Shown here piece by piece: positions 1-64,000 of a stretch of 64,000 nucleotides of DNA. Source of the DNA: a bacterium. GTDB taxonomy: Bacteria > Zhuqueibacterota > Zhuqueibacteria > Residuimicrobiales > Krinioviventaceae. The notes under the pieces were generated by a model. It searched no databases. It saw nothing but the letters and a program-made list of their open reading frames with translations, and was not told the DNA's origin. The number at the start of each line of letters is the position of its first letter. Position 1 is the stretch's first letter. The stretch lies in contig CAXXFV010000023.1 of assembly GCA_963674595.2 (NCBI GenBank), positions 736,001-800,000 on the forward strand, given 5' to 3'. The translations under genes were made by a program, and so were the position numbers.

Positions 1-176
1 CGGGGCTGTTTTAATGTCAGGATCTTCAACAATGGGTGCTTTCTCATATCCTGTCACTCTCATTTCTCTTTTCTATATACTTTACTACCTGTCGTTAAGC
101 TTTTTTCTATCGTTCCGCAGAACAAAAGCCAGGCACAAATTCTAATTTCATCCGAGCAAGGATATCCCCCCAAATT

Positions 177-1811
177 ATGTCCATTACTAAAAAGGCTAAG
201 AGCAAAAAATCCGGCAACCGCCACATTCCTTTATCAGTTTGGGGGCTTGTAGCATTAATACTGCTGATCGGGGTCTGGCTTTATGCAACTGGACACAGAG
301 TTCACTGGCCCGGCTTTATTTCCATCATGGTTTTCTATCTGCTTATCTTCTACCTGGGTTGTTTTGCTTCCAGAAAATATTCGAGTGGAAATATCGATGA
401 TTTGATGCTTGCGGGACGGAAACTCCCCCTGGGCTTAGCCGTCTTTACAATGAGCGCCACCTGGGTCGGGGGCGGATACATTAATGGAAGCGCGGAATAT
501 GCCTATTCCAATGGCCTGGCATGGGTCCAGGCACCCTGGGGTTACTCCTTAAGCCTCATAATAGGAGGTCTTCTCTTTGCGGCTCCAATGCGGCGCAGAG
601 GTTACAGAACAATGCTTGATCCGCTGCAGCAGCGCTTCGGGAAAAAAGTATCTTCTATCCTCTTCTTACCTGCAGTTACCGGTGAACTCTTCTGGTCAGG
701 GGCAATCCTAGTAGCTTTAAGCACAACTTTTGCCACGGTGTTAAATCTGGATAACCGTACATCCATCATAATTTCTGCAGTCATAGTAATCGCTTACACC
801 GTGATCGGCGGACTGTGGGCAGTTGCCCTGACGGACACAGTCCAGCTGGTGCTTATTTTTGCCGGACTCTGGCTGGTTATTCCATCGGCACTGCCACATG
901 TCGGGGGAATGAAAAAACTCCTGGCTGACTATGGAGCATCAACCGGATCCCTGGGAGGATTGCTGCCTCCATGGGACTGGAGGAGCGATCCAAACTGGGG
1001 CAACTATTTCTGGAACTGGCTGGATTACATGCTCCTTTTAGCACTGGGAGGGATACCCTGGCAGATCTATTTCCAAAGGGTACTGGCAGCAAAATCAGCC
1101 TCAGTAGCGAGAATCCTTTCTATTCTAGCTGCTTTTGTGTGTTTCGCGGCTGCAATCCCAGCTATCTTAATCGGCATGATAGGACACCAGATACCATGGG
1201 GAACCGGAATCTATCCTGCAGCACCGGAAAACGCCGCCAGTATTCTGCCCTATGTCATTCAGTACTGCACAAATCCGGCAGTAGCCGCAATCGGGTTGGG
1301 CGCAGTCGCTGCTGCCGTAATGTCATCAATGGATTCATCTATCCTGTCAGCAGCCTCCATGAGCACCTGGAATGTGTACAGGCCGGCCAGGCACAACACT
1401 CCTTCACCCAAGGAAATGAAGACGGTTCTGCATACCTGCATAGTTGTTATAGGAATAGCAGCCGCACTTATGGCTTTAAAAATTCAGAGTGTTTACGAAT
1501 TATGGATCCTGTGCAGTGACTTTGTTTACTGCATCCTCTTTGCCCAGCTGCTTTGCGCGGTGTATGACAAAAAAGCTAACAAAATTGGCTCTATTGCCGG
1601 CATTGCAGTGTCTTTTATCCTCAGGTTCGGCGGCGGTGAAACTGCCCTGGGTATCCCCAGGTTGATTCCTTACCCCATGATAGCTGAAGACGGAGCGGTC
1701 CTATTCCCCTTTCGTACTCTTTCCATGGTTGCAGGACTGATTACGATTATCGCGGTTTCCCGGCTGACACAAAAACGGTGCCCGCCTTCCAGCCTCTCTT
1801 CCGTTGAATAA
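177..1811 (+). CDS. Sodium:solute symporter (SSS/SLC5), high-affinity choline transporter-like
   Basis: 544 aa, highly hydrophobic; SSS motifs TMSATWVGGGYING, TMLDPLQQRFG, GGIPWQIYFQRVL, AAVMSSMDSSILS. Confidence 0.85.
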   Translation: MSITKKAKSKKSGNRHIPLSVWGLVALILLIGVWLYATGHRVHWPGFISIMVFYLLIFYLGCFASRKYSSGNIDDLMLAGRKLPLGLAVFTMSATWVGGGYINGSAEYAYSNGLAWVQAPWGYSLSLIIGGLLFAAPMRRRGYRTMLDPLQQRFGKKVSSILFLPAVTGELFWSGAILVALSTTFATVLNLDNRTSIIISAVIVIAYTVIGGLWAVALTDTVQLVLIFAGLWLVIPSALPHVGGMKKLLADYGASTGSLGGLLPPWDWRSDPNWGNYFWNWLDYMLLLALGGIPWQIYFQRVLAAKSASVARILSILAAFVCFAAAIPAILIGMIGHQIPWGTGIYPAAPENAASILPYVIQYCTNPAVAAIGLGAVAAAVMSSMDSSILSAASMSTWNVYRPARHNTPSPKEMKTVLHTCIVVIGIAAALMALKIQSVYELWILCSDFVYCILFAQLLCAVYDKKANKIGSIAGIAVSFILRFGGGETALGIPRLIPYPMIAEDGAVLFPFRTLSMVAGLITIIAVSRLTQKRCPPSSLSSVE

Positions 1812-1842
1812 ATCCGGGAATGGCCGTCACATGACAAGACCA

Positions 1843-1963
1843 AAATCGTCAATCATCAATTAAATTGTGTCGCCCTTCCAGGGCTGGGAAACGTCCCCCG
1901 TAGATGCCGGGGGACCAGAAACTGGCAGTTTCCGACCACGGGTGTCAATCGTCAATCGTCAAT
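1843..1963. repeat. TCGTCAA (TTGACGA on minus strand) heptamer repeats flanking a GC-rich hairpin-forming spacer
   Basis: aaatcgtcaatcatcaat at 1843-1860; gtcaatcgtcaatcgtcaat at 1944-1963, overlapping the stop of the minus-strand gene. Confidence 0.65.
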
Positions 1964-3364
1964 GGATTTGGCTTTTTCCAGGGCCTGGGTTGTCGTGAAA
2001 TATTTAACCTTCATGTTGGATTCTTCCCATTCAGGCAGAGCGCCCTGCTCCAGATAACCGAGGTACCTTTTCATTACCTGAGCAAAATGGGCTTCGTGGC
2101 CTATGCGAAATTCATCCGGAATGGTGATATGCCATCCGTTCGCGGTTTCGCTGCATTCTACGCCGGGATAATTTTTCTGGATACCTTCCACCGCCCCGAC
2201 CAGGGCTGATTCCACTGCTGCTTTTTCAATACCTTCAGCGGGTTCAACAAAAAGTTCAGCCTTGTAAGCCTGGTCAGCACCCTGGCGAATAATAATATTC
2301 GCCTTGGATCCTCTCATGATGGAGTAATGGGTATCAGCGGCGCCTTCGGGAGCCTGGAAATTCCATTTAACAATTGCCTGGCTGTGTATGCCCTTCAGCT
2401 TATAGTCAATCTGCCCGTTGGCATAACAAAGCAATTCACCTCTTTCGTTAAGACTGCCTCGGAGATACTCCGGAAACTCTGCAACACCGGTAACTTTTTC
2501 GAATTGTTCCCGGCTGATCACGGTAGGCCAGCGTTTGGCGCTGACAATCTCAATATCATTATCAGTAATGGCCTGTTCCGGAAAAGCCTCCCACATAATC
2601 AGGTCCAGCAAATGGTTGGTAACATCAACGATTCCTTCACCCTGCTGGGTTGTATCAAAAGCCCAGGCTGGTCTTTGCAGAGGTTTTCCGCTGACATACT
2701 TAAAAAAGTGATGGACACTTTCTTTTACAATGGCGGGCTCTTCGAGGCTGCCCTGAACCAGGGTTCCGGACACCTCAGGAGTATGAGCCAGCTCTTTCTG
2801 CAGGATGGTCGTTATTTCAGACCGCTCCGTCATGATATCGTAGATAAGTACATTGTTCTTTTTGGCTGAATCGAAGGCTGCCAACAGAGTTTCATATCCC
2901 TCGGTGTTAATGCACATGGGTTTGTCAGCCAGTACATTCAGCCCCGCGTCTACACATGCCTTAATGTACTCGGCTTTCTTTTTATTATTGCCCGCCAACA
3001 CCACAAGATTACCTTTTTTATCGGCCAGCATTTTTTCGAAAAAGTCATCCCCGGTATATACTTCCTCTTGCCAGGAAGTAGGATTTTCCTTTTGAGAATT
3101 GAATCCTTCAATTAGCTTAAGGTGAGCATCAAGTTCAAATCCGGCTGGTGCGTATACGTGAACAACAGGACTGATCTGCGGATACATCAATTTCTGAACC
3201 AGGGCCGCATGAAAATGGCCAGGGTCCAGGGTGACTAACCTGATTGAAGCTTCTCCCCCTTCTTTCATTGAACCATCCGGCGACGCCTTCTCAGCAATGT
3301 CACATCCGGTACTTCCAATTAACAGGCAGGCAGCCATCCCCCACATTACCAACATCTTTTTCAT
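1952..3364 (-). CDS. Gfo/Idh/MocA-like oxidoreductase with C-terminal oxidoreductase domain, probable lipoprotein
   Basis: LDPGHFHAALVQK, NVLADKPM, DIMTER, GHEAHF motifs; start moved to ATG 3364 (AGGA upstream, signal peptide ending STGC). Confidence 0.75.
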   Translation of the reverse strand: MKKMLVMWGMAACLLIGSTGCDIAEKASPDGSMKEGGEASIRLVTLDPGHFHAALVQKLMYPQISPVVHVYAPAGFELDAHLKLIEGFNSQKENPTSWQEEVYTGDDFFEKMLADKKGNLVVLAGNNKKKAEYIKACVDAGLNVLADKPMCINTEGYETLLAAFDSAKKNNVLIYDIMTERSEITTILQKELAHTPEVSGTLVQGSLEEPAIVKESVHHFFKYVSGKPLQRPAWAFDTTQQGEGIVDVTNHLLDLIMWEAFPEQAITDNDIEIVSAKRWPTVISREQFEKVTGVAEFPEYLRGSLNERGELLCYANGQIDYKLKGIHSQAIVKWNFQAPEGAADTHYSIMRGSKANIIIRQGADQAYKAELFVEPAEGIEKAAVESALVGAVEGIQKNYPGVECSETANGWHITIPDEFRIGHEAHFAQVMKRYLGYLEQGALPEWEESNMKVKYFTTTQALEKAKSIDD

Positions 3365-3554
3365 CACTATTGTCCTTCTGAAAATTTCTATTTCCGGTAT
3401 TAAATTCCACAACCCAGCTTTTTCAATCATGAAATTACATTTAATTTTAAAAAATAAATCCGGATTTAAACGATTAATTCAAAACCAGGGAATTTCCCGC
3501 TTCCCCTATCCCAGGATTGTATTTTACCCGAGGTAAAACTATCAAAAAATATCA

Positions 3555-3587
3555 TGGTATCAACAATAACATTATTCTTTGATACCA
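3555..3587 (-). terminator. AT-rich hairpin downstream of nrfA (possible terminator or operator)
   Basis: tggtatcaa...ttgatacca inverted repeat with inner aataa/ttatt; T-rich run follows on the minus strand. Confidence 0.4.
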
Positions 3588-3614
3588 GTGTTGTACCAAT
3601 AGCGCTACCTGTTT

Positions 3615-4907
3615 CTACCTATCCGCCAGCAAAGCGGCGATCTGGGCCTGGCGGGCAAGATTCATTGAATCTCCCAGGATGCGGGCAGCCTCCTGCGGAC
3701 TGTGGAAACCAGTGCTGTTTTCTGAGGAGACAAAATCCCAGCGCATTGAAGCCTTTCGCTGCAGCTTCAGGGCTTCAGCCAGATCCTCATCTGAAGCTCC
3801 ATCTGCCCTGGCTCCCACGATAGCGTCAATCGCATCAACGATTGCTTCTTCAGATGACCTCAGCAGACTGGCGGTCTTGTGCTGGATTTCCAGTATCCTT
3901 CCCTTAAGTTCCTCTTCATCCCACTGGTGACATGTCTGGCATGAATGATTAACATTGGTAAGCGGGCTGCGGACCCAGTGGTCAGACACCTTCACGCTTC
4001 CCTCCCTGATATAGGGCATGTGGCAGTCAGCACAGGACACTCCGGAACGGGCATGAATTGAACTGCTCCACATTTCAAACTCCGAATGCTGCATCTTCAG
4101 CATCGGTGCCCCGGTTTCTTTATGGGTCCAGTCAGAAAAATTAATTTCATCGTAATACTCATCAATATTGTCTATGCTTAAACCCTTGGTCCAGGGAAAC
4201 GTTAATAATTTGTCCTCGCCCTTGAAATAGTATTCAACGTGGCACTGCGCGCAGACATACGTCCTCATTTCCTGGCGGGTAGCCTTATTCAGATCAATGC
4301 CTCTCGCCTCCATGGCGTTCTTGAATGCGGGCCTGGTAACACGAAGGTCCATGGTTACGGGATCATGGCAATCCGCGCAGGATGATCCGGTTTTCAGGCT
4401 GGATTTCAGTTCATTATAGGGAGTGTGGTTAAAAGCAGGCCATCCCATTTCTTCAATTAATGCCGGTACTTCGGCAGCGTGACAGTTGGCGCATGCTCCA
4501 GGCTGATCAACTATCTTGGTCCTCTGGGTATTTAACTGATCAATCAAAGCGTAATAATGGCCGCGTTCTTCGTTATGATCCACCGCGAAGGAATAGCCGG
4601 CCCAGATACGCTTCATAGCCGGGACTTTTTCCAGTTTACTGTAAGGGGTAGAGCCGCCGTATTCAGTACTGCCGTAATCAATCTCGGTCTTTACAAAGGA
4701 GTCATACTCCATCGGGAAATTGCGCCCCCACACCTCGGGATTAATTTCACCCTCAGCGATCTCCACCACGTTCAGCGGATACTGGAAGGCCTCCTCCTTG
4801 CGCGCCTGAATGTTAAAAAGAAGAGCCAGAATGGCAATAGTTACAGCTCCGGCACCTGCAAAGGCGGCTACATAAACAAGTCGCATCCATACTGATTTGC
4901 TCTTCAT
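3615..4907 (-). CDS. nrfA: Ammonia-forming cytochrome c nitrite reductase, catalytic subunit c552
   Basis: Five heme motifs CANCH, CADCH, CAQCHVEYYF, CADCH, CQTCH; KMQH motif; SENSTGFH; N-terminal TM; start set at ATG 4907. Confidence 0.93.
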   Translation of the reverse strand: MKSKSVWMRLVYVAAFAGAGAVTIAILALLFNIQARKEEAFQYPLNVVEIAEGEINPEVWGRNFPMEYDSFVKTEIDYGSTEYGGSTPYSKLEKVPAMKRIWAGYSFAVDHNEERGHYYALIDQLNTQRTKIVDQPGACANCHAAEVPALIEEMGWPAFNHTPYNELKSSLKTGSSCADCHDPVTMDLRVTRPAFKNAMEARGIDLNKATRQEMRTYVCAQCHVEYYFKGEDKLLTFPWTKGLSIDNIDEYYDEINFSDWTHKETGAPMLKMQHSEFEMWSSSIHARSGVSCADCHMPYIREGSVKVSDHWVRSPLTNVNHSCQTCHQWDEEELKGRILEIQHKTASLLRSSEEAIVDAIDAIVGARADGASDEDLAEALKLQRKASMRWDFVSSENSTGFHSPQEAARILGDSMNLARQAQIAALLADR

Positions 4908-4920
4908 TAACAAATCCTTC

Positions 4921-5397
4921 CTATTTTTTCCTGTTGTGCCCGACATGGCTGTGACAAAACAGGCAGTCGGCATTCTCCCCGCCAGTCCCGGCACCCATGC
5001 GCCCAACCATGTCCTGATGACAGCTGATACATTTGTTTTGAACTATATCTTTATTAAATCCCTTGATCCGCAAAGGTTCCGGGAAATTACCGGTAGTAAA
5101 GGCAGCGCTGTGATTCCATCCGTTAATGGCTTTTACCGTATATTTACCAAAAAAATCGTGAGGAGTATGGCAGTCATTACAGGTAGCTGCAGCATGATGG
5201 CTCGTGCGGGCCCAGGCATCAAAATGCTCTCTCATGATGTGGCAGTTTTTGCAGGCAACAGGGTCATCCTGCAGATAGGAAGTACCCTGCGCGTAGTAAA
5301 AGGTATATCCGGACAAGCCGAATACGGCACCCAAACATAGCGACAGAATCAGGAGTGCCCAATGAATTGATCCTGATCCGTGTTTACTTATGCCCAC
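4921..5397 (-). CDS. nrfH: Cytochrome c nitrite reductase small subunit (NapC/NirT family tetraheme)
   Basis: N-terminal TM, SYLQDDPVACKNCH, CNDCH, CISCH, CLFCH...VGH; immediately upstream of nrfA. Confidence 0.93.
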   Translation of the reverse strand: MGISKHGSGSIHWALLILSLCLGAVFGLSGYTFYYAQGTSYLQDDPVACKNCHIMREHFDAWARTSHHAAATCNDCHTPHDFFGKYTVKAINGWNHSAAFTTGNFPEPLRIKGFNKDIVQNKCISCHQDMVGRMGAGTGGENADCLFCHSHVGHNRKK

Positions 5398-5845
5398 GCC
5401 ATATCCCCTCTGGCTATATAACCTACAAAACTATTGAGCGCCTGCTTCTAAATTTATATTAAAAAAACGGATATTGCGAGAAAAAAGTAGTAACTCAGAG
5501 GAATATTACTTTCCCCAGTCCGTTGAACGTTTTCTTCCCCCCCTGTTTGTACGAGTACTGATTCCAGGAGGAAGAATAGAGAATGGAGAGCCAAAGGAAG
5601 AAGCTGTCAACCAGGCCGCCATTTACCAAGTCAAGATAAAATCCTGGGTAGGATGTCCCGGCTGCAAAATGAAGTTAATCCACCGGAATAGCCATACCAT
5701 TGAAGACGAAAACTTCCCGGTGCCGTCTTTTTATGGATTCCTGATTCGAATTCATGTCCTGGCAAATCCCGGCTGTTTCCCGCCCAGACCACTGTCAAAG
5801 AATCCTTGTTTTTAAGGTCCAGGTAAAAACCTTTGCTGAAAAAAT

Positions 5846-6403
5846 TCATACTTTCTTCAGCAGCACGCTATGAGCTCCGCCGATTTCAAGCTGTTTAATC
5901 TGCTGAAAATAATTATTTTCAGCAGTTCTGACAGATGAAGCAAAAACAGATCTTGATACATGGCCGGAAGGCTCCGAAAACAACAGGTTCCCTCCGGGTC
6001 TTAAAACTGTGTATATGTCCCTGAAAAGAGCGTCCTGATCCGGAACTTCGTGGGCGACTGAAAATAATAGAACAAAATCAATTTTGTTAAGGTATTTTTC
6101 CGGACTGATTTTGGGACCGGTAATCAGAAACGGTTCAATTACATCTTCTACTTTTGCCTTTCTGGCTCTTTTTATGAGTGCCCGCAGCATTCCCTCCTGG
6201 ATGTCCGCGCAGATCACCTTTCCTTCAGGACCTACTAAACCGGCCATTGGAATACTGAAGTAACCCATGGCCGAACCATAATCAAGAGCTGTCATTCCCG
6301 GGCTCAGAAATGATCCCAGAATTCTATCGGGATTCTGGCGCAGTTTCCTGAAAGGGCTCAGCAAAAAATAACCTATCCATACTGGACATACTCTCCCAGC
6401 CAT
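5846..6403 (-). CDS. Class I SAM-dependent methyltransferase
   Basis: LDYGSAMG motif I, HEVPD, LRPGG; N-terminal VCPVW. Confidence 0.85.
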   Translation of the reverse strand: MAGRVCPVWIGYFLLSPFRKLRQNPDRILGSFLSPGMTALDYGSAMGYFSIPMAGLVGPEGKVICADIQEGMLRALIKRARKAKVEDVIEPFLITGPKISPEKYLNKIDFVLLFSVAHEVPDQDALFRDIYTVLRPGGNLLFSEPSGHVSRSVFASSVRTAENNYFQQIKQLEIGGAHSVLLKKV

Positions 6404-6450
6404 AATTTTATTTCCTCTGTTTTATGATAGAAAACATCCAGTCCAATCAG

Positions 6451-7053
6451 CTATGCTGCTAATTTTCTACCAAGTTTCCTGGCTTTTTTCTTTGCTTTTT
6501 CCGGCAGCTCCATCTGCTGTTTATTGACCAGCCCCACCCAAAGCACACCTACAGGTTTAGCCCCTAAAAGTTGTGACAGTTTCTTCAAAGCCCCCAAAGC
6601 TCCCGTTAGATACCTGCCAATAATGACAGGGGCGGCTGAAGAAGAAACCAGGACAGCTTTCTTCGTTGTCCCCTTTACTCTTGTTTTAGGAGCCGAAGTA
6701 TTCCAGGGCCAGTAACCATACCCCACGCATCGTTCCATAAATCGCCGGGTCAGGGCATTAACGTTTCCTATGTTCACAGGAGCTCCTATAACAAGAGAAT
6801 CGGCACTTTCAATCTCATCCAGCAGGGAATTCAAGTCATCTTCAATTACGCACCTCCCCCGTTGGGTTCCGGGGATCTGCATGCAGGAGCGGCAGTTAGT
6901 ACAAAACTCGATTTTCTGGTCTTGGAGATATATCTTTTTCGTTTGCACACCCTGCCTTTCAGCTTCCGCCAGTATTTCGGTCACAGCTGAATCCACTATG
7001 TTCCCCTTCCTGTAACTGCCCACGATTCCAATAGCTTTAATCTTGGTGCTCAT
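6451..7053 (-). CDS. Flavodoxin family / iron-sulfur flavoprotein (NADPH-dependent FMN reductase fold)
   Basis: GSYRKGN, CTNCRSC...C Cys cluster, IGAPV, FMER. Confidence 0.82.
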   Translation of the reverse strand: MSTKIKAIGIVGSYRKGNIVDSAVTEILAEAERQGVQTKKIYLQDQKIEFCTNCRSCMQIPGTQRGRCVIEDDLNSLLDEIESADSLVIGAPVNIGNVNALTRRFMERCVGYGYWPWNTSAPKTRVKGTTKKAVLVSSSAAPVIIGRYLTGALGALKKLSQLLGAKPVGVLWVGLVNKQQMELPEKAKKKARKLGRKLAA

Positions 7054-7349
7054 ACTAACCACTCCAGTTTAATAACAGTTTCATATTTTTCTTACACATA
7101 CAGGCTTAGCTCTCCTGGATATCCGGAGAGCTCTTTACTATTTTATATTCTCTAATTAAACTTTCAAATACTCATATTCGTACTATCTTTGGAAGTTAAA
7201 AATAAGTAATCAAACCTACAGTAGAAAAATTCAATTAGTTTATTGCTGAATTCGTTTGTTGTTGTAAACCAGGTTTTCATTTATATCATTTACAGTGTTT
7301 ATTATTTAAAAAGCAATAAAATGCCGAAGCTACAGAAGGAGAGATTCCT

Positions 7350-7745
7350 ATGTTCCTAACCCTGCTCGTCGTTACCTTTTTAATTGCGTTTGTGGTGTCG
7401 TTTATTGTAACGGTAATTTTCAAAAAGCCCTTTAACGCTATCCTGCATCGAATAGTGGATGAAGAAATCGGCCAGGCCTGGTCTAGGTACCTGACATTCG
7501 CCATCTATGTAGTCGGCATCTCCACCGGGGTACGGGTATGGGACCTTGAAAAGTATATTACTCCAGCAAAAGAAAATTCTGAGATCATCCTTCTTAACCT
7601 GGACCGCTGGGTATTGGAAGTCTACCGTACCATCATCGGAACGCTTCAGGGCATCGCCTGGATGCTGCTTGTATTCTTTTTATTCTCACTGATTGCTTAC
7701 GTGATAGTGCGGATCTTTGAAGGCAGGGATTCTCAAGTCAAATAG
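7350..7745 (+). CDS. Hypothetical membrane protein (about 3 TM)
   Basis: 131-aa ORF with AGGAG RBS and three hydrophobic segments. Confidence 0.7.
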   Translation: MFLTLLVVTFLIAFVVSFIVTVIFKKPFNAILHRIVDEEIGQAWSRYLTFAIYVVGISTGVRVWDLEKYITPAKENSEIILLNLDRWVLEVYRTIIGTLQGIAWMLLVFFLFSLIAYVIVRIFEGRDSQVK

Positions 7746-7796
7746 AGAAATGCCTGTCTGCAACGGATGTTGCCATCCGTTCTAACACGCATTTCT
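7746..7796. terminator. Long imperfect hairpin between convergent genes
   Basis: agaaatgc/gcatttct outer stem and aacggatg/catccgtt inner stem with ttgc loop, directly after the stop codon. Confidence 0.45.
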
Positions 7797-7906
7797 ATCC
7801 TAGTCAGGCAGCGAGCCGGCAACTGTCAGAAACTTGCAGGCTGAATATTGGTATTCTGTCGAACAAATAATTCACTACAAAAAAACCAGCGCTTAGAATT
7901 CAAGCC

Positions 7907-8563
7907 TTAAGGCAAATACCCCTTTATCAAGATATGCCTTTCGCTCACCTTTTCCACCTGGAGACTTAGTCCGGCATTTTTCAGCTGCTCCTCAATTTCC
8001 TCCACCGTGAAAGAGGCACACAGGGAATTGTAAAAGTCCAGCTTAAGAATGGGGTCCTCGTCAGGGGAAACATCTTCAACAATCTGCCTGGCTGTCTCCG
8101 CTGATTCCGGCCTGTAAAGATCCATGACGCAGACCAGCGCTCCCGGTTTGGCGAGGCGTTTTGTTTCGTTCCAAAGAACATAAGGATCGGGCAGATGATG
8201 AATCATGTCTTTGCAAAGGACTGCGTCAAAGCTTTTCTCCTCAAAGGCCAGGCCCGGAATATATCCCTGCATCGGACTGACACGGTCCTCCAGGCCCGCG
8301 GCCTGAACTGCCTGTTGAGCCAGCATTATCATTGGCCCGGAACCATCAATGGCGGTAATTTGGATATCGGGGAAGGTTTTTGCCAGCCTGATCGGGACAT
8401 CAGCGGGACCGCACCCGAGATCCAAAACTTTCTGCATACTGCCTGGAAAGCTGACCTGCAGCATGTCGACGTACCACTGATTTGACTGGGAAAAATCCGC
8501 TCTGGCATAGGCTATCGCCTGCTGTTTATCATCCATAATTTCCGGTTCCAGTACTCTCTTCAT
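7907..8563 (-). CDS. Class I SAM-dependent methyltransferase
   Basis: RVLEPEIMDD start, VLDLGCGP, IHHLPDP, KPG, DLYRP. Confidence 0.87.
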   Translation of the reverse strand: MKRVLEPEIMDDKQQAIAYARADFSQSNQWYVDMLQVSFPGSMQKVLDLGCGPADVPIRLAKTFPDIQITAIDGSGPMIMLAQQAVQAAGLEDRVSPMQGYIPGLAFEEKSFDAVLCKDMIHHLPDPYVLWNETKRLAKPGALVCVMDLYRPESAETARQIVEDVSPDEDPILKLDFYNSLCASFTVEEIEEQLKNAGLSLQVEKVSERHILIKGYLP

Positions 8564-8713
8564 CCATATCTCCTTGCCGTATTTATCATAGGCATAAACC
8601 GCCCTATCAGAAGTACCCTGTCCGGTTTGAGAACTTCAAAAAACATCAATCCATTTAATGGTACAGCAAAATCCAGCAGCCAGAGCCAGGTGAGGCATAA
8701 TCCCAAGAATGCG

Positions 8714-10012
8714 CTACTGCCATCTCCGTCCGGGTAACCGGCCCGGAGTAACTGCATCGCTCCCCTCCTCCCAGAGAGTCCTCAACAAAACATCAGGGAC
8801 TCTATTCACCCGGGCAACCGTCTTCTGAGTAGCAGTGATATAGAGCCCGTTTTCCCATATAAAATCCGGATAGCTGATACGAACTTCAGGGTCTTCATCG
8901 TAGAGAACCGCAACCGGTTCACCCCAGTGAATGACTTTGCCTTCCGGGGAATCGTATTCGACTCCGCCCAGCAGGTAAGCCGGGTTTCGACCCTGGTAAT
9001 CACGGCCGCCGTGGTTGTGAAACCAGTAAATATAATGGCCCGCATAAGGCCCTTCTTCAATTTTCCTGACAAAATTGGCGGCACGCGGATGATTCACAAG
9101 TTTTCCACCCGGCTGATAGGTCATAAAAGCGGATTCGGTCCAGCTCCTGCCGTCATCGCGGGAATAGGCGTGACAGGGATGCCCTGCCACAGTGCGGTAT
9201 GTACAAAAAAGGCTCCCGTCTGACAGGCTGGCCAGGTTCATTTCCTCAGCGATTGGGCCTTCAGGGGATTTTAAACCGAAATCACCCTCGGGCAAGGTAT
9301 CCCATTTCAGTTTTTCAAGATTTTGCTCTGTTTCAATATTTCCGCATCGCAGCAGCCAGGATTCACTCTGTTCCAGGAATCCGCGGCCAAACTTTCCGAC
9401 CTTGGAAAATCCGAGATACATGCCTCCTTTATGCCGGATTGGTTTGCCCACACCCCAGAAAAAACGCACTTTCCCCTGGTATGGATTATTCCGGTCAATT
9501 GCCGTCTCCCTGACCGGAATATACCAGCGCTTTTTCGACCAGCTCAACCCGCCATTATCGGAATACTTGAAGGCATATTCTCCCAACGTGTCCACCCGGT
9601 TCCCGCCGCCGATAACCGATCGCATATTTGCGGCATTGCAGGTGTAGAAAACATAGAGTCGCCCATAGCTGGTGAGGTATGGCATAACCCAGGATGCCTC
9701 CGGCCCGTCAGAAGGCTCAATATCAACCAACGGGCTCCAGCTCCTGCCCTGATCATGGCTGCGCGTGGAAACGATGTGCTGCCCATTCTGTCCCTCATTC
9801 CCAGGGGCCGTAGTCATAGTGCAGAGCCAGTTCCCGTCCCCAAGCTGCACAATATAAGGCTGATCGCAGTAGCCCTCTGAGGGAATCTCCCAGCCAGTCT
9901 GGAAATCTACTGGAGGAGGGACCTGGTTAGTCCAGGCAGGCTCTCCTGCCCTGACAAGCAGGCAATTAGTAATAAAAAACAATATGGCAATCAGATTGAG
10001 TTTCAGTTTCAT
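8714..10012 (-). CDS. Secreted sialidase/BNR (Asp-box) repeat protein
   Basis: Signal peptide; Asp-boxes SHDQGRSW, SDNGGLSW, SRDDGRSW; ISYPD; start at ATG 10012 with GGAG RBS. Confidence 0.75.
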   Translation of the reverse strand: MKLKLNLIAILFFITNCLLVRAGEPAWTNQVPPPVDFQTGWEIPSEGYCDQPYIVQLGDGNWLCTMTTAPGNEGQNGQHIVSTRSHDQGRSWSPLVDIEPSDGPEASWVMPYLTSYGRLYVFYTCNAANMRSVIGGGNRVDTLGEYAFKYSDNGGLSWSKKRWYIPVRETAIDRNNPYQGKVRFFWGVGKPIRHKGGMYLGFSKVGKFGRGFLEQSESWLLRCGNIETEQNLEKLKWDTLPEGDFGLKSPEGPIAEEMNLASLSDGSLFCTYRTVAGHPCHAYSRDDGRSWTESAFMTYQPGGKLVNHPRAANFVRKIEEGPYAGHYIYWFHNHGGRDYQGRNPAYLLGGVEYDSPEGKVIHWGEPVAVLYDEDPEVRISYPDFIWENGLYITATQKTVARVNRVPDVLLRTLWEEGSDAVTPGRLPGRRWQ

Positions 10013-10145
10013 GCTGTCTCCGCCGTTAATCATAGCCGCAGGTCTCAGGTGACAGGCTGCGATACCCTGTTAGTGATTACCATTCTATCCTCTGTACTCT
10101 GCATTTTCTTGCCTGAAATAAGAGAAAAGTTGTAAGTTTAAGCTT

Positions 10146-10724
10146 ATGACTTCTTCGAAACCTGAAAAAGGCTTTGCCTGTTTCCGCCTTACAGTCCTGG
10201 GACCAGTAGCAGTAAAATGGGGCTCTTTTGACAATTTTCCGATGGTTACAAGGATACTGCTTACTGATCCTGACAAGGAGAGAAGCATGTCCCAGGAAAA
10301 CCCTTTTCCCAGTCTTCCCCGGTCCTCCTGCAGGGAGATGGAAGAGTTACTAAACCAGATCGAAGCATTCACAAGTGGAGATAAAATTAATTTTCCAACC
10401 GATATCCTGCGGCTGAGCGACTGCTCCGGATTCCAGCAAAAAGTTCTGCAGGCCGAATCAGCCATTCCCAGGGGCATGGTCAGCTCTTACGGACACATCT
10501 CAGCTCACCTGGGAATACCAGGCGGGGCCAGGGCCGTTGGCACAGCCCTGGCAACTAATCCCTTTCCACTTGTGATCCCCTGTCACCGGGCAATTCGCTC
10601 CGACGGCTCCCTGGGAGGATTCCAGGGAGGACTCCCTATGAAACAGTTTCTGCTGGAAAAAGAAGGGATAGCCTTCAACCAAAAAAATCAGGTGGTAAAT
10701 CCTGACTTCTATGACTGGGAATGA
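10146..10724 (+). CDS. ogt: Methylated-DNA--protein-cysteine methyltransferase
   Basis: ARAVGTALATNPFPLVIPCHR active-site motif, LGGF, LLEKE. Confidence 0.9.
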   Translation: MTSSKPEKGFACFRLTVLGPVAVKWGSFDNFPMVTRILLTDPDKERSMSQENPFPSLPRSSCREMEELLNQIEAFTSGDKINFPTDILRLSDCSGFQQKVLQAESAIPRGMVSSYGHISAHLGIPGGARAVGTALATNPFPLVIPCHRAIRSDGSLGGFQGGLPMKQFLLEKEGIAFNQKNQVVNPDFYDWE

Positions 10725-10812
10725 AAAGCATTAAGCAGACTGAATAATGAGATATCCGCACCCAGGCCGGCGCCTCCGCCACCTCGCTGCTTAACCGAGA
10801 GAAAAATATGGA

Positions 10813-11169
10813 TTAGTCCTTTGGCGGCTTGTTGTAGCCCCTGTCACCGAAGGGAGATAATTTCTCCAGCCACAACTCTTCCAGGACACGCAAATCTTCA
10901 GCGGGGTTATAGGCTGGATTATCTTCCGGTTTAAGAACCTCAAGTTCCTTGAATTCAAACATCTCGGGACCATACTCCCGCCATTCCTTCAGGAGGACCG
11001 AATTACGATGACTGCCCAGCTTCAGCTCGGCCTTATGCCGATTCAGAATTGCCGGCATATTGACACTGGAGCCTATAAAAACTTTTCCATTTGCCTTGTT
11101 TTTAATCTGGAAAACACCCATGGTACGGGGAGTATTTTTATATTCTCTTATTTTTTCTTTTCTATCCAT
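10813..11169 (-). CDS. GIY-YIG nuclease family protein (small, stand-alone)
   Basis: MGVFQIKNKANGKVFIGSS, NRHKAELKLGSHRN, C-terminal GYN; start MDRKEK at 11169. Confidence 0.78.
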   Translation of the reverse strand: MDRKEKIREYKNTPRTMGVFQIKNKANGKVFIGSSVNMPAILNRHKAELKLGSHRNSVLLKEWREYGPEMFEFKELEVLKPEDNPAYNPAEDLRVLEELWLEKLSPFGDRGYNKPPKD

Positions 11170-11393
11170 TTTTATTTCCAGTCCCTGCCCTTGCAAAAGT
11201 ACGACAGGCCGGTTCTTTGCCATTTACAATCACAGTAATCCTTTGAACTCCGGCACAATAGTTCCTGGCTGAAGTGCTTTGAAAAGAGTGCCGCTTTTTG
11301 ACTGCTTTTATCTGGCCGGGATGTTCCATTTTGGAAATTTCAAACAGCTTCCTGGCCTGTTTCCTGCTATTTTTTATTAGATCCACGACATAT

Positions 11394-12159
11394 TCAATCC
11401 GCGATTTCCCCAGCCTTTTCTCCCGGCTTGGAAAAGACAACCCAAACCCCGTAGTTAACCTGTTCCTGATCTATCCGGGGCCTGATTATTTCATAATCGC
11501 TAATTCCCAGATTCTTCATGATCCCTGTCAGTTCAACTGAAGTATCAGCAGGGCTGTACCTGGGACCCCCTCCCTGTTTTTCCCTTACCTGCTTTGCGAT
11601 CTCAAGCGGCATATTTCCGGAAAACCCTCGGCCGACAAAGGCATGCCCGCCAGGTTTTAACACCCGGAAGATCTCGGCAAAAACCTGTTCTCTGTTTTTC
11701 CAGAACTGCAAAGACCCGCGGGAAACTATCACATCGGCATAATTATCCCTGAATGGCAGGTAGTGAGCATCCGCGAACAGAAATCCGATCCGGTCGGCGC
11801 ACTGCTTTTCACGGGCTCCCTGAAACAAAAACCCGGAAAAGCAGGTATTGATATCAGTGTTGATCCAGAAGAAGGAGGAAGTCCGTTTACATAATTCCAG
11901 GGCCAGATCTCCAGGCCCGCCGCCAATATCGATTCCTATTCCCTGCTTGTCCTGGATTCCGAATCGATCAACTATGTCCTGGGCCAGGTATGGATAGGCC
12001 GGGGCGAGAACCGTTTTTGCGGTCAGGTTAAACTGCGAAGTCTCTTCTTCTGTGAACTGCCGGTATGATGGAGATTCCTGAATATCCTGTGCCCAGATCA
12101 GCGCGCCGGGCAAGACCAGAAAAAAAAACAATACAAACTATCAGGCTGGCGGTCTTCAA
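11394..12159 (-). CDS. Class I SAM-dependent methyltransferase with a likely signal peptide, frameshifted at a poly-T tract near the start
   Basis: IDIGGGPG, DAHYLPF, VSRGS, RVLKPGG; removing one T from the 9-T run (12120-12128) gives LKTASLIVCIVFFLVLPGALIWA. Confidence 0.75.
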
Positions 12160-12506
12160 AATGCGTCTATCCTTTTCTTTTTAAAACTACCTCCTGAAAC
12201 CTTCCGAACCTGGAAGCCCAGAGATACTTATTGCCGATCAGAGGATCTATTATGCGCTGTATAGGCAGCAATTGCATCTTTAAAAACATGGACAGCTGAA
12301 CGCAGGAAAAGTGCCATTCCGGTTATTGGTAACAGAATCTAGGGATTACGCTACAGCCAGAATAACAACTTTAATCGTCAGGTAAGGTCCTGAAATAAAG
12401 TTGTCTCTGTTAGTGTATTTGGTGTTCATTTTCTCTAAACAGGATGATTCTCTCTTTTGGGGGAGGGGGGAGAAAATCACACGGGCACCTGCCGCCCGTG
12501 ATTGTT

Positions 12507-12530
12507 CATAAGCTGGAAGCTTATGCCACG
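12507..12530. repeat. REP-like 24-bp palindromic repeat, copy 1
   Basis: cataagctggaagcttatgccacg, identical to 34139-34162; cataagc/gcttatg stem. Confidence 0.75.
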
Positions 12531-12714
12531 AGACAAGGTCAATCTTCAATCAATAATTCTTTTCCTCTTCTTTCCCGGGAACTAATAGGGTAAATTTATT
12601 AATGTATTTATTTTGCAAACAACCCGGCCCAAGCAGGCTGGACATGGGCGACTCATCGGGTCACCCTTTATCCAGGCTGAAGTGCCGTTTTACGACAAAT
12701 AAGGAGAGTTACTT

Positions 12715-13548
12715 ATGTCAGAGAATCTGAATCGTCGAGACTTCCTGGTCAAATCCGCGGCCGCGGCTGGAGTAACGGGGCTGGTCGCCGCGGGCAGTGT
12801 CGGCGAGTCCATGTCTGCTCCCTCGGCTGCTTTGACCCAGGGATCGGCATCCTCTACCCAAAAAAAGACACTCCTGGCCATCGGCGCTCACTATGATGAC
12901 TGCCCTTTCGGTATTCCCGGAATCCTGCTGGATGCCGTAGAAAAAAACTACCGGGTGGTCATTCTCAATATCATCGGCGATTACTCCAACTGGCCTCCGG
13001 TCAGTGACCGAGTGGAAGAGCTGCGCGCCAACAGCATCCGCCTGGCCGCGGAGCGGGGAATGGAGATGCGGTTCCTCAACTACGCTTCAATGGGGTACGA
13101 GGTGAATGATAAAACCAAAAGGGAAATGGCCGAAGTTGTGGCCGAAGTCCAGCCTGAGCTGGCCTTCATGCTCTGGCGGCGCGACCGGCATCCCGATCAC
13201 GAGGTTGCCTCCCTGTTGAGCGAGGCCGCCTTACGCCAACCCGGCGCGATTCTCGGACGTTCCGGCATAAAAATTCCCCGGCGAATTTATTATTATGACA
13301 ACGGCCCGGGGCACACGGTTGATTTTGAACCGGATACCTATGTGGATGTTTCCGCTCACTGGCCCGCGGCTATGGAATGGCTGGGCCGGAACATGGCTTT
13401 TGTAAGAAAGCTGGCCTATGACCCCAAGGCGCCGGACGGATCCCAGACGGTCAAGGAGAAGCTGGCCCAATACCGGGGTATGGCCTGCGGGGTCGAATAC
13501 GCTGAAGCCCTGATGGCCTATAAAGACTATCCGGTTGAGATACTATGA
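12715..13548 (+). CDS. PIG-L/LmbE family deacetylase with Tat signal
   Basis: NRRDFL twin-arginine motif; GAHYDD and HPDH metal-binding motifs; CGVEYAE. Confidence 0.82.
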   Translation: MSENLNRRDFLVKSAAAAGVTGLVAAGSVGESMSAPSAALTQGSASSTQKKTLLAIGAHYDDCPFGIPGILLDAVEKNYRVVILNIIGDYSNWPPVSDRVEELRANSIRLAAERGMEMRFLNYASMGYEVNDKTKREMAEVVAEVQPELAFMLWRRDRHPDHEVASLLSEAALRQPGAILGRSGIKIPRRIYYYDNGPGHTVDFEPDTYVDVSAHWPAAMEWLGRNMAFVRKLAYDPKAPDGSQTVKEKLAQYRGMACGVEYAEALMAYKDYPVEIL

Positions 13549-13658
13549 AGTCTCAGCTTGCCGCTGATGGCTGATTATGGGCAATTATCTGACAGGGGGA
13601 TACCTGTCCGCGATTTTAAGGATTAGAACGAATCAATATAATTCTAAAGGAACAGTCA

Positions 13659-14771
13659 ATGAAAAAATTAGCTGCCGTATGCATGGCTTTGACATTTTTA
13701 ATAAGCATCAGCCTTTACGCCCAGCCGGATTCCCAGCCAGTGAAAATCGGAATCGTCGGCCTGTCTCATTCGCATGTGCACCAGATCCTGCGGAGACCCG
13801 CGCAGGGTGACATTGAAATAGTCGGCATCGCCGAATCGAACCGGGACCTGGCCCGGCGCTATGCCCAGCAGTATGGATACTCAATGGATATCGTCTATGA
13901 CACCATTGAAGAAATGCTGAACGCATCCCATCCGACTGCCGTGACAGCATTTAACCCGATTGACGAGCACATCCTGGCGGTGCAGGCCTGCGCTCCCCGG
14001 GGAATCCACGTCATGGTGGAAAAACCACTGGCTGCCAATCTCAGGCAGGCACGGGAAATGGAAAAACTTGCCAGAAAATTCGGCATCCACCTGGTTACAA
14101 ATTACGAAACCACCTGGTATGCCTCCAATCACCGGTGTTACGAGATGGTAAATGAGGAGTCAGCGATTGGAGAGATTCAAAAAATTGTAGTCCATGACGG
14201 ACACCAGGGGCCAAAAGAGATCGGCGTCAACGACGAATTTTTCGAATGGCTGACCGACCCGGTTAAAAACGGAGGAGGCGCTGTGATTGATTTCGGGTGC
14301 TATGGCGCCAACCTCATCACCTGGCTGATGAAGGGGGAAAAGCCTCTTGCCGTTTCCGCCATACTTCAGACTAATAAACCTGATGTCTATCCCAGGGTAG
14401 ATGACGAAGCGACGATCCTACTTAAATATCCAAAAGCGCAGGGGATCATACAGGGCTCCTGGAACTGGCCTTTTTCCCGCAAGGACATGCAGGTCTACGG
14501 CCGAACCGGTTATGTCTTCGCGGATGACGGCAGCAAAATGAGAATCCGGCTCGAAGGTGAAAAAGAGGAACATACAGCAGTCCTGGAAAAGAGGCCGGAG
14601 CCGCTGGGTGATCCGTTTGCATATTTTGCGGCAGTCATCAATGGCGAAGTAAAGCTTCAGCCATTCGATCTTTCCAGCCTTGAAAATAACATGATAGTCA
14701 TGCAGATACTGGATGCGGCAATCCGCAGCAATGCCGAGGGAAAGACGGTCAAACTGGCGATTGAGGATTAG
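13659..14771 (+). CDS. Gfo/Idh/MocA family oxidoreductase, Sec signal
   Basis: IGIVGLSHSH, HVMVEKPL, GGGAVIDFGCYG. Confidence 0.88.
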   Translation: MKKLAAVCMALTFLISISLYAQPDSQPVKIGIVGLSHSHVHQILRRPAQGDIEIVGIAESNRDLARRYAQQYGYSMDIVYDTIEEMLNASHPTAVTAFNPIDEHILAVQACAPRGIHVMVEKPLAANLRQAREMEKLARKFGIHLVTNYETTWYASNHRCYEMVNEESAIGEIQKIVVHDGHQGPKEIGVNDEFFEWLTDPVKNGGGAVIDFGCYGANLITWLMKGEKPLAVSAILQTNKPDVYPRVDDEATILLKYPKAQGIIQGSWNWPFSRKDMQVYGRTGYVFADDGSKMRIRLEGEKEEHTAVLEKRPEPLGDPFAYFAAVINGEVKLQPFDLSSLENNMIVMQILDAAIRSNAEGKTVKLAIED

Positions 14772-14779
14772 CCCGCAGT

Positions 14780-16081
14780 TTACTCCTCAAAGCGCAGGAA
14801 AAAAGGCTCTCCAATAACGTGATCAGATAATTTCAAGCGTTCCAGTGACGCCTCGACGGTGCCAAACAATTCCGGTTCAACAGTTACAATATCGGGAATG
14901 ACGGGAACTCCGTCAATATCTGCTTTAAACCTCCATCTCTGCACGGAATCCTTGATATTCATCCCGGCATCAGCCAGAATTTTGGAGGCATCGGCAAAAC
15001 TGCCCGGGACATGGGTCAGCCCCATGCGAATATAACCCTGTCTCTTCAGGGTTCTGACATCAGCAATGTCAATTTCATTATCCAGGGTTGGAAGAGGATC
15101 ACTCACGCCCCTGCGGAGATTGTCTGCGATATGGAAGATATCTGAAACAACGGCACTGGCAGTCGGTTTCATCCCGGCGCCTTTCCCCAGGAGGAGCTGC
15201 GGACCGCAGTAGTCACCCTCCATGTATACGGCATTGAGTTCATCCCTGACGGAAGCCAGGGGATGGTCCTTCCTGATCAGGGCCGGGTAAACAAAGAGTT
15301 CCAGGGCCTGCCCGTTGTGCCTGACGGAAGCCAGGGATTTAACGGTATATCCCGGTTCCCCTTCCTCAACCCTGTACTTGACCGCGAAATCAAGGTCAGT
15401 GTCGGTTACGCTGGTTATGCCCTCGCAATAAATCTTCTCAGGATTGATATGGGTGTTGTATACCAGTGAGGAGATTATTGACAGCTTATCCCGCGAATCA
15501 AATCCGCCGGTATCCAGGATATGGTTGGATTCGGCGAATCCTTTTTCCTGGGCCAGGGTCAGGGCATCCTCAAAACTCATCCCCCCCTCCATGCAGGTGA
15601 GCATGAAATTACAGGTTCCGTTCAGAATTCCGGTGATCTTGTTAAAGGGCTGATTTTTATATCCGCGTAATACCCGCAGGATAGGGATGGATCCGGCAAC
15701 CGCTGCTTCGAATTTCAGGTCTGACCCGCTGGCACGGGCGGCGTCAAAAAAACGGGGCATGTGGTGAGACACTGCCAGCTTATTGGCGGTAACTACTGAT
15801 TTCCCTTTTTCCAGGGCAGCAACGATAAAATCACTGGCCGGCCTGTCTCCGCCGATAAGTTCAACAACTATATCTATTTCGGGATCATTGATGACTTCTC
15901 CAGCATCCGCGACCAGGTTATCGAACTTAACAGCCCTGGGCCTGGAATGATCCTGGTCAGCGACCTTTTTGAGGCATACACCGCATTTATCCGGCCCGGC
16001 ATAATTCTCCTGGAAATAACTGACTACGCCACTCCCGACGGTGCCGAAGCCTATGATCCCTACATTAACTATTTCTTTCAT
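14780..16081 (-). CDS. hom: Homoserine dehydrogenase
   Basis: GIIGFGTVGSGV, VVTANK, FEAAVAGSIP, GILNGTCNFML, GAGMKPTASAV. Confidence 0.9.
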   Translation of the reverse strand: MKEIVNVGIIGFGTVGSGVVSYFQENYAGPDKCGVCLKKVADQDHSRPRAVKFDNLVADAGEVINDPEIDIVVELIGGDRPASDFIVAALEKGKSVVTANKLAVSHHMPRFFDAARASGSDLKFEAAVAGSIPILRVLRGYKNQPFNKITGILNGTCNFMLTCMEGGMSFEDALTLAQEKGFAESNHILDTGGFDSRDKLSIISSLVYNTHINPEKIYCEGITSVTDTDLDFAVKYRVEEGEPGYTVKSLASVRHNGQALELFVYPALIRKDHPLASVRDELNAVYMEGDYCGPQLLLGKGAGMKPTASAVVSDIFHIADNLRRGVSDPLPTLDNEIDIADVRTLKRQGYIRMGLTHVPGSFADASKILADAGMNIKDSVQRWRFKADIDGVPVIPDIVTVEPELFGTVEASLERLKLSDHVIGEPFFLRFEE

Positions 16082-16240
16082 AATCCCGATCCTTTCACCC
16101 AGCAGCCGGTACCGGCAATCCGGGCGGCCCAATCGGTCAATGCTACAAAAAAATCAAGAGAAAGAGCAAGACCCAGAAGCAGTTACTTCTTGGATTTACA
16201 CCTTTCCCCGGTTAATGGAAGCCGTCCCGTGTTGAAAGAG

Positions 16241-16912
16241 CTAAAAAGAAAACTTCAGCTTACTCCCCAGGACATGGGCATCCTGCCATTCCAGTGACCC
16301 ATTTTTTTTCTGCCAGATATAATATGTATCCAGGGTAATATACTTGCCAAGATAAAAGGAGTTCCCGCCCGAAACACGGTTCCAGACCAGGTGATCGTTG
16401 GAGTTGATAGTTGAGAGGTACTCCTCTGATAGATACGGCTTGATCCTGAGTGAGCCCAGGTGCATATAGGTCGAAACCTTCAGCCTCTGTTTCAGCCGGA
16501 TCTCGGCCGGATTTTCCCCTGAAATATTCCAGAACTCAAAAAGATTCCTGAAATCAACTTCATACCGTGAAGGATGCCACTTGAGGGACATGCCCACTCC
16601 CGGTACATAATAGCGGTGCCATCCGCTGGGGCCCAGGAGGTCCAATCCCTTCAGGCTTCCCCTGAGACTGATCCGTTCCGATACTTCATATTCTCCCCCT
16701 GCTTCAATCTTCCTGAAATAATCGGACTCTAAAAATCCTCTCTGTTTTAGCAGCCCGCTTATGAAAATTTCTCTTCCGGAACCCAAGTCTTTTTCAGCAT
16801 CAAGTCCCAGGTTAGTTTCAATTTCAGAGTCTCCAGCCTGCATGACTCCCTGCAGGAGAAAACAGATCAGAAGAAAAAATGGCAATAATCTATACATATT
16901 CCTTATAACCAT
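16241..16912 (-). CDS. Outer-membrane beta-barrel protein (DUF2490-like)
   Basis: Signal peptide, alternating beta pattern, RLKQRLKV, C-terminal aromatic KFSF. Confidence 0.6.
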   Translation of the reverse strand: MVIRNMYRLLPFFLLICFLLQGVMQAGDSEIETNLGLDAEKDLGSGREIFISGLLKQRGFLESDYFRKIEAGGEYEVSERISLRGSLKGLDLLGPSGWHRYYVPGVGMSLKWHPSRYEVDFRNLFEFWNISGENPAEIRLKQRLKVSTYMHLGSLRIKPYLSEEYLSTINSNDHLVWNRVSGGNSFYLGKYITLDTYYIWQKKNGSLEWQDAHVLGSKLKFSF

Positions 16913-17082
16913 TCAGCACCTGAAACAATTAAATTCTTTACGAAAAAAACAATCCATCCAAAGAAGCCGTTTCCCGGACCCAGCTATCCGGATAAAAAAG
17001 TTATCTGTGGAAATCTTTCTGCTGTAACGATTGAATCAAGATAAGTAAAACCAGCCTGTAATAGAATTAAAGGCAAGTTAAC

Positions 17083-19326
17083 TTATCTTTTAAAACCGCA
17101 TTCTTTATTAGGACAAAATTGTACAGTCCCATCTTTCCTCGTCGTTTTCTCTACCAGGTATGGAGAACCGCATTCAGGACAGGCTTCGGGTACCGGCTTT
17201 TGCCAGGACACAAAATCACAGGCCGGGTACTGGTCGCAGCCGTAAAACATCCGCCCTTTCCTGGTTCGTTTCTCGACAACCTCACCTTTGCCGCACTTGG
17301 GGCAGCTTACACCCACCGGTACAGAAATCGGCTTGGTATTCTTGCAGGTAGGATAAGATGAACAGGCCAGGAAAGCTCCATAGCGCCCCTCTTTAACTAC
17401 CATTTTCGAATTACATTTATCGCAGATCTCGTCGGTTTCCTTTGCAGTTACCGGCGCACCCGGCTGATCCTCTCCATTGATAGGCCTGGTATTGCGGCAT
17501 TTAGGAAAATCAGAGCAGGATAAAAACTTTCCGAATCTTCCCCACTTTATTATCATGGGCTTCCCGCACTCTTCACAGATTTCGTCGGTTTCTTCTCCGT
17601 TTTTACGGAGATCCTTCATTTCAACCGCGGCTTTTTGCAGGCTTTCACGGAATCCGCTATAGAAAGACTCTAATGTCTTGATCCAGTCCGCTGATCCTTC
17701 TTCAATTGAATCCAGGTCTCTTTCGAGCCTGGCCGTGTAGTCATAATCAAAAAGTTCACCAAAGTGTCCTATAAGCAGATCATTTATGAGCTCTCCCAGT
17801 TCAGTAGGGAGGAACCTGGCGCTATCCTTGCGCACATAATCCCGGCTCATAATTACCTGCAGGATCTGCTGGTAGGTAGAGGGTCTTCCTATACCCTTCT
17901 CTTCCAGTGCCTTGACCAGGGAAGCTTCATTGTACCTGGAGGGAGGCTGTGTGAATTTCTGCTCCTTGGTCAGCTCTTCAGTCTTGAGCACTTCTCCTTT
18001 TGAAACATCAGGAAGAACCACCCCGGTATCATCAGAATTATCATCACTGCCTTCAACGGATTCTGAATAAACCTTAAGGAAACCGTCAAATCTCATGATC
18101 GAACCGGTAGCTGTAAACTCCGCCCTGCCGGCTTCTACAATAATCTGGGTCTGATCAAACAGTGCCTCCACCATCTGGGAAGCAATAAATCTCTTCCATA
18201 TAAGGCCGTAGAGCTTAAATTCATCCCGGCTCAGGTAAACCTTCATGCTGTCAGGATCACGCCAGGCTGAAGTGGGCCTGATAGCTTCGTGGGCATCCTG
18301 GGCATTTTTCTTTGATTTATAAATATTTGGCTTGCCGGGAAGGTAATTTTCCCCGAATCTTTCAGAAATGTATCCCCTGGCTTCCTGGAGCGCGGAATCA
18401 GAAACCCTGGTCGAGTCGGTCCTCATGTAGGTGATCAATCCAACTGAACCCTCTTCGCCTATTTCGACACCTTCATAGAGACGCTGGGCCAGGCTCATGG
18501 TTTTTTTGACAGTGAATCCCAGCTTCCGGGCGGCATCCTGCTGCAACTTGCTGGTAATGAATGATGGGACCGGTTTGCGCTTTCGCGCTTTTTTGCTTAC
18601 TTTCGCAACAGTAAACTGTGATTCCCTGAGTTCATCATAGAGTTTCCCGGCATCTTCCTGGTTAGTAATGGAAAATTTCTTTCCATCCAGCTTAGAAGCT
18701 TTAGCCAGAAAAGATGGAGGTGTGCCGGCCTTAAGCAAAGCCTTGAATTCCCAGTACTCTTCAGAATTAAAAGCCCTAATTTCCCGTTCCCGGTCCACAA
18801 TCAGCCTTACCGCGACAGTCTGCACCCTTCCGGCAGAAAGTCCGACCCGCACCTTTTTCCAAAGGAGAGGGCTGATCTTATAGCCTACGAGGCGGTCCAG
18901 TATCCTGCGGGCCTGCTGGGCGTCAACCTTGTTCCGGTCGATTTCTGTCGGATGCTCGAACGCTTTCAATACTGCTTCTTTAGTAATTTCATTAAAAAGC
19001 ACCCTGTGTATAGTTTGCTCGTCATTACCTCCAAGAAGATGGGCAAGGTGAAAACAAATAGCCTCTCCCTCTCGGTCAGGGTCAGCTGCAAGGTAGATTA
19101 CTTCGGCTTTCGCGGCTTCTTTCTGTAGTTCTTTGACAACCTTTTCCTTACCGTGAATCACCCTGTATGAGGGTTTGAAGCCATTCTTTATATCAACTCC
19201 GAGCGCTTTGGGGGGGAGATCCCTTATATGCCCGGCCGAAGCACGCACGGCATATCCTTTGCCCAGATATTTGCCGATAGTCCTGGCTTTGGCTGGAGAT
19301 TCCACAACTACAATAGATTTTGCCAT
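17083..19326 (-). CDS. topA: DNA topoisomerase I
   Basis: VVESPAKA, DPDREGEAI, GLITYMRTDS, AQDAHEAIRPT, three C-terminal C4 zinc ribbons. Confidence 0.97.
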   Translation of the reverse strand: MAKSIVVVESPAKARTIGKYLGKGYAVRASAGHIRDLPPKALGVDIKNGFKPSYRVIHGKEKVVKELQKEAAKAEVIYLAADPDREGEAICFHLAHLLGGNDEQTIHRVLFNEITKEAVLKAFEHPTEIDRNKVDAQQARRILDRLVGYKISPLLWKKVRVGLSAGRVQTVAVRLIVDREREIRAFNSEEYWEFKALLKAGTPPSFLAKASKLDGKKFSITNQEDAGKLYDELRESQFTVAKVSKKARKRKPVPSFITSKLQQDAARKLGFTVKKTMSLAQRLYEGVEIGEEGSVGLITYMRTDSTRVSDSALQEARGYISERFGENYLPGKPNIYKSKKNAQDAHEAIRPTSAWRDPDSMKVYLSRDEFKLYGLIWKRFIASQMVEALFDQTQIIVEAGRAEFTATGSIMRFDGFLKVYSESVEGSDDNSDDTGVVLPDVSKGEVLKTEELTKEQKFTQPPSRYNEASLVKALEEKGIGRPSTYQQILQVIMSRDYVRKDSARFLPTELGELINDLLIGHFGELFDYDYTARLERDLDSIEEGSADWIKTLESFYSGFRESLQKAAVEMKDLRKNGEETDEICEECGKPMIIKWGRFGKFLSCSDFPKCRNTRPINGEDQPGAPVTAKETDEICDKCNSKMVVKEGRYGAFLACSSYPTCKNTKPISVPVGVSCPKCGKGEVVEKRTRKGRMFYGCDQYPACDFVSWQKPVPEACPECGSPYLVEKTTRKDGTVQFCPNKECGFKR

Positions 19327-19513
19327 CAGTTAAATACCCTTGTTTCAGTTCTGGCCTGAATTCCATCTCCCGGTTAATCAGAATCTGAAACCCTTTTTAT
19401 TTTCATCTGCTAAGGAAAACGACATTCTACACATTTATCCTGAATAGTAAAATTACTATCAGGTTACTACTAGTTTTTCACAAAGGTTTCACAACAAGCA
19501 AACCCGAACGCTT

Positions 19514-19530
19514 CCGGGCCTTCGGCCCGG
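19514..19530. other. GC-rich hairpin with TTCG-containing loop in the dprA-topA spacer
   Basis: ccgggccttcggcccgg; no clear U-tract. Confidence 0.4.
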
Positions 19531-19538
19531 GAAAATAA

Positions 19539-19669
19539 ATTCAAGATTCAATTCAATTCAATCAAGTACAGACCAGGACGAAAGAGGCAATCACCTTAAC
19601 CACCGAGCAGCCTGGGAATGGAAGGTCCATGCAGTCCATGTAGTCCATGCAGTCCACCTCGTCCACAAA
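19539..19669. repeat. Degenerate ATTCAAG heptamers followed by five GTCCAYNNN 9-mers
   Basis: attcaagattcaattcaattcaatcaag at 19539-19566; GTCCATGCA GTCCATGTA GTCCATGCA GTCCACCTC GTCCACAAA at 19625-19669. Confidence 0.75.
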
Positions 19670-19736
19670 GCGGGAATTGTTCATACATTCCCTGCTGCCT
19701 TCTACCCGCGGCTATTCCCTGTGGAAGCAACACGCC

Positions 19737-20849
19737 CTACAGGCACTTGCAGTAATGGGATCCTGACATTCTTTTTATAACGTCCCTGCTTTCGAGTTTA
19801 AGCAGGATTTCACTCAAATAAGGCCAGGAAAACCCGGTCCCTGAAACCAGGTGGTCCAAGCTGGTGAGCCTGTCCGGGAAAAGCATATTCACCACAGTGG
19901 ATTCATCCCGCGAAAGAGAAACACAGTCCTCAGTATCCGCCTCGACGATCTCAGCTTCCAGCTTTAGTTTTCTCAAGACGTGTACAGGCAGGTAATCCAC
20001 GATTTCCGCCGGGCTGAGAAGCGGGTGCGCTCCCTGTTTTATCAGGTAATTTGGCCCATAACTGGTTTTACTGGTGATGTTACCCGGCACAGCCCAAACC
20101 TCCCGGTTCTGTTCCAGGGCCAGCCTGGCTGTGATCAGTGAGCCGGAAAATTCAGCTGCTTCGGTTATCAGGGTGCCCCAGGAAAGCCCGCTTATGATCC
20201 GGTTGCGGACCGGAAAATTCTGGGGAGCTGGATATGCGCCCATGGGGAATTCAGACAGGATGCATCCTGAGTCCTTTATTTTCTGGTACAGCCCCCGGTT
20301 TTCCCTGGGGTAAGGCACATCAACACCAGTACCAAGGACAGCTATCGTGGGCTCTTTTGCAGACAAAGCGCCGAGGTGAGCCCTGGTATCAATGCCCCTG
20401 GCCATACCGCTGACTATGCATAGTTTCATTTCTGAAAACTCCCGGGCCATGTATGTTGTGACTTGTTCTCCATAGACCGTGCATCTTCTGGCCCCGACAA
20501 TCGAAACTGGGGGGATCCGCAAGAAACCCGGGTCACCAGCGGCATAAAGTATCAGGGGAGGATCATAAATCTCCTTAAGCAGCTCAGGATATTCATCATC
20601 TTTCAGGCTGATAATCTTCACGCTTTTTTTTTCGGCCATCCCGACCGCCTCTTCCGCTTTCCGCTCCGACTCCCCCGAAACAATGGAAAGACAAGCTTCA
20701 TTTCCAAATTTAAACTCCCTCAAATGCCGTGTCTTCATCTTCATTATTTCGCAGGCACTTCCCGCTACCTTGATCCCATTAAGGATCTTAACTACACCTA
20801 TACCGCTGGTTAACGCCAATGCCAGCATCGAGAACTTTTCATCATCCAT
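19737..20849 (-). CDS. dprA: DNA-processing protein DprA
   Basis: YPELLKEIYDPP, IVSGMARGID, FPVRNRIISGLS, SGSLITA; usual position upstream of topA. Confidence 0.94.
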   Translation of the reverse strand: MDDEKFSMLALALTSGIGVVKILNGIKVAGSACEIMKMKTRHLREFKFGNEACLSIVSGESERKAEEAVGMAEKKSVKIISLKDDEYPELLKEIYDPPLILYAAGDPGFLRIPPVSIVGARRCTVYGEQVTTYMAREFSEMKLCIVSGMARGIDTRAHLGALSAKEPTIAVLGTGVDVPYPRENRGLYQKIKDSGCILSEFPMGAYPAPQNFPVRNRIISGLSWGTLITEAAEFSGSLITARLALEQNREVWAVPGNITSKTSYGPNYLIKQGAHPLLSPAEIVDYLPVHVLRKLKLEAEIVEADTEDCVSLSRDESTVVNMLFPDRLTSLDHLVSGTGFSWPYLSEILLKLESRDVIKRMSGSHYCKCL

Positions 20850-21009
20850 TACTGGAAATAACGTCTCAAAAACTGGAATTGCGAAATCAGCAGGGTTTTA
20901 TTTTCTGGTAGCAGATCTTGGTTTTCGAATTTCAGATTTTGTGGTTGGGATTTTACGCCTTTGGCAGGAGGGTGCTTCACATGTCGTAATTCTGTTCTAA
21001 TATATACCT

Positions 21010-22182
21010 ATGAAAATCAAAGTTGGCCTCGAGGTACTCCTTGAGAAAAAAATGGAATTGCTGAAGGGCGCACGCATCGGCCTGGTGGGCCACCAGCCGT
21101 CAGTCAACTCTACCCTGGATCATGCTGTGAACCTTCTCAACAATCATCCATCGGTGCGGCTGACCACTGTATTCGGGCCGCAGCACGGCATTTGGGGAGA
21201 AACCCAGGACAACATGATTGAGTGGAGGAGCTACCGGGATCCAAGGACCGGGCTGCCCTTCTTCAGCCTGTACGGAGAAACCCGCAAACCGACCCCGGAA
21301 ATGCTGGAAGAAGTTGATACCATCGTTATTGACCTGCAGGATGTTGGGGCGCGATATTACACCTATATCTATACCATGGCCTTGACCATGGAGGCATGTG
21401 CCGAACTGGGGAAAAAAGTTATTGTCCTGGACAGGCCTAATCCAATAGACGGGATTCATATAGAAGGACCGATGCTGGACCCTGCCTTTAAATCCTTTGT
21501 CGGATTGTATCCGCTGCCGGCCAGGCCCGGCATGACCATCGGAGAGCTGGCCCTCTATTTCAACCAGGAATGCGGGATCAGCTGCGACCTGGCGGTGATA
21601 CCAATGGAAAACTGGGACCGGGAGATGTATTTTGAGGACACCGGATTCCCCTGGGTCATCCCTTCCCCTAACATGCCGGCAATCACTACGGCGGCTGTTT
21701 ATCCGGGCATGTGCCTTTTTGAAGCCACCAATGTCTCAGAAGCGCGGGGCACAACCCTTCCCTTCGAACTGACCGGCGCGCCCTGGGTGAAAGATCCCCA
21801 CCAATTTGCTGAAAGGATGGGAGAATTTTCACTCCCCGGGGTGACGTTCAGGCCCCTATATTTCACACCGACTTTTCACAAATGGAAAGATCAGCTGATA
21901 GGGGGAGTACAAACCCATGTGACTGACAGGAAACTTTTCAAACCTTTCCTGACCTCCCTGGCCCTGGTTGTCGCCTACCGGGAATCGGGAGGCCTGGATT
22001 TTAAATGGAAGGATCCCCCCTACGAATATGAATATGACCTGCTGCCTTTTGACATCCTGGCGGGATCAGACCGGACCAGGCTGCAGGTTGAAAGCGGGGC
22101 CAGCCTGGCAGAAATAGAAAATTCCTGGAAACCCGGCCTGAAAGAATTCAGAAAAATCCGGCAGGGTTACCTGCTCTACTGA
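21010..22182 (+). CDS. namZ: Exo-beta-N-acetylmuramidase NamZ (DUF1343/YbbC, GH171)
   Basis: FGPQHG, SLYG, DLQDVGARYYTY, LDRPNP, GMTIGELA, PSPNMP, C-terminal YLLY. Confidence 0.88.
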   Translation: MKIKVGLEVLLEKKMELLKGARIGLVGHQPSVNSTLDHAVNLLNNHPSVRLTTVFGPQHGIWGETQDNMIEWRSYRDPRTGLPFFSLYGETRKPTPEMLEEVDTIVIDLQDVGARYYTYIYTMALTMEACAELGKKVIVLDRPNPIDGIHIEGPMLDPAFKSFVGLYPLPARPGMTIGELALYFNQECGISCDLAVIPMENWDREMYFEDTGFPWVIPSPNMPAITTAAVYPGMCLFEATNVSEARGTTLPFELTGAPWVKDPHQFAERMGEFSLPGVTFRPLYFTPTFHKWKDQLIGGVQTHVTDRKLFKPFLTSLALVVAYRESGGLDFKWKDPPYEYEYDLLPFDILAGSDRTRLQVESGASLAEIENSWKPGLKEFRKIRQGYLLY

Positions 22183-22220
22183 CATAAATCGGTTCACTTT
22201 TTCCAGCCCGGCAGGCTCAG

Positions 22221-22784
22221 ATGGCCAAGAATAAAATTTTTGAAGAAATAGAAATAAAAATCAGGATACCTGAAGAATCCCTGGATTCATTCAGGACAAA
22301 ACTACTTGGTTACGGATTCAGTAAGACTTTCCCCAGGAGCCTGGAACTGAACACCCTGTTTGACTACCCTGACCGGAGGATTTATTCATCCGGCTGCACC
22401 GTACGCCTCAGGACCTATGGGACCCTCCATATCCTGACCTGGAAAGGGCCTGTCAAGCCTGATTCGCAGCTTAAAATCAGGGAGGAAATTGAGACTGAAG
22501 TATCCAGCCGGGAAGCTGGTATGTTAATCCTCAAAAAAATCGGCCTGCAGCCAGTAATAGAATATTCAAAATTCCGGGAAAAATACCGGTCAAAGGTCAA
22601 GGGTGAAGTCGAAATCTGCATTGATGAGACCAAGGCGGGAAATTTCATGGAAATAGAAGGGTCTGAAAAGGATATAAATCATATTGCTGCGATGATGGGG
22701 CTGACCGGATCAGATTATGTTAAAGATTCATATGTTGAGCTGCTCATGCGGGACGAAACAGGTAAAGAGGATCAAAACAATTGA
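22221..22784 (+). CDS. CYTH domain protein (class IV adenylate cyclase-like)
   Basis: EIEIK, VRLR, LTWKGP, REEIE, FMEIEG, SYVEL. Confidence 0.85.
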   Translation: MAKNKIFEEIEIKIRIPEESLDSFRTKLLGYGFSKTFPRSLELNTLFDYPDRRIYSSGCTVRLRTYGTLHILTWKGPVKPDSQLKIREEIETEVSSREAGMLILKKIGLQPVIEYSKFREKYRSKVKGEVEICIDETKAGNFMEIEGSEKDINHIAAMMGLTGSDYVKDSYVELLMRDETGKEDQNN

Positions 22785-23818
22785 AAAATCTGCGCGGGAT
22801 GGTTTTATCCGCAGGACTCGGAACAAGGTTAAGGCCGCTCACATACATGATGGCCAAGCCGGCAGTCCCGTTCCTGGGCAGGCCCTTGATCCACTATTCC
22901 CTGGACATGCTCACTGAACTGGGAATCAAGGATATAGCCGTCAATCTGCACTACCTCCCCGAAACTGTGGAAGCTGTCCTGAAGGACAGGAAAGAAAATA
23001 TCCTTTTATCCCTGGAGAAAACCATCCTGGGCACTGGCGGATGCCTGGGGAAACTCAGGGACTATTTCTCAGGAAGTACCATAGTCCTCTCCAACGGCAA
23101 AATCTATTTTACCGAAACCATGCTGGAGTACGCCCTGAAAGATCACTTCGACAGTAAATCGCTGGTAACCATGGTGCTGGTACCCTGGGAGGAAGGAATG
23201 CCTTACAAAAAAGTATTCCTGAACAGGGATCACCAAATCCTGGGATTTTCCAGGAATATTTCATCCGAAGATGAGATGCGCCGAATCAGGGAACAAAGCG
23301 GCAGGGAGCCGTTTGTATATACCGGAATCCAGATCATTGATTCAGCTGTACTGTCCAGCATCCCTGATGGGTATTCAGACACTGTCGCTGATATTTATCC
23401 GAGGCTTATCCGGAGCGGCTCATCCTTGAGAGGTTATGTCAGTTCCGGTTTCTGGCGAGAGTGCAGCACGCCTGCCAGGTACTTGAAGTCTTCGCTGGAT
23501 GTAATGCGGAAAAACCGGGCCTTACGGCATGAACCTGATCAGGCCTCAGCCGATGAAATCTTTACAGGACATTCTGTTAAGATTCCTTCAGAAACCAGGC
23601 TGCGTGACTGTGTGATCTGGGACAACTCCCGGATCGGAAGCAACTCATGTTTTGAAAACGTAATTATTGCCGGAACATCAGGCGTTTTACCGGGCGGGAT
23701 GGAAGTTAAGGATGCCGTAATTACACCCCCCCTGGCTGATATTCCCGCTGTTATGCCATCTAGTGCTGAAACCGGGCCCGGATACATAATCTGGCCTTTA
23801 AATGAATCAAGGGATTAA
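22781..23818 (+). CDS. murU: Sugar-phosphate nucleotidyltransferase, MurU-like
   Basis: MVLSAGLGTRLRPLT...KPAVP, NLHYL, ILGTGG; adjacent to amgK-like kinase. Confidence 0.7.
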   Translation: MKNLRGMVLSAGLGTRLRPLTYMMAKPAVPFLGRPLIHYSLDMLTELGIKDIAVNLHYLPETVEAVLKDRKENILLSLEKTILGTGGCLGKLRDYFSGSTIVLSNGKIYFTETMLEYALKDHFDSKSLVTMVLVPWEEGMPYKKVFLNRDHQILGFSRNISSEDEMRRIREQSGREPFVYTGIQIIDSAVLSSIPDGYSDTVADIYPRLIRSGSSLRGYVSSGFWRECSTPARYLKSSLDVMRKNRALRHEPDQASADEIFTGHSVKIPSETRLRDCVIWDNSRIGSNSCFENVIIAGTSGVLPGGMEVKDAVITPPLADIPAVMPSSAETGPGYIIWPLNESRD

Positions 23819-23848
23819 TTTCCCCTGTTTACCAAGGAACGACAAAAC

Positions 23849-24895
23849 GTGGACCAGCTCAATCCCAATCCTATTCAACAAAGGCTGATGGAGTTCATCC
23901 GAAAGGAATTGGCTCCCGAAAACGGAAGCTACAGTGTCAGGAAACTTCTGGGGGATGCCTCTTCCCGCCAGTATTACCGTTATGTGGCAGGTTCAGGGGA
24001 ATCCTTCATAATGGCGGCCTATCCTGAACCTTTTGCGGAAGATCATTTCTCCTATAAAGAGATCTATGACATCCTCCGCCTGATTGATGTGCCTGTTCCC
24101 GAGATTTTGAAGATTGACGGGCCCCTGGGCATTGTCTTCCAGGAAGACCTTGGAGATGAGTCTTTGCAGAAAACCCTGGCAGAAACTCCTTCCAACATGA
24201 AAAAAATCCTCCTGGAAACTGCTATGGACATGATCATAAAGATCCAGGAAAAAGGAACTCACGCTTTCAAACCTGAGTATGAGGGGTACAAACTGGCGTT
24301 TGACCGGGAAAAGCTGATCTGGGAATTCAATTTTTTCAGGAAGCACTACCTGGGTAATTACCGGGGAGTCAGTTACGATTCAGCCGAAAGCATAACTTCA
24401 GAGTTTGCAATCATTGCCGAGGAATTGGCTGGCCTGCCGCGGGTCCTCTGCCACAGGGATTTTCATGTACGCAATATAATGGTAAAAAACGGAATCCAGT
24501 ACCTGATTGATTTCCAGGATGCCAGGTGGGGCCCACTGGTTTATGATGTATCATCTCTTTTAAAGGATTCGATGAGCCTGGACCGTGAAACGATAGACAG
24601 TGTCCTGCTTTACTACCGTAAGGAGATTGTCAAATGTGACCTCCCCGGACAAAACAAGGCGCAGCTGGAGCCGAAATTTTTCCTCCGGCAGTTTCACCTG
24701 ATGTCCATACAAAGGCTGTTAAAGGCCCTGGGTACCTATGGATACCAGGTGATAGTCCGGGACAACTTCATCTATGAACAGTATATGAAAGGTTCTCTGC
24801 AGAGAGTCCTTCTTTCTCTCAAGGAGATTGGGGAATTCCCGAATATCGAAAATATGGTAGAAAAGGAACTCCAGTATAAACTTGAGGGAAAATAG
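23849..24895 (+). CDS. amgK: Anomeric MurNAc/GlcNAc kinase, APH-family phosphotransferase
   Basis: GDASSRQYYR, QEDLGD, CHRDFHVRNIM, IDFQDARWGP, IQRLLKALGTYG. Confidence 0.8.
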   Translation: MDQLNPNPIQQRLMEFIRKELAPENGSYSVRKLLGDASSRQYYRYVAGSGESFIMAAYPEPFAEDHFSYKEIYDILRLIDVPVPEILKIDGPLGIVFQEDLGDESLQKTLAETPSNMKKILLETAMDMIIKIQEKGTHAFKPEYEGYKLAFDREKLIWEFNFFRKHYLGNYRGVSYDSAESITSEFAIIAEELAGLPRVLCHRDFHVRNIMVKNGIQYLIDFQDARWGPLVYDVSSLLKDSMSLDRETIDSVLLYYRKEIVKCDLPGQNKAQLEPKFFLRQFHLMSIQRLLKALGTYGYQVIVRDNFIYEQYMKGSLQRVLLSLKEIGEFPNIENMVEKELQYKLEGK

Positions 24896-24901
24896 TTACT
24901 C

Positions 24902-24998
24902 TTCCAGGCCAGGCACCGGAACTGAGAACGGCGAAGTGAGATTGTCGAACGCCCTTGAATCTTGAATCTTGAATCTTGAATCTTGACCTGGCCTGGAA
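24902..24998. repeat. (CTTGAAT)4.7 array enclosed by a perfect 12-bp inverted repeat
   Basis: ttccaggccagg (24902-24913) and cctggcctggaa (24987-24998); array at 24954-24986. Confidence 0.85.
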
Positions 24999-25073
24999 AC
25001 CAGATAAATAAAATAAATGTAATTCACCCGGGGTAATAATCCTGGGATCAGCAGCTGTACGGCGGAGGAATTT

Positions 25074-26363
25074 ATGCATACCTATATTTCAGACATCAGC
25101 AAGCACGAAGGTGCCGACATAACCATTAAGGGATGGGTGTACAACAAAACTGACAAGGGAAAACTTCGTTTTCTCATGCTGCGTGACGGTACCGGCACAG
25201 TCCAGGCAGTTGTTTTCAAAAAAAATGTCAGCGAAGAGTCCTTTGCGGCGGCAGATTCAGCCACCCAGGAATCCTCGATAATCGTTTCCGGAACAGTGCG
25301 TAAAGATGACCGGGCCCCCGGGGGATACGAACTGGATGTCAAGGAATGCAGTATTTTCCAGCTCGCCGTGGATTATCCGATTACTCCCAAGGAGCATGGA
25401 ACGTCCTTCCTGATGGAGAACCGGCATCTCTGGCTCAGGTCTTCCCGGCAGCATGCCATTCTCAAGGTTCGGCATGAAATTATCCGGGCAGTCAGGGATT
25501 TCTATGACAACAACGGCTATACCCTGGTGGACACGCCGATTCTCACTCCTGCTTCCTGTGAGGGAACAACAACACTTTTTGAACTGGATTATTTCGGGGA
25601 AAAAGCCTACCTCAGCCAGAGCGGACAACTTTACAATGAAGCGGCCTGCATGACTGTTGGTAAAACCTACTGCTTCGGCCCGACTTTCCGGGCTGAAAAG
25701 TCAAAAACCCGCCGCCACCTGATGGAATTCTGGATGGTTGAACCTGAAGTCGCCTGGGCTGACCTGAACGACATTATGAAACTCTCGGAGGATTTTGTTT
25801 CCTACGTGGTCGGCAGGGTTCTGGAAAACCGCCAGGAAGAGCTGAAGATCCTGGAGAGAGATACATCTCTCCTTGAGGCCATTGTTCCGCCCTTCCCTAA
25901 AATCAGCTACGATGAGGCCTTCGGCCTCCTGGAAAAAGAAGGAACTGAAACACCCCGGGGCTCTGACTTCGGGGGAGGTGACGAGACCGTAATTTCCAGC
26001 AAGTTTGACAAGCCGGTTATTATCCATCGTTATCCCTCAAACATAAAGGCGTTTTATATGCAGCCCGATGCTGAAAACCCGGAACTGGCCCTCTGCATGG
26101 ATATGCTTGCTCCTGAAGGATATGGGGAAATAATCGGCGGCAGCCAGAGAATCCATGACCTTGACCTGATTATGAAAAGGATCAGTGAACATAACCTTCC
26201 ACCGGAAGCTTTTAACTGGTTCCTGGATCTCAGGAAATACGGAACTGTTCCCCACAGCGGTTTCGGAATGGGAATTGAAAGGGTAGTTGCCTGGATATGC
26301 AAACTGGACCACGTAAGGGAAACCATTCCCTTCCCCAGAATGCTGCACCGGATGTATCCCTGA
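25074..26363 (+). CDS. asnS: Asparagine--tRNA ligase
   Basis: OB-fold [54 protein letters not shown]. Confidence 0.95.
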
Positions 26364-26452
26364 CCTTCACCCTGCAATAAAAAGAAGAGGATACAACCGA
26401 AACAGAACCAGACAGAGCTAAGGCTCAAAAACTTTAGGCTATAATTAAGAAC

Positions 26453-27383
26453 ATGGAAACACGAAAACTATCAGGCAAAATCACCGCGGACGCGATCAAA
26501 TCTGAAATTGTTGAAGAGGTAAACCAGCTGAAAGAGCGGGGGATAGTACCCGGGCTGGCAACAGTGCTGGTAGGTGAGGATCCGGCTTCTGAAATGTATG
26601 TCGGAAGCAAAGTAAAAACCTGCAGCGAGCTGGGCATGTTTTCGGAACTTGTCAGGATGCCGGCAGATACAACTGAGAAGCAGCTTCTGGAAGCAATTGA
26701 AAAGCTTAACAATAATGACAAAATCGACGGGATCCTGGTCCAGCTGCCCCCTGCCCGGCCAGATAAACGAAACCCCGATCCTGGAAGCCATCAGGCCTGA
26801 CAAGGATGTTGACGGTTTTCATCCAGTCAACACCGGAAAACTCATGAAGGGTGAGACATCCCTGGCTCCCTGTACACCCATGGGCGTAATGGAGATGCTG
26901 GCCCGGGAGAAAGTGGAAATAAAAGGGGGCCAATGCCGTTATCGTCGGCAGAAGCAATATCGTGGGCAAACCCATGGCCATGCTGATGCTGCACCAGCAC
27001 GCTACCGTTACCATCTGCCATTCCAGGTCCCGTAACCTGGCGGAAATATGCCGGCGGGCTGATATCCTGATTGTTGCAGTGGGACGCCCCGGCAATGATT
27101 ACCCGTGAATATATCAAGGAAGGCGCGGTTGTTATTGATGTTGGAACGAACCGGATAACTTCCCTTGATCAGGTGGTGGAGCTCTTCGGCCCGGATTCCC
27201 CCAGGATTGAATCATTTAAGAAGAGGGGTTCAACCATAGTCGGAGATGTTCAATCCCAGGGACCCCTATGGTATCGCAGCTGCTGTTACTCCGGTTCCCG
27301 GAGGTGTGGGCCCTCTTACGATTGCCCACCTGATGAAGAACACACTGATAGCCTGTAAGGTAAGAAGAGCCTCTGTATGCTAA
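26453..27383 (+). pseudogene. folD: Methylenetetrahydrofolate dehydrogenase/cyclohydrolase with four +1 homopolymer frameshifts (likely assembly artefact)
   Basis: Fragments in successive frames: [53 protein letters not shown]; extra bases near 26750, 26926, 27088, 27252. Confidence 0.9.
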
Positions 27384-27483
27384 GCTGAAGAAGCTGATGG
27401 GGACTGCCATTGCAAAAGGGGAATCCCGGGTGCGGCGCGTTTCATAGTGAACCAAAACAGGCTAAAATGGAATCTTAAGCAGA

Positions 27484-28464
27484 GTGATTATGATAAAAAA
27501 TTCAATTAAAAAAAGTGTTCCTGGTATTTTGCTGACCCTGTTTTGGCTGATGCTGACCATCACCCCGGCCCCGGCCCAGGGAAAACCTTTCGCCCAGGTA
27601 AAATCAGCCAAAGGCCCCTATTTTGCGGCGTTTAATGCTGAACATACCAAGCTCCTGGCCACCTGCTTCGCCGAGAGTGAAGTTCAGATAATAGATCTCA
27701 AGATGAACCGGCCCGGAGCCAGGTTTTACGCCGGATATGAGCCTGTCGGAATTGCAGTTTCTCCTTCGGGAGACAAAATTCTGGTTACCAATCTGAGTCC
27801 CGGGTTGGTAAAAGTCATAGGTTCAGAAAATTACGAAATTCTGGATGACATCAAGGTTGGCGGAAGGCCTTCCAATATAGTAATTTCCTCCAACGGAATC
27901 CATGCTTATGTATCCAACTTCGGGTCGGGCCGGATTGGGAAAATTGATTTCATTAATGTCAGCACTCACCGCGTAGAAGGTGAAGTTGAAGTGGGGGTAA
28001 GGCCATCCGCCCTCGTTATTTCCCCATTTGAAGATCAGCTTTTTGTTGTCTGCTCAGGGTCAAACGATGTCTACCAGATTGATATTTCCCGCAAGTCTGT
28101 CATCAACAAGGTTTCCGTGGGGCTGGGTCCAGATGGAATCGCCCTTTCCAACGACGGACTCACGCTGTACGTGGCAAACAGCAGTACCAACGATATTTCC
28201 ATTATTGATATCCTGGAAATGGAAGAAACCAGGAGGGTTTCTGTAGGTAACAAACCTTTTAACATCAGGGTTACGGAAAACAACGAGATCTGGGTAGTAG
28301 AAACGGGAGACAAGCAGATAAGCGTATATAGCCCTGATTTCGAAAGGCTCAGAACCTATAAAGCCCACAAAAAACCGGTCGATCTGCAGATATCCTCGGA
28401 ATTCGGGACCTTTTTTGTAACTGACGAAAAAGACAACAAAATCCTGATTTACCGGCTCCCCTGA
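27484..28464 (+). CDS. Secreted YVTN/YncE-type beta-propeller protein
   Basis: Signal peptide; repeated VGxxPxxIxxSxDG and YVANSSTNDISIID. Confidence 0.8.
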   Translation: MIMIKNSIKKSVPGILLTLFWLMLTITPAPAQGKPFAQVKSAKGPYFAAFNAEHTKLLATCFAESEVQIIDLKMNRPGARFYAGYEPVGIAVSPSGDKILVTNLSPGLVKVIGSENYEILDDIKVGGRPSNIVISSNGIHAYVSNFGSGRIGKIDFINVSTHRVEGEVEVGVRPSALVISPFEDQLFVVCSGSNDVYQIDISRKSVINKVSVGLGPDGIALSNDGLTLYVANSSTNDISIIDILEMEETRRVSVGNKPFNIRVTENNEIWVVETGDKQISVYSPDFERLRTYKAHKKPVDLQISSEFGTFFVTDEKDNKILIYRLP

Positions 28465-28543
28465 GTTCATCGGGCCGATCCATCAGGGATAGACGGTTGA
28501 TTTTCGCACGGTTTCTGGGTCATAACTTGCCTTCAGCTCTTCT

Positions 28544-29575
28544 TTGTTTCAATTTGGATTAATAAAATCAGACGCATTCACCGGTCCAACATTTGATATC
28601 ATTCCAGAACAAGTGAAAAGCCACACTAAAACAATTCTAAAAGCTGCATTGAGTTTCGGCCTCCTGGGACTCCTTTTCTACCGGACCGATACTGAAGAGC
28701 TGCTTAGTGTACTGCTATCAATCAACTGGTTTCTGATCATTCCGGCCGTATTCATTCTCTTCAGCACGACTCTCCTCCAGACTCTCCGCTGGAACCTTAT
28801 CCTTCGGAATTTTGATCTGTCCGTGAAATATGGATGGCTCTACAGGATTGTACTGATAGGTTGTTTTTTCAACCTGTTTCTCCCTTCATCAGTGGGCGGA
28901 GACTTTTTCAGGGCCTACTACCTTGGCAAACATGAAGGAATAGGTGTCCCCGTGGCCGCGACTACAACCCTTATCGACCGGATTTCCGGGATGTTCGCCC
29001 TGATGCTGCTTGGCCTGTTCTGCTCCTTCTTCTCCCCCCAGTCGCTGGCAGGAGTCCCCCTCAGGATGATATTTATCGGAATATTCCTGTTTTTCACAAC
29101 CGGCATAATCATGTTTTTTCATCCGGGCCTGCACAGGCTCCTGGAAAAAATTCTTATCCGCGTCAAGGCAGCCGGCCTGGCCGAAAAAACGGCCCCGATT
29201 TATGAAGGAGTCACCCGTTTCAGGCAGAACATTCCAGACGTGCTTCTGACAACCGGCCTGTCCCTGGTGATACAGGTAATTTCCATCTCTTCAGTATGGG
29301 TGGCAGCCATGGCCATGCATATTAAAGCCCCTTTCCTGCTGTTCCTTGTTTTTGTTCCACTCATCAACATCGCGGTCGCGATTCCGTTAACCATCAATGG
29401 AGTAGGCTTGCGAGAAGGCATGTACTTCCTGCTCTTTTCACAGATCGGGGTTCCCATGGAATCTTCCATAACCCTGTCCCTGGTCACCATGTTCATGTAT
29501 TTTGGAATGGCTTTACCAGGAGGATTTGTATACTCTGTTTTCAAAAAAGATCAGGCTTTTCCATTAGAGACCTGA
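28544..29575 (+). CDS. Lysylphosphatidylglycerol synthase TM / flippase-like membrane protein
   Basis: LRW, FFNLFLPSSVGGD, IDRISG, PLTINGVGLREG; true start may be GTG 28613. Confidence 0.82.
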   Translation: MFQFGLIKSDAFTGPTFDIIPEQVKSHTKTILKAALSFGLLGLLFYRTDTEELLSVLLSINWFLIIPAVFILFSTTLLQTLRWNLILRNFDLSVKYGWLYRIVLIGCFFNLFLPSSVGGDFFRAYYLGKHEGIGVPVAATTTLIDRISGMFALMLLGLFCSFFSPQSLAGVPLRMIFIGIFLFFTTGIIMFFHPGLHRLLEKILIRVKAAGLAEKTAPIYEGVTRFRQNIPDVLLTTGLSLVIQVISISSVWVAAMAMHIKAPFLLFLVFVPLINIAVAIPLTINGVGLREGMYFLLFSQIGVPMESSITLSLVTMFMYFGMALPGGFVYSVFKKDQAFPLET

Positions 29576-29591
29576 TATTAAAAATTCACTT

Positions 29592-30728
29592 ATGAAAATA
29601 GCAGCCGTAGTGCAAAGGTACGGGGAGGATGTCATAGGCGGGGCGGAAAGCCTGGCCCGGGAAGTCTGCCAAAGGCTGTCCGGAGAACACGAGATAACAG
29701 TCCTCACCAGCTGCGCCCTGGATTACCGCACCTGGAAAAATTATTATCCGCCGGGAGAGCAGATTGAAAATGGAGTAAGAATCATTCGCTGCCCGGTCTC
29801 CAGAACCAGGCACTGGAAAGGATTCGGCTATTACAGCAGGCTCCTTTTTTTCCTGCGGGATTTTGTCACCCTGCCCCGTTTCCTGGAGCAGCACTGGATC
29901 AGGGCCCAGGGCCCATTCTGCCCGGAACTGCCGGGCAAACTGCTTTTAGAGTTCGGCAGAGCCGACCTGGTCCTCTTTTTCTCCTGCCTCTATTATCCGA
30001 CAGTGGCCGGCCTGCCTCTGGCAGCGGAGAAAGCCGTTTTAGTGCCTACAGCCCACGATGAGCCGGCTCTCAGGTTTTCCCTGTACCAGCATCTTTTCAC
30101 CCTTCCCCGGACACTGGTATTCCTTTCACCTGAGGAAAAAATATTTGTCAACAGGCAGTTCAATGTATCAGAAATTCGGCAGGAGATCGCCGGATACGGA
30201 GTGGAATTCCCAGAGGTTTCAGACACCGGGCCCGGGGATTACTTCCTCTATCTCGGACGAATTGAGCCTGGCAAAAACTGCGGGGAGATGTTCTCTTATA
30301 TCCTGGATGCCGGGCTGAAACTTAAGGCGGCTGGTCCCGCAAACATGGCCATTCCTCCAGGAATAGACTATCGAGGTATTGTCACAGAAAAGGAAAAAAA
30401 GGAACTTCTCGGTGGTGCCAGGGGTGTAATTATTCCTTCCCGCAATGAAAGCCTTTCCATAGTTGCCCTGGAAGCATGGGCCGCGGGAAAACCTGTGATT
30501 GTTTCCGCTGCCAGCCCGGTTTTGGCCGGGCAGGTCGAACGTTCCCGGGGAGGCCTCACATACGGTAATTTTGAAGAATTCGTCCAGGCTGCTGACAAAG
30601 CTGACAGCGCCATGGGGATGAAAGGCAGAGAATTTGTTTTGCATAACTATTCCTGGGATGCCGTTATGAAACAATGGAACCACATTCTGAAAAACGCCGC
30701 CGTTAGGCGGCAGCCAGGTGAAGGCTGA
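29592..30728 (+). CDS. Glycosyltransferase family 4
   Basis: QRYGEDVIGGAE, PTAHDE, LYLGRIEPGKN, PSRNESLSIVALEAW. Confidence 0.88.
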   Translation: MKIAAVVQRYGEDVIGGAESLAREVCQRLSGEHEITVLTSCALDYRTWKNYYPPGEQIENGVRIIRCPVSRTRHWKGFGYYSRLLFFLRDFVTLPRFLEQHWIRAQGPFCPELPGKLLLEFGRADLVLFFSCLYYPTVAGLPLAAEKAVLVPTAHDEPALRFSLYQHLFTLPRTLVFLSPEEKIFVNRQFNVSEIRQEIAGYGVEFPEVSDTGPGDYFLYLGRIEPGKNCGEMFSYILDAGLKLKAAGPANMAIPPGIDYRGIVTEKEKKELLGGARGVIIPSRNESLSIVALEAWAAGKPVIVSAASPVLAGQVERSRGGLTYGNFEEFVQAADKADSAMGMKGREFVLHNYSWDAVMKQWNHILKNAAVRRQPGEG

Positions 30729-31038
30729 AAGCCTGCCATTTAATAGCCGGGGGTGACCGGAGGCTCCGCCGAAGGGAGCCCCAGGAATGAGGCAATGCCT
30801 CCGGCGGAACCCTGGAAAAAAGGATGCGATAAGTAAAAGGGAGTGCCACGGGTACGACCGAACGTAATAAAGGATTCAGTTCCATAGACACTGCCCGTCA
30901 TATTTTGTTTATTGGACGTTTTTCCTTATGGCTCGATTCCGATTCCGACTCCGACCCAGATTTGACTCTGCTTTAAGGAACTATTTCAGGATTATCAGTT
31001 ATAATGCTTTTCAGTTTTTATCTTTTGGCCAGCCACAC

Positions 31039-32421
31039 ATGGATATAAAAAATATGAATAACAAAACGCCGCATTCCGAGCCTTCAACACCTCTTTCCAA
31101 GCAGAACATCATCAAAAAGATAAAGGATAGAAAAGCCCTCGTTGGTGTCATAGGACTTGGGTACGTAGGATTGCCTTTATGCCGCGAATTTTCCCGCCAG
31201 GCGTGCCATACTCTCGGCTTTGATACTGATCCCCGGAAGATTGAGAAGCTGAAAAACGGGAAAACCTATATTGATCATATTCCTGATTCTGAAATCAGCC
31301 TGATGAATGCCGGGGGTTATTTCGATGCCACCAGCAATTTATCCAGGCTTGTCGAGCCGGATGTAATCCTGATCGCGGTACCTACTCCCCTGGATAAAAT
31401 GCGGCAGCCGGATTTGAAATTCGTAATCAACAGCTGCAGAGAGATCGCCGCAAACATGCGGCACGGACAGCTGATTGTACTGGAATCCACAACGTATCCC
31501 GGCACCACCAGGGAAGTAATGCTTCCAATCCTGGAAGAAGGTTCCGGCCTCAAGGCAGGAACAGATTTTTACCTGGCCTACAGCCCTGAAAGGGAGGATC
31601 CAGGAAGGAGTGATTACAACACCAGGACCATTCCCAAAGTCGTCGGAGGTTACGACCAGGATTCGCTTGATGTTGCGCTTGCAGCCTACAAGCTGGCCAT
31701 AGATAATCCTGTACCCGTTTCCAGTTGCGAAGCAGCTGAAGCCAGCAAAATCCTGGAAAATACTTACAGGAGCATTAATATTGCCCTGGTGAATGAACTA
31801 AAAATGCTTTTCGACCGGATGGGGATCGATATCTGGGAAGTAATAGGTGCGGCATCCACGAAGCCATTTGGATTCAAGGCGTTTTATCCCGGGCCCGGCC
31901 TGGGAGGGCACTGTATTCCCATAGACCCGTTTTACCTGAGCTGGAAGGCCAAGGAATACGGGATACCCACAAGGTTCATCGAACTGGCAGGAGAGATAAA
32001 CATCGCCATGCCGGAATGGGTTGTCAGCAAACTGGCTGACGCTCTCAATAACCAGGGAAAGGCAGTAAAGGGATCACGGATTTTAATCCTCGGCCTGGCC
32101 TATAAACCTGACGTGGATGATGACAGGGAGTCTCCGACCTATAAATTGATGGAGCTGCTGGAGAAAAAAGGGGCGGAGATCGATTATCACGATCCGCATA
32201 TTCCGGAAATACCCCCAACCCGTGAATACCGCGTTTACGCGGGAATTAAATCGGTCGGCCTGACAGGTTCCGTCATCAGTTCCTATGACTGTGTTTTAAT
32301 AAGCACAAATCACAGCTCGGTTGACTACGAGCTTGTTGTTAAAAACGCCAAACTGGTCGTTGACACCAGGAACGCTACTAAGGGAATCAGTGATCCGAAG
32401 AAAAAAATAGTAAAAGCTTAA
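31039..32421 (+). CDS. Nucleotide sugar dehydrogenase (UDP-GlcNAc 6-dehydrogenase, WbpA-like)
   Basis: GLGYVGLPL, ESTTYPGTT, SPEREDPG, GPGLGGHCIPIDP, AYKPDVDDDRESP; start estimated. Confidence 0.9.
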   Translation: MDIKNMNNKTPHSEPSTPLSKQNIIKKIKDRKALVGVIGLGYVGLPLCREFSRQACHTLGFDTDPRKIEKLKNGKTYIDHIPDSEISLMNAGGYFDATSNLSRLVEPDVILIAVPTPLDKMRQPDLKFVINSCREIAANMRHGQLIVLESTTYPGTTREVMLPILEEGSGLKAGTDFYLAYSPEREDPGRSDYNTRTIPKVVGGYDQDSLDVALAAYKLAIDNPVPVSSCEAAEASKILENTYRSINIALVNELKMLFDRMGIDIWEVIGAASTKPFGFKAFYPGPGLGGHCIPIDPFYLSWKAKEYGIPTRFIELAGEINIAMPEWVVSKLADALNNQGKAVKGSRILILGLAYKPDVDDDRESPTYKLMELLEKKGAEIDYHDPHIPEIPPTREYRVYAGIKSVGLTGSVISSYDCVLISTNHSSVDYELVVKNAKLVVDTRNATKGISDPKKKIVKA

Positions 32422-32524
32422 GTAACTTGGATTTCAGGATGCCCTGGAACTTGAAATTCACAAACAGCTTTTTCTGTGTAACCTTATTTCCGATTATTCT
32501 GTCAGTTGAGGAATCAGAGCAGGC

Positions 32525-33331
32525 ATGGCAATTATACGAATAGACATAAAGAGGCTGAAGCGAATAATCCTGCACTATGGGGACCTGATTTACAGCTACA
32601 CCAAAGCCAATCTCCGTGGTGAGGTAGCCCGGAACTTCCTGGGATACGCCTGGTGGAGCCTGGAACCCATGCTGGGCATGCTGGTGTATTACCTGGTTTT
32701 TGCCGTGGGACTGCGTTTAGGAGATGAAAATTTCTTGACATTCCTCCTGGTAGGGACCAGTTTCTGGCTATGGTTCAACAAGACTGTATTGCAGGCATCC
32801 ACCAGTATCACGAAGGCTAAAGGGATCATACTCTCAGCCAAGGTATCCAAAATCGTTTTCCCTCTTTCATCTATCCTGCACACGTCTGTCAAACAGATTG
32901 TAGTAGTGGGGGTACTGCTGGTGTTCCTCCCGATTGCGGGAATCAAGATTTCCATCTACTGGCTGCTGCTCCCCCTAATAATGGCTGTCCAGCTGTTTTT
33001 TATAGCGGGAGTGTCTCTGTCGGCATCGATTATCGTGCCTATTATCCCTGACATGGGTTTCCTGATTGACACCGCTCTCCGCTTGATGTTCTTTGTTTCC
33101 GGGGTCTTGTTCAGCCTTGACAGGATTGGCCCTCCCTACGGCAAGTACCTCTATTATGGTAATCCAATGGCAGGACTGATCACCAATTACCGAAAAATAC
33201 TGCTGGATGGAGAACTCCCGGATTTTCCCTACCTGGCCGGGTGTTTAATTGCATCTGTTTTCCTGTGCCTTATCGCAGGATTCACGCTTCATAAACTGGA
33301 CAAGTATTATCCGAGATGGGTACTCAAATGA
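32525..33331 (+). CDS. wzm: ABC-2 polysaccharide export permease (Wzm/TagG)
   Basis: LGYAWWSLEP, FFVSGVLF, NPMAGLITNYRKILL. Confidence 0.85.
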   Translation: MAIIRIDIKRLKRIILHYGDLIYSYTKANLRGEVARNFLGYAWWSLEPMLGMLVYYLVFAVGLRLGDENFLTFLLVGTSFWLWFNKTVLQASTSITKAKGIILSAKVSKIVFPLSSILHTSVKQIVVVGVLLVFLPIAGIKISIYWLLLPLIMAVQLFFIAGVSLSASIIVPIIPDMGFLIDTALRLMFFVSGVLFSLDRIGPPYGKYLYYGNPMAGLITNYRKILLDGELPDFPYLAGCLIASVFLCLIAGFTLHKLDKYYPRWVLK

Positions 33332-34068
33332 AATCAGAACAGGTACTAATAAGGGCTGAAAATATAAGTATCACCTATAGCATGGGATCCTTCTGGAACA
33401 AAACCAGCTATACCCCGATAGAAGACATGACGTTTGATGTAATTTCGGGGCAGAACCTCGGAATAATAGGACGGAACGGAGCCGGAAAATCCACGCTGCT
33501 CCGTCTCCTGGCCGGGATAATCCTGCCTGACGTCGGCAGGATTATCAAGGGACCTGAAGTTTCAGTAAGTATGCTGGTAGCCAATGCAGGTTTTGATCCT
33601 TTTATTTCAGGCAGGGACAACATATACCTGGCCGGAATGATATTCGGCCTGAGCAGAAAAGACCTTAATGAGAAAATGCCCAGGATTGTGGAATTTGCCG
33701 GCATAGGGGACTGGATTGATAAACCGCTGAAAACCTATTCTTCGGGAATGGCTGCCAGGGTGGGGTTTTCCCTCTCGCTTGAAATGACACCGGATGTCCT
33801 GCTTATTGATGAAGCAATGGGTGCGGGGGATGAAAACTTCCGCAAAAAAGCCCGGACCAGGCTGCTGAAAAAAATCCAGTCTGATCAGACAACAGTTATT
33901 GTCAGCCATGACCTGGACGTCCTGACCGATCTATGTTCCCGCGTGATCTGGATTCATGAAAAACGCATCAGGATGGATGGTGACCCCAAAAAAGTTACTG
34001 AAGCCTACCTTAAAACCACCGGCGGCAAAAAAGAAAACAGGAAAAAAAGTATCCTGAAAGGTGACTAG
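33328..34068 (+). CDS. wzt: Polysaccharide ABC exporter ATPase (Wzt/TagH) lacking a C-terminal CBM
   Basis: GRNGAGKST, YSSGMAARVGF, LLIDE, VSHD; ATG overlaps the wzm stop. Confidence 0.88.
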   Translation: MKSEQVLIRAENISITYSMGSFWNKTSYTPIEDMTFDVISGQNLGIIGRNGAGKSTLLRLLAGIILPDVGRIIKGPEVSVSMLVANAGFDPFISGRDNIYLAGMIFGLSRKDLNEKMPRIVEFAGIGDWIDKPLKTYSSGMAARVGFSLSLEMTPDVLLIDEAMGAGDENFRKKARTRLLKKIQSDQTTVIVSHDLDVLTDLCSRVIWIHEKRIRMDGDPKKVTEAYLKTTGGKKENRKKSILKGD

Positions 34069-34138
34069 CCGGGATTTGTCTTGTTTGGGCAAACTGAAAT
34101 TCCAAATCTTGAACTTCAGACCATGTCCAATGATTCTC

Positions 34139-34196
34139 CATAAGCTGGAAGCTTATGCCACGGCTAACCTTGAATCTTGAGTCTTGAATCTTGAAT
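34139..34196. repeat. REP-like 24-bp repeat (copy 2) followed by a (CTTGAAT)4 array
   Basis: cataagctggaagcttatgccacg at 34139-34162; CTTGAAT CTTGAGT CTTGAAT CTTGAAT at 34169-34196. Confidence 0.8.
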
Positions 34197-34225
34197 TGTG
34201 TGCCTGCGCCCCCGCAGGTACGCGA

Positions 34226-35092
34226 TTATTCCTCCGGACAGACTATATTCAGAGTTTTGGGGTAGAGGCTGAATTCACAGGAGCCTGAAGAGATCAGCTC
34301 CCCGTCCGCCTGGATCGGCAGATCATCCCTTCCCCGGATCCTGAGCTGACTGGTCTTGTAATAAATCACATCACTATGATTAAGATGACTCCCCGTAACG
34401 GAATCGCAGAGAAGGCGTCCCAGCCTGACAATACTGTCTGATGTAAAGAGGCAGACATCCAGCTCTGGAGAAAAAATACTGGCCTTCGGAGCAATCTTGA
34501 AAAATTTTCCGTAAGAACTGCTATTAGAAACCACGGCCATGGTAACCAGTCCGGAATATCCATCCGATTCGATCTCAAACGGTGTCATATTATACTCAGA
34601 ACCCCTGGTTATAGCCGTAACACCGAAGGAGAGAACTCCCAGGTATTTCTTGAGGTAGGCAGGAACACTGGCAATGATATGCCCATCAATACCGGCACTG
34701 GCCATTAGGTGAAACGGACGATTTCCGGCTGAGCCCAGGTACATTTCCCTGACCCTGCATTTTTCCAGCATCATCAGGTCCTCAAAAAGGAAATAAGGCA
34801 TATTCAGCTCATGGACCAGGACATTGGCGGTTCCCCCGGGAAGAAGCATAACCGGGATGCCCCATTCAGTAACTTCAGGAAGCAGGTAATGGAGGGTCCC
34901 GTCACCGCCATAAATTATCAGGAGATCCCGATCCGGAAAACGATCTGCATAGCCAGGCTTGCCGGTATACTCCACCTCAATGTCAAGACCAGATCTCCGC
35001 AGCACATTTAGAACAAAATTCAGCCGCAGGAACTGAATCTCCCTGTTCCCGGCAAGCGGATTATGAAGCAGGAGCGCTTTGCTGAATTTCAT
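34226..35092 (-). CDS. Diacylglycerol/lipid kinase family protein (YegS/DagK)
   Basis: NPLAG, GGDGT, PGGTANV, QADGE. Confidence 0.87.
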   Translation of the reverse strand: MKFSKALLLHNPLAGNREIQFLRLNFVLNVLRRSGLDIEVEYTGKPGYADRFPDRDLLIIYGGDGTLHYLLPEVTEWGIPVMLLPGGTANVLVHELNMPYFLFEDLMMLEKCRVREMYLGSAGNRPFHLMASAGIDGHIIASVPAYLKKYLGVLSFGVTAITRGSEYNMTPFEIESDGYSGLVTMAVVSNSSSYGKFFKIAPKASIFSPELDVCLFTSDSIVRLGRLLCDSVTGSHLNHSDVIYYKTSQLRIRGRDDLPIQADGELISSGSCEFSLYPKTLNIVCPEE

Positions 35093-35177
35093 CTGAACCT
35101 GAATTCTTCTTTGAATGAAAACCGGAGCCCGTATCTATCGAAATACGGCTAATCCCGGTACCGTCCAGAACGAACTG

Positions 35178-36488
35178 CTATCTTGCCGCGGTTGCGGTAA
35201 CATTTCTATCTACTTCACCATCAGCATCCGCCATCAGAAGTTTTTTGTCCTCCTGGTTCAGCCTTTCGAGAAAAGCATCCCTGAAAGCGATGTAGGCAGG
35301 CATCACTGAGGCGCTGACCCCTGTTTCAGAAGGCAGGGCGATCATTTTCCTGGGATTAAGCCACTTTCCCCGGTTGTCCTGAATCCTGTAATCAAGATGC
35401 GGGCCGGTTGCCGAACCAGTCATACCGACCAGTCCAATACGCTGTCCCTGCGATACACTTTGGCCGGCATTTACCAGCATTTTGGATAGATGCAGGTAGT
35501 AGGTGTGGAAACCATTCGTATGGCGAAGTTTTATAAAATTACCGTTGGCCCCCTTATAATGAGCCTCTACAACTCGCCCGCTGGCTGATGCCAGGACAGG
35601 CGTACCCTTTGGAGCAGCGTAGTCTACCCCGTAATGGGGCATCCTAACCTTGTGAATAGGATGAAGCCGGGAACTTGAAAAATTCGAGCTGATCCTGTGA
35701 TCATATTTAAATGGCGCTTTCAGGAAGGCCTTTTTCACGCCTTTTCCATCATAATCGAAATAACTGCTTTTCCCGGTTTCAGGGTTCATGAAGAGAAACC
35801 CGTAAAAATCCTTGCCGCCATTATGAAAACTGATCGCCTTTACCTGTCCGTATCCCAGAAACTCACCTTCACAAAATTTCTTCTCCAGGATTACCTTGAA
35901 TGTATCTCCGGGCTGAAGCGCAAAAAAATCGACGTCCCATTGCATTGGCTCATAAATGGACATCACCAGCTCTCCGCTCTCTCCGCGGGAAATAATCGTA
36001 TCCCACAAGCTGGTGCGGATTTCCCCTTGTATTAATTCTTCCCTGATCTCTACCGGGCGATCTACTTTTAACGCCTGGAAGCCTGTATCATTGCGAATAA
36101 CTGCCACATACTCTTCCCTGCTGACGTTGTAGATGAAGCGGCGGAACCTGCCGTCTGCGTATTTTTCCAGTGAATAGGTGGCATCTGATTTCACCTTGTT
36201 GAAGTCATAAACATCCTTTGAATCTGCAACCAGGTAATGCAGCTCCTGGGGAGTGAATCCATTTCCCAGCAAAACATCCCGTAAATTTGAATCCCTTCCA
36301 AACGCCCCTGTAGATCGGACTACCTTAAACGCGTCAGGAACTGGAGGGCCCATCACTAGCTCTGGTTCCGCAGGCTCTTCCTGGACTTCTCTTCCCGTTA
36401 CGGAATACCAGGTCACCAGGAGCAGCGCGGTGACGATAAAAATACCGGCTACCAGAAACAAACTTGATTTTCTGTCCAGCAATTTCAT
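35178..36488 (-). CDS. M23 family peptidoglycan DD-metalloendopeptidase (MepM-like)
   Basis: N-terminal TM; HYGVDYAAP (HxxxD), YLHLS, ATGPHLDY. Confidence 0.88.
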   Translation of the reverse strand: MKLLDRKSSLFLVAGIFIVTALLLVTWYSVTGREVQEEPAEPELVMGPPVPDAFKVVRSTGAFGRDSNLRDVLLGNGFTPQELHYLVADSKDVYDFNKVKSDATYSLEKYADGRFRRFIYNVSREEYVAVIRNDTGFQALKVDRPVEIREELIQGEIRTSLWDTIISRGESGELVMSIYEPMQWDVDFFALQPGDTFKVILEKKFCEGEFLGYGQVKAISFHNGGKDFYGFLFMNPETGKSSYFDYDGKGVKKAFLKAPFKYDHRISSNFSSSRLHPIHKVRMPHYGVDYAAPKGTPVLASASGRVVEAHYKGANGNFIKLRHTNGFHTYYLHLSKMLVNAGQSVSQGQRIGLVGMTGSATGPHLDYRIQDNRGKWLNPRKMIALPSETGVSASVMPAYIAFRDAFLERLNQEDKKLLMADADGEVDRNVTATAAR

Positions 36489-36490
36489 GT

Positions 36491-37009
36491 TCAGGAATCC
36501 CTCTGTTTCTTTTTATTACCGTTTTTTTTGAGTTTTTCCAGAATCTTCTGTTCTACAAAATCAGGAACAAGCCCCTCCACCGATCCTCCAAGCGCCACAA
36601 CCTCCTTCACCTGGCTGGAACTCAGGTAGGTATACTCAGAGGAAGGCATCAGGAAGATTGTTTCAACTTCTCTCTCCAGTCGCCGGTTCATCAGCGCCAG
36701 CTGAAACTCATAATCAAAATCTGTCACTGCCCGCAGGCCTCTTATGACAACACCGGCTTTCTTCTCCTTGGCAAAATTAACCAGAAGGCCGTCAAAACGT
36801 GCCACCTCAACATTGTCAAACGGTTTGATAGCCAGGGCCAGCATTTCAGCCCTCTCGGCCGCACTAAAAAAAGGATCCTTTCGTTCATTTTTAAGTACAG
36901 CTACAATAACCTTGCTGAAAATCCGGCTTCCCCTCTGGATTATGTCCAAATGCCCGTTGGTAACAGGATCAAATGAACCTGGATAGATTGCGACACCCGC
37001 TTTATTCAT
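36491..37009 (-). CDS. coaD: Pantetheine-phosphate adenylyltransferase
   Basis: YPGSFDPVTNGHLDII, RGLRAVTDFDYE, LSSSQVKE. Confidence 0.96.
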   Translation of the reverse strand: MNKAGVAIYPGSFDPVTNGHLDIIQRGSRIFSKVIVAVLKNERKDPFFSAAERAEMLALAIKPFDNVEVARFDGLLVNFAKEKKAGVVIRGLRAVTDFDYEFQLALMNRRLEREVETIFLMPSSEYTYLSSSQVKEVVALGGSVEGLVPDFVEQKILEKLKKNGNKKKQRDS

Positions 37010-37241
37010 ATTTTTACTTTTTCCCTGCTCCGCCAGTTAACGGCTACTTGCACAATTTATACTTGAGAGGTTCTCTGTCACAGAGCCTGTATCCGCAGGC
37101 TTACCGATCTATTATAACCATTCTCTCTGTAACCTGAATTATTTTCGAACCGTGATCTGCCAAGCCCGCTTAAAAAAACCTTGACGGAGATATAATCTGC
37201 TGAGAGAATTTAAATGCTCACCCGGTATTCTTCAGGGGCTA

Positions 37242-37883
37242 TTGTGCCCGAACGCCTCTATTACGACAAAACGTATTTTTGTGCTTAGAGATAAGGTTTG
37301 GGAAGAAAATCAACGTCTCTTCCGATCAATTGTTTTTGCTATTGTCAGAAACCCGGCTGACATTGAAGACGTCCTCCAGGAAACATACCGGAGAATCCTT
37401 AAAACACCCTCCCAAATAACCAGTCGGGAAGAAGCGTTTTATTACCTCAAAAAAAGTGTCCGGAACACGGCTATCGACTGGAACAGGAAGTCATTCAGGA
37501 GAAACCTCACGGTCAAGGAACAGGTTTCAGACTACGACAGGCTGGAAGAATTACATTCATCAGGAGACAGTCCACTTTCTCAACTGCTGGAAGAAGAGAG
37601 AAAACAGTCTTACGCTGATTTCATCAGTGAAGTGTACCTAGCCATGGATGAACTCCCTGAAAAGCAGCGAGAGGCGGTAAAAGCATTTTTCTCGGTTAGG
37701 GGCGCTCCGTCTCCGAAAGAACTCTGCGCTATTAAAAACATTCCCTATTCAACGCTGCGGAGCAGGATGGTCAAAGGGATCGACTCAATCAGGGACATCC
37801 TGTCTAAAAAAAATATACCCGGTTTCGCTAAAGCCATTTCTGAAACGTTATTAAAGAAAACAGAAAAGAGCGCAGTTAAATGA
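37242..37883 (+). CDS. ECF (sigma-70 group 4) sigma factor
   Basis: Region 2 DIEDVLQETY...NTAIDWNRK; region 4 ELPEKQREAV...IPYSTLRSRM. Confidence 0.82.
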   Translation: MCPNASITTKRIFVLRDKVWEENQRLFRSIVFAIVRNPADIEDVLQETYRRILKTPSQITSREEAFYYLKKSVRNTAIDWNRKSFRRNLTVKEQVSDYDRLEELHSSGDSPLSQLLEEERKQSYADFISEVYLAMDELPEKQREAVKAFFSVRGAPSPKELCAIKNIPYSTLRSRMVKGIDSIRDILSKKNIPGFAKAISETLLKKTEKSAVK

Positions 37884-38563
37884 AATGTACTGATATTTTG
37901 CTTTACGAGTATCTCTCCGGCAATTTAAATCCGGAAGAGGCAGAAAAAACAGCCGCGCACCTGGAGGAGTGCCCGGAATGCAGGGAGAAATTCAAAATCA
38001 TGGTAGCCCTGGACAATCCGCGGATGCCGTCCCTGCAAAAAAAATCGAACAGGTTCATCCCTGCCGGGAGAAATCTGCGACTCGCTGCTGCCGGGCTGCT
38101 CCTGGCTGTTGTCCTTTCCATTTTGTACAGCCAGCTTCCAACTGACTGCGGTTTTCCGGCCAGCAGTACCCTGGCAACCAGCCAGCCCTATCCCCTGGTT
38201 ATGCTGGAGACCAGGAACAGCAGCGGGGCCGGTCTCACCAGGGGACTCCATCTTTACCGGGAGGGGAGCTATCGGGAGGCTCTGGCCGAACTGGAGCAAT
38301 ATGAAGAAAACCATGACGCCCTGTTCTTTTCTGCCATATCCCTGTACATGCTTGATGAACCGGTAAAAGCTTTAGAAAAGTTAAAACGGCTAGCCGTAGT
38401 TTCTGAAAAATGGGCTTTCGCTGCTGACTGGTACCGTTCCCAGTCCCTGCTGAAGCTTGGGAAAACCGACGAAGCAGTTTCTGTTCTGAAAAAAATCTCC
38501 GAAACCGAAAACCAATACCGAAAGCAGGCACTTGAACTTATAAAAAAACTGGAAGAACAATGA
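37880..38563 (+). CDS. Zinc-finger (zf-HC2/ZAS) anti-sigma factor with TM and C-terminal TPR-like helices
   Basis: HLEECPEC (HxxxCxxC), TM LAAAGLLLAVVLSIL, TPR-like C-terminus; 4-bp overlap with the sigma gene. Confidence 0.8.
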   Translation: MKCTDILLYEYLSGNLNPEEAEKTAAHLEECPECREKFKIMVALDNPRMPSLQKKSNRFIPAGRNLRLAAAGLLLAVVLSILYSQLPTDCGFPASSTLATSQPYPLVMLETRNSSGAGLTRGLHLYREGSYREALAELEQYEENHDALFFSAISLYMLDEPVKALEKLKRLAVVSEKWAFAADWYRSQSLLKLGKTDEAVSVLKKISETENQYRKQALELIKKLEEQ

Positions 38564-41091
38564 CAGGGGAAAATTTCTTGCTGTTTCTCGCCGTTTCAAT
38601 TCTACTCTTGTCCGGGTTTTGCCTGGCCGGAGAATCTGAAATATGCAGTTTCAGGAACGACCCTCTCTGTTTCCACGAAAACATGAGAAGAAGAGCAATG
38701 GAAGGGATGGACAACCGGGCCGTGCTGGAGAATCTCCATACCGAGTTCCTGGAACACTCCTTTGATGGGCTGTTAAAAAGCCACCCCAAAGGGAACGCAG
38801 GATTTATTCTCCTTTACAGTGCCTGGGTTCGCTGGAATGAATCCAGGCAAGACGAAGCACTGCAGTACTACACTATAGCCAGGCGGGTATTCCGGGAGGC
38901 GGGCATGGCAAGCGAGTCCCGTTTCTGCCTTTATTACATGGCTCGGATTGCCGCTGAACAGGAAAAGTTTTCGGAAAGTATAAACCTTCTGAAACAGGCT
39001 CTTGCTGAAGGAACAGCAGTCAACGCGCCTTACCTGGAAGGCCTGGTTAATGAAAGCCTGGGTTACGCGTTATGGTATATGGACAGGCTGCCGGAGAGCG
39101 CGGAATCCTTCGGCAGATCGGCTGAGCTGTGGCTCCGGATCGGGTATAAACCAGGAATGGTCAACTGCTGGAGCAACCTCGGTTTGCTTTTCCAGGAACT
39201 GGACCTGCCGGACCAGGCCTGGAGAGCATATGAAAACGCCATCAATTGCCTGCAGGAAGATACCTTCCCGGAAATCAAGTTCCTCCTTTATCGCAACTGC
39301 GCCCTATTCCATTATCGTAATAATCACCAGGAACTTGCTTCTTACTACCTCCTCAACTGCCGGGAATTCAGGGAGTGTGATGAAACTCTCTATATCCTTG
39401 CCAAAGCTGAAATACTGGAACAGCCTGAGCTGCTTATTTCCTTGAATCCCGAGATTCCATCCATGGTTTTTATCAGGGACCTCCTCCTTGCCAAGTTTCA
39501 AAAAAAAGAGGGCAATATCAGTGAGGCCATCGGCCTGATCAGGAAGGTAATAAAAGAAAGCCAGTCATTAAACATGCCGAGGCATACCCGGGAGGCGCGC
39601 CTTTCGCTGGCGGAAATCATGGTAGAGCATGGATCAGCGGATGAAGCAAGGAAGCTATTCCAGCAGTCCCTGAATGAGAGTACCTACCTCAACAGTATAG
39701 ATATTCTCCTCCCCTTTTCCAATTCATCAGAGCGGCAGTTGAATGGCCTGATACGCTGCCTGGTCAGAAGCGGAAAGATACGCGAGGCCCGGTCTTCCAT
39801 ACAGGAGGCAGCATCACTCAAAACCCGAAAAGGCAGACTGTTTCTTCGCAGCCTGAAGAACCAGTCCAAGTCCGATTCAAACAGGCTCCTCAACAGGGCG
39901 GTAATGAAAATGGAAGGGAAAACTGATTTCAAGCTCGGTCTTACCTCCGAACCTGTGTGCCCGCCTGCTGGTGTCACTATGATAGAGTTCTGGCCTGATG
40001 GGAAAGAATTATTTGTGTGGATTGACAATCCCCGCAGTCATTACTTTCTGCAGCTGGAGCTGAATGACTGGATCGGGGATATCATTCGCAGGCTAACATC
40101 TTCTCTCTATTCCCAGGAACCCTTCCTTCCCCCTGAACCTTCCGGTGAAATTTCAATAAGTCTTTACCGTCAACTATTCCAGCCGATGGAACATCTCATT
40201 GCAAATAAACGACTCCTGCTAATAGCCCATAAAGAGCTGCAGTCCCTGCCTTTTGAAATGCTGCAGCCATGCCCGGGTAATTACCTCCTGGAAAAATACA
40301 CCTTCAGTTACCTTCCGGGACGGCATTACCATTGCCGGACTGAGGAAATAACCCAGCCGCCTCTGCTGATCCAGCCTTCCGGATTCAGCAGCAGGGCGGG
40401 AGCTGCCGGGGAACTTGAATTCCTGCAGTCGATCCACCCTGGCCTTAAAACACTGGAGTCTCTTGATATCAGGACTCCCTTGACCGCCAGCCTGATCCAT
40501 ATAACATCACATCTAAAACTGGACCGTAGGTACTGGCTCAATTCCGCCCTTGCCAGCGAAAATTACTCAAAATCAATGGCTGATCTATTTAAACAGGAGA
40601 TGAGATGCAACCTGCTCTCCCTGGGTGTCTGCGAATCTGCCAATTCAGCTACCTCGGCTTCCCCTTACTGGATGGGATTTTCAGAAATGTTCATGCTAAA
40701 CGGAGCAAATACCCTCCTGACCAGTAGATGGAGGATGGACGAACTTTCATCTCATATCTACACTGAATTTTTTAAATTGTGCAGGGATGGTATGGCCATG
40801 GATGAGGCTCTCAGGAAATCCAGGTTAAAATTCCTGAAACCGGAGAAATATGGATTGCCGCCACAGGCCGCTCACCCCTTCTACTGGGCCGGAATCACGT
40901 ACGTCGGAGAACCGGGAAGGATGCTTTCTTTCCCCGTAAAGAATAAAAACAGTGCAGGTATTGTCCCGGTTATCTTTTGGTTAACCCTGCTGGCGGCTGC
41001 CCTATTCAGGGATAAGTGGGCTTTTTGTGCCAGGAGGATATTAGGCGCATTGAAGGCAATGCAAGATTCAAGAGTCAAGATTCAAGATTAG
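38560..41091 (+). CDS. TPR-CHAT (caspase-like) protease with signal peptide and C-terminal TM
   Basis: LQSLPFEML, IHITSH (His), SLGVCES (Cys), GANTLLTSRW, HPFYWAG; N-terminal TPRs. Confidence 0.82.
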   Translation: MTGENFLLFLAVSILLLSGFCLAGESEICSFRNDPLCFHENMRRRAMEGMDNRAVLENLHTEFLEHSFDGLLKSHPKGNAGFILLYSAWVRWNESRQDEALQYYTIARRVFREAGMASESRFCLYYMARIAAEQEKFSESINLLKQALAEGTAVNAPYLEGLVNESLGYALWYMDRLPESAESFGRSAELWLRIGYKPGMVNCWSNLGLLFQELDLPDQAWRAYENAINCLQEDTFPEIKFLLYRNCALFHYRNNHQELASYYLLNCREFRECDETLYILAKAEILEQPELLISLNPEIPSMVFIRDLLLAKFQKKEGNISEAIGLIRKVIKESQSLNMPRHTREARLSLAEIMVEHGSADEARKLFQQSLNESTYLNSIDILLPFSNSSERQLNGLIRCLVRSGKIREARSSIQEAASLKTRKGRLFLRSLKNQSKSDSNRLLNRAVMKMEGKTDFKLGLTSEPVCPPAGVTMIEFWPDGKELFVWIDNPRSHYFLQLELNDWIGDIIRRLTSSLYSQEPFLPPEPSGEISISLYRQLFQPMEHLIANKRLLLIAHKELQSLPFEMLQPCPGNYLLEKYTFSYLPGRHYHCRTEEITQPPLLIQPSGFSSRAGAAGELEFLQSIHPGLKTLESLDIRTPLTASLIHITSHLKLDRRYWLNSALASENYSKSMADLFKQEMRCNLLSLGVCESANSATSASPYWMGFSEMFMLNGANTLLTSRWRMDELSSHIYTEFFKLCRDGMAMDEALRKSRLKFLKPEKYGLPPQAAHPFYWAGITYVGEPGRMLSFPVKNKNSAGIVPVIFWLTLLAAALFRDKWAFCARRILGALKAMQDSRVKIQD
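41062..41089. repeat. (CAAGATT)4 heptamer array at the end of the CHAT gene
   Basis: caagattcaagagtcaagattcaagatt. Confidence 0.8.
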
Positions 41092-41135
41092 GGGAGGAGG
41101 TGGAGCAGGAGAAATCAGGAGCTGATTCCGGAACC

Positions 41136-41702
41136 CTATTTTGAATTCTGAATTAATTTCAGCAGGATCAGTCGGCTGCCTCCGCCCTCTAGCTCCCGTT
41201 CCACGGAAAACATTTCAGGCACTAAATCAAGAGAAGTTTTCTTAAAATATTCCAGGATCACCAGCGAATCCTCATTAATCCAGTCAGATTCGGAAAGTTT
41301 ACTTAACAGCTTGGTATATCTGCCGAAATCAAAGGGAGGGTCCAGATATACATGGGTCGCAGGACGTTCGATAAAAGCTCCTGAAGAATTGCGGATCAGG
41401 GTAAAGGCATCCCTCTGCAAAATCCTGTGAGGTATGTCCATTCCTATCCGGTCAATATTGGTCTCAATCAGCTTGATCCCTGTGCGGTCACGGTCATTGA
41501 ACAGGACAAAATCAGCGCCCCGGCTGGCGGCTTCAATGCCAACGGCCCCGGATCCCGCAAAAAGATCAACCCATATTGAATGAAGAAGCGATTCATCTAT
41601 TACGCTGAATAGTTTCTCCCGCAGGCTGTCCATAGTGGGACGGACTTCGCCCCTGACCTTTGCTAATTGCCTGCCCCTATATTTTCCGCCTATTATTCTC
41701 AT
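41136..41702 (-). CDS. rsmD: 16S rRNA (guanine966-N2)-methyltransferase
   Basis: MRIIGGKYRGR, RPT, DLFAGSGAVGIEAASRGA, LDPPF. Confidence 0.92.
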   Translation of the reverse strand: MRIIGGKYRGRQLAKVRGEVRPTMDSLREKLFSVIDESLLHSIWVDLFAGSGAVGIEAASRGADFVLFNDRDRTGIKLIETNIDRIGMDIPHRILQRDAFTLIRNSSGAFIERPATHVYLDPPFDFGRYTKLLSKLSESDWINEDSLVILEYFKKTSLDLVPEMFSVERELEGGGSRLILLKLIQNSK

Positions 41703-41779
41703 AATATTAAAGGTTACACCCCGGACAGCCATTTTATCAGAAAGAACGATTCCAGGCCCGCGGCCGGCGGATTCAGGAT

Positions 41780-41884
41780 CGTCAAAAGGAAATTCAGGAT
41801 TGAAAAATTACTCCTGTAAGGAATTTGCCTTGAACCTTGAAACTTAAACTCCCCCCAAAGCGGGGCCAATCTTGAATCTTGAAT
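41780..41884. repeat. Degenerate ATTCAGG / CTTGAA(C/T) heptamer copies in the rsmD-recG spacer
   Basis: attcagg at ~41792, cttgaaccttgaa at ~41829, CTTGAATCTTGAAT at 41871-41884. Confidence 0.55.
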
Positions 41885-41905
41885 TAAAAAGCACCGCTTT
41901 CAAAC

Positions 41906-44035
41906 TTATCCGGAAGAAGAAAAGCCGGCTTTCCCCCCCCACTTCTTCTGATAGATAGTATTTAGCCGATCCCTGTATTCCTGGCTGATCTCGCCATTAT
42001 CAAACAGTTCTGAAACATCCTGCCTGGCCGCGGCAAGAAGGCTGAAATGTTTTACCAGGCTGCCGAAATGAAAATCAGGCGCGCCAGATTGCCGGACTCC
42101 CAGGTAATCCCCCGGGCCCCTGATCTCCAGATCCTTTTCAGCTATGACAAATCCGTCGTTGCTTCGGCACATTACCCGGAGCCTTTCCACTGCTTCCCTG
42201 GTGGCAGCCCTAACTACCATGAGAATACACAGACCCGGAATCTCTCCCCTGCCGACCCGGCCGCGCAACTGGTGCAGCTGGGATAACCCAAACCTTTCCG
42301 CATGCTCAATAATAATTATGGCTGCTGCAGGCACGTCAATCCCTACCTCTATCACTGTTGTTGTTACCAGCACCTGGATCAAGCCATCCCGGAAGTCCAC
42401 CATTACCCTGGTTTTCTCATCCGCGCTCATTCTGCCATGCAGGAGTCCAACCCGGGCAGATGGAAATACAGACTGCAGGCGTTGAAACATTTCAGTCGCT
42501 GCCGTCAAATCCATTTCCGCCGACTCCTCGACCAGGGGACAAACCACAAAAACCTGCTGCTTCAGCTCTAGGCGCGCTCCAACCAGGGCATAGACCTCCT
42601 CCCGGGAAGCTTCTGTCTTGACCACTGTCTTTACCGGTTTCCTCCCCGGAGGAAGCTGGTCAATAAGCGAAACATCCAGGTCTCCATAGAGAGTCATGGC
42701 CAGGCTTCTGGGGATCGGAGTCGCGGTCATCACCATTATGTCAGGGGCAGAGCCCTTCCCGGCCAGAATGCTCCGCTGCATTACACCGAACCGATGCTGT
42801 TCATCAATTACCACCAGACCCAGGGCTTTAAAAACCACCTTTTCCTGGATTAAGGAATGGGTCCCTACTACCAGTTGAGTCTTGCCTGAAGCAAGGCTTG
42901 CCAGCAATTGCTTCCTGGATGCAGGCCCGGTGCTGCCCGTAAGAAACCCCATTTTGTAGGGGGTTCCCTGCAGCAGGGCAGAAAAGCTGATGAACTGCTG
43001 TTCAGCCAGCAGTTCAGTAGGAGCCATGAATGCGGCCTGGTAACCATTTTCCATTAAGACAAGCATGGCCTGGAGGGCCACGATTGTCTTTCCTGAACCG
43101 ACATCACCCTGGAGCAGCCGGTTCATCCTCCGCGGGGCAATAATGTCCTGTACTATTTCCCTGAGAGCCTTTTTCTGGGCTGGAGTCGGCCTGAAGGGAA
43201 GAATGCTCCTGATGCGCTCCCTTAACTGGGCGGTAATCCTGATATCCCTCCGGCACGAACCGAGGAGATTCTTTATCCGAAGTTCTTTGAGTCCAGCCTG
43301 AAAAAGAAAAAATTCCCCATAAATCATTCTCTTCCGGGCCGGTGTTTCGCAGTTATTAAGCTGTTTTAAAAAATCCTTACGGTCAGTTCCCGGGGGTAGC
43401 GAGGGGAAATGAATTCCCCAGTAAGCGTCATATAATCCGGGAAACTTATATTTAAGAAGAATCTTTTCGGGAAGATTTTCTGGTATTTCAGGAGAAGAGG
43501 ATAACAGCCTGAATATTATCTGCCGGATCATTCTGCCGGAAATCTTACCAATCCTCCGGTATACAGGTACTATCCGGTCAGTGTGAACAGGAAGATCATT
43601 CCCCTGGTTCAGCATCTCGATTTCCGGGTTCAGCATGGTGAGGGCCCTGCTGTATTGATCCCAGCTGACCTCGCCGTAAAAAACCGCGTTCCTGCCCTCT
43701 TTCAGTATGCCGGACAGATAGGGCTGATTGAAAAACTTGATACTGATTGAAGCTTTTCCGTCACTGATTATGGCTTCATAAAGGCTGAATCCCTTCCGCC
43801 TGGTAAACCTTCTCCCTGAGGCTGAAATCTTACCCCTGACCACACACTTGTCCCCGTCGCGCAGTGAAGAGATAGGAAGGCAGGATTCCCGGTCTTCATA
43901 ACGGATCGGAATCCAGGAAAGCAGGTCTTCGACCGACTGAATGCCGGCGGACCGAAACATTTCAGCCCGGGAAGGACCAACTCCCTTGATATATTGAACA
44001 GGTGTATCCAGTTCCAGAATCATAAGCGGCTGCAT
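41906..44035 (-). CDS. recG: ATP-dependent DNA helicase RecG
   Basis: MNRLLQGDVGSGKT, DEQHRFGV, MTATPIPRSL, QLHQLRGRVGRG, DLEIRGPG. Confidence 0.96.
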   Translation of the reverse strand: MQPLMILELDTPVQYIKGVGPSRAEMFRSAGIQSVEDLLSWIPIRYEDRESCLPISSLRDGDKCVVRGKISASGRRFTRRKGFSLYEAIISDGKASISIKFFNQPYLSGILKEGRNAVFYGEVSWDQYSRALTMLNPEIEMLNQGNDLPVHTDRIVPVYRRIGKISGRMIRQIIFRLLSSSPEIPENLPEKILLKYKFPGLYDAYWGIHFPSLPPGTDRKDFLKQLNNCETPARKRMIYGEFFLFQAGLKELRIKNLLGSCRRDIRITAQLRERIRSILPFRPTPAQKKALREIVQDIIAPRRMNRLLQGDVGSGKTIVALQAMLVLMENGYQAAFMAPTELLAEQQFISFSALLQGTPYKMGFLTGSTGPASRKQLLASLASGKTQLVVGTHSLIQEKVVFKALGLVVIDEQHRFGVMQRSILAGKGSAPDIMVMTATPIPRSLAMTLYGDLDVSLIDQLPPGRKPVKTVVKTEASREEVYALVGARLELKQQVFVVCPLVEESAEMDLTAATEMFQRLQSVFPSARVGLLHGRMSADEKTRVMVDFRDGLIQVLVTTTVIEVGIDVPAAAIIIIEHAERFGLSQLHQLRGRVGRGEIPGLCILMVVRAATREAVERLRVMCRSNDGFVIAEKDLEIRGPGDYLGVRQSGAPDFHFGSLVKHFSLLAAARQDVSELFDNGEISQEYRDRLNTIYQKKWGGKAGFSSSG

Positions 44036-44236
44036 TTTCCCTCTGATTCCAGGCTTTGCTTCGACCAGCCTGGATTAAGGTTATCCCAAAGAACCAATTC
44101 ATTTTAACAATATATATAACGTTCCAGACGGCCTTATAACGAAAACCGTCAATAATAATTCTGAATCATCAGGCTGAATAATCTCATAAACCCATATGTC
44201 TGCTCTTGTGAAGAAAACTATGGTATATTTTCTGGA

Positions 44237-44803
44237 GTGCAAATCCGAAAATTTTTAATGATTACTCTTTTCCTGTTACTGGCTTCCTGCGGCCGAAGCA
44301 TTGAAAAACAGGCCCGGGACCAGGTAAGGAAGCTCAGCAACGCAGACCTGGAGAAAAAACAGGTATCAGTGTTCAATGTCAGCCAGATGGGTGACACCGC
44401 GACAGCGGAAATAGATATCCATACAGCTGTAAAAATGAGCAAAGAAGATGGCAAGTGGCTGATTAAAGAAATTCGCCTGGGCAGTGAGAAATGGGAAGAC
44501 GTCCACAGAATAGTCGGGGCGATTGAACAGATAAGAGCAGAAGATACCATGGCTGACATGAAAACAATAAGAGATGCGGTTGAAGCATACAGTAAAGAAA
44601 AAGGCCCCCTGGAACTTGAAATAAATTTTGTAACCTTGATTGATCTTTTGGCTCCCGAATATCTGCCTAATCCAATCCGAGAAGACGCGTGGGACAATCC
44701 GTTCACCCTGCTGGTGACAAAAGAAGGCTTTCAGATCAGATCCGCCGGACCGGACGGAAAATCTGGAAGCAGAGATGACCTGGTATTAAACAATGAAAAT
44801 TAA
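44237..44803 (+). CDS. Lipoprotein with a C-terminal type II secretion GspG-like domain
   Basis: Lipobox LASC; DAWDNPF...IRSAGPDGKSGSRDD resembles the GspG C-terminus. Confidence 0.6.
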   Translation: MQIRKFLMITLFLLLASCGRSIEKQARDQVRKLSNADLEKKQVSVFNVSQMGDTATAEIDIHTAVKMSKEDGKWLIKEIRLGSEKWEDVHRIVGAIEQIRAEDTMADMKTIRDAVEAYSKEKGPLELEINFVTLIDLLAPEYLPNPIREDAWDNPFTLLVTKEGFQIRSAGPDGKSGSRDDLVLNNEN

Positions 44804-45659
44804 AGAAAAATATACATATTTTTATGCCGTTGCAGTTATCCTGCTGGCTCTCATCGGCGCCTCCTGTGCAGGCGGAGATACTGCGACAGGTGAATCAATT
44901 AACTGGCAGCCTGATGTTTACGCGGCTTTTAAAACAGCTGCCCAGGAAAACAAAGACGTACTGCTGTACCTCAATGCTGACTGGTGCGGTTACTGCCGGA
45001 AACTGGAAGCGGAAACTTTCACGGATGCCAAGGTAATAAAAGAACTGGGCGATGCCTTTGTCTGGGTCAAACTGGATGGGGATAAAGATCCGGACGGAAA
45101 CCGCTATAAAAACAAGTTTAATGTCCGTGGTTACCCCGCGATGTTCATCCTTGATCCAGAAGAAAACGAGCTTGACCGTATATCCGGATATCTCCCTCCC
45201 GAGAATTTCCTGGAGATGATGATTTCCATGCGCGACGGCAACACTTTTGCCGGGCTTCAGGAGAGAGTTAAAGAGAATCCGGATGACATGAAAGCCAAAC
45301 AAAAACTTGCTGAAAAACTGCTTTTCAGAGGCCAGCCGGGAGATTCCCTGAAAAACCTGGAGATGGTACTTAAAGCTGATCCTGATAACGAACAAGGACA
45401 GATGGAACCGGCCTTGTATTTAATGGCCCAGGCGACTTATGCCATGCGCCAGTATCAGCCGACTCTCGCTGTCCTGGATAAATACGAAGAAAAATTTCCG
45501 GATGGCACACATATTGCCGATTTCATGTTGCTCAGGGCCCAGTTAAACCTTGAAAATAATGAGAGCGAATCCGCCCGGTCCACGCTGGAAAAATTCCTCA
45601 AAGCATATCCCCATCATCCCAAGGCTGAACTTGTGAGACGCCACCTGTCCGAAAATTAG
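44793..45659 (+). CDS. Thioredoxin-family lipoprotein with C-terminal TPRs
   Basis: Lipobox GASC, ADWCGYC, VRGYP cis-Pro, TPR-like tail. Confidence 0.8.
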   Translation: MKIKEKYTYFYAVAVILLALIGASCAGGDTATGESINWQPDVYAAFKTAAQENKDVLLYLNADWCGYCRKLEAETFTDAKVIKELGDAFVWVKLDGDKDPDGNRYKNKFNVRGYPAMFILDPEENELDRISGYLPPENFLEMMISMRDGNTFAGLQERVKENPDDMKAKQKLAEKLLFRGQPGDSLKNLEMVLKADPDNEQGQMEPALYLMAQATYAMRQYQPTLAVLDKYEEKFPDGTHIADFMLLRAQLNLENNESESARSTLEKFLKAYPHHPKAELVRRHLSEN

Positions 45660-45682
45660 CCGAAACAAGGGAGACCTGAATA

Positions 45683-45800
45683 GTTGCGAGTAGCAGGTTG
45701 CGGGTTGCTAAGTAATCGGGTGAGGCTATCGTAGTTTACCAAACAATTGGGGTGGGAAAAATCAATCCCGATTCCGAGCCCGACCCCAACCCCGATGCCG
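45683..45800. repeat. GTTGCGG-type heptamers plus CCCGAT-type hexamers
   Basis: GTTGCGA GTAGCAG GTTGCGG GTTGCTA at 45683-45710; ccccgattccgagcccgaccccaaccccgatgccga at ~45766-45800. Confidence 0.6.
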
Positions 45801-45896
45801 AGCATAAATTGAGGATCCGCAAACGTCGCACTTTCCAATTGAACTCAAAAAATGTCAAAGTATGAATGACGAATTTCGAACAATTACGCACTTCGA

Positions 45897-46092
45897 TGCA
45901 GTCAAGACATCGGTAACACTAATCATTCAGGACATAGGTAACAGTCCGTTTATGCCCCTTCACCCGGGCGGCAACAACTAACGCCGGAGGCGTTTAAGTT
46001 TCCCCGGAAACAGTAGGTGGCGGCGTGTGCATTTTCAACTGCAATGGGTATTACCTATGTCCTGAGCAAAAGTGTTACCTATGTCCTGAACA
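45897..46092. mobile_element. Non-autonomous MITE-like element with doubled terminal inverted repeats (IS481/IS21-like ends)
   Basis: Left gtcaagacatcggtaacact and ttcaggacataggtaacagt; right ttacctatgtcctga twice, ending ...tgaaca; no ORF inside. Confidence 0.7.
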
Positions 46093-46115
46093 CGCGCCCT
46101 TAACAATTGCCTGAT

Positions 46116-46736
46116 TCAGATCAGGTGCCCCATTCTTTCCCTTTTAGTATCCAGGTATCTGCTGCTGTGCTCCGAGGGCTCAATTATTAGAGGAACCCTT
46201 TCCGTCACATCTATTCCCTCTTTCTTCATGCCTTCCAGTTTGCGAGGGTTATTAGTAAGCATCCGGATTCCCTTCACCTCAAAATACCTTAGAATCTCAG
46301 CGCAGAATGCGTACTGCCGCTCATCAGACCTGAAACCCAGTTTATGATTGGCATCAATCGTATCAAGGCCCTCATCCTGGAGGGCATATGCCCTGAGTTT
46401 ATTAAGCAGCCCGATGCCCCTTCCCTCCTGCATCTGATAGATCAAAATTCCTTCATCGCTCTTTCCAATAGCCTCCAGTGATGCATCCAGCTGCTTTCCG
46501 CAGTCACAACGCAGGGAGTGGAGCGTATCACCTGTGAAGCACTTCGAATGAATCCGGGCAAGCACATTTCTGCCCTTGAGTTCACCGGACACCAGGGCTA
46601 CCGCCTCCTCATCACTTTGCGTGTCCTTGAATCCGTATATGGTAAAACTTCCGAACGAGGTGGGGAAACAAGCCTTGACGACCTGTTCCGGGTCTATACA
46701 AGGCCGATCACTGCTTAATTCTTTCTGATTACTCAT
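46116..46736 (-). CDS. ribA: GTP cyclohydrolase II
   Basis: RIHSKCFTGDTLHSLRCDCGKQL, QEGRGIGL, LTNNPRK, MGHL; start estimated at MSNQKE. Confidence 0.94.
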   Translation of the reverse strand: MSNQKELSSDRPCIDPEQVVKACFPTSFGSFTIYGFKDTQSDEEAVALVSGELKGRNVLARIHSKCFTGDTLHSLRCDCGKQLDASLEAIGKSDEGILIYQMQEGRGIGLLNKLRAYALQDEGLDTIDANHKLGFRSDERQYAFCAEILRYFEVKGIRMLTNNPRKLEGMKKEGIDVTERVPLIIEPSEHSSRYLDTKRERMGHLI

Positions 46737-46998
46737 TTTTGGAATTATACCAAAATCGCCGCTATTGAATCGCTTTCGGAACAGGGTCTCTACCGGAAAA
46801 GACAAACAAAAAAATATTCTTACAATCCCGATTAGATTTTTACATTAACTAAGAAAATCTTTTACCAACCGCTCAATATAAATTAATTTCTTGTTTATAT
46901 TTTCAGCCTGTGCTAATACAATAGGAAAATCTGTTGTGGAGAATTAATTGAAATTTTTCATTAAAATAATTTAATTATCTGGGAGAGGATTAAGAACC

Positions 46999-47427
46999 AT
47001 GGAAGAAAACAATATACCCACCCCGCCAGGAACGCCACCCGAAACACCACCTCAAACTCCTCCTGTAAATACACCTCCTCCACCAGGAGGCGGCGCAGGA
47101 TATGTATCTCCGAACCGTACTATTATGCTCATACTGGCCTATCTCAGCGTTCTGGCGCTGATTCCGCTTCTTACCGAAAAGGAAGACAAGGAAATTCAGT
47201 GGCATTCCAAGAATGGTTTGGTAATCACAGCAGCCTGGATAATCCTTGCTATTGCCTTAACGATCCTGGGTTTTATTCCCATTGTTGGACAGGTTCTTGG
47301 TTGTTTGGCCATGCCGTTTATAGGCCTTGGCGGGTTGATAGTATTTATTTTATGTATCGTCAAAGCCCTCAACGGAGAACGTTTCCGCCTTCCCATGGTT
47401 TCTGACTATGCAGATAAATGGCAGTAG
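46999..47427 (+). CDS. DUF4870-like membrane protein with Pro-rich N-terminus
   Basis: ILAYL, IQWHSKNGL, CIVKALNGERFRLP; GGGAGAGG RBS. Confidence 0.75.
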   Translation: MEENNIPTPPGTPPETPPQTPPVNTPPPPGGGAGYVSPNRTIMLILAYLSVLALIPLLTEKEDKEIQWHSKNGLVITAAWIILAIALTILGFIPIVGQVLGCLAMPFIGLGGLIVFILCIVKALNGERFRLPMVSDYADKWQ

Positions 47428-47451
47428 ACTGACTGACTCGAAATGAACAGA

Positions 47452-47489
47452 CAGGGGGTAACCAGATGTTAATCCTGATTATCCCCCTG
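47452..47489 (+). terminator. Hairpin downstream of the DUF4870-like gene
   Basis: cagggggtaa...ttatccccctg inverted repeat; no U-tract. Confidence 0.35.
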
Positions 47490-47523
47490 GACCCAGCCCG
47501 CAATCCCTTCCATCGGGCCTGAA

Positions 47524-47913
47524 ATGAACATCAGAGAGATGCTCAAAACCAATAAAAAAGCCCGTATCCTACTCGTGGGCTCAGCCCTTTTCCTGCTGCT
47601 GGCCGGATTAACTGCAACTGATATACCGCTGCGTTACGAAATCAGGCTGATCCATTTTTACAAGTCTCATGTTTCCCCCGTTTCCAGTCATTTTGTGACT
47701 TGCCGATTCAGTCCTACCTGATCCAGCTATGCCCTCCTGGTCCTGGAGGCTGACGGATTTTGGCTGGGGAATCTGAAAATCACCGGCCGGCTGCTCAGGT
47801 GTTCAGCCTTCGGATTCGTGTGGGACGCCTTGTTTTCAGAAAAACAGAAGGAACAAAAGCAAACCGGGATTAGCTGTTTATTATTCAGGGAATTTTCACA
47901 CCGGCTATCATAA
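47524..47913 (+). CDS. yidD: YidD-family (membrane protein insertion efficiency factor) protein with an in-frame TGA at a conserved Cys; candidate selenoprotein, 129 aa if read through
   Basis: IHFYKSHVSP...CRFSPT-TGA-SSYALLVLEADGFWLGNLKITGRLLRCSAF matches YidD CRFxPTCSxYA...G...G...R..RC; frame open to TAA 47911-47913. Confidence 0.8.
47722..47757 (+). promoter_or_regulatory. Candidate bacterial SECIS element
   Basis: TCC-AGC-tatgcc-CTCC-TGGTCCT-GGAG-GCT-gac-GGA hairpin starting right after the TGA; loop 16 nt from the TGA, containing GGT. Confidence 0.55.
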
Positions 47914-48057
47914 TGTCTAAATCCATATCACTTGCATCCACAACAATTAATGGACCGTCCCCTTTTAACTACCCGGCAAGGGCTTTCTTCCCGGCACCTT
48001 GCCCTGTAGACTGAATATTCGCGTGTGTTGACTATCAGGCAGTTTACTGCAAATATT

Positions 48058-49356
48058 ATGGACATGGTTTGGTACAAAAAACTGCACTGGCAGATTATTA
48101 TCGGGCTGGTTCTCGGACTGATATACGGGGCATTGGCAGCATCCATCGGCCTGCAGAAATTCACTGCCGACTGGATTGCTCCTTTTGGCACAATATTCAT
48201 AAATCTCCTCAAACTGATTGCGGTTCCCCTGGTACTTGCTTCCCTGATATGCGGAGTTGCTTCCCTTTCCGATCTAAAAAAACTCTCAAGAATCGGGGGA
48301 AAAACAATCCTCATATACATGGCCACCACTGTTATTTCAGTTTCTATCGGGCTGACACTGGTGAATATTCTCAAACCAGGACACTATGTCCCACCGGAGA
48401 TGCGGGAGCAGCTGCAGCAAACCTACGAAAAAGATGCCGCCAGCCAGACTGACCTGGCCAGGCAGGCCAGGGAGAGAGGCCCGCTGCAGCCCCTGGTCGA
48501 TATTGTTCCCTCCAACCTTTTTGATTCCGCTTCTGATAACAGGAACATGCTGCAGATTGTGTTCATCGCGCTGCTGGCGGGGATTGCCCTGATCCAACTG
48601 GAAGACAGTCAAAGCAGGCCTTTACTTGAATTTTTCAGTTCCCTTAACGAAGTCATTATCAGGATTGTTGACATAATAATGCTGATGGCTCCGCTGGGGG
48701 TATTCGCCCTCATATCAGGAACCATCACTTCCATTGCCGAAGAAAACATCATGCAGGTGGTCAACCTGCTCGGGGCCCTCGGGTACTATTGCTTCGCGGT
48801 TGTTCTCGGATTGATGATCCAGGGATACGTAACCTATTCAATTATGCTCAAGCTCTTTACCCCTATGCCGCTGGGACGCTTTTTCAAGGGGATAGCCCCG
48901 GTTCAGCTGGTGGCATTCTCAACCAGTTCCAGCGGGGCCACCCTTCCGGTCACCATGGAAAAATGCCAGGATGAACTGGGAGTTTCAGACGAAATATCCT
49001 CTTTTGTGCTTCCCCTGGGAGCGACCATCAACATGGACGGTACCGCTCTTTACCAGGCTGTGGCCGCAGTTTTTATTGCCCAGGCCCTGGGTATGGAACT
49101 TTCTCTCTCAGCCCAGCTGGTAATCATCCTGACAGCTGTACTGGCCTCCATAGGAACAGCAGCCGTGCCCAGTGCGGGAATTATAATGCTGGTTATAATC
49201 CTGGAAGCCATTGGCGTTCCCAGCGCGGGGATTGCCCTGATCCTGGGAGTGGACCGTATCCTGGATATGCTGAGAACTGTAACCAACGTGACCGGGGACA
49301 GCTGTGTTGCCGTGCTTATAGCCTCATCAGAAGGACAGCTGGACCAGGAGGATTAA
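48058..49356 (+). CDS. Dicarboxylate/amino acid:cation symporter (GltP/DAACS)
   Basis: AFSTSSSGATLP, LPLGATINMDGT, SIGTAAVP, VDRILDMLRTVTNVTGD. Confidence 0.92.
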   Translation: MDMVWYKKLHWQIIIGLVLGLIYGALAASIGLQKFTADWIAPFGTIFINLLKLIAVPLVLASLICGVASLSDLKKLSRIGGKTILIYMATTVISVSIGLTLVNILKPGHYVPPEMREQLQQTYEKDAASQTDLARQARERGPLQPLVDIVPSNLFDSASDNRNMLQIVFIALLAGIALIQLEDSQSRPLLEFFSSLNEVIIRIVDIIMLMAPLGVFALISGTITSIAEENIMQVVNLLGALGYYCFAVVLGLMIQGYVTYSIMLKLFTPMPLGRFFKGIAPVQLVAFSTSSSGATLPVTMEKCQDELGVSDEISSFVLPLGATINMDGTALYQAVAAVFIAQALGMELSLSAQLVIILTAVLASIGTAAVPSAGIIMLVIILEAIGVPSAGIALILGVDRILDMLRTVTNVTGDSCVAVLIASSEGQLDQED

Positions 49357-49375
49357 ACCCACTGAGGAGTCGATA

Positions 49376-50776
49376 ATGGCAGAGGTATCACGGAGAAAAT
49401 TTCTTCAGGCCGCGGCAGGTGCCGGGATTCTGGCCGGACACTCAGTCGCGGCAGAAACAAAAATACCCGGAGACGCCCGCCCTAATATCATAATAATTGT
49501 TTCAGACGACCATCGTTATAATGCCCTGGGGTGTATGGGTAATCCCGTAGTCAAAACACCTGTACTTGATGATCTGGCTGCAGGTGGAGTCCTTTTTCCC
49601 AATAACTGCTGCACTACTTCAATCTGCTGCTCCAGCCGGGCCAGTATCCTGACAGGAATGTATACATCCCGGCACAAAATTATTAAATTTGACGATGACC
49701 TGGATCCGGCACTATGGAGCCAGTCTTACCCGGTTCTCCTGCGCCAGGCCGGATACCATACCGGATTTACCGGAAAATTTGGAGTCGGGACCAACCTGCC
49801 TGCGGATTCTTTTGATTACTGGAAAGGAATCCCCGGACAGGGGAAATACTGGAATGAGGTCAACGGCCAGAAGCGTCACATTACTGATATTTTTACTGAA
49901 GATGCCCTCGGATTTTTCGATACCTGCCCTGCTGACCGCCCTTTCTGCCTCTCCATCAGCTTCAAAAGCGGGCATACCATGGATTATGATCCCCAGCCCT
50001 GGCAGCCAAAACCTGAATTCGAGCATCTGTACCGGGACGATGTTATCCCCGTACCGCCAACTGCAACCGAAGAGGCCTACCAGGCCCTGCCGGAATTCCT
50101 TAAAAATTCAGAGGGACGCAGCAGGTGGAAAAACCGGTTTATAACCCCAGAGCGTTACCAGGAAACAGTGAAGGATTATTATCGACTTCTGACCGGAATG
50201 GACAGTGCCATAGGAAAAATCCGCTCCAGGCTGGAAACAATCGGCAAGGCTGACAATACCATCATTGTCTACCAGGGAGACAATGGATTTTACATGGGGG
50301 AGAGAGGCCTGGCCGGAAAATGGTATGCCCATGAAGTATCAATGAAAACACCTTCGATTATTTTCGATCCGAGACTTCCCCGGGAACTACGGGGACGCAG
50401 GCCCCGGGAGATGAGCCTTAACCTGGACATCACTCCAACCATCCTGGACTGGGCCGGCATTCCGATACCCGGAAACGTACAGGGTATCAGCCTGCTTCCT
50501 CTCCTGGAAGGGAAATCGGATTTCCTCAGGGAAGACTGTTTTTATGAACACCCCTTTGAATATGACGGTAAAATCCCACAGAGTGAAGGAGTCCGGTCAA
50601 ATCCATGGAAATACATACGATGGATCAGCCAGGACCCGGTTTACGAAGAATTGTACGATCTCGAAAATGACCCGGATGAAATGACCAACCTGGCCGCAAA
50701 CAGCACTTACCAGCCTCAGTTGGAAAAAATGAGGGTCCGCTGGGCGGAGCTGAGGAAAGAGGTCAGGGGCACCTGA
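49376..50776 (+). CDS. S1 sulfatase with Tat signal
   Basis: SRRKFL, PNIIIIVSDDH, CCSSRASILTG, GDNG, GKW, ELYDLENDPDE. Confidence 0.9.
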   Translation: MAEVSRRKFLQAAAGAGILAGHSVAAETKIPGDARPNIIIIVSDDHRYNALGCMGNPVVKTPVLDDLAAGGVLFPNNCCTTSICCSSRASILTGMYTSRHKIIKFDDDLDPALWSQSYPVLLRQAGYHTGFTGKFGVGTNLPADSFDYWKGIPGQGKYWNEVNGQKRHITDIFTEDALGFFDTCPADRPFCLSISFKSGHTMDYDPQPWQPKPEFEHLYRDDVIPVPPTATEEAYQALPEFLKNSEGRSRWKNRFITPERYQETVKDYYRLLTGMDSAIGKIRSRLETIGKADNTIIVYQGDNGFYMGERGLAGKWYAHEVSMKTPSIIFDPRLPRELRGRRPREMSLNLDITPTILDWAGIPIPGNVQGISLLPLLEGKSDFLREDCFYEHPFEYDGKIPQSEGVRSNPWKYIRWISQDPVYEELYDLENDPDEMTNLAANSTYQPQLEKMRVRWAELRKEVRGT

Positions 50777-50784
50777 AATCGGAA

Positions 50785-51023
50785 ATTCAAGAATCAAGAT
50801 TCAAAATTCAAGAGGGAAATTCAAAATCGGCTACCCTGGTCGGACTTACATCCCTCCCCGGCGTTGCTGTTGCCTTGTTCCCCATGGTTCCGCTTGACTT
50901 CGCAAGGGATTCGGGGGACCTGAGGAATGCCTTTGGCGACGTTGATTCAACAACCTCACCAGGAAGAAATCTTGAATTTTCAATTTTGAATCGATCTTGA
51001 ATCTTGAATCTTGAATCTTGAAT
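50785..51023. repeat. Inverted pair of ATTCAAG/CTTGAAT heptamer arrays flanking a ~140-bp spacer
   Basis: About 4 ATTCAAG-type units at 50785-50812 and about 7 CTTGAAT-type units at 50971-51023, between convergent genes. Confidence 0.85.
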
Positions 51024-51664
51024 TACTTGCGCGAAGGCGCGCAAGTCCGGTCCACAAGCACCGCCCTGACCGGAGATCCGTCTCCGCCGGAAATTTTCAG
51101 GGGAAGCGCGATCAGCTCATATTCTCCATCCGGGACTTCCTCCAGAAAAAGGTTTTCGAGGACCACTATTCCGGCAGCCATTAATATGCGGTGGGTTTCC
51201 AGGGCAGCGCTGTCCGGAGGGTCTACTGAAGGAGTGTTGGTACCTACCAGCAGCACTCCAGCCTCAACCAGGAAACGAGCTGCATCCGGGCCGGGATAGG
51301 TGAAGGCTTCAGGAAAACTCCGAAGAGGGGCATCCTGTCCCGGGCAGCGGAAGATCACTCTCCTGGCCTTTTTTTCAGTTAAGATCCCAAGATTTTCCGG
51401 ATTTATCACCGGGCCATTAACTGTCATTACCAGGGCAGACCCGATTACAGCGGATAAATCGACCTGGTCAACAGTCAACCCGTTCTCAATAGTATGCCGC
51501 GGGGCGTCCAGATGGGTCCCTATATGCAGGGCTGTCCTGATATTACTCGAATTGCTTCCCTGCCCATCCTCAATGCGGCAGGACAGCTCCCGGTAAAACT
51601 CCCAGTCCCCGGGCCAGGCCGGCAATCCCTCCTGCAAGGTGTGCGATATGTCATATATCTTCAT
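51023..51664 (-). CDS. Cyclase family metallohydrolase (kynurenine formamidase KynB-like)
   Basis: WPGD, HIGTHLDAPRH, PSVDP, VVLENL, LPLKISGGDGSPVRAV. Confidence 0.87.
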   Translation of the reverse strand: MKIYDISHTLQEGLPAWPGDWEFYRELSCRIEDGQGSNSSNIRTALHIGTHLDAPRHTIENGLTVDQVDLSAVIGSALVMTVNGPVINPENLGILTEKKARRVIFRCPGQDAPLRSFPEAFTYPGPDAARFLVEAGVLLVGTNTPSVDPPDSAALETHRILMAAGIVVLENLFLEEVPDGEYELIALPLKISGGDGSPVRAVLVDRTCAPSRK

Positions 51665-51739
51665 AATTATTTCTTCCCTGGCGTCCCTGATCCCTTGTCA
51701 AACCATGCGAGAGCAACCTCCACCCCCTGGAATGAAGTG

Positions 51740-52459
51740 CTACCTTATTGTCAGCATTTCAGGCGGGAGATGCCCGGTACAGTTAAAGCTATGTAATACC
51801 GGCCCCCGTTCCTTTAAAACAAATTCTGTTACCGAGCAGTTCTTAAGTCTGAACGTAATTTCCATGGTCTGGAGATCATCAAGTTTAAGGAGTGTTCCTG
51901 TAATAAGGGATACAGGGGTTGCCGAAGTAAAAACCACAATATTACCTTTACTCCCCGCTCCGTCCAGGATCCTTTCCAGGGCTTTTATCACCCGGTTCCG
52001 GAGATGGGGAAGGCTTTCAATGCAGGAAGTACTGACCTTCCCGGAAACCCAGAACAGCATGGCCTGTTCAAAATATTCCTGGAATATAATGGCTTTTTCC
52101 CCGGGATCACCAGACGCGCGGTAGGATGTTATAAGCCTTTCCAGGTCAGGGTATTCGGTTCGAAAATCATTGAAATAGGCCATGATCCGGTCAGCGTCAA
52201 TCTCTGCCAGATCTTCCAGGATCACGGGATCCGGAAACGGGAGTCCGCTCTTACGAAAACTTTCCCCAACAATTTCAGCTGTCCCCTTCTGCCTTTTTAA
52301 AGGTCCGGAAAAAACCAGCCCAACTTCCAGCCCGCTCTCTTTCCACCATTCAGCAAGCAATTCCGCCTGCCTTTTTCCAAGATCCGAAAGCCTGTCGTAA
52401 TCATCAGTAAAAGCCGAAGCCTGCCCATGTCTCACCAAAATCAATCTGCTCATCGCCAT
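51740..52459 (-). CDS. Histidine phosphatase family protein
   Basis: LVRHGQAS...YDRLSDLG, SGPLKRQ, VFTS. Confidence 0.87.
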   Translation of the reverse strand: MAMSRLILVRHGQASAFTDDYDRLSDLGKRQAELLAEWWKESGLEVGLVFSGPLKRQKGTAEIVGESFRKSGLPFPDPVILEDLAEIDADRIMAYFNDFRTEYPDLERLITSYRASGDPGEKAIIFQEYFEQAMLFWVSGKVSTSCIESLPHLRNRVIKALERILDGAGSKGNIVVFTSATPVSLITGTLLKLDDLQTMEITFRLKNCSVTEFVLKERGPVLHSFNCTGHLPPEMLTIR

Positions 52460-52684
52460 TTTCTTTCTTTATTGAATCAACTCTCCACTTAATTCCTATA
52501 GCGAAAGAGTATACAGCGAAGCAGTTCTCCAGTGAACCCGGATATTTTGAATATGCATTTAACAAAAAAAGGCTTGCGCCTGCCGGGCAGTCTGGTTTAA
52601 TAATAAGCTCCTGAAGATTTTTTTCTTCTTCATCAAAAAAATAAAAAATGACCAGCTGATTGCTGGACAATTGGAGGCTTAATA

Positions 52685-53917
52685 ATGAAATTAGGGATTA
52701 TCGGTGCAGGATTCATTGCAAAGTTTCAAACCGTTGCCATTTCCCAGGTAAGAGGGTGGCAGATAGCCGGGATCTGCAGTCCGGAAGGGGCTGAAGAACT
52801 GGCTGCATTTGTAGAAACAAAGGGACTCGGGCCTGCATCCATCTACCCTTCTATCAGCGAAATGGCAAAAAATGTGGATGTCCTGGCCATTTTCTCCCCG
52901 AATTTCACCAGGATAGCTGTCATGGAAGAGATTAGAGACGCAGTGAAGGAAGGGTGCCAGCTCCAGGGAATCATCTGTGAAAAACCTTTAGGCAGGAATT
53001 ATGCCGAAGCAAAACGAATGGTCGAACTCCTGGAAGAGACCGGGGTTCCTGGAGCCTACTTTGAAAACCAGCTATTCATGAAACCCCTTGTTATCCAACT
53101 GGATCAGCTGGCCGGAGTCAGGAAAGCCATGGGCCCCTTATCACTGGTTCGTTCCGCTGAAGAACATGGAGGGCCTCATGGTTCCTGGTTCTGGAATCCG
53201 ATTCTGCAGGGTGGAGGAGTTTTAAACGACATGGGATGCCACAGCATCGCGGTGGGATGGTATGCACTCACCCCTACCGACAGGGAACTTACGTTCCTCA
53301 AACCTGAAAAAGTGTCGGCTGACATCGGGCTGCTTAAGTGGGGACGGCCTGAGTGGCGCAAAAAACTGCTGGACAGGTATGGTGTCGATTTTTTAAAAAC
53401 ACCGGCTGAAGACTTTGCCACAGGTATGATCACCTATCGAAACCCGGAGACCAACCAGCTTTCGAAAGCACAATTTACCAACTCCTGGATGTTTGAAAAA
53501 CAGGGGCTCAGGATTCTAATGGATGGAACCGGTCCGGGATACGCCTTTGAAATCAACACCCTGGTCTCCCCTCTGACCGTGTTTATCGGGGACGATGCCG
53601 CGGAAGCTATCGCGGACCAGGAAATGGCCCTGGAAAAAGCCACTTCCAGCCGCGGGCTGCTGGCGGTTCAACCCAATGAAGCTGACCTGTATGGATATAC
53701 TGATGAATTTGTCGATGCCCTGGCTTCTTTTGCCAAGGGGCAACCCGGAAAACTTCCATGGAGTTACGGCCTGGAGGTAATCCGCCTGGTAATGGCCTCA
53801 TATATGGCGGCTGAAAGGGGAAAAACGGTGGACCTTACAGACCCTGAAACCTGCCGGGAGCTGGAGAGCTATGTTCCCGCCATTGCCAGGGGACTGGGTG
53901 CTGATATTTTGTATTAA
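52685..53917 (+). CDS. Gfo/Idh/MocA family oxidoreductase
   Basis: GIIGAGFIA, ICEKPL, GGGVLNDMGCH. Confidence 0.88.
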   Translation: MKLGIIGAGFIAKFQTVAISQVRGWQIAGICSPEGAEELAAFVETKGLGPASIYPSISEMAKNVDVLAIFSPNFTRIAVMEEIRDAVKEGCQLQGIICEKPLGRNYAEAKRMVELLEETGVPGAYFENQLFMKPLVIQLDQLAGVRKAMGPLSLVRSAEEHGGPHGSWFWNPILQGGGVLNDMGCHSIAVGWYALTPTDRELTFLKPEKVSADIGLLKWGRPEWRKKLLDRYGVDFLKTPAEDFATGMITYRNPETNQLSKAQFTNSWMFEKQGLRILMDGTGPGYAFEINTLVSPLTVFIGDDAAEAIADQEMALEKATSSRGLLAVQPNEADLYGYTDEFVDALASFAKGQPGKLPWSYGLEVIRLVMASYMAAERGKTVDLTDPETCRELESYVPAIARGLGADILY

Positions 53918-54006
53918 CAGAAAATTTAAGGATTATTAAAATATTGATCATGGTTTCCGGGTTTTCCAGAAGAACGGACACCTTAAAACAAAAAAGGGGA
54001 ACATTT

Positions 54007-55347
54007 ATGCCTAAAAATATTGGCAGAAGACAGTTTATTCAGACCAGTGCCATGGCCGCGGCCGCTTCCGCTGCTGTGTCACCTGTTCTGGCACAGGAGC
54101 AGAAAAAAGCTCCGTCAGACCAGGTAGTTATGGGGTTCATCGGGACCGGCAGGATGGGGAATGGAAGCCTGAGGACTTTCTGTGATCATCCAGGTTTCAG
54201 AGTTGCCGCTGTATGCGATGTCTACCAGACCAACCTGGACAAGGCGCTTGGTGAACTTGACTCCAGGTCAATCAAGGCCGATTCCTACAAGGATTTCCGC
54301 AAGATCCTGGAACGTAAAGATATTGACGCTGTGAACATTTCTTCCCCAGACCACTGGCACCCCCTGATGGCAGTTATGGCCTGCCAGGCCGGCAAGGATG
54401 TTTACGTGGAGAAACCAATTTCCTTAACAGTCGCTGAAGGCCGGAAAATGGTTGAGGCAGCCAGGAAATATAAAAGAGTTGTTCAGGCTGGAACCCAGCA
54501 GCGTTCAGGAACGCATTTCCAGAAGGCAGTTAAGCTGGTTCGCGATGGGGAACTGGGCGCTATTACGGCAGTAAAAACCTGGAACCTTGGCAACGGCTTT
54601 CCTGAAGGCTGGGGCAATCCTCCGGATTCAGACCCTCCTGCCGATCTTGACTGGGATTTCTGGCTGGGACCGGCACCCAAAGTACCCTTCAATAAAAACC
54701 GGTTCGGAGTTGCCCCCGACAGGTGGTCCACATTCCGGTATTTCTGGGATTACGCCGGCGGAATGATGACCGACTGGGGCGTTCACCTTATTGATATTGT
54801 GCAGTGGGCTATGCAGGTCAAGGCACCGGACACCGTCTACGCCACCGGGGGCAAATACCAGATAAAAGACAACCGGGACACACCAGACACCCTGATGGTT
54901 TCCTACCAGTACCCCGGATGGATTCTTACCTATGAAAACCGCGATTGTAACGCTAATCCCATCAATGGTCACGGTTACGGAATCGAATTCTACGGAACCA
55001 ACGGCACCATGTTCCTGGACCGTTCCGGTTACGAAATTATTCCGGAAACAGACCGGGACGGAGACAGGTCTATTCCGAGGATGTATTCAATGCAGGGCGT
55101 CAATGTGAATAATTCCAGTTATGATCACGCTGATAATTTCTATAACTGCATAAAGTCCAGGAAAAAACCTATTTCTGACATCGAGGAAGGCCACACTTCC
55201 ACGGCAGCCTGCCTGCTGGCCAATGTTTCCTACCGTACCGGGACCAAGCTGGTGTACGACGGCGCAACCGAAACCATTAAAAATAATCCGGAAGCCTCAA
55301 AACTCCTGGATAAGGAATACCGGGCTCCCTGGAAACTGGAAGTCTAG
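54007..55347 (+). CDS. Gfo/Idh/MocA family oxidoreductase with Tat signal
   Basis: GRRQFI, PDHWH, DVYVEKP, GTQQRS, DWGVH, YRAPW; start at ATG 54007. Confidence 0.9.
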   Translation: MPKNIGRRQFIQTSAMAAAASAAVSPVLAQEQKKAPSDQVVMGFIGTGRMGNGSLRTFCDHPGFRVAAVCDVYQTNLDKALGELDSRSIKADSYKDFRKILERKDIDAVNISSPDHWHPLMAVMACQAGKDVYVEKPISLTVAEGRKMVEAARKYKRVVQAGTQQRSGTHFQKAVKLVRDGELGAITAVKTWNLGNGFPEGWGNPPDSDPPADLDWDFWLGPAPKVPFNKNRFGVAPDRWSTFRYFWDYAGGMMTDWGVHLIDIVQWAMQVKAPDTVYATGGKYQIKDNRDTPDTLMVSYQYPGWILTYENRDCNANPINGHGYGIEFYGTNGTMFLDRSGYEIIPETDRDGDRSIPRMYSMQGVNVNNSSYDHADNFYNCIKSRKKPISDIEEGHTSTAACLLANVSYRTGTKLVYDGATETIKNNPEASKLLDKEYRAPWKLEV

Positions 55348-55350
55348 CAA

Positions 55351-55579
55351 TTGACGATTGACGATTGACGATTTGGGATAAAGTCCTAAGTTCGAAAAAA
55401 AGCGGGCCTCCAGGCCCGCTTTTTAATTCAAGATCAAGATTTAAAATTCAAAATTTGAAATTCAAGGTGGCAGGCCCCCAAGCCATAGTCCATACCGTCC
55501 ACAAGGTCCATATCGTCCACAAAATCCCAACTTTGAACCTTGAACACCGCCCAGTGGGGCGCCAACCTTGAATCTTGAA
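55351..55579. repeat. Composite intergenic repeat block: (TTGACGA)3, ATTCAAG-type array, (GTCCAYNNN)4, CTTGAA-type copies
   Basis: Blocks at 55351-55371, 55426-55466, 55488-55523 and 55531-55579. Confidence 0.8.
55395..55424. terminator. Bidirectional intrinsic terminator
   Basis: aaaaaaagcgggcct-cc-aggcccgcttttt between convergent genes. Confidence 0.85.
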
Positions 55580-55604
55580 GTGATTTCGGGCTGCAAGCCC
55601 GAAA

Positions 55605-56951
55605 TCACTTCCCCATCAGTTCCAGCACCGCGGCGGACACCAGGCGAACCCCGGTACGGAGTGTCGGCTCCGGATCAGGAGCCAGCATCGGCGAATGCAG
55701 GGGCGGCGGAATCTGCCCTGCCCTGGCCATTTCCGCAGCCCTGTCACTATTGAGGGATCCGAGCCAGAACAGGAATGAAGGAACCTGGTTATCTTCCAGC
55801 CTGTACCTGGAAAAATCCTCCCCCGGCATGACCGGGTCCAGAACAACTACCTTATCAACCCCAATTTCACGGCGAAAAACGTCACTGATTCGTCCTGATA
55901 ATGCGGGATCATTGTAAACCGCGGGGGTATAGACCTCATTCTCCGGCATGGAAACCACCGGAAGCAGCTCCTCCGGCAGCCCATAGGACAGCGCCGCATA
56001 ACGGCAGATAGTCTTGATCGAATCCAGTACCTGTTCACGTACTTCAGATTTGTAGGTCCTGACCGTCAGCTGGAGATTGACATGGTCCGGAATAATGTTG
56101 TGCTTGGTCCCTCCATGGATTGATCCGACTGTAACCACGACCGGGTCGAGGGGAGAAACAATCCGGCTGGAGATAGTCTGCAGTTCCAAAATTATCTGTG
56201 ATGCCAGGACAATGGGATCCTTGGTTTTTTGAGGAAGAGCTCCGTGACCGCCGATACCCCGGACCAGGATATCAACGGAATCCACGTTTGCCATCGCGTA
56301 TTCCGGGGTGAATCCAACGCTTCCGGCAGGAAGGGAATCATGCACGTGAAGGGCCAGGGCATAATCAGGCCTGGGAAACTTCTCGTAAAGGCCTCCCTTC
56401 AGCATGGCCAACGCCCCGCTGCCCATCTCTTCGGCAGGCTGGCCGATCATCATCAGGGTTCCGCTCCAAAGATCCCGGTTCTCGGCCAGGGTTTGGCCGA
56501 CTGCCATAAAATTCGTCATGTGGATATCGTGTCCGCAGGCATGCATGACACCGGTTTCTGACCCGCTGTCATCAGCAAAAATTACCGTACTGGCATAGGA
56601 TAGTCCTGTTTGTTCAGTGACAGGTAGCGCATCCATGTCAGTCCTGACCAAAACCACCGGACCTTCTCCATTTTTCAGGATCGCCACAACTCCATAGGCA
56701 GTTAATCCCTCGACCCCATAGTCCCCAAACCTTTCGGTTACTGCAAAGCCGGCATCTCTCATTTGCTGAGCCAGGAAAGACGAGGAGTCCTTTTCATGAT
56801 AGGAGAGCTCCGGATTGGCATGCAGGTGCTGGTATATTTCAAGCCAGTTTTCCATATGCCTGTTTATCGTATTCATTATCGTCACATTATCCTCCGCTGA
56901 AACAGGAATCATGAATAACACCAATATAACAACCATTATTTTATATTTCAT
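55605..56951 (-). CDS. M20D family amidohydrolase with signal peptide
   Basis: LHANPELS, RTDMDALP, MHACGHD, QPAEE, GSIHGGTKHNIIP, GEDFS. Confidence 0.9.
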   Translation of the reverse strand: MKYKIMVVILVLFMIPVSAEDNVTIMNTINRHMENWLEIYQHLHANPELSYHEKDSSSFLAQQMRDAGFAVTERFGDYGVEGLTAYGVVAILKNGEGPVVLVRTDMDALPVTEQTGLSYASTVIFADDSGSETGVMHACGHDIHMTNFMAVGQTLAENRDLWSGTLMMIGQPAEEMGSGALAMLKGGLYEKFPRPDYALALHVHDSLPAGSVGFTPEYAMANVDSVDILVRGIGGHGALPQKTKDPIVLASQIILELQTISSRIVSPLDPVVVTVGSIHGGTKHNIIPDHVNLQLTVRTYKSEVREQVLDSIKTICRYAALSYGLPEELLPVVSMPENEVYTPAVYNDPALSGRISDVFRREIGVDKVVVLDPVMPGEDFSRYRLEDNQVPSFLFWLGSLNSDRAAEMARAGQIPPPLHSPMLAPDPEPTLRTGVRLVSAAVLELMGK

Positions 56952-57046
56952 GTCGCCTCTTTAGAAAAAACATAAGTAATAGTCCGGCCATTTCACCTCC
57001 AGGGAAAAAGACAGGTACAAATTCAGTCGAATAATTTTGCTCCGGT

Positions 57047-58165
57047 TCAGACAATGAATTCAGCCACTGAAACCGGACAGCTGCCATTAGCCGCGGAAGC
57101 TTCAGCCGCCCAGATTACAGCTTCAGAGTGTCTCACCAGGCTTGATTCCAGTCCCAGGAGCGGGTCCTTTTCTCCCTTCAGCACATGCCCTATGAAGGCC
57201 CTGACTGTCCTGCCGCATTGATGTTCCCAAACATCCCCGCTGTCGAGATGATGCAGGGCAAAATCAGGATCCGGAGAATACAACCTTCCCCTCGGCACAG
57301 ATGACCAGCAGACCCTGCTTTCCAGGGGATTAAAGGGGCTGTAGTCAAACTGCCCTCCAGTCCCGATAACGGTGTGCCTGGCGTCATATTTTTCAGCAAA
57401 ATCAATATTACCCTGCACTACCGCGGTAACATTATTTTCAAAAATAATAATTATGTCCATCTGGGTATCATAATCAAATGCCCGGATACGGGGAGGACTG
57501 CTTTTGCATATTACCTTTTCCGGAACCGTTCCCACCTGGAACACGGCAGTGGAAACAGCATGGCATATTCCCATGGGAACAGCGCCGCCGCTGAGGGAAC
57601 GGGACAGTTTCCATACCTGTTCAGCAGACTGGGAAACCTGGATAGGATGGCGGTAGGTGAAATGCACAGAAGCAAGTTCCCCGAAAGCTCCTTCCTCAAT
57701 AAGTGACCGGAGATTCTCCTGCTCGTCATAATGGACCAGTATGTAGTCCAGTTTCGTGGTAAGGCCGCAGTTTTTTACGGTTTCACAGAGCCGGCGGGAA
57801 TCCTCCCGGGTAGTGGCAAAAGGTTTTTCAAGGAACAGGTGTTTCCCGGCTTCCAGGGCCCTGACCGCGAATTCAGCGTGCAGGTGGTTGGGGACGGCTA
57901 AAATAACCGCGTCGACGTCTCCATTCCTGAGCAAATCTTCATAAGAATCAAAGCAAACCGCGCTGCCCAGGCCGAGTTCCTCGCGGCGGCTATCCATAAC
58001 CTTGCGGTTCAGGTCACAGAGCGCGCTGACCTGTGAAACTTTACTTTTCCGTCCCCTGCCGGTTTCCCGATCAAATCCCCCATCATCATATTCAACGCCA
58101 GCGGCGAGGGCTCCCGCCATCCAGCCTGAGGCCCCTACAATTCCAACCTTAACTTTTTCTGTCAT
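57047..58165 (-). CDS. Gfo/Idh/MocA family oxidoreductase
   Basis: VGIVGASG, AVPNHLH, HLFLEKP. Confidence 0.85.
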   Translation of the reverse strand: MTEKVKVGIVGASGWMAGALAAGVEYDDGGFDRETGRGRKSKVSQVSALCDLNRKVMDSRREELGLGSAVCFDSYEDLLRNGDVDAVILAVPNHLHAEFAVRALEAGKHLFLEKPFATTREDSRRLCETVKNCGLTTKLDYILVHYDEQENLRSLIEEGAFGELASVHFTYRHPIQVSQSAEQVWKLSRSLSGGAVPMGICHAVSTAVFQVGTVPEKVICKSSPPRIRAFDYDTQMDIIIIFENNVTAVVQGNIDFAEKYDARHTVIGTGGQFDYSPFNPLESRVCWSSVPRGRLYSPDPDFALHHLDSGDVWEHQCGRTVRAFIGHVLKGEKDPLLGLESSLVRHSEAVIWAAEASAANGSCPVSVAEFIV

Positions 58166-58436
58166 TCATTCACCTGGACAATCATTAGATTCAGTTATTT
58201 CTGATGATATATACTGGTCAGACTTTATCAGCTATTATTCTACCTTCTAACACCCTCCTTACCAAGCCGAAATTCTATCCCTTTCCCCGTCTTGCTGTTG
58301 TATCAGAAAATGCCTCGTTCCGCTGTCAACCTTAAAAGGGGCAGCATCAGGATGGCCGGCGATAACTGGTTCCTGGATTCAAAGTAACCGCGCCACCCAA
58401 CATTGTCCGGTTGATTTAGTTACAATTAAAAGAATT

Positions 58437-59930
58437 ATGAAAAATAAGACTTTTCGGGAATTAAAAAAAACAGCCGCTATTGTCTGTTTTTTATTACTCC
58501 TGCCGGCATGCTCTGAACCTGTGGAACAGGCTGAAAAACAACTGGTTCCTGAACATCCCAATATACTGCTGATAATCTCGGATGACCAGGGATACGCTGA
58601 TATCGGAGTTGCGGGACAGGCTTCTGATGTTCACACTCCCAATATTGACCGAATCGCGGAAGCCGGAATCCGCTTCACCCAGGGATACGCGACATCCCCC
58701 ATCTGCAACGCTTCCCGGGCAGGCCTGATGACTGGAGTTTACCAGCAGCGATTCGGCACCTACTGGTATGGGGGAAAAGGGATTCACGATGGACATTTCC
58801 CCACAATAGCCGAAGTGCTGAATGGAGCCGGGTACTCCACTGGTTATGTAGGCAAATTCCATTACGGCGATCCTTTGCTGCAGGGTCCTGAAAACCGGAA
58901 TTTCCCGTTAAATCATGGTTTCGATTTCTTCTTCGGAAATGGTACTCCCCGCAAGCATTACCTCGTCCATAACAGCCAGGCTGAAGAGGACTTCCAGAAG
59001 GTAAAGCAAAGGTTCCATAAAACAGGGCAAAGCCTGCAGCAGGGTCCTATGTGGGTAAACGATAAACAGGCGGATGTAGACGGTTTCAGCACAGAAATCT
59101 ACGCGGCACAGGCCAGTCAGTTCATCATGAGCCATTTAAAAGAACCTTTTTTCCTGACCCTCTCCTTTAATGCTGTTCATAATTTTACTCATCAGCTTCC
59201 GCGTGAATATATGGAGGCGAACGGGCTGAAAGGCTACCATGACTGGGATCCGGCAAAGGAGGATTACTATGAATGGTATCAGCAGGGAAGATTTCCTAAT
59301 AATCCGGAAGGGAGAGCCCACTACCTGGGACAGCTCTACTACCTGGACCGGGAAATCGGAAAAGTACTGGACCTGCTGAAACAGCAGGGACTCTATGAAA
59401 ACACCATTATTGTCTACATCAGCGACAATGGCGGCTCTACACCCATATATGCCGACAATTCTCCACTGAGAGGAAGTAAATATACCCTTTATGAAGGAGG
59501 CATCCGGGTCCCCTTCCTTATATCCTGGCCGGGGCGCCTTCCGGAAAATCTCACCAATGACAGGGTAGTAAGCGCTTTGGATATTTTTCCCACCTTGTGC
59601 AGCCTGGCCGGAACAGAGATCCCGTCGAACCTGGATGGCCTTGACCTGTCAGATATGCTTTCAGGTGCAGACCCTGGGCTTGAGCATTCTCTCCTGGTCT
59701 GGGACACCGGGCATGAAACAGCGGTCAGGCAGGGGGATTGGAAACTAAAAACAGCAACGGATAACAGCAGCGCCAAGTACGAAATGGTGGAGGTTGAACT
59801 GGGCGAATTCCTGTATAACCTGGCCGACGATCCCGGAGAAAAAGTCGACCTCGCCGGAAAACATCCTGAAGTTTTAAATCAGCTGAAACAGGTTTACCTG
59901 GAATGGAAGCAACGGACAGAAAACAAATAA
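58437..59930 (+). CDS. S1 sulfatase, lipoprotein
   Basis: Lipobox LPAC, PNILLIISDDQG, CNASRAGLMTG, SDNGG, YEGGIRVP. Confidence 0.9.
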   Translation: MKNKTFRELKKTAAIVCFLLLLPACSEPVEQAEKQLVPEHPNILLIISDDQGYADIGVAGQASDVHTPNIDRIAEAGIRFTQGYATSPICNASRAGLMTGVYQQRFGTYWYGGKGIHDGHFPTIAEVLNGAGYSTGYVGKFHYGDPLLQGPENRNFPLNHGFDFFFGNGTPRKHYLVHNSQAEEDFQKVKQRFHKTGQSLQQGPMWVNDKQADVDGFSTEIYAAQASQFIMSHLKEPFFLTLSFNAVHNFTHQLPREYMEANGLKGYHDWDPAKEDYYEWYQQGRFPNNPEGRAHYLGQLYYLDREIGKVLDLLKQQGLYENTIIVYISDNGGSTPIYADNSPLRGSKYTLYEGGIRVPFLISWPGRLPENLTNDRVVSALDIFPTLCSLAGTEIPSNLDGLDLSDMLSGADPGLEHSLLVWDTGHETAVRQGDWKLKTATDNSSAKYEMVEVELGEFLYNLADDPGEKVDLAGKHPEVLNQLKQVYLEWKQRTENK

Positions 59931-60284
59931 CCGGGACATTTTCCCGGGAGTTTAGTTCCAGCCCGCGTTCCTCACCGGTTTACGTATCAAGTAGGTGGGG
60001 ACGCCCCTTTGCTCTTCGAGCTGTGGAGGACAGGGCCGGCCCGACAGGGTTCATTAAAACCAAGGCCGCAGCTGCAGTCAGACGATGAGAGATGCGGGCT
60101 GGAGCACTCAGCTTTATCAGACTTCCTGTGATACTATTAAAAAGAAAATCCATCAAAAATATTAACACTCTTTATAAAGTGCCTGTTAATGTATAATTAA
60201 CGGAAAATTATACAAATATATATACGCATTGAAGGGGAAAGCTCGACCTTGGGCTCCCCTTTTGTTTCCGGTTGAAGTTACCTG

Positions 60285-60998
60285 ATGAATAAAAATAGAA
60301 AATTAACAATTTTTTTTCTGTTTCAGACCTGTTTTTTTCTTACCCTGATACTCTGCATGTCAGAAAGTATTGAAACACCGTTTAAGGACTGGTCAAAAGA
60401 GTACTCCTTAAGCATCCTGAACGAATCCTCCTGGTCGCAGCATAAAACCTATATCCGCCAGTTAAGGGGAATGGGCAGCGGCATCCAGGGCGAAAAGGAA
60501 ATTTACAACACCTATTTTGTCCGCTTTCTTTCCGCCCAGCCGATCCGGAAAGCTTTCGCAAGGATTAAGGAACTCCACATAGATTATGACGAGATGAGTG
60601 AAGGCGAAAAAGTGGATTTTGACAACGAGAACCAGAAATCCGCGGACCTCGAACTGAAAGACTGGATTGTTGTTTCAGTGGCATTCCGGTCAAATGTGCC
60701 CAGGGAAGAATCCGCAGTGGACCAGTTCCTGATGAGCCAGACAACGGAAACCGTAAAAAACCGGGTTTACTTGTCGACCAAAAAATTCCCGCGGCTGGAA
60801 ATCACCGAATATATAGCACCATCCGAAAAAATTGTCGGTGCCAAATTTATTTTCCCCAGGACCAAGGACGGTCAGGAAATCGTAACTGCTGAAGATGATA
60901 AAATCACCTTCGAATTCAACGCGCCTGGATCGGACCCTCTTCTCCGCGCAACCTTTGATGTTAAAAAAATGATCCAGGGAGGGGAACTGGTAATATGA
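60285..60998 (+). CDS. Secreted hypothetical protein, translationally coupled to the TonB-type receptor
   Basis: 237-aa ORF with N-terminal hydrophobic segment; 4-bp overlap with the next gene. Confidence 0.7.
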   Translation: MNKNRKLTIFFLFQTCFFLTLILCMSESIETPFKDWSKEYSLSILNESSWSQHKTYIRQLRGMGSGIQGEKEIYNTYFVRFLSAQPIRKAFARIKELHIDYDEMSEGEKVDFDNENQKSADLELKDWIVVSVAFRSNVPREESAVDQFLMSQTTETVKNRVYLSTKKFPRLEITEYIAPSEKIVGAKFIFPRTKDGQEIVTAEDDKITFEFNAPGSDPLLRATFDVKKMIQGGELVI

Positions 60999-63853
60999 TC
61001 CGCCTGAGAAAATCAGTTTTTATTGGACTGATTCTCCTTTTTGCATATGTAGGGTTTCTGCAGGCCGGCACTGTATCCGGAGTAGTGCGAAATTCAGCTG
61101 GGATATTGCTGGCTAACCAGAAAATCATTTTTTCCGGTGGAGAAACTCTTGGCGATAAGATTATTCTTTCCGACCTGGAAGGGCGTTTCAGAATTGAACT
61201 TAATGCCGGAACATACCGGGTTTACCATCTTCTGGGGGAAGAGCGGGTTTACCTGGAAGAACTTACGGTGTCAGATACTGAAGAGATCAAGCTGGAACCG
61301 ATTGTCGAGGAATACACCGATAAAACACTGGATGCGATAAGAGAATTCAGGGTCGGTTACAGCACACTCAACAGCGATGCCTATCAAAATCTGGCTGAAA
61401 TGATCAACCCTTTTCCTGACAAGGGGAAGGGATGGCTATATGGATCATTATACGAATTCCACCGAAATGATAATTTCGACGCCAGGAATTTCTTTGACCC
61501 AGTGGGAGAGCCCCTTCCGGAATACAAAAGGAACCAGTTCGGCGTTACCGTAGGGGTGATACTTAGTCCGCACCTGACATTGCAGGGAGATTTTGACGGG
61601 CTCCGCATCATCCAGGGATCCACTGCGGTATCGCACGTGCCGACCAGCCTGATGAGAACCGGGGATTTCAGTGAACTGGAAGTTGACATCATTGATCCTT
61701 TCACTGGGAATCCTTTCCCCGGAAACAAGCTGCCCCTGGACCGTATGCATCCTGTCGCGCTCAAGGTACTGGAAGTAATCCCTACTCCAAATCTTGCCGA
61801 TTTTGACCGCAATTTTGTCAATAATGACCCTTTTATCAACTATCAGGATAACTGGTCCACCCGCATGGACTATACAGCTGAAGACAACTCCAAACTGATT
61901 GTGAACTACAGCTTTACCGACAGGGACCGCAACCAGGTAGGCTCCCTGCCGGCTTTCACTTCCAAAAGGACTGAACGTTACCAGGATTTCTCCGTGTCAT
62001 TTAACAAGACTCTTTCGGAAAGGCTGGTTTCCTATACCCGTCTTTCCTTTAACCGAAGCCTCTCCTATGGCCTGTCCCCAAATTCAGGAAATGCCGGGCT
62101 CCTCGCTTCGCTGGGTATCAGCGGACTGGTTCTTGATGACCCACTGGAAGAGGGCTATCCCGACTTTGAGCTTTCCGGTTACGCCGACCCCGGAGACGGC
62201 AACAATCCCAGCACTGCTGTCCGGAACCGTCTGGAACTGGACCTGTCTTTCACCTATGCCATCAATAATCATTCAATCCAGATGGGGACAGAAATCGGGG
62301 GAAACCAGCTCAATAATTACAGGTCAGGAAGCATGCACCGGGGGAGTTTTGATTTTTCAGGGGAATATTCAGGCGACGCATTTGCCGATTATCTCCTTGG
62401 ATTTCCTAATACTGCTTCATTAGGAATAGGTACTGACCGTGCCGATCTCAGGCGGAAATACTGGGAAGTATTCATCCGTGAATCCTGGAAAATCCATCCG
62501 AAATTCGACCTTTCCATGGGCCTGACCTACAGTTTTCAGCAGCCTTATCATTCCATCACCGACAATGTGTCGTCCTTCTATCCGATGCTTTTTGAACCGC
62601 CAACAGATGGAGAAATAATCACCTACGGAACTGTCCGCTCCAGGATTCTGGGTTTTGCCGGGGTCCAGGACGGATCACTTATCTTTCCGGATAAAAATAA
62701 CTGGGCGCCCAGTATCTCTTTCGCTTACAGCCCCCTGGGAAGCAATCAACTGGTTATAAGGAGTACCTATTCCCTGTTTTATGATCCCCCGGATGAAAGA
62801 GATTACTCAAGAAGGCTTACCAGGAACTATCCTTTCTTCTACTATAAGACCGCGGAAAGCCTGCAGGATAAGCCTTCCATTGATCTCGCAAATCCGTTTA
62901 CCGGAGCAACGCCGCCTGAAATTTCAATCCAGGGTATTGCGCCTCATTTTGCCCACCCTTACTTCCATTACTGGAGGGTTGAGGCCCAGAATGAAATTGC
63001 GCCCAACTGGAACATAGAAGCTTCCTACGCCGGGCGTAGGGGAGTTCATACCAGCCGGACCATCCCAGCCAATGTACCGCTTCCCGGCGAAGGCGATATC
63101 CAGGCAAGAAGGCCTAATCCTCTCTATGGCAAATTTTCAATTTTTGATGATGGAGGCAGTTATTCATCCAACGAATTCCGGCTATCCCTCAACAAAAGGT
63201 TCTCTAAAGGTTTTTCCATTAATTCGGGTTGGATCTGGAATAAAACCATGACCAATTATCACTATGGGGAACCCAATAATCCCAGGAATCTTGCCGCCGA
63301 AAACGGCCCCACGTCATGGTCACCCGAAAAACGCTTTTACCTGAGATATATCATAGATATCCCCGCGCATTTCATTTTCCCCTGGAGAACTAATGCCAGT
63401 TTTTACAAATGGATCCTGGACGGATGGAGGCTTTCCGGTATAACCGATATCACCGATGGCCGTCCATTTACGGTTGTAGTAGATTCAGATCCGAACAACG
63501 ACGGTGTTTATGGAGACCGTCCCGACAGGATAGGATCAGGGGAATTATCTTCTCCCAACGTGGACCAGTGGTTCAACACCGCTGACTTTGCAGCTGCAGC
63601 ACCCTATTCATTCGGTAATTCCGGGCGCGGCATATTGAAGGGGCCGGGACACCAGACCTGGGACATCAGTGTTATTAAGCAGACAAGGCTCAACCAGGGA
63701 GATATGGTTGAATTGAGGATCGCCCTGTTTAATGCTTTTAACAATGTCAACCTGGACAATCCCAACGCTACTTTCGGCAATGACTCCTTCGGCACTATAT
63801 TCGGCGCGGACAGGGCCCGGGAAATAGAAGTGGCCCTGAAGTACTCATTTTAA
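60995..63853 (+). CDS. Oar-like TonB-dependent receptor with N-terminal carboxypeptidase-regulatory-like domain; plug apparently truncated
   Basis: GSLYEFHRNDNFDARNFF, KRNQFG, DKNNWAP, FGNSGRGILKGPG, FNAFNNVN, C-terminal ALKYSF. Confidence 0.85.
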   Translation: MIRLRKSVFIGLILLFAYVGFLQAGTVSGVVRNSAGILLANQKIIFSGGETLGDKIILSDLEGRFRIELNAGTYRVYHLLGEERVYLEELTVSDTEEIKLEPIVEEYTDKTLDAIREFRVGYSTLNSDAYQNLAEMINPFPDKGKGWLYGSLYEFHRNDNFDARNFFDPVGEPLPEYKRNQFGVTVGVILSPHLTLQGDFDGLRIIQGSTAVSHVPTSLMRTGDFSELEVDIIDPFTGNPFPGNKLPLDRMHPVALKVLEVIPTPNLADFDRNFVNNDPFINYQDNWSTRMDYTAEDNSKLIVNYSFTDRDRNQVGSLPAFTSKRTERYQDFSVSFNKTLSERLVSYTRLSFNRSLSYGLSPNSGNAGLLASLGISGLVLDDPLEEGYPDFELSGYADPGDGNNPSTAVRNRLELDLSFTYAINNHSIQMGTEIGGNQLNNYRSGSMHRGSFDFSGEYSGDAFADYLLGFPNTASLGIGTDRADLRRKYWEVFIRESWKIHPKFDLSMGLTYSFQQPYHSITDNVSSFYPMLFEPPTDGEIITYGTVRSRILGFAGVQDGSLIFPDKNNWAPSISFAYSPLGSNQLVIRSTYSLFYDPPDERDYSRRLTRNYPFFYYKTAESLQDKPSIDLANPFTGATPPEISIQGIAPHFAHPYFHYWRVEAQNEIAPNWNIEASYAGRRGVHTSRTIPANVPLPGEGDIQARRPNPLYGKFSIFDDGGSYSSNEFRLSLNKRFSKGFSINSGWIWNKTMTNYHYGEPNNPRNLAAENGPTSWSPEKRFYLRYIIDIPAHFIFPWRTNASFYKWILDGWRLSGITDITDGRPFTVVVDSDPNNDGVYGDRPDRIGSGELSSPNVDQWFNTADFAAAAPYSFGNSGRGILKGPGHQTWDISVIKQTRLNQGDMVELRIALFNAFNNVNLDNPNATFGNDSFGTIFGADRAREIEVALKYSF

Positions 63854-63856
63854 ATA

Positions 63857-64000
63857 GTTGCGGGTTGCGGGTTGCGGGTCGCGCGTGACAGGGGGCAGGT
63901 AGCAAGTAGCGATCAAATTCCCGGGATCACAATACACCAACTCGTTGTCGCTATCGTTGTCAGCAAAGCGGTTATCGTTGTCGTAATCGGAACCGAAACC
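63857..64000. repeat. (GTTGCGG)3 heptamer array plus ATCGTTGTC-type repeats
   Basis: gttgcgggttgcgggttgcgggtcgcg starting 3 nt after the stop; cgttgtcgctatcgttgtc...atcgttgtcgtaatcg at 63943-63989. Confidence 0.75.

What the first reader, a model, noticed from the sequence alone, without database searches (positions are those of the whole stretch)
47524..47913. Candidate new selenoprotein: YidD family with UGA at the second conserved cysteine and a SECIS-like hairpin
Seen: the called 65-aa ORF stops at CRFSPT-TGA (47719-47721), but the frame continues SSYALLVLEADGFWLGNLKITGRLLRCSAF... to TAA at 47913. Known: YidD carries CRFxPTCSxYA...G...G...RxxRC, so the TGA falls exactly on the second Cys and the downstream half of the domain looks undecayed. 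Seen: right after the TGA lies UCC-AGC-..-CUCC-[UGGUCCU]-GGAG-GCU-..-GGA, with the loop starting 16 nt after the UGA and G as its second base. This fits the usual bacterial SECIS geometry and resembles the GGUC loop of E. coli fdhF. Inference: the protein has a Cys-x5-Sec pair, implying a redox or metal role for the YidD cysteines. I do not know YidD as an established selenoprotein family, but this needs a literature check.
Basis: partly seen in the sequence, partly recalled or inferred. Interest (0 to 1): 0.9.

Follow-up and report, generated by a model that had tools for sequence, protein, structure and literature searches.

The report
Selenocysteine-containing YidD-like membrane protein gene
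This gene very probably encodes a membrane-anchored YidD-like protein in which one of three invariant cysteines is replaced by selenocysteine, a protein family missing from a 2026 list of bacterial selenoproteins, and this hints that the YidD cysteines are chemically active.

Summary
The ORF at 47524-47913 has an in-frame TGA (47719-47721) at the second of three invariant cysteines of a YidD-like domain (Pfam 58 bits across the TGA). It is not a pseudogene or an error. The same TGA stands in three other DNA loci (two metagenome contigs, one related genome), and no listed difference falls on it in an independent study's contig. Nine database proteins from four sources stop at exactly this column. 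All 28 full-length homologues have Cys there, including a 66%-identical one. The frame after the TGA is under strong purifying selection (dN/dS 0.06-0.13, dS up to 1.3). The genome has tRNA-Sec(UCA), selA, selB, a Sec-type selD and two more Sec genes, and TGA is otherwise a normal stop. The hairpin after the UGA meets every published bacterial SECIS criterion. It is more stable than synonymous recodings, but it lacks covariation and is weak evidence alone. This is a paralogue; the canonical yidD sits at rnpA-yidD-yidC elsewhere. The subfamily lies directly downstream of a DUF4870 (Tic20-like "HOTT") membrane protein gene in 17 of 18 loci. No YidD selenoprotein was found in the literature searched. 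Selenium incorporation and the redox role remain untested.

The parts
47524..47913 (+). Full Sec-containing YidD-like ORF: 129 codons including one UGA, ending in TAA. Residues 106-129 are a lineage-specific tail.
   Evidence: The tail is shared with G328. It is absent from L056/L057 and P0156, and the X1 relative skips it.
47563..47616 (+). N-terminal hydrophobic helix (about residues 14-31), a membrane anchor or signal-like segment preceded by K/R-rich residues.
   Evidence: The AF2 model has helix 11-31. A hydrophobic 17-mer is found, with flank K/R counts of 5 versus 2 (a crude count).
47701..47703 (+). Codon of Cys60, the first invariant Cys (C-x5-U).
47719..47721 (+). UGA read as selenocysteine (residue 66), at the second invariant Cys column of the family.
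47720..47759 (+). Bacterial SECIS-like stem-loop. Lower stem 47720-47724 with 47755-47759; upper stem 47731-47737 with 47745-47750; apical loop UGGUCCU at 47738-47744.
   Evidence: It meets the consensus criteria quoted from PMC13188914. Nucleotide identity to L056 peaks here. No listed difference falls at 47698-47753 in an ~80% identical relative.
47800..47802 (+). Codon of Cys93, the third invariant Cys.
46999..47427 (+). DUF4870 ('HOTT', Tic20-like) membrane protein gene, the conserved upstream partner of the YidD-like gene.
   Evidence: Pfam 33.4 bits against a cut-off of 25. It is adjacent in 17 of 18 distinct loci. Family background comes from PMC11628618.
44793..45659 (+). Thioredoxin-like (CGYC) plus TPR protein gene, a recurrent neighbour and possible redox partner (inference).
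   Evidence: Pfam Thioredoxin_2 at 63 bits plus TPR families. A homologue lies near the module in 8 of 18 loci.

Best explanation
The gene encodes a selenoprotein: a membrane-anchored, YidD-like protein of 129 residues (about 105 in relatives).

How it is made. UGA66 is decoded as selenocysteine by SelB with Sec-tRNA(UCA). This is directed by a small stem-loop that starts at the UGA and presents a GGU-containing apical loop 16 nt downstream. Sec replaces the middle one of three invariant cysteines (C60-x5-U66 ... C93).

Origin. The gene is a paralogue of the canonical rnpA-yidD-yidC gene. It belongs to a distinct subfamily that is almost always encoded directly downstream of a DUF4870/HOTT (Tic20-like) membrane protein.

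Inferred function, not shown. C60 and U66 form a redox-active selenylsulfide or thiol-selenol centre at the start of a helix. It acts together with the HOTT partner in the biogenesis or handling of membrane or exported proteins. The recurrent thioredoxin-like neighbour is a possible reductant. I put about 55% on redox chemistry and about 25% on metal binding by the Cys/Sec triad; the rest is unknown.
For: SHOWN

(1) The TGA sits on an invariant Cys column.
- 27 of 27 database homologues have Cys there in A1.
- 28 of 28 full-length sequences continue 'CS' after CRFxP[T/S].
- A close Cys form, P0156, is 66% identical over 105 residues without gaps (E 3e-52).

(2) The TGA is conserved.
- DNA of L056, L057 and G328/L139 has TGA at the same codon.
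- 9 of 9 truncated database proteins from NCBI, ENA, JGI and Logan end with zero residues after CRFxPT.
- A contig of an independent study (X4) covers the codon, and its 2 listed differences are both synonymous in the read-through frame.

(3) The downstream frame is translated.
- dN/dS is 0.127 versus L056 and 0.109 versus L057, with dS 1.1-1.3.
- dN/dS is 0.061 versus G328.
- The other two frames contain stops.
- Listed orthologue differences in the ORF fall mostly on third codon positions.

(4) The machinery is present.
- tRNA-Sec scores 65.9 bits, and ARAGORN calls tRNA-SeC with anticodon tca.
- selA 574 bits, selB 354 bits, selD 389 bits with its own in-frame TGA.
- Two further Sec genes exist: Prx-like and Rdx/SelW-like.
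- TGA ends 507 of 2707 long ORFs, so the genetic code is standard.

(5) The SECIS.
- It fits all four published bSECIS criteria.
- The apex resembles this genome's Prx (AGUU) and Rdx (AGGUU) SECIS apices.
- The native RNA is more stable than synonymous recodings: z = -2.05 for the window (98/3000 as stable), -3.68 for L056 (3/3000), -2.80 for L057 (18/3000).
- Genuine controls score -1.90, -1.36 and -0.28; the canonical yidD scores -0.14.
- Only 2 of 110 Cys-type sites carry such a hairpin.
- Nucleotide identity peaks at 0.87-0.90 over the TGA and hairpin, against 0.53-0.67 upstream.

(6) Paralogy and partner.
- The canonical yidD lies between rnpA and yidC on C4.
- DUF4870 lies directly upstream in 17 of 18 distinct loci, with ORFs overlapping by 17 nt in L060.

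INFERRED
- The redox role follows from the statement in review PMC13188914 (section 7, read) that most selenoproteins carry redox motifs.
- The AF2 model places residue 66 at the N-terminus of helix 66-93.
- The Trx-like neighbour recurs.
Against: - No experiment shows selenium in the protein.
- No RNA run was listed for the locus.
- The hairpin is not exceptional against dinucleotide shuffles (z = -0.03; 82 of 200 shuffles fold as well).
- 6.6% of random TGA sites pass my hairpin criteria.
- 13-24% of synonymous recodings of the same peptide pass them, because the codons for A-L-x-V-L-E are nearly self-complementary.
- The consensus fold has 0 compensatory pairs among 12 and only one one-sided change, from four similar sequences.
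- The excess of unchanged synonymous codons over the hairpin is not significant (Fisher p = 0.10).
- The Cys-type L058 also has a hairpin after its TGT.
- Rfam found nothing at the site, but it also missed the genuine selD SECIS, so this is uninformative.
- For 8 of the 9 truncated database proteins I could not see the DNA, so their stop codon is not verified as TGA.
- No orthologue was found in 166 other genomes of G000's phylum.
- The spacing of 16 nt is at the lower limit of the published range.
- For the function: no structural analogue, no coordinates to measure Cys-Sec distances, topology only crudely guessed, and the Trx-like neighbour is present in only 8 of 18 loci.
Confidence: 0.88

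Rival explanations
1. Pseudogene: a TGY-to-TGA nonsense mutation inactivated a second YidD-like copy, and the downstream part is decaying.
For: Cys codons are one step from TGA. A functional canonical yidD exists elsewhere. No orthologue was found in 166 other genomes of the phylum assigned to G000.
Against: The same TGA stands in lineages 55-95% identical. Downstream dN/dS is 0.06-0.13 at dS up to 1.3. There are no frameshifts or extra stops. Nucleotide conservation peaks just after the TGA.
Confidence: 0.03
2. The UGA is a real stop, or a leaky stop read by a near-cognate tRNA (Trp/Cys) without the Sec system. The 65-residue fragment is the main product, and full-length protein arises only by occasional Sec-independent read-through.
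For: The SECIS evidence is only moderate, with no covariation, and hairpin presence is partly explained by the peptide sequence. There are no expression or proteomic data.
Against: Purifying selection on the downstream half is as strong as upstream, so the full-length product matters. The codon replaces an invariant Cys, for which Sec is the chemically equivalent residue. A complete Sec system and other Sec genes are present. The native RNA is more stable than recodings, at or beyond the level of genuine SECIS controls. No in-frame ATG, GTG or TTG follows the TGA before residue 99, so the downstream half cannot be made separately.
Confidence: 0.07
3. Sequencing or assembly error in the window: the true codon is TGC or TGT.
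For: None found.
Against: Several contigs of run X1 and one of an independent study (X4) cover 47719-47721 with no listed difference there (48 difference rows were not shown). Three other loci have TGA.
Confidence: 0.01

Closest known systems
YidD (PF01809 / TIGR00278), 'membrane protein insertion efficiency factor', encoded in rnpA-yidD-yidC
   Same: The domain match is above the curated cut-offs. It has the same three invariant Cys with the CRFxPTCSxYA signature, and it is small.
   Different: Sec stands at the second Cys. An extra N-terminal hydrophobic helix is present. The Pfam match stops at model position 59 of 67, whereas the canonical copy reaches 67. The gene is not in the rnpA-yidC operon but downstream of a DUF4870 gene. 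It is only 32% identical to the genome's own canonical YidD.
Computationally defined bacterial selenoprotein families with Sec/Cys homologue pairs (Prx-like, SelW-like, DsbA-like and others; catalogue of 119 families in PMC13188914)
   Same: An in-frame UGA aligned with Cys in homologues; a bSECIS directly downstream; a Sec-utilising host; a sporadic, clade-restricted Sec form with Cys reversal.
   Different: The protein family (YidD-like) is not in that catalogue. The motif is C-x5-U rather than the common CxxU/UxxC, and the fold is all-helical and membrane-anchored rather than thioredoxin-like.
HOTT/DUF4870 and MamF-like proteins of the Tic20 superfamily (PMC11628618)
   Same: The upstream partner gene matches DUF4870. 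That paper ties the family to Tic20 protein translocases and to organelle protein assembly (passages read).
   Different: That paper's main text does not contain the terms YidD or YidC. The pairing with a YidD-like gene is seen here only as gene adjacency, and binding was not tested.

Membership tests
Bacterial selenoprotein gene | In-frame UGA at a position where homologues have Cys | tested here: met
   27 of 27 database homologues in A1 have Cys. 28 of 28 full-length sequences continue 'CS'. The close Cys form P0156 is 66% identical. 16 Cys-type loci carry TGT or TGC there (L058 and L145 are one locus).
Bacterial selenoprotein gene | The UGA is conserved in orthologues, and coding conservation continues downstream in the same frame | tested here: met
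   TGA stands in L056, L057 and L139. Downstream dN/dS is 0.127, 0.109 and 0.061.
Bacterial selenoprotein gene | bSECIS: 3-9 nt apical loop, 4-16 bp upper stem, G in the first two loop positions, 16-37 nt from the UGA, MFE at or below -7.5 kcal/mol (criteria from PMC13188914) | tested here: met
   The loop is UGGUCCU (7 nt), the stem is 5 bp or more, the spacing is 16 nt, and the MFE is -12.3 kcal/mol. Specificity is modest and there is no covariation. Stability exceeds synonymous recodings.
Bacterial selenoprotein gene | The host encodes tRNA-Sec, SelA, SelB and SelD | tested here: met
   All protein matches are over the curated cut-offs, and ARAGORN gives anticodon tca.
Bacterial selenoprotein gene | Selenium is incorporated into the protein | not testable with these tools
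   This needs 75Se labelling or mass spectrometry.
YidD (PF01809 / TIGR00278) | Domain match above the curated threshold | tested here: met
   58.2 bits against 27; 54.6 bits against 40.
YidD (PF01809 / TIGR00278) | Three conserved cysteines | tested here: met
   C60, U66 (Cys in homologues) and C93 are invariant.
YidD (PF01809 / TIGR00278) | Location between rnpA and yidC (the canonical 'equivalog' context; recalled as typical) | tested here: not met
   The window gene lies between a DUF4870 gene and an SDF transporter gene. The genome's other YidD (101.6 bits) is the one flanked by Ribonuclease_P and YidC. The window gene is therefore a YidD-like paralogue, not the canonical YidD.
DUF4870 / HOTT (upstream partner) | Pfam match above the gathering score | tested here: met
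   33.4 bits against 25, residues 50-134.

The most novel reading that the evidence does not exclude
The conserved cysteines of the YidD family are a catalytic thiol/selenol redox centre rather than structural residues. The HOTT (Tic20-like) plus membrane-anchored YidD-like gene pair is a previously unrecognised two-component module for membrane or exported protein biogenesis. In one clade this module has upgraded its active Cys to Sec.
Probability: 0.3. Interest if true: 0.8.

Novelty: new member of a known kind. Interest (0 to 1): 0.64.

Why it matters
YidD is nearly universal in bacteria, yet its biochemical role and the purpose of its three invariant cysteines remain unclear. In other families, natural Sec-for-Cys replacement has mostly marked redox-active or catalytic residues. 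A Sec form therefore gives a concrete, testable hypothesis for what the YidD cysteines do.

The finding also adds a family that I did not find among the 119 families of the 2026 selenoprotein catalogue. It shows that gene callers in NCBI, ENA, JGI and Logan truncate this gene at the UGA.

The tight pairing with a Tic20-like HOTT gene links two poorly understood families that have each been connected with membrane protein handling.

Tried and rejected
- **Rfam at the site.** No match. The same search on the genuine selD SECIS of this genome also found no SECIS family, so this result says nothing.
- **Dinucleotide-shuffle z-score.** Not informative for a short SECIS. I replaced it with a synonymous-recoding null.
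- **Genome-contig scan with the single protein.** Nothing found.
- **Genome-contig scan with alignment A2.** Its main pattern contained 'PTCS', so it could find only Cys forms. It is not evidence on how rare Sec forms are.
- **G003 and G202.** G003 'TGA inside' is the stop of the upstream rnpA-like ORF. G202 'TGA inside' is its own normal stop.
- **Structure and sequence look-ups.** PDB by sequence and Foldseek against the PDB gave no meaningful match.
- **Formate dehydrogenase alpha of this genome.** It has no TGA, so it could not serve as a SECIS control.
- **tRNA-Sec in Cys-form genomes.** tRNA-Sec is present in 5 of 5 genomes tested, including four Cys-form hosts, so the machinery does not separate Sec hosts from Cys hosts. 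The Rfam tRNA-Sec model also rang over its cut-off in 5 of 14 control genomes. I therefore did not rely on it alone.
- **RNA evidence.** No RNA holder was listed for the locus.
- **Complex prediction.** No verdict was obtained (see below).
- **Supplementary files.** They are closed. Supplements of PMC12013277 and of the other selenoproteome surveys could list a YidD-like candidate that I could not see.
- **Papers.**
  - PMC13188914: outline, section 5 and section 7 parts 1-2 read, plus a term search.
  - PMC12013277, PMC9312934, PMC2398784, PMC1976440: term searches of the main text only.
  - PMC11628618: four passages read.
  - PMC1088965 and the other listed papers: search listing only.
Full report
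**1. Observation**

The window has an ATG at 47524. The table-11 ORF of 65 codons ends ...VTCRFSPT-TGA at 47719-47721. The same frame stays open to TAA at 47911-47913, giving 129 codons with one TGA.

The read-through protein (P0001, Sec written as Cys for the programs) matches Pfam YidD PF01809 at 58.2 bits (cut-off 27) over residues 40-96, i.e. across the TGA. It matches TIGR00278 at 54.6 bits (cut-off 40).

**2. A distinct paralogue, not the canonical yidD**

The genome (G000: 6.6 Mb, 37 contigs, 38.8% GC) has two YidD matches.
- One scores 101.6 bits on contig C4, without a stop. It is flanked by a Ribonuclease_P gene and a YidC gene, the classic arrangement.
- The other is the window gene, at 50.7 bits with one TGA.

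A search of 1.84 billion representative proteins gave 532 hits at E <= 1e-3. The best of these define a subfamily of about 95-155 residues. It has an N-terminal hydrophobic helix and the signature ...SPxxxxxxxCRFxP[T/S]CSxYALxxLxxxGFWxGNxxIxxRLxxCSPxG.

In the 29-row alignment A1, the invariant residues are Y46, S51, C60, R61, C66, S67, L74, G78, G82, N83, R89, L90, C93, S94 and G97. The TGA column (66) is Cys in 27 of 27 database homologues.

**3. The TGA is conserved and is not an error**

*DNA loci.* Two metagenome contigs, L056 and L057, are 72-73% identical in protein. They carry TGA at the same codon, followed by SSYALQVLEADGFWKGN..., with the same neighbouring genes. A related genome, G328 (locus L139), is 91% identical in protein and has 74-90% nucleotide identity to another part of the window. 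It also has TGA there.

*Truncated gene calls.* Protein databases hold nine different gene calls: P0152, P0153, P0002, P0154 (the protein of L056), P0155, P0157, P0158, P0035 and P0068. They come from NCBI, ENA, JGI and Logan and are 42-95% identical to the window's N-terminal part. All nine end with zero residues after CRFxPT. For eight of them I could not see the DNA, so TGA is not verified for those.

*Public runs.* Contigs from public runs cover 47719-47721 with no listed difference. These include one contig from a different study (X4), whose two listed differences are both synonymous in the read-through frame.

A co-occurring relative in X1 is about 80% identical (63 differences in 325 nt). 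It shows no listed difference between 47698 and 47753, the stretch with CRFSPT-TGA and the hairpin. Downstream it shows 9 synonymous and 2 conservative codon changes (my reading of its table 3). The tool left 48 difference rows unshown, apparently those near piece ends.

**4. Sec/Cys pairing**

P0156 (105 residues, JGI) belongs to the same close clade and has Cys at the column. It is 66% identical to P0001 over 105 residues without a gap (E 3e-52).

In a maximum-likelihood tree of the N-terminal parts (38 rows, 61 columns), the ten Sec or truncated rows plus P0156 form one group with support 92/92. This support is rough, and the bootstrap had not settled. P0156 is nested inside the group. The label needs 2 changes, against a mean of 9.1 for shuffled labels. 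This fits one Cys-to-Sec switch and one reversal.

In 401 sampled genomes of the phylum of G167, 18 carry the subfamily at E <= 1e-11. One of them (G328) has the Sec form. The other 17 have no stop at the column: 13 loci were examined, and 4 were judged from the table.

No orthologue was found in 60 relatives or in the 166 other genomes of the phylum assigned to G000.

**5. The downstream half is translated**

Nei-Gojobori dN/dS for the 37 codons after the TGA:

| Comparison | dN/dS downstream | dS downstream | dN/dS upstream |
|---|---|---|---|
| window vs L056 | 0.127 | 1.14 | 0.162 |
| window vs L057 | 0.109 | 1.33 | 0.149 |
| window vs G328 | 0.061 (12 synonymous, 3 non-synonymous) | 0.58 | 0.113 |

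. Differences concentrate at third codon positions (7/5/15), and the other two frames contain stops. No in-frame ATG, GTG or TTG follows the TGA before residue 99, so the second half cannot be made on its own.

The last 24 residues of the window protein are shared only with G328. Other relatives end near residue 105, and the X1 relative skips 47838-48026.

**6. Sec machinery and genetic code**

- tRNA-Sec scores 65.9 bits, and ARAGORN calls tRNA-SeC with anticodon tca.
- selA scores 574 bits, selB 354 bits, and selD 389 bits with an in-frame TGA.
- Two more genes have one TGA at the known Sec site: a peroxiredoxin-like gene (...FTFV-U) and an Rdx/SelW-like gene (CAV-U).
- TGA ends 507 of 2707 long ATG-ORFs, so TGA is not generally reassigned.

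**7. The SECIS**

*Fit to the published model.* The model, quoted from the Fig. 2A legend of PMC13188914, asks for a 3-9 nt apical loop, a 4-16 bp upper stem, G in the first two loop positions (mostly G[G|U]), 16-37 nt spacing and an MFE at or below -7.5 kcal/mol.

The window RNA has loop UGGUCCU, an upper stem of 5-6 bp, 16 nt spacing and an MFE of -12.3 kcal/mol. L056 and L057 have loop AGGUUCU, with two further possible pairs, and MFEs of -16.5 and -14.2 kcal/mol. The consensus fold of the four Sec-type sequences keeps all 12 pairs. The apices resemble those of this genome's own Prx (UCAGC-AGUU-GCUGA) and Rdx (CUGCC-AGGUU-GGCAG) Sec genes.

*Specificity is limited.*
- 6.6% of TGA sites (3299/50124) and 6.6% of TGY sites (2716/40858) pass my criteria.
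- 24% of synonymous recodings of the window peptide pass, and 13% for L056. The codons of A-L-x-V-L-E are nearly self-complementary.
- There are no compensatory changes, only one C-G to U-G change.
- The excess of unchanged synonymous codons is not significant (p = 0.10).
- selD itself fails my criteria.

*In favour.*

| Sequence | z of native 45-nt fold vs 3000 synonymous recodings | Recodings as stable |
|---|---|---|
| window | -2.05 | 98/3000 |
| L056 | -3.68 | 3/3000 |
| L057 | -2.80 | 18/3000 |
| selD (genuine control) | -1.90 | 126/3000 |
| Rdx (genuine control) | -1.36 | 307/3000 |
| Prx (genuine control) | -0.28 | 1135/3000 |
| canonical yidD (negative control) | -0.14 | 1242/3000 |

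. Only 2 of 110 Cys-type YidD or YidD-like sites have such a hairpin. Nucleotide identity between the window and L056 peaks at 0.87-0.90 over the TGA and hairpin, against 0.53-0.67 upstream.

I rate the SECIS as consistent and moderately supported. It is not decisive on its own.

**8. Context and likely function**

*Window gene order.* Thioredoxin-like (CGYC) + TPR protein, ribA on the minus strand, DUF4870 protein, YidD-like gene, SDF transporter, sulfatase.

*The DUF4870 partner.* A DUF4870 homologue lies directly upstream of the YidD-like gene in 17 of 18 distinct loci that have upstream flank. These are the window, L056, L058 (= L145), L060, L139-L144 and L146-L152. L059 lacks it, and L057 has no flank. 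In L060 the two ORFs overlap by 17 nt.

*Other neighbours.* The Trx-like/TPR gene recurs in 8 of 18 loci, ribA in 6 and the SDF gene in 6.

*What is known of DUF4870.* PMC11628618 renames it HOTT (Homologs Of Tic Twenty). It places the family in a superfamily with the Tic20 translocase and calls it otherwise uncharacterised. Its main text does not contain YidD or YidC (passages read).

*Structure.* The AlphaFold2 model (mean pLDDT 84) is all-helical: H11-31, H34-49, H51-54, a loop at 55-65 with C60, H66-93 beginning at the Sec, then H95-128. No solved structure resembles it.

*Topology.* A crude K/R count (5 before the helix, 2 after) suggests that the N-terminus is inside and the domain outside. 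This was not tested with a topology predictor.

*My inference.* The protein carries a C60-x5-U66 redox dyad and works with the HOTT partner on membrane or exported proteins. Metal binding by the Cys/Sec triad is the main alternative.

**9. Novelty**

- Full-text searches for YidD with selenoprotein, YidD with selenocysteine, 'membrane protein insertion efficiency' with selenoprotein, and DUF37 with selenoproteome found nothing relevant.
- Table 1 of the 2026 review PMC13188914 lists 119 families or subfamilies. It has no YidD, PF01809 or TIGR00278 entry.
- Term searches of the main texts of PMC12013277, PMC9312934, PMC2398784 and PMC1976440 found no YidD, haemolytic-domain, DUF37 or COG0759 mention.
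- NCBIfam release 20.0 offers no Sec-specific model for this protein.
- The NCBI, ENA, JGI and Logan gene calls are all truncated at the column.
- Supplements were closed, so an unnoticed listing there cannot be excluded.

**10. Verdict**

This is a well-supported, apparently uncatalogued selenoprotein family: a new member of a known kind. Its extra value is as a clue to YidD chemistry and to a conserved HOTT plus YidD-like gene pair. Selenium incorporation and function await experiment.

Noticed in passing
window 44793-47427; L058, L140-L142, L148, L150, L152: The wider neighbourhood recurs across distant lineages: thioredoxin-like/TPR gene, ribA, DUF4870, YidD-like gene. Trx-TPR is present in 8 of 18 loci and ribA in 6 of 18. 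This suggests more than a two-gene module.
   Followed up: partly
L058 2672-2730: The Cys-type gene of this Acidobacteriota MAG has a SECIS-like hairpin (7-bp stem, GUC loop) right after its TGT codon. It could be a relic of a Sec ancestor, or a pre-existing palindrome in the codons of A-L-Q-V-L-Q that could ease Cys-to-Sec switches.
   Followed up: partly
L139 (G328:C1:24618-28001) and G328:C2:1604362-1612848: G328 is 74-98% identical to the window at this locus and at another 8-kb stretch. Yet the genome tool places it in the large phylum of G167, not in the 167-genome phylum given for G000. This may be a taxonomy or binning inconsistency.
   Followed up: partly
L018 around 1531 (G000:C4:13220); G000:C4:224638-225033 (-); G000:C3:255399-255602 (+): Three further selenoprotein genes of this genome each have one in-frame TGA at the expected site: selD, a peroxiredoxin-like gene and an Rdx/SelW-like gene. 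The Fdh-alpha homologue (L138) has none.
   Followed up: partly
window 47400-48100 in run X1: Run X1 holds at least two co-occurring relatives of this locus besides the window-identical form. One is a contig about 80% identical, and another is a short variant with 7 differences. This suggests population diversity that keeps the TGA.
   Followed up: partly
window 47839-47913: The last 24 codons of the window ORF are shared only with G328. They are absent from L056, L057 and P0156, whose genes end near residue 105. This is a recent C-terminal extension of unknown relevance.
   Followed up: partly
(control genomes): The Rfam tRNA-Sec model scored over its gathering cut-off in 5 of 14 control genomes. 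By my recollection some of these are not known Sec users. A hit by this model alone should not be read as proof of Sec use.
   Followed up: no
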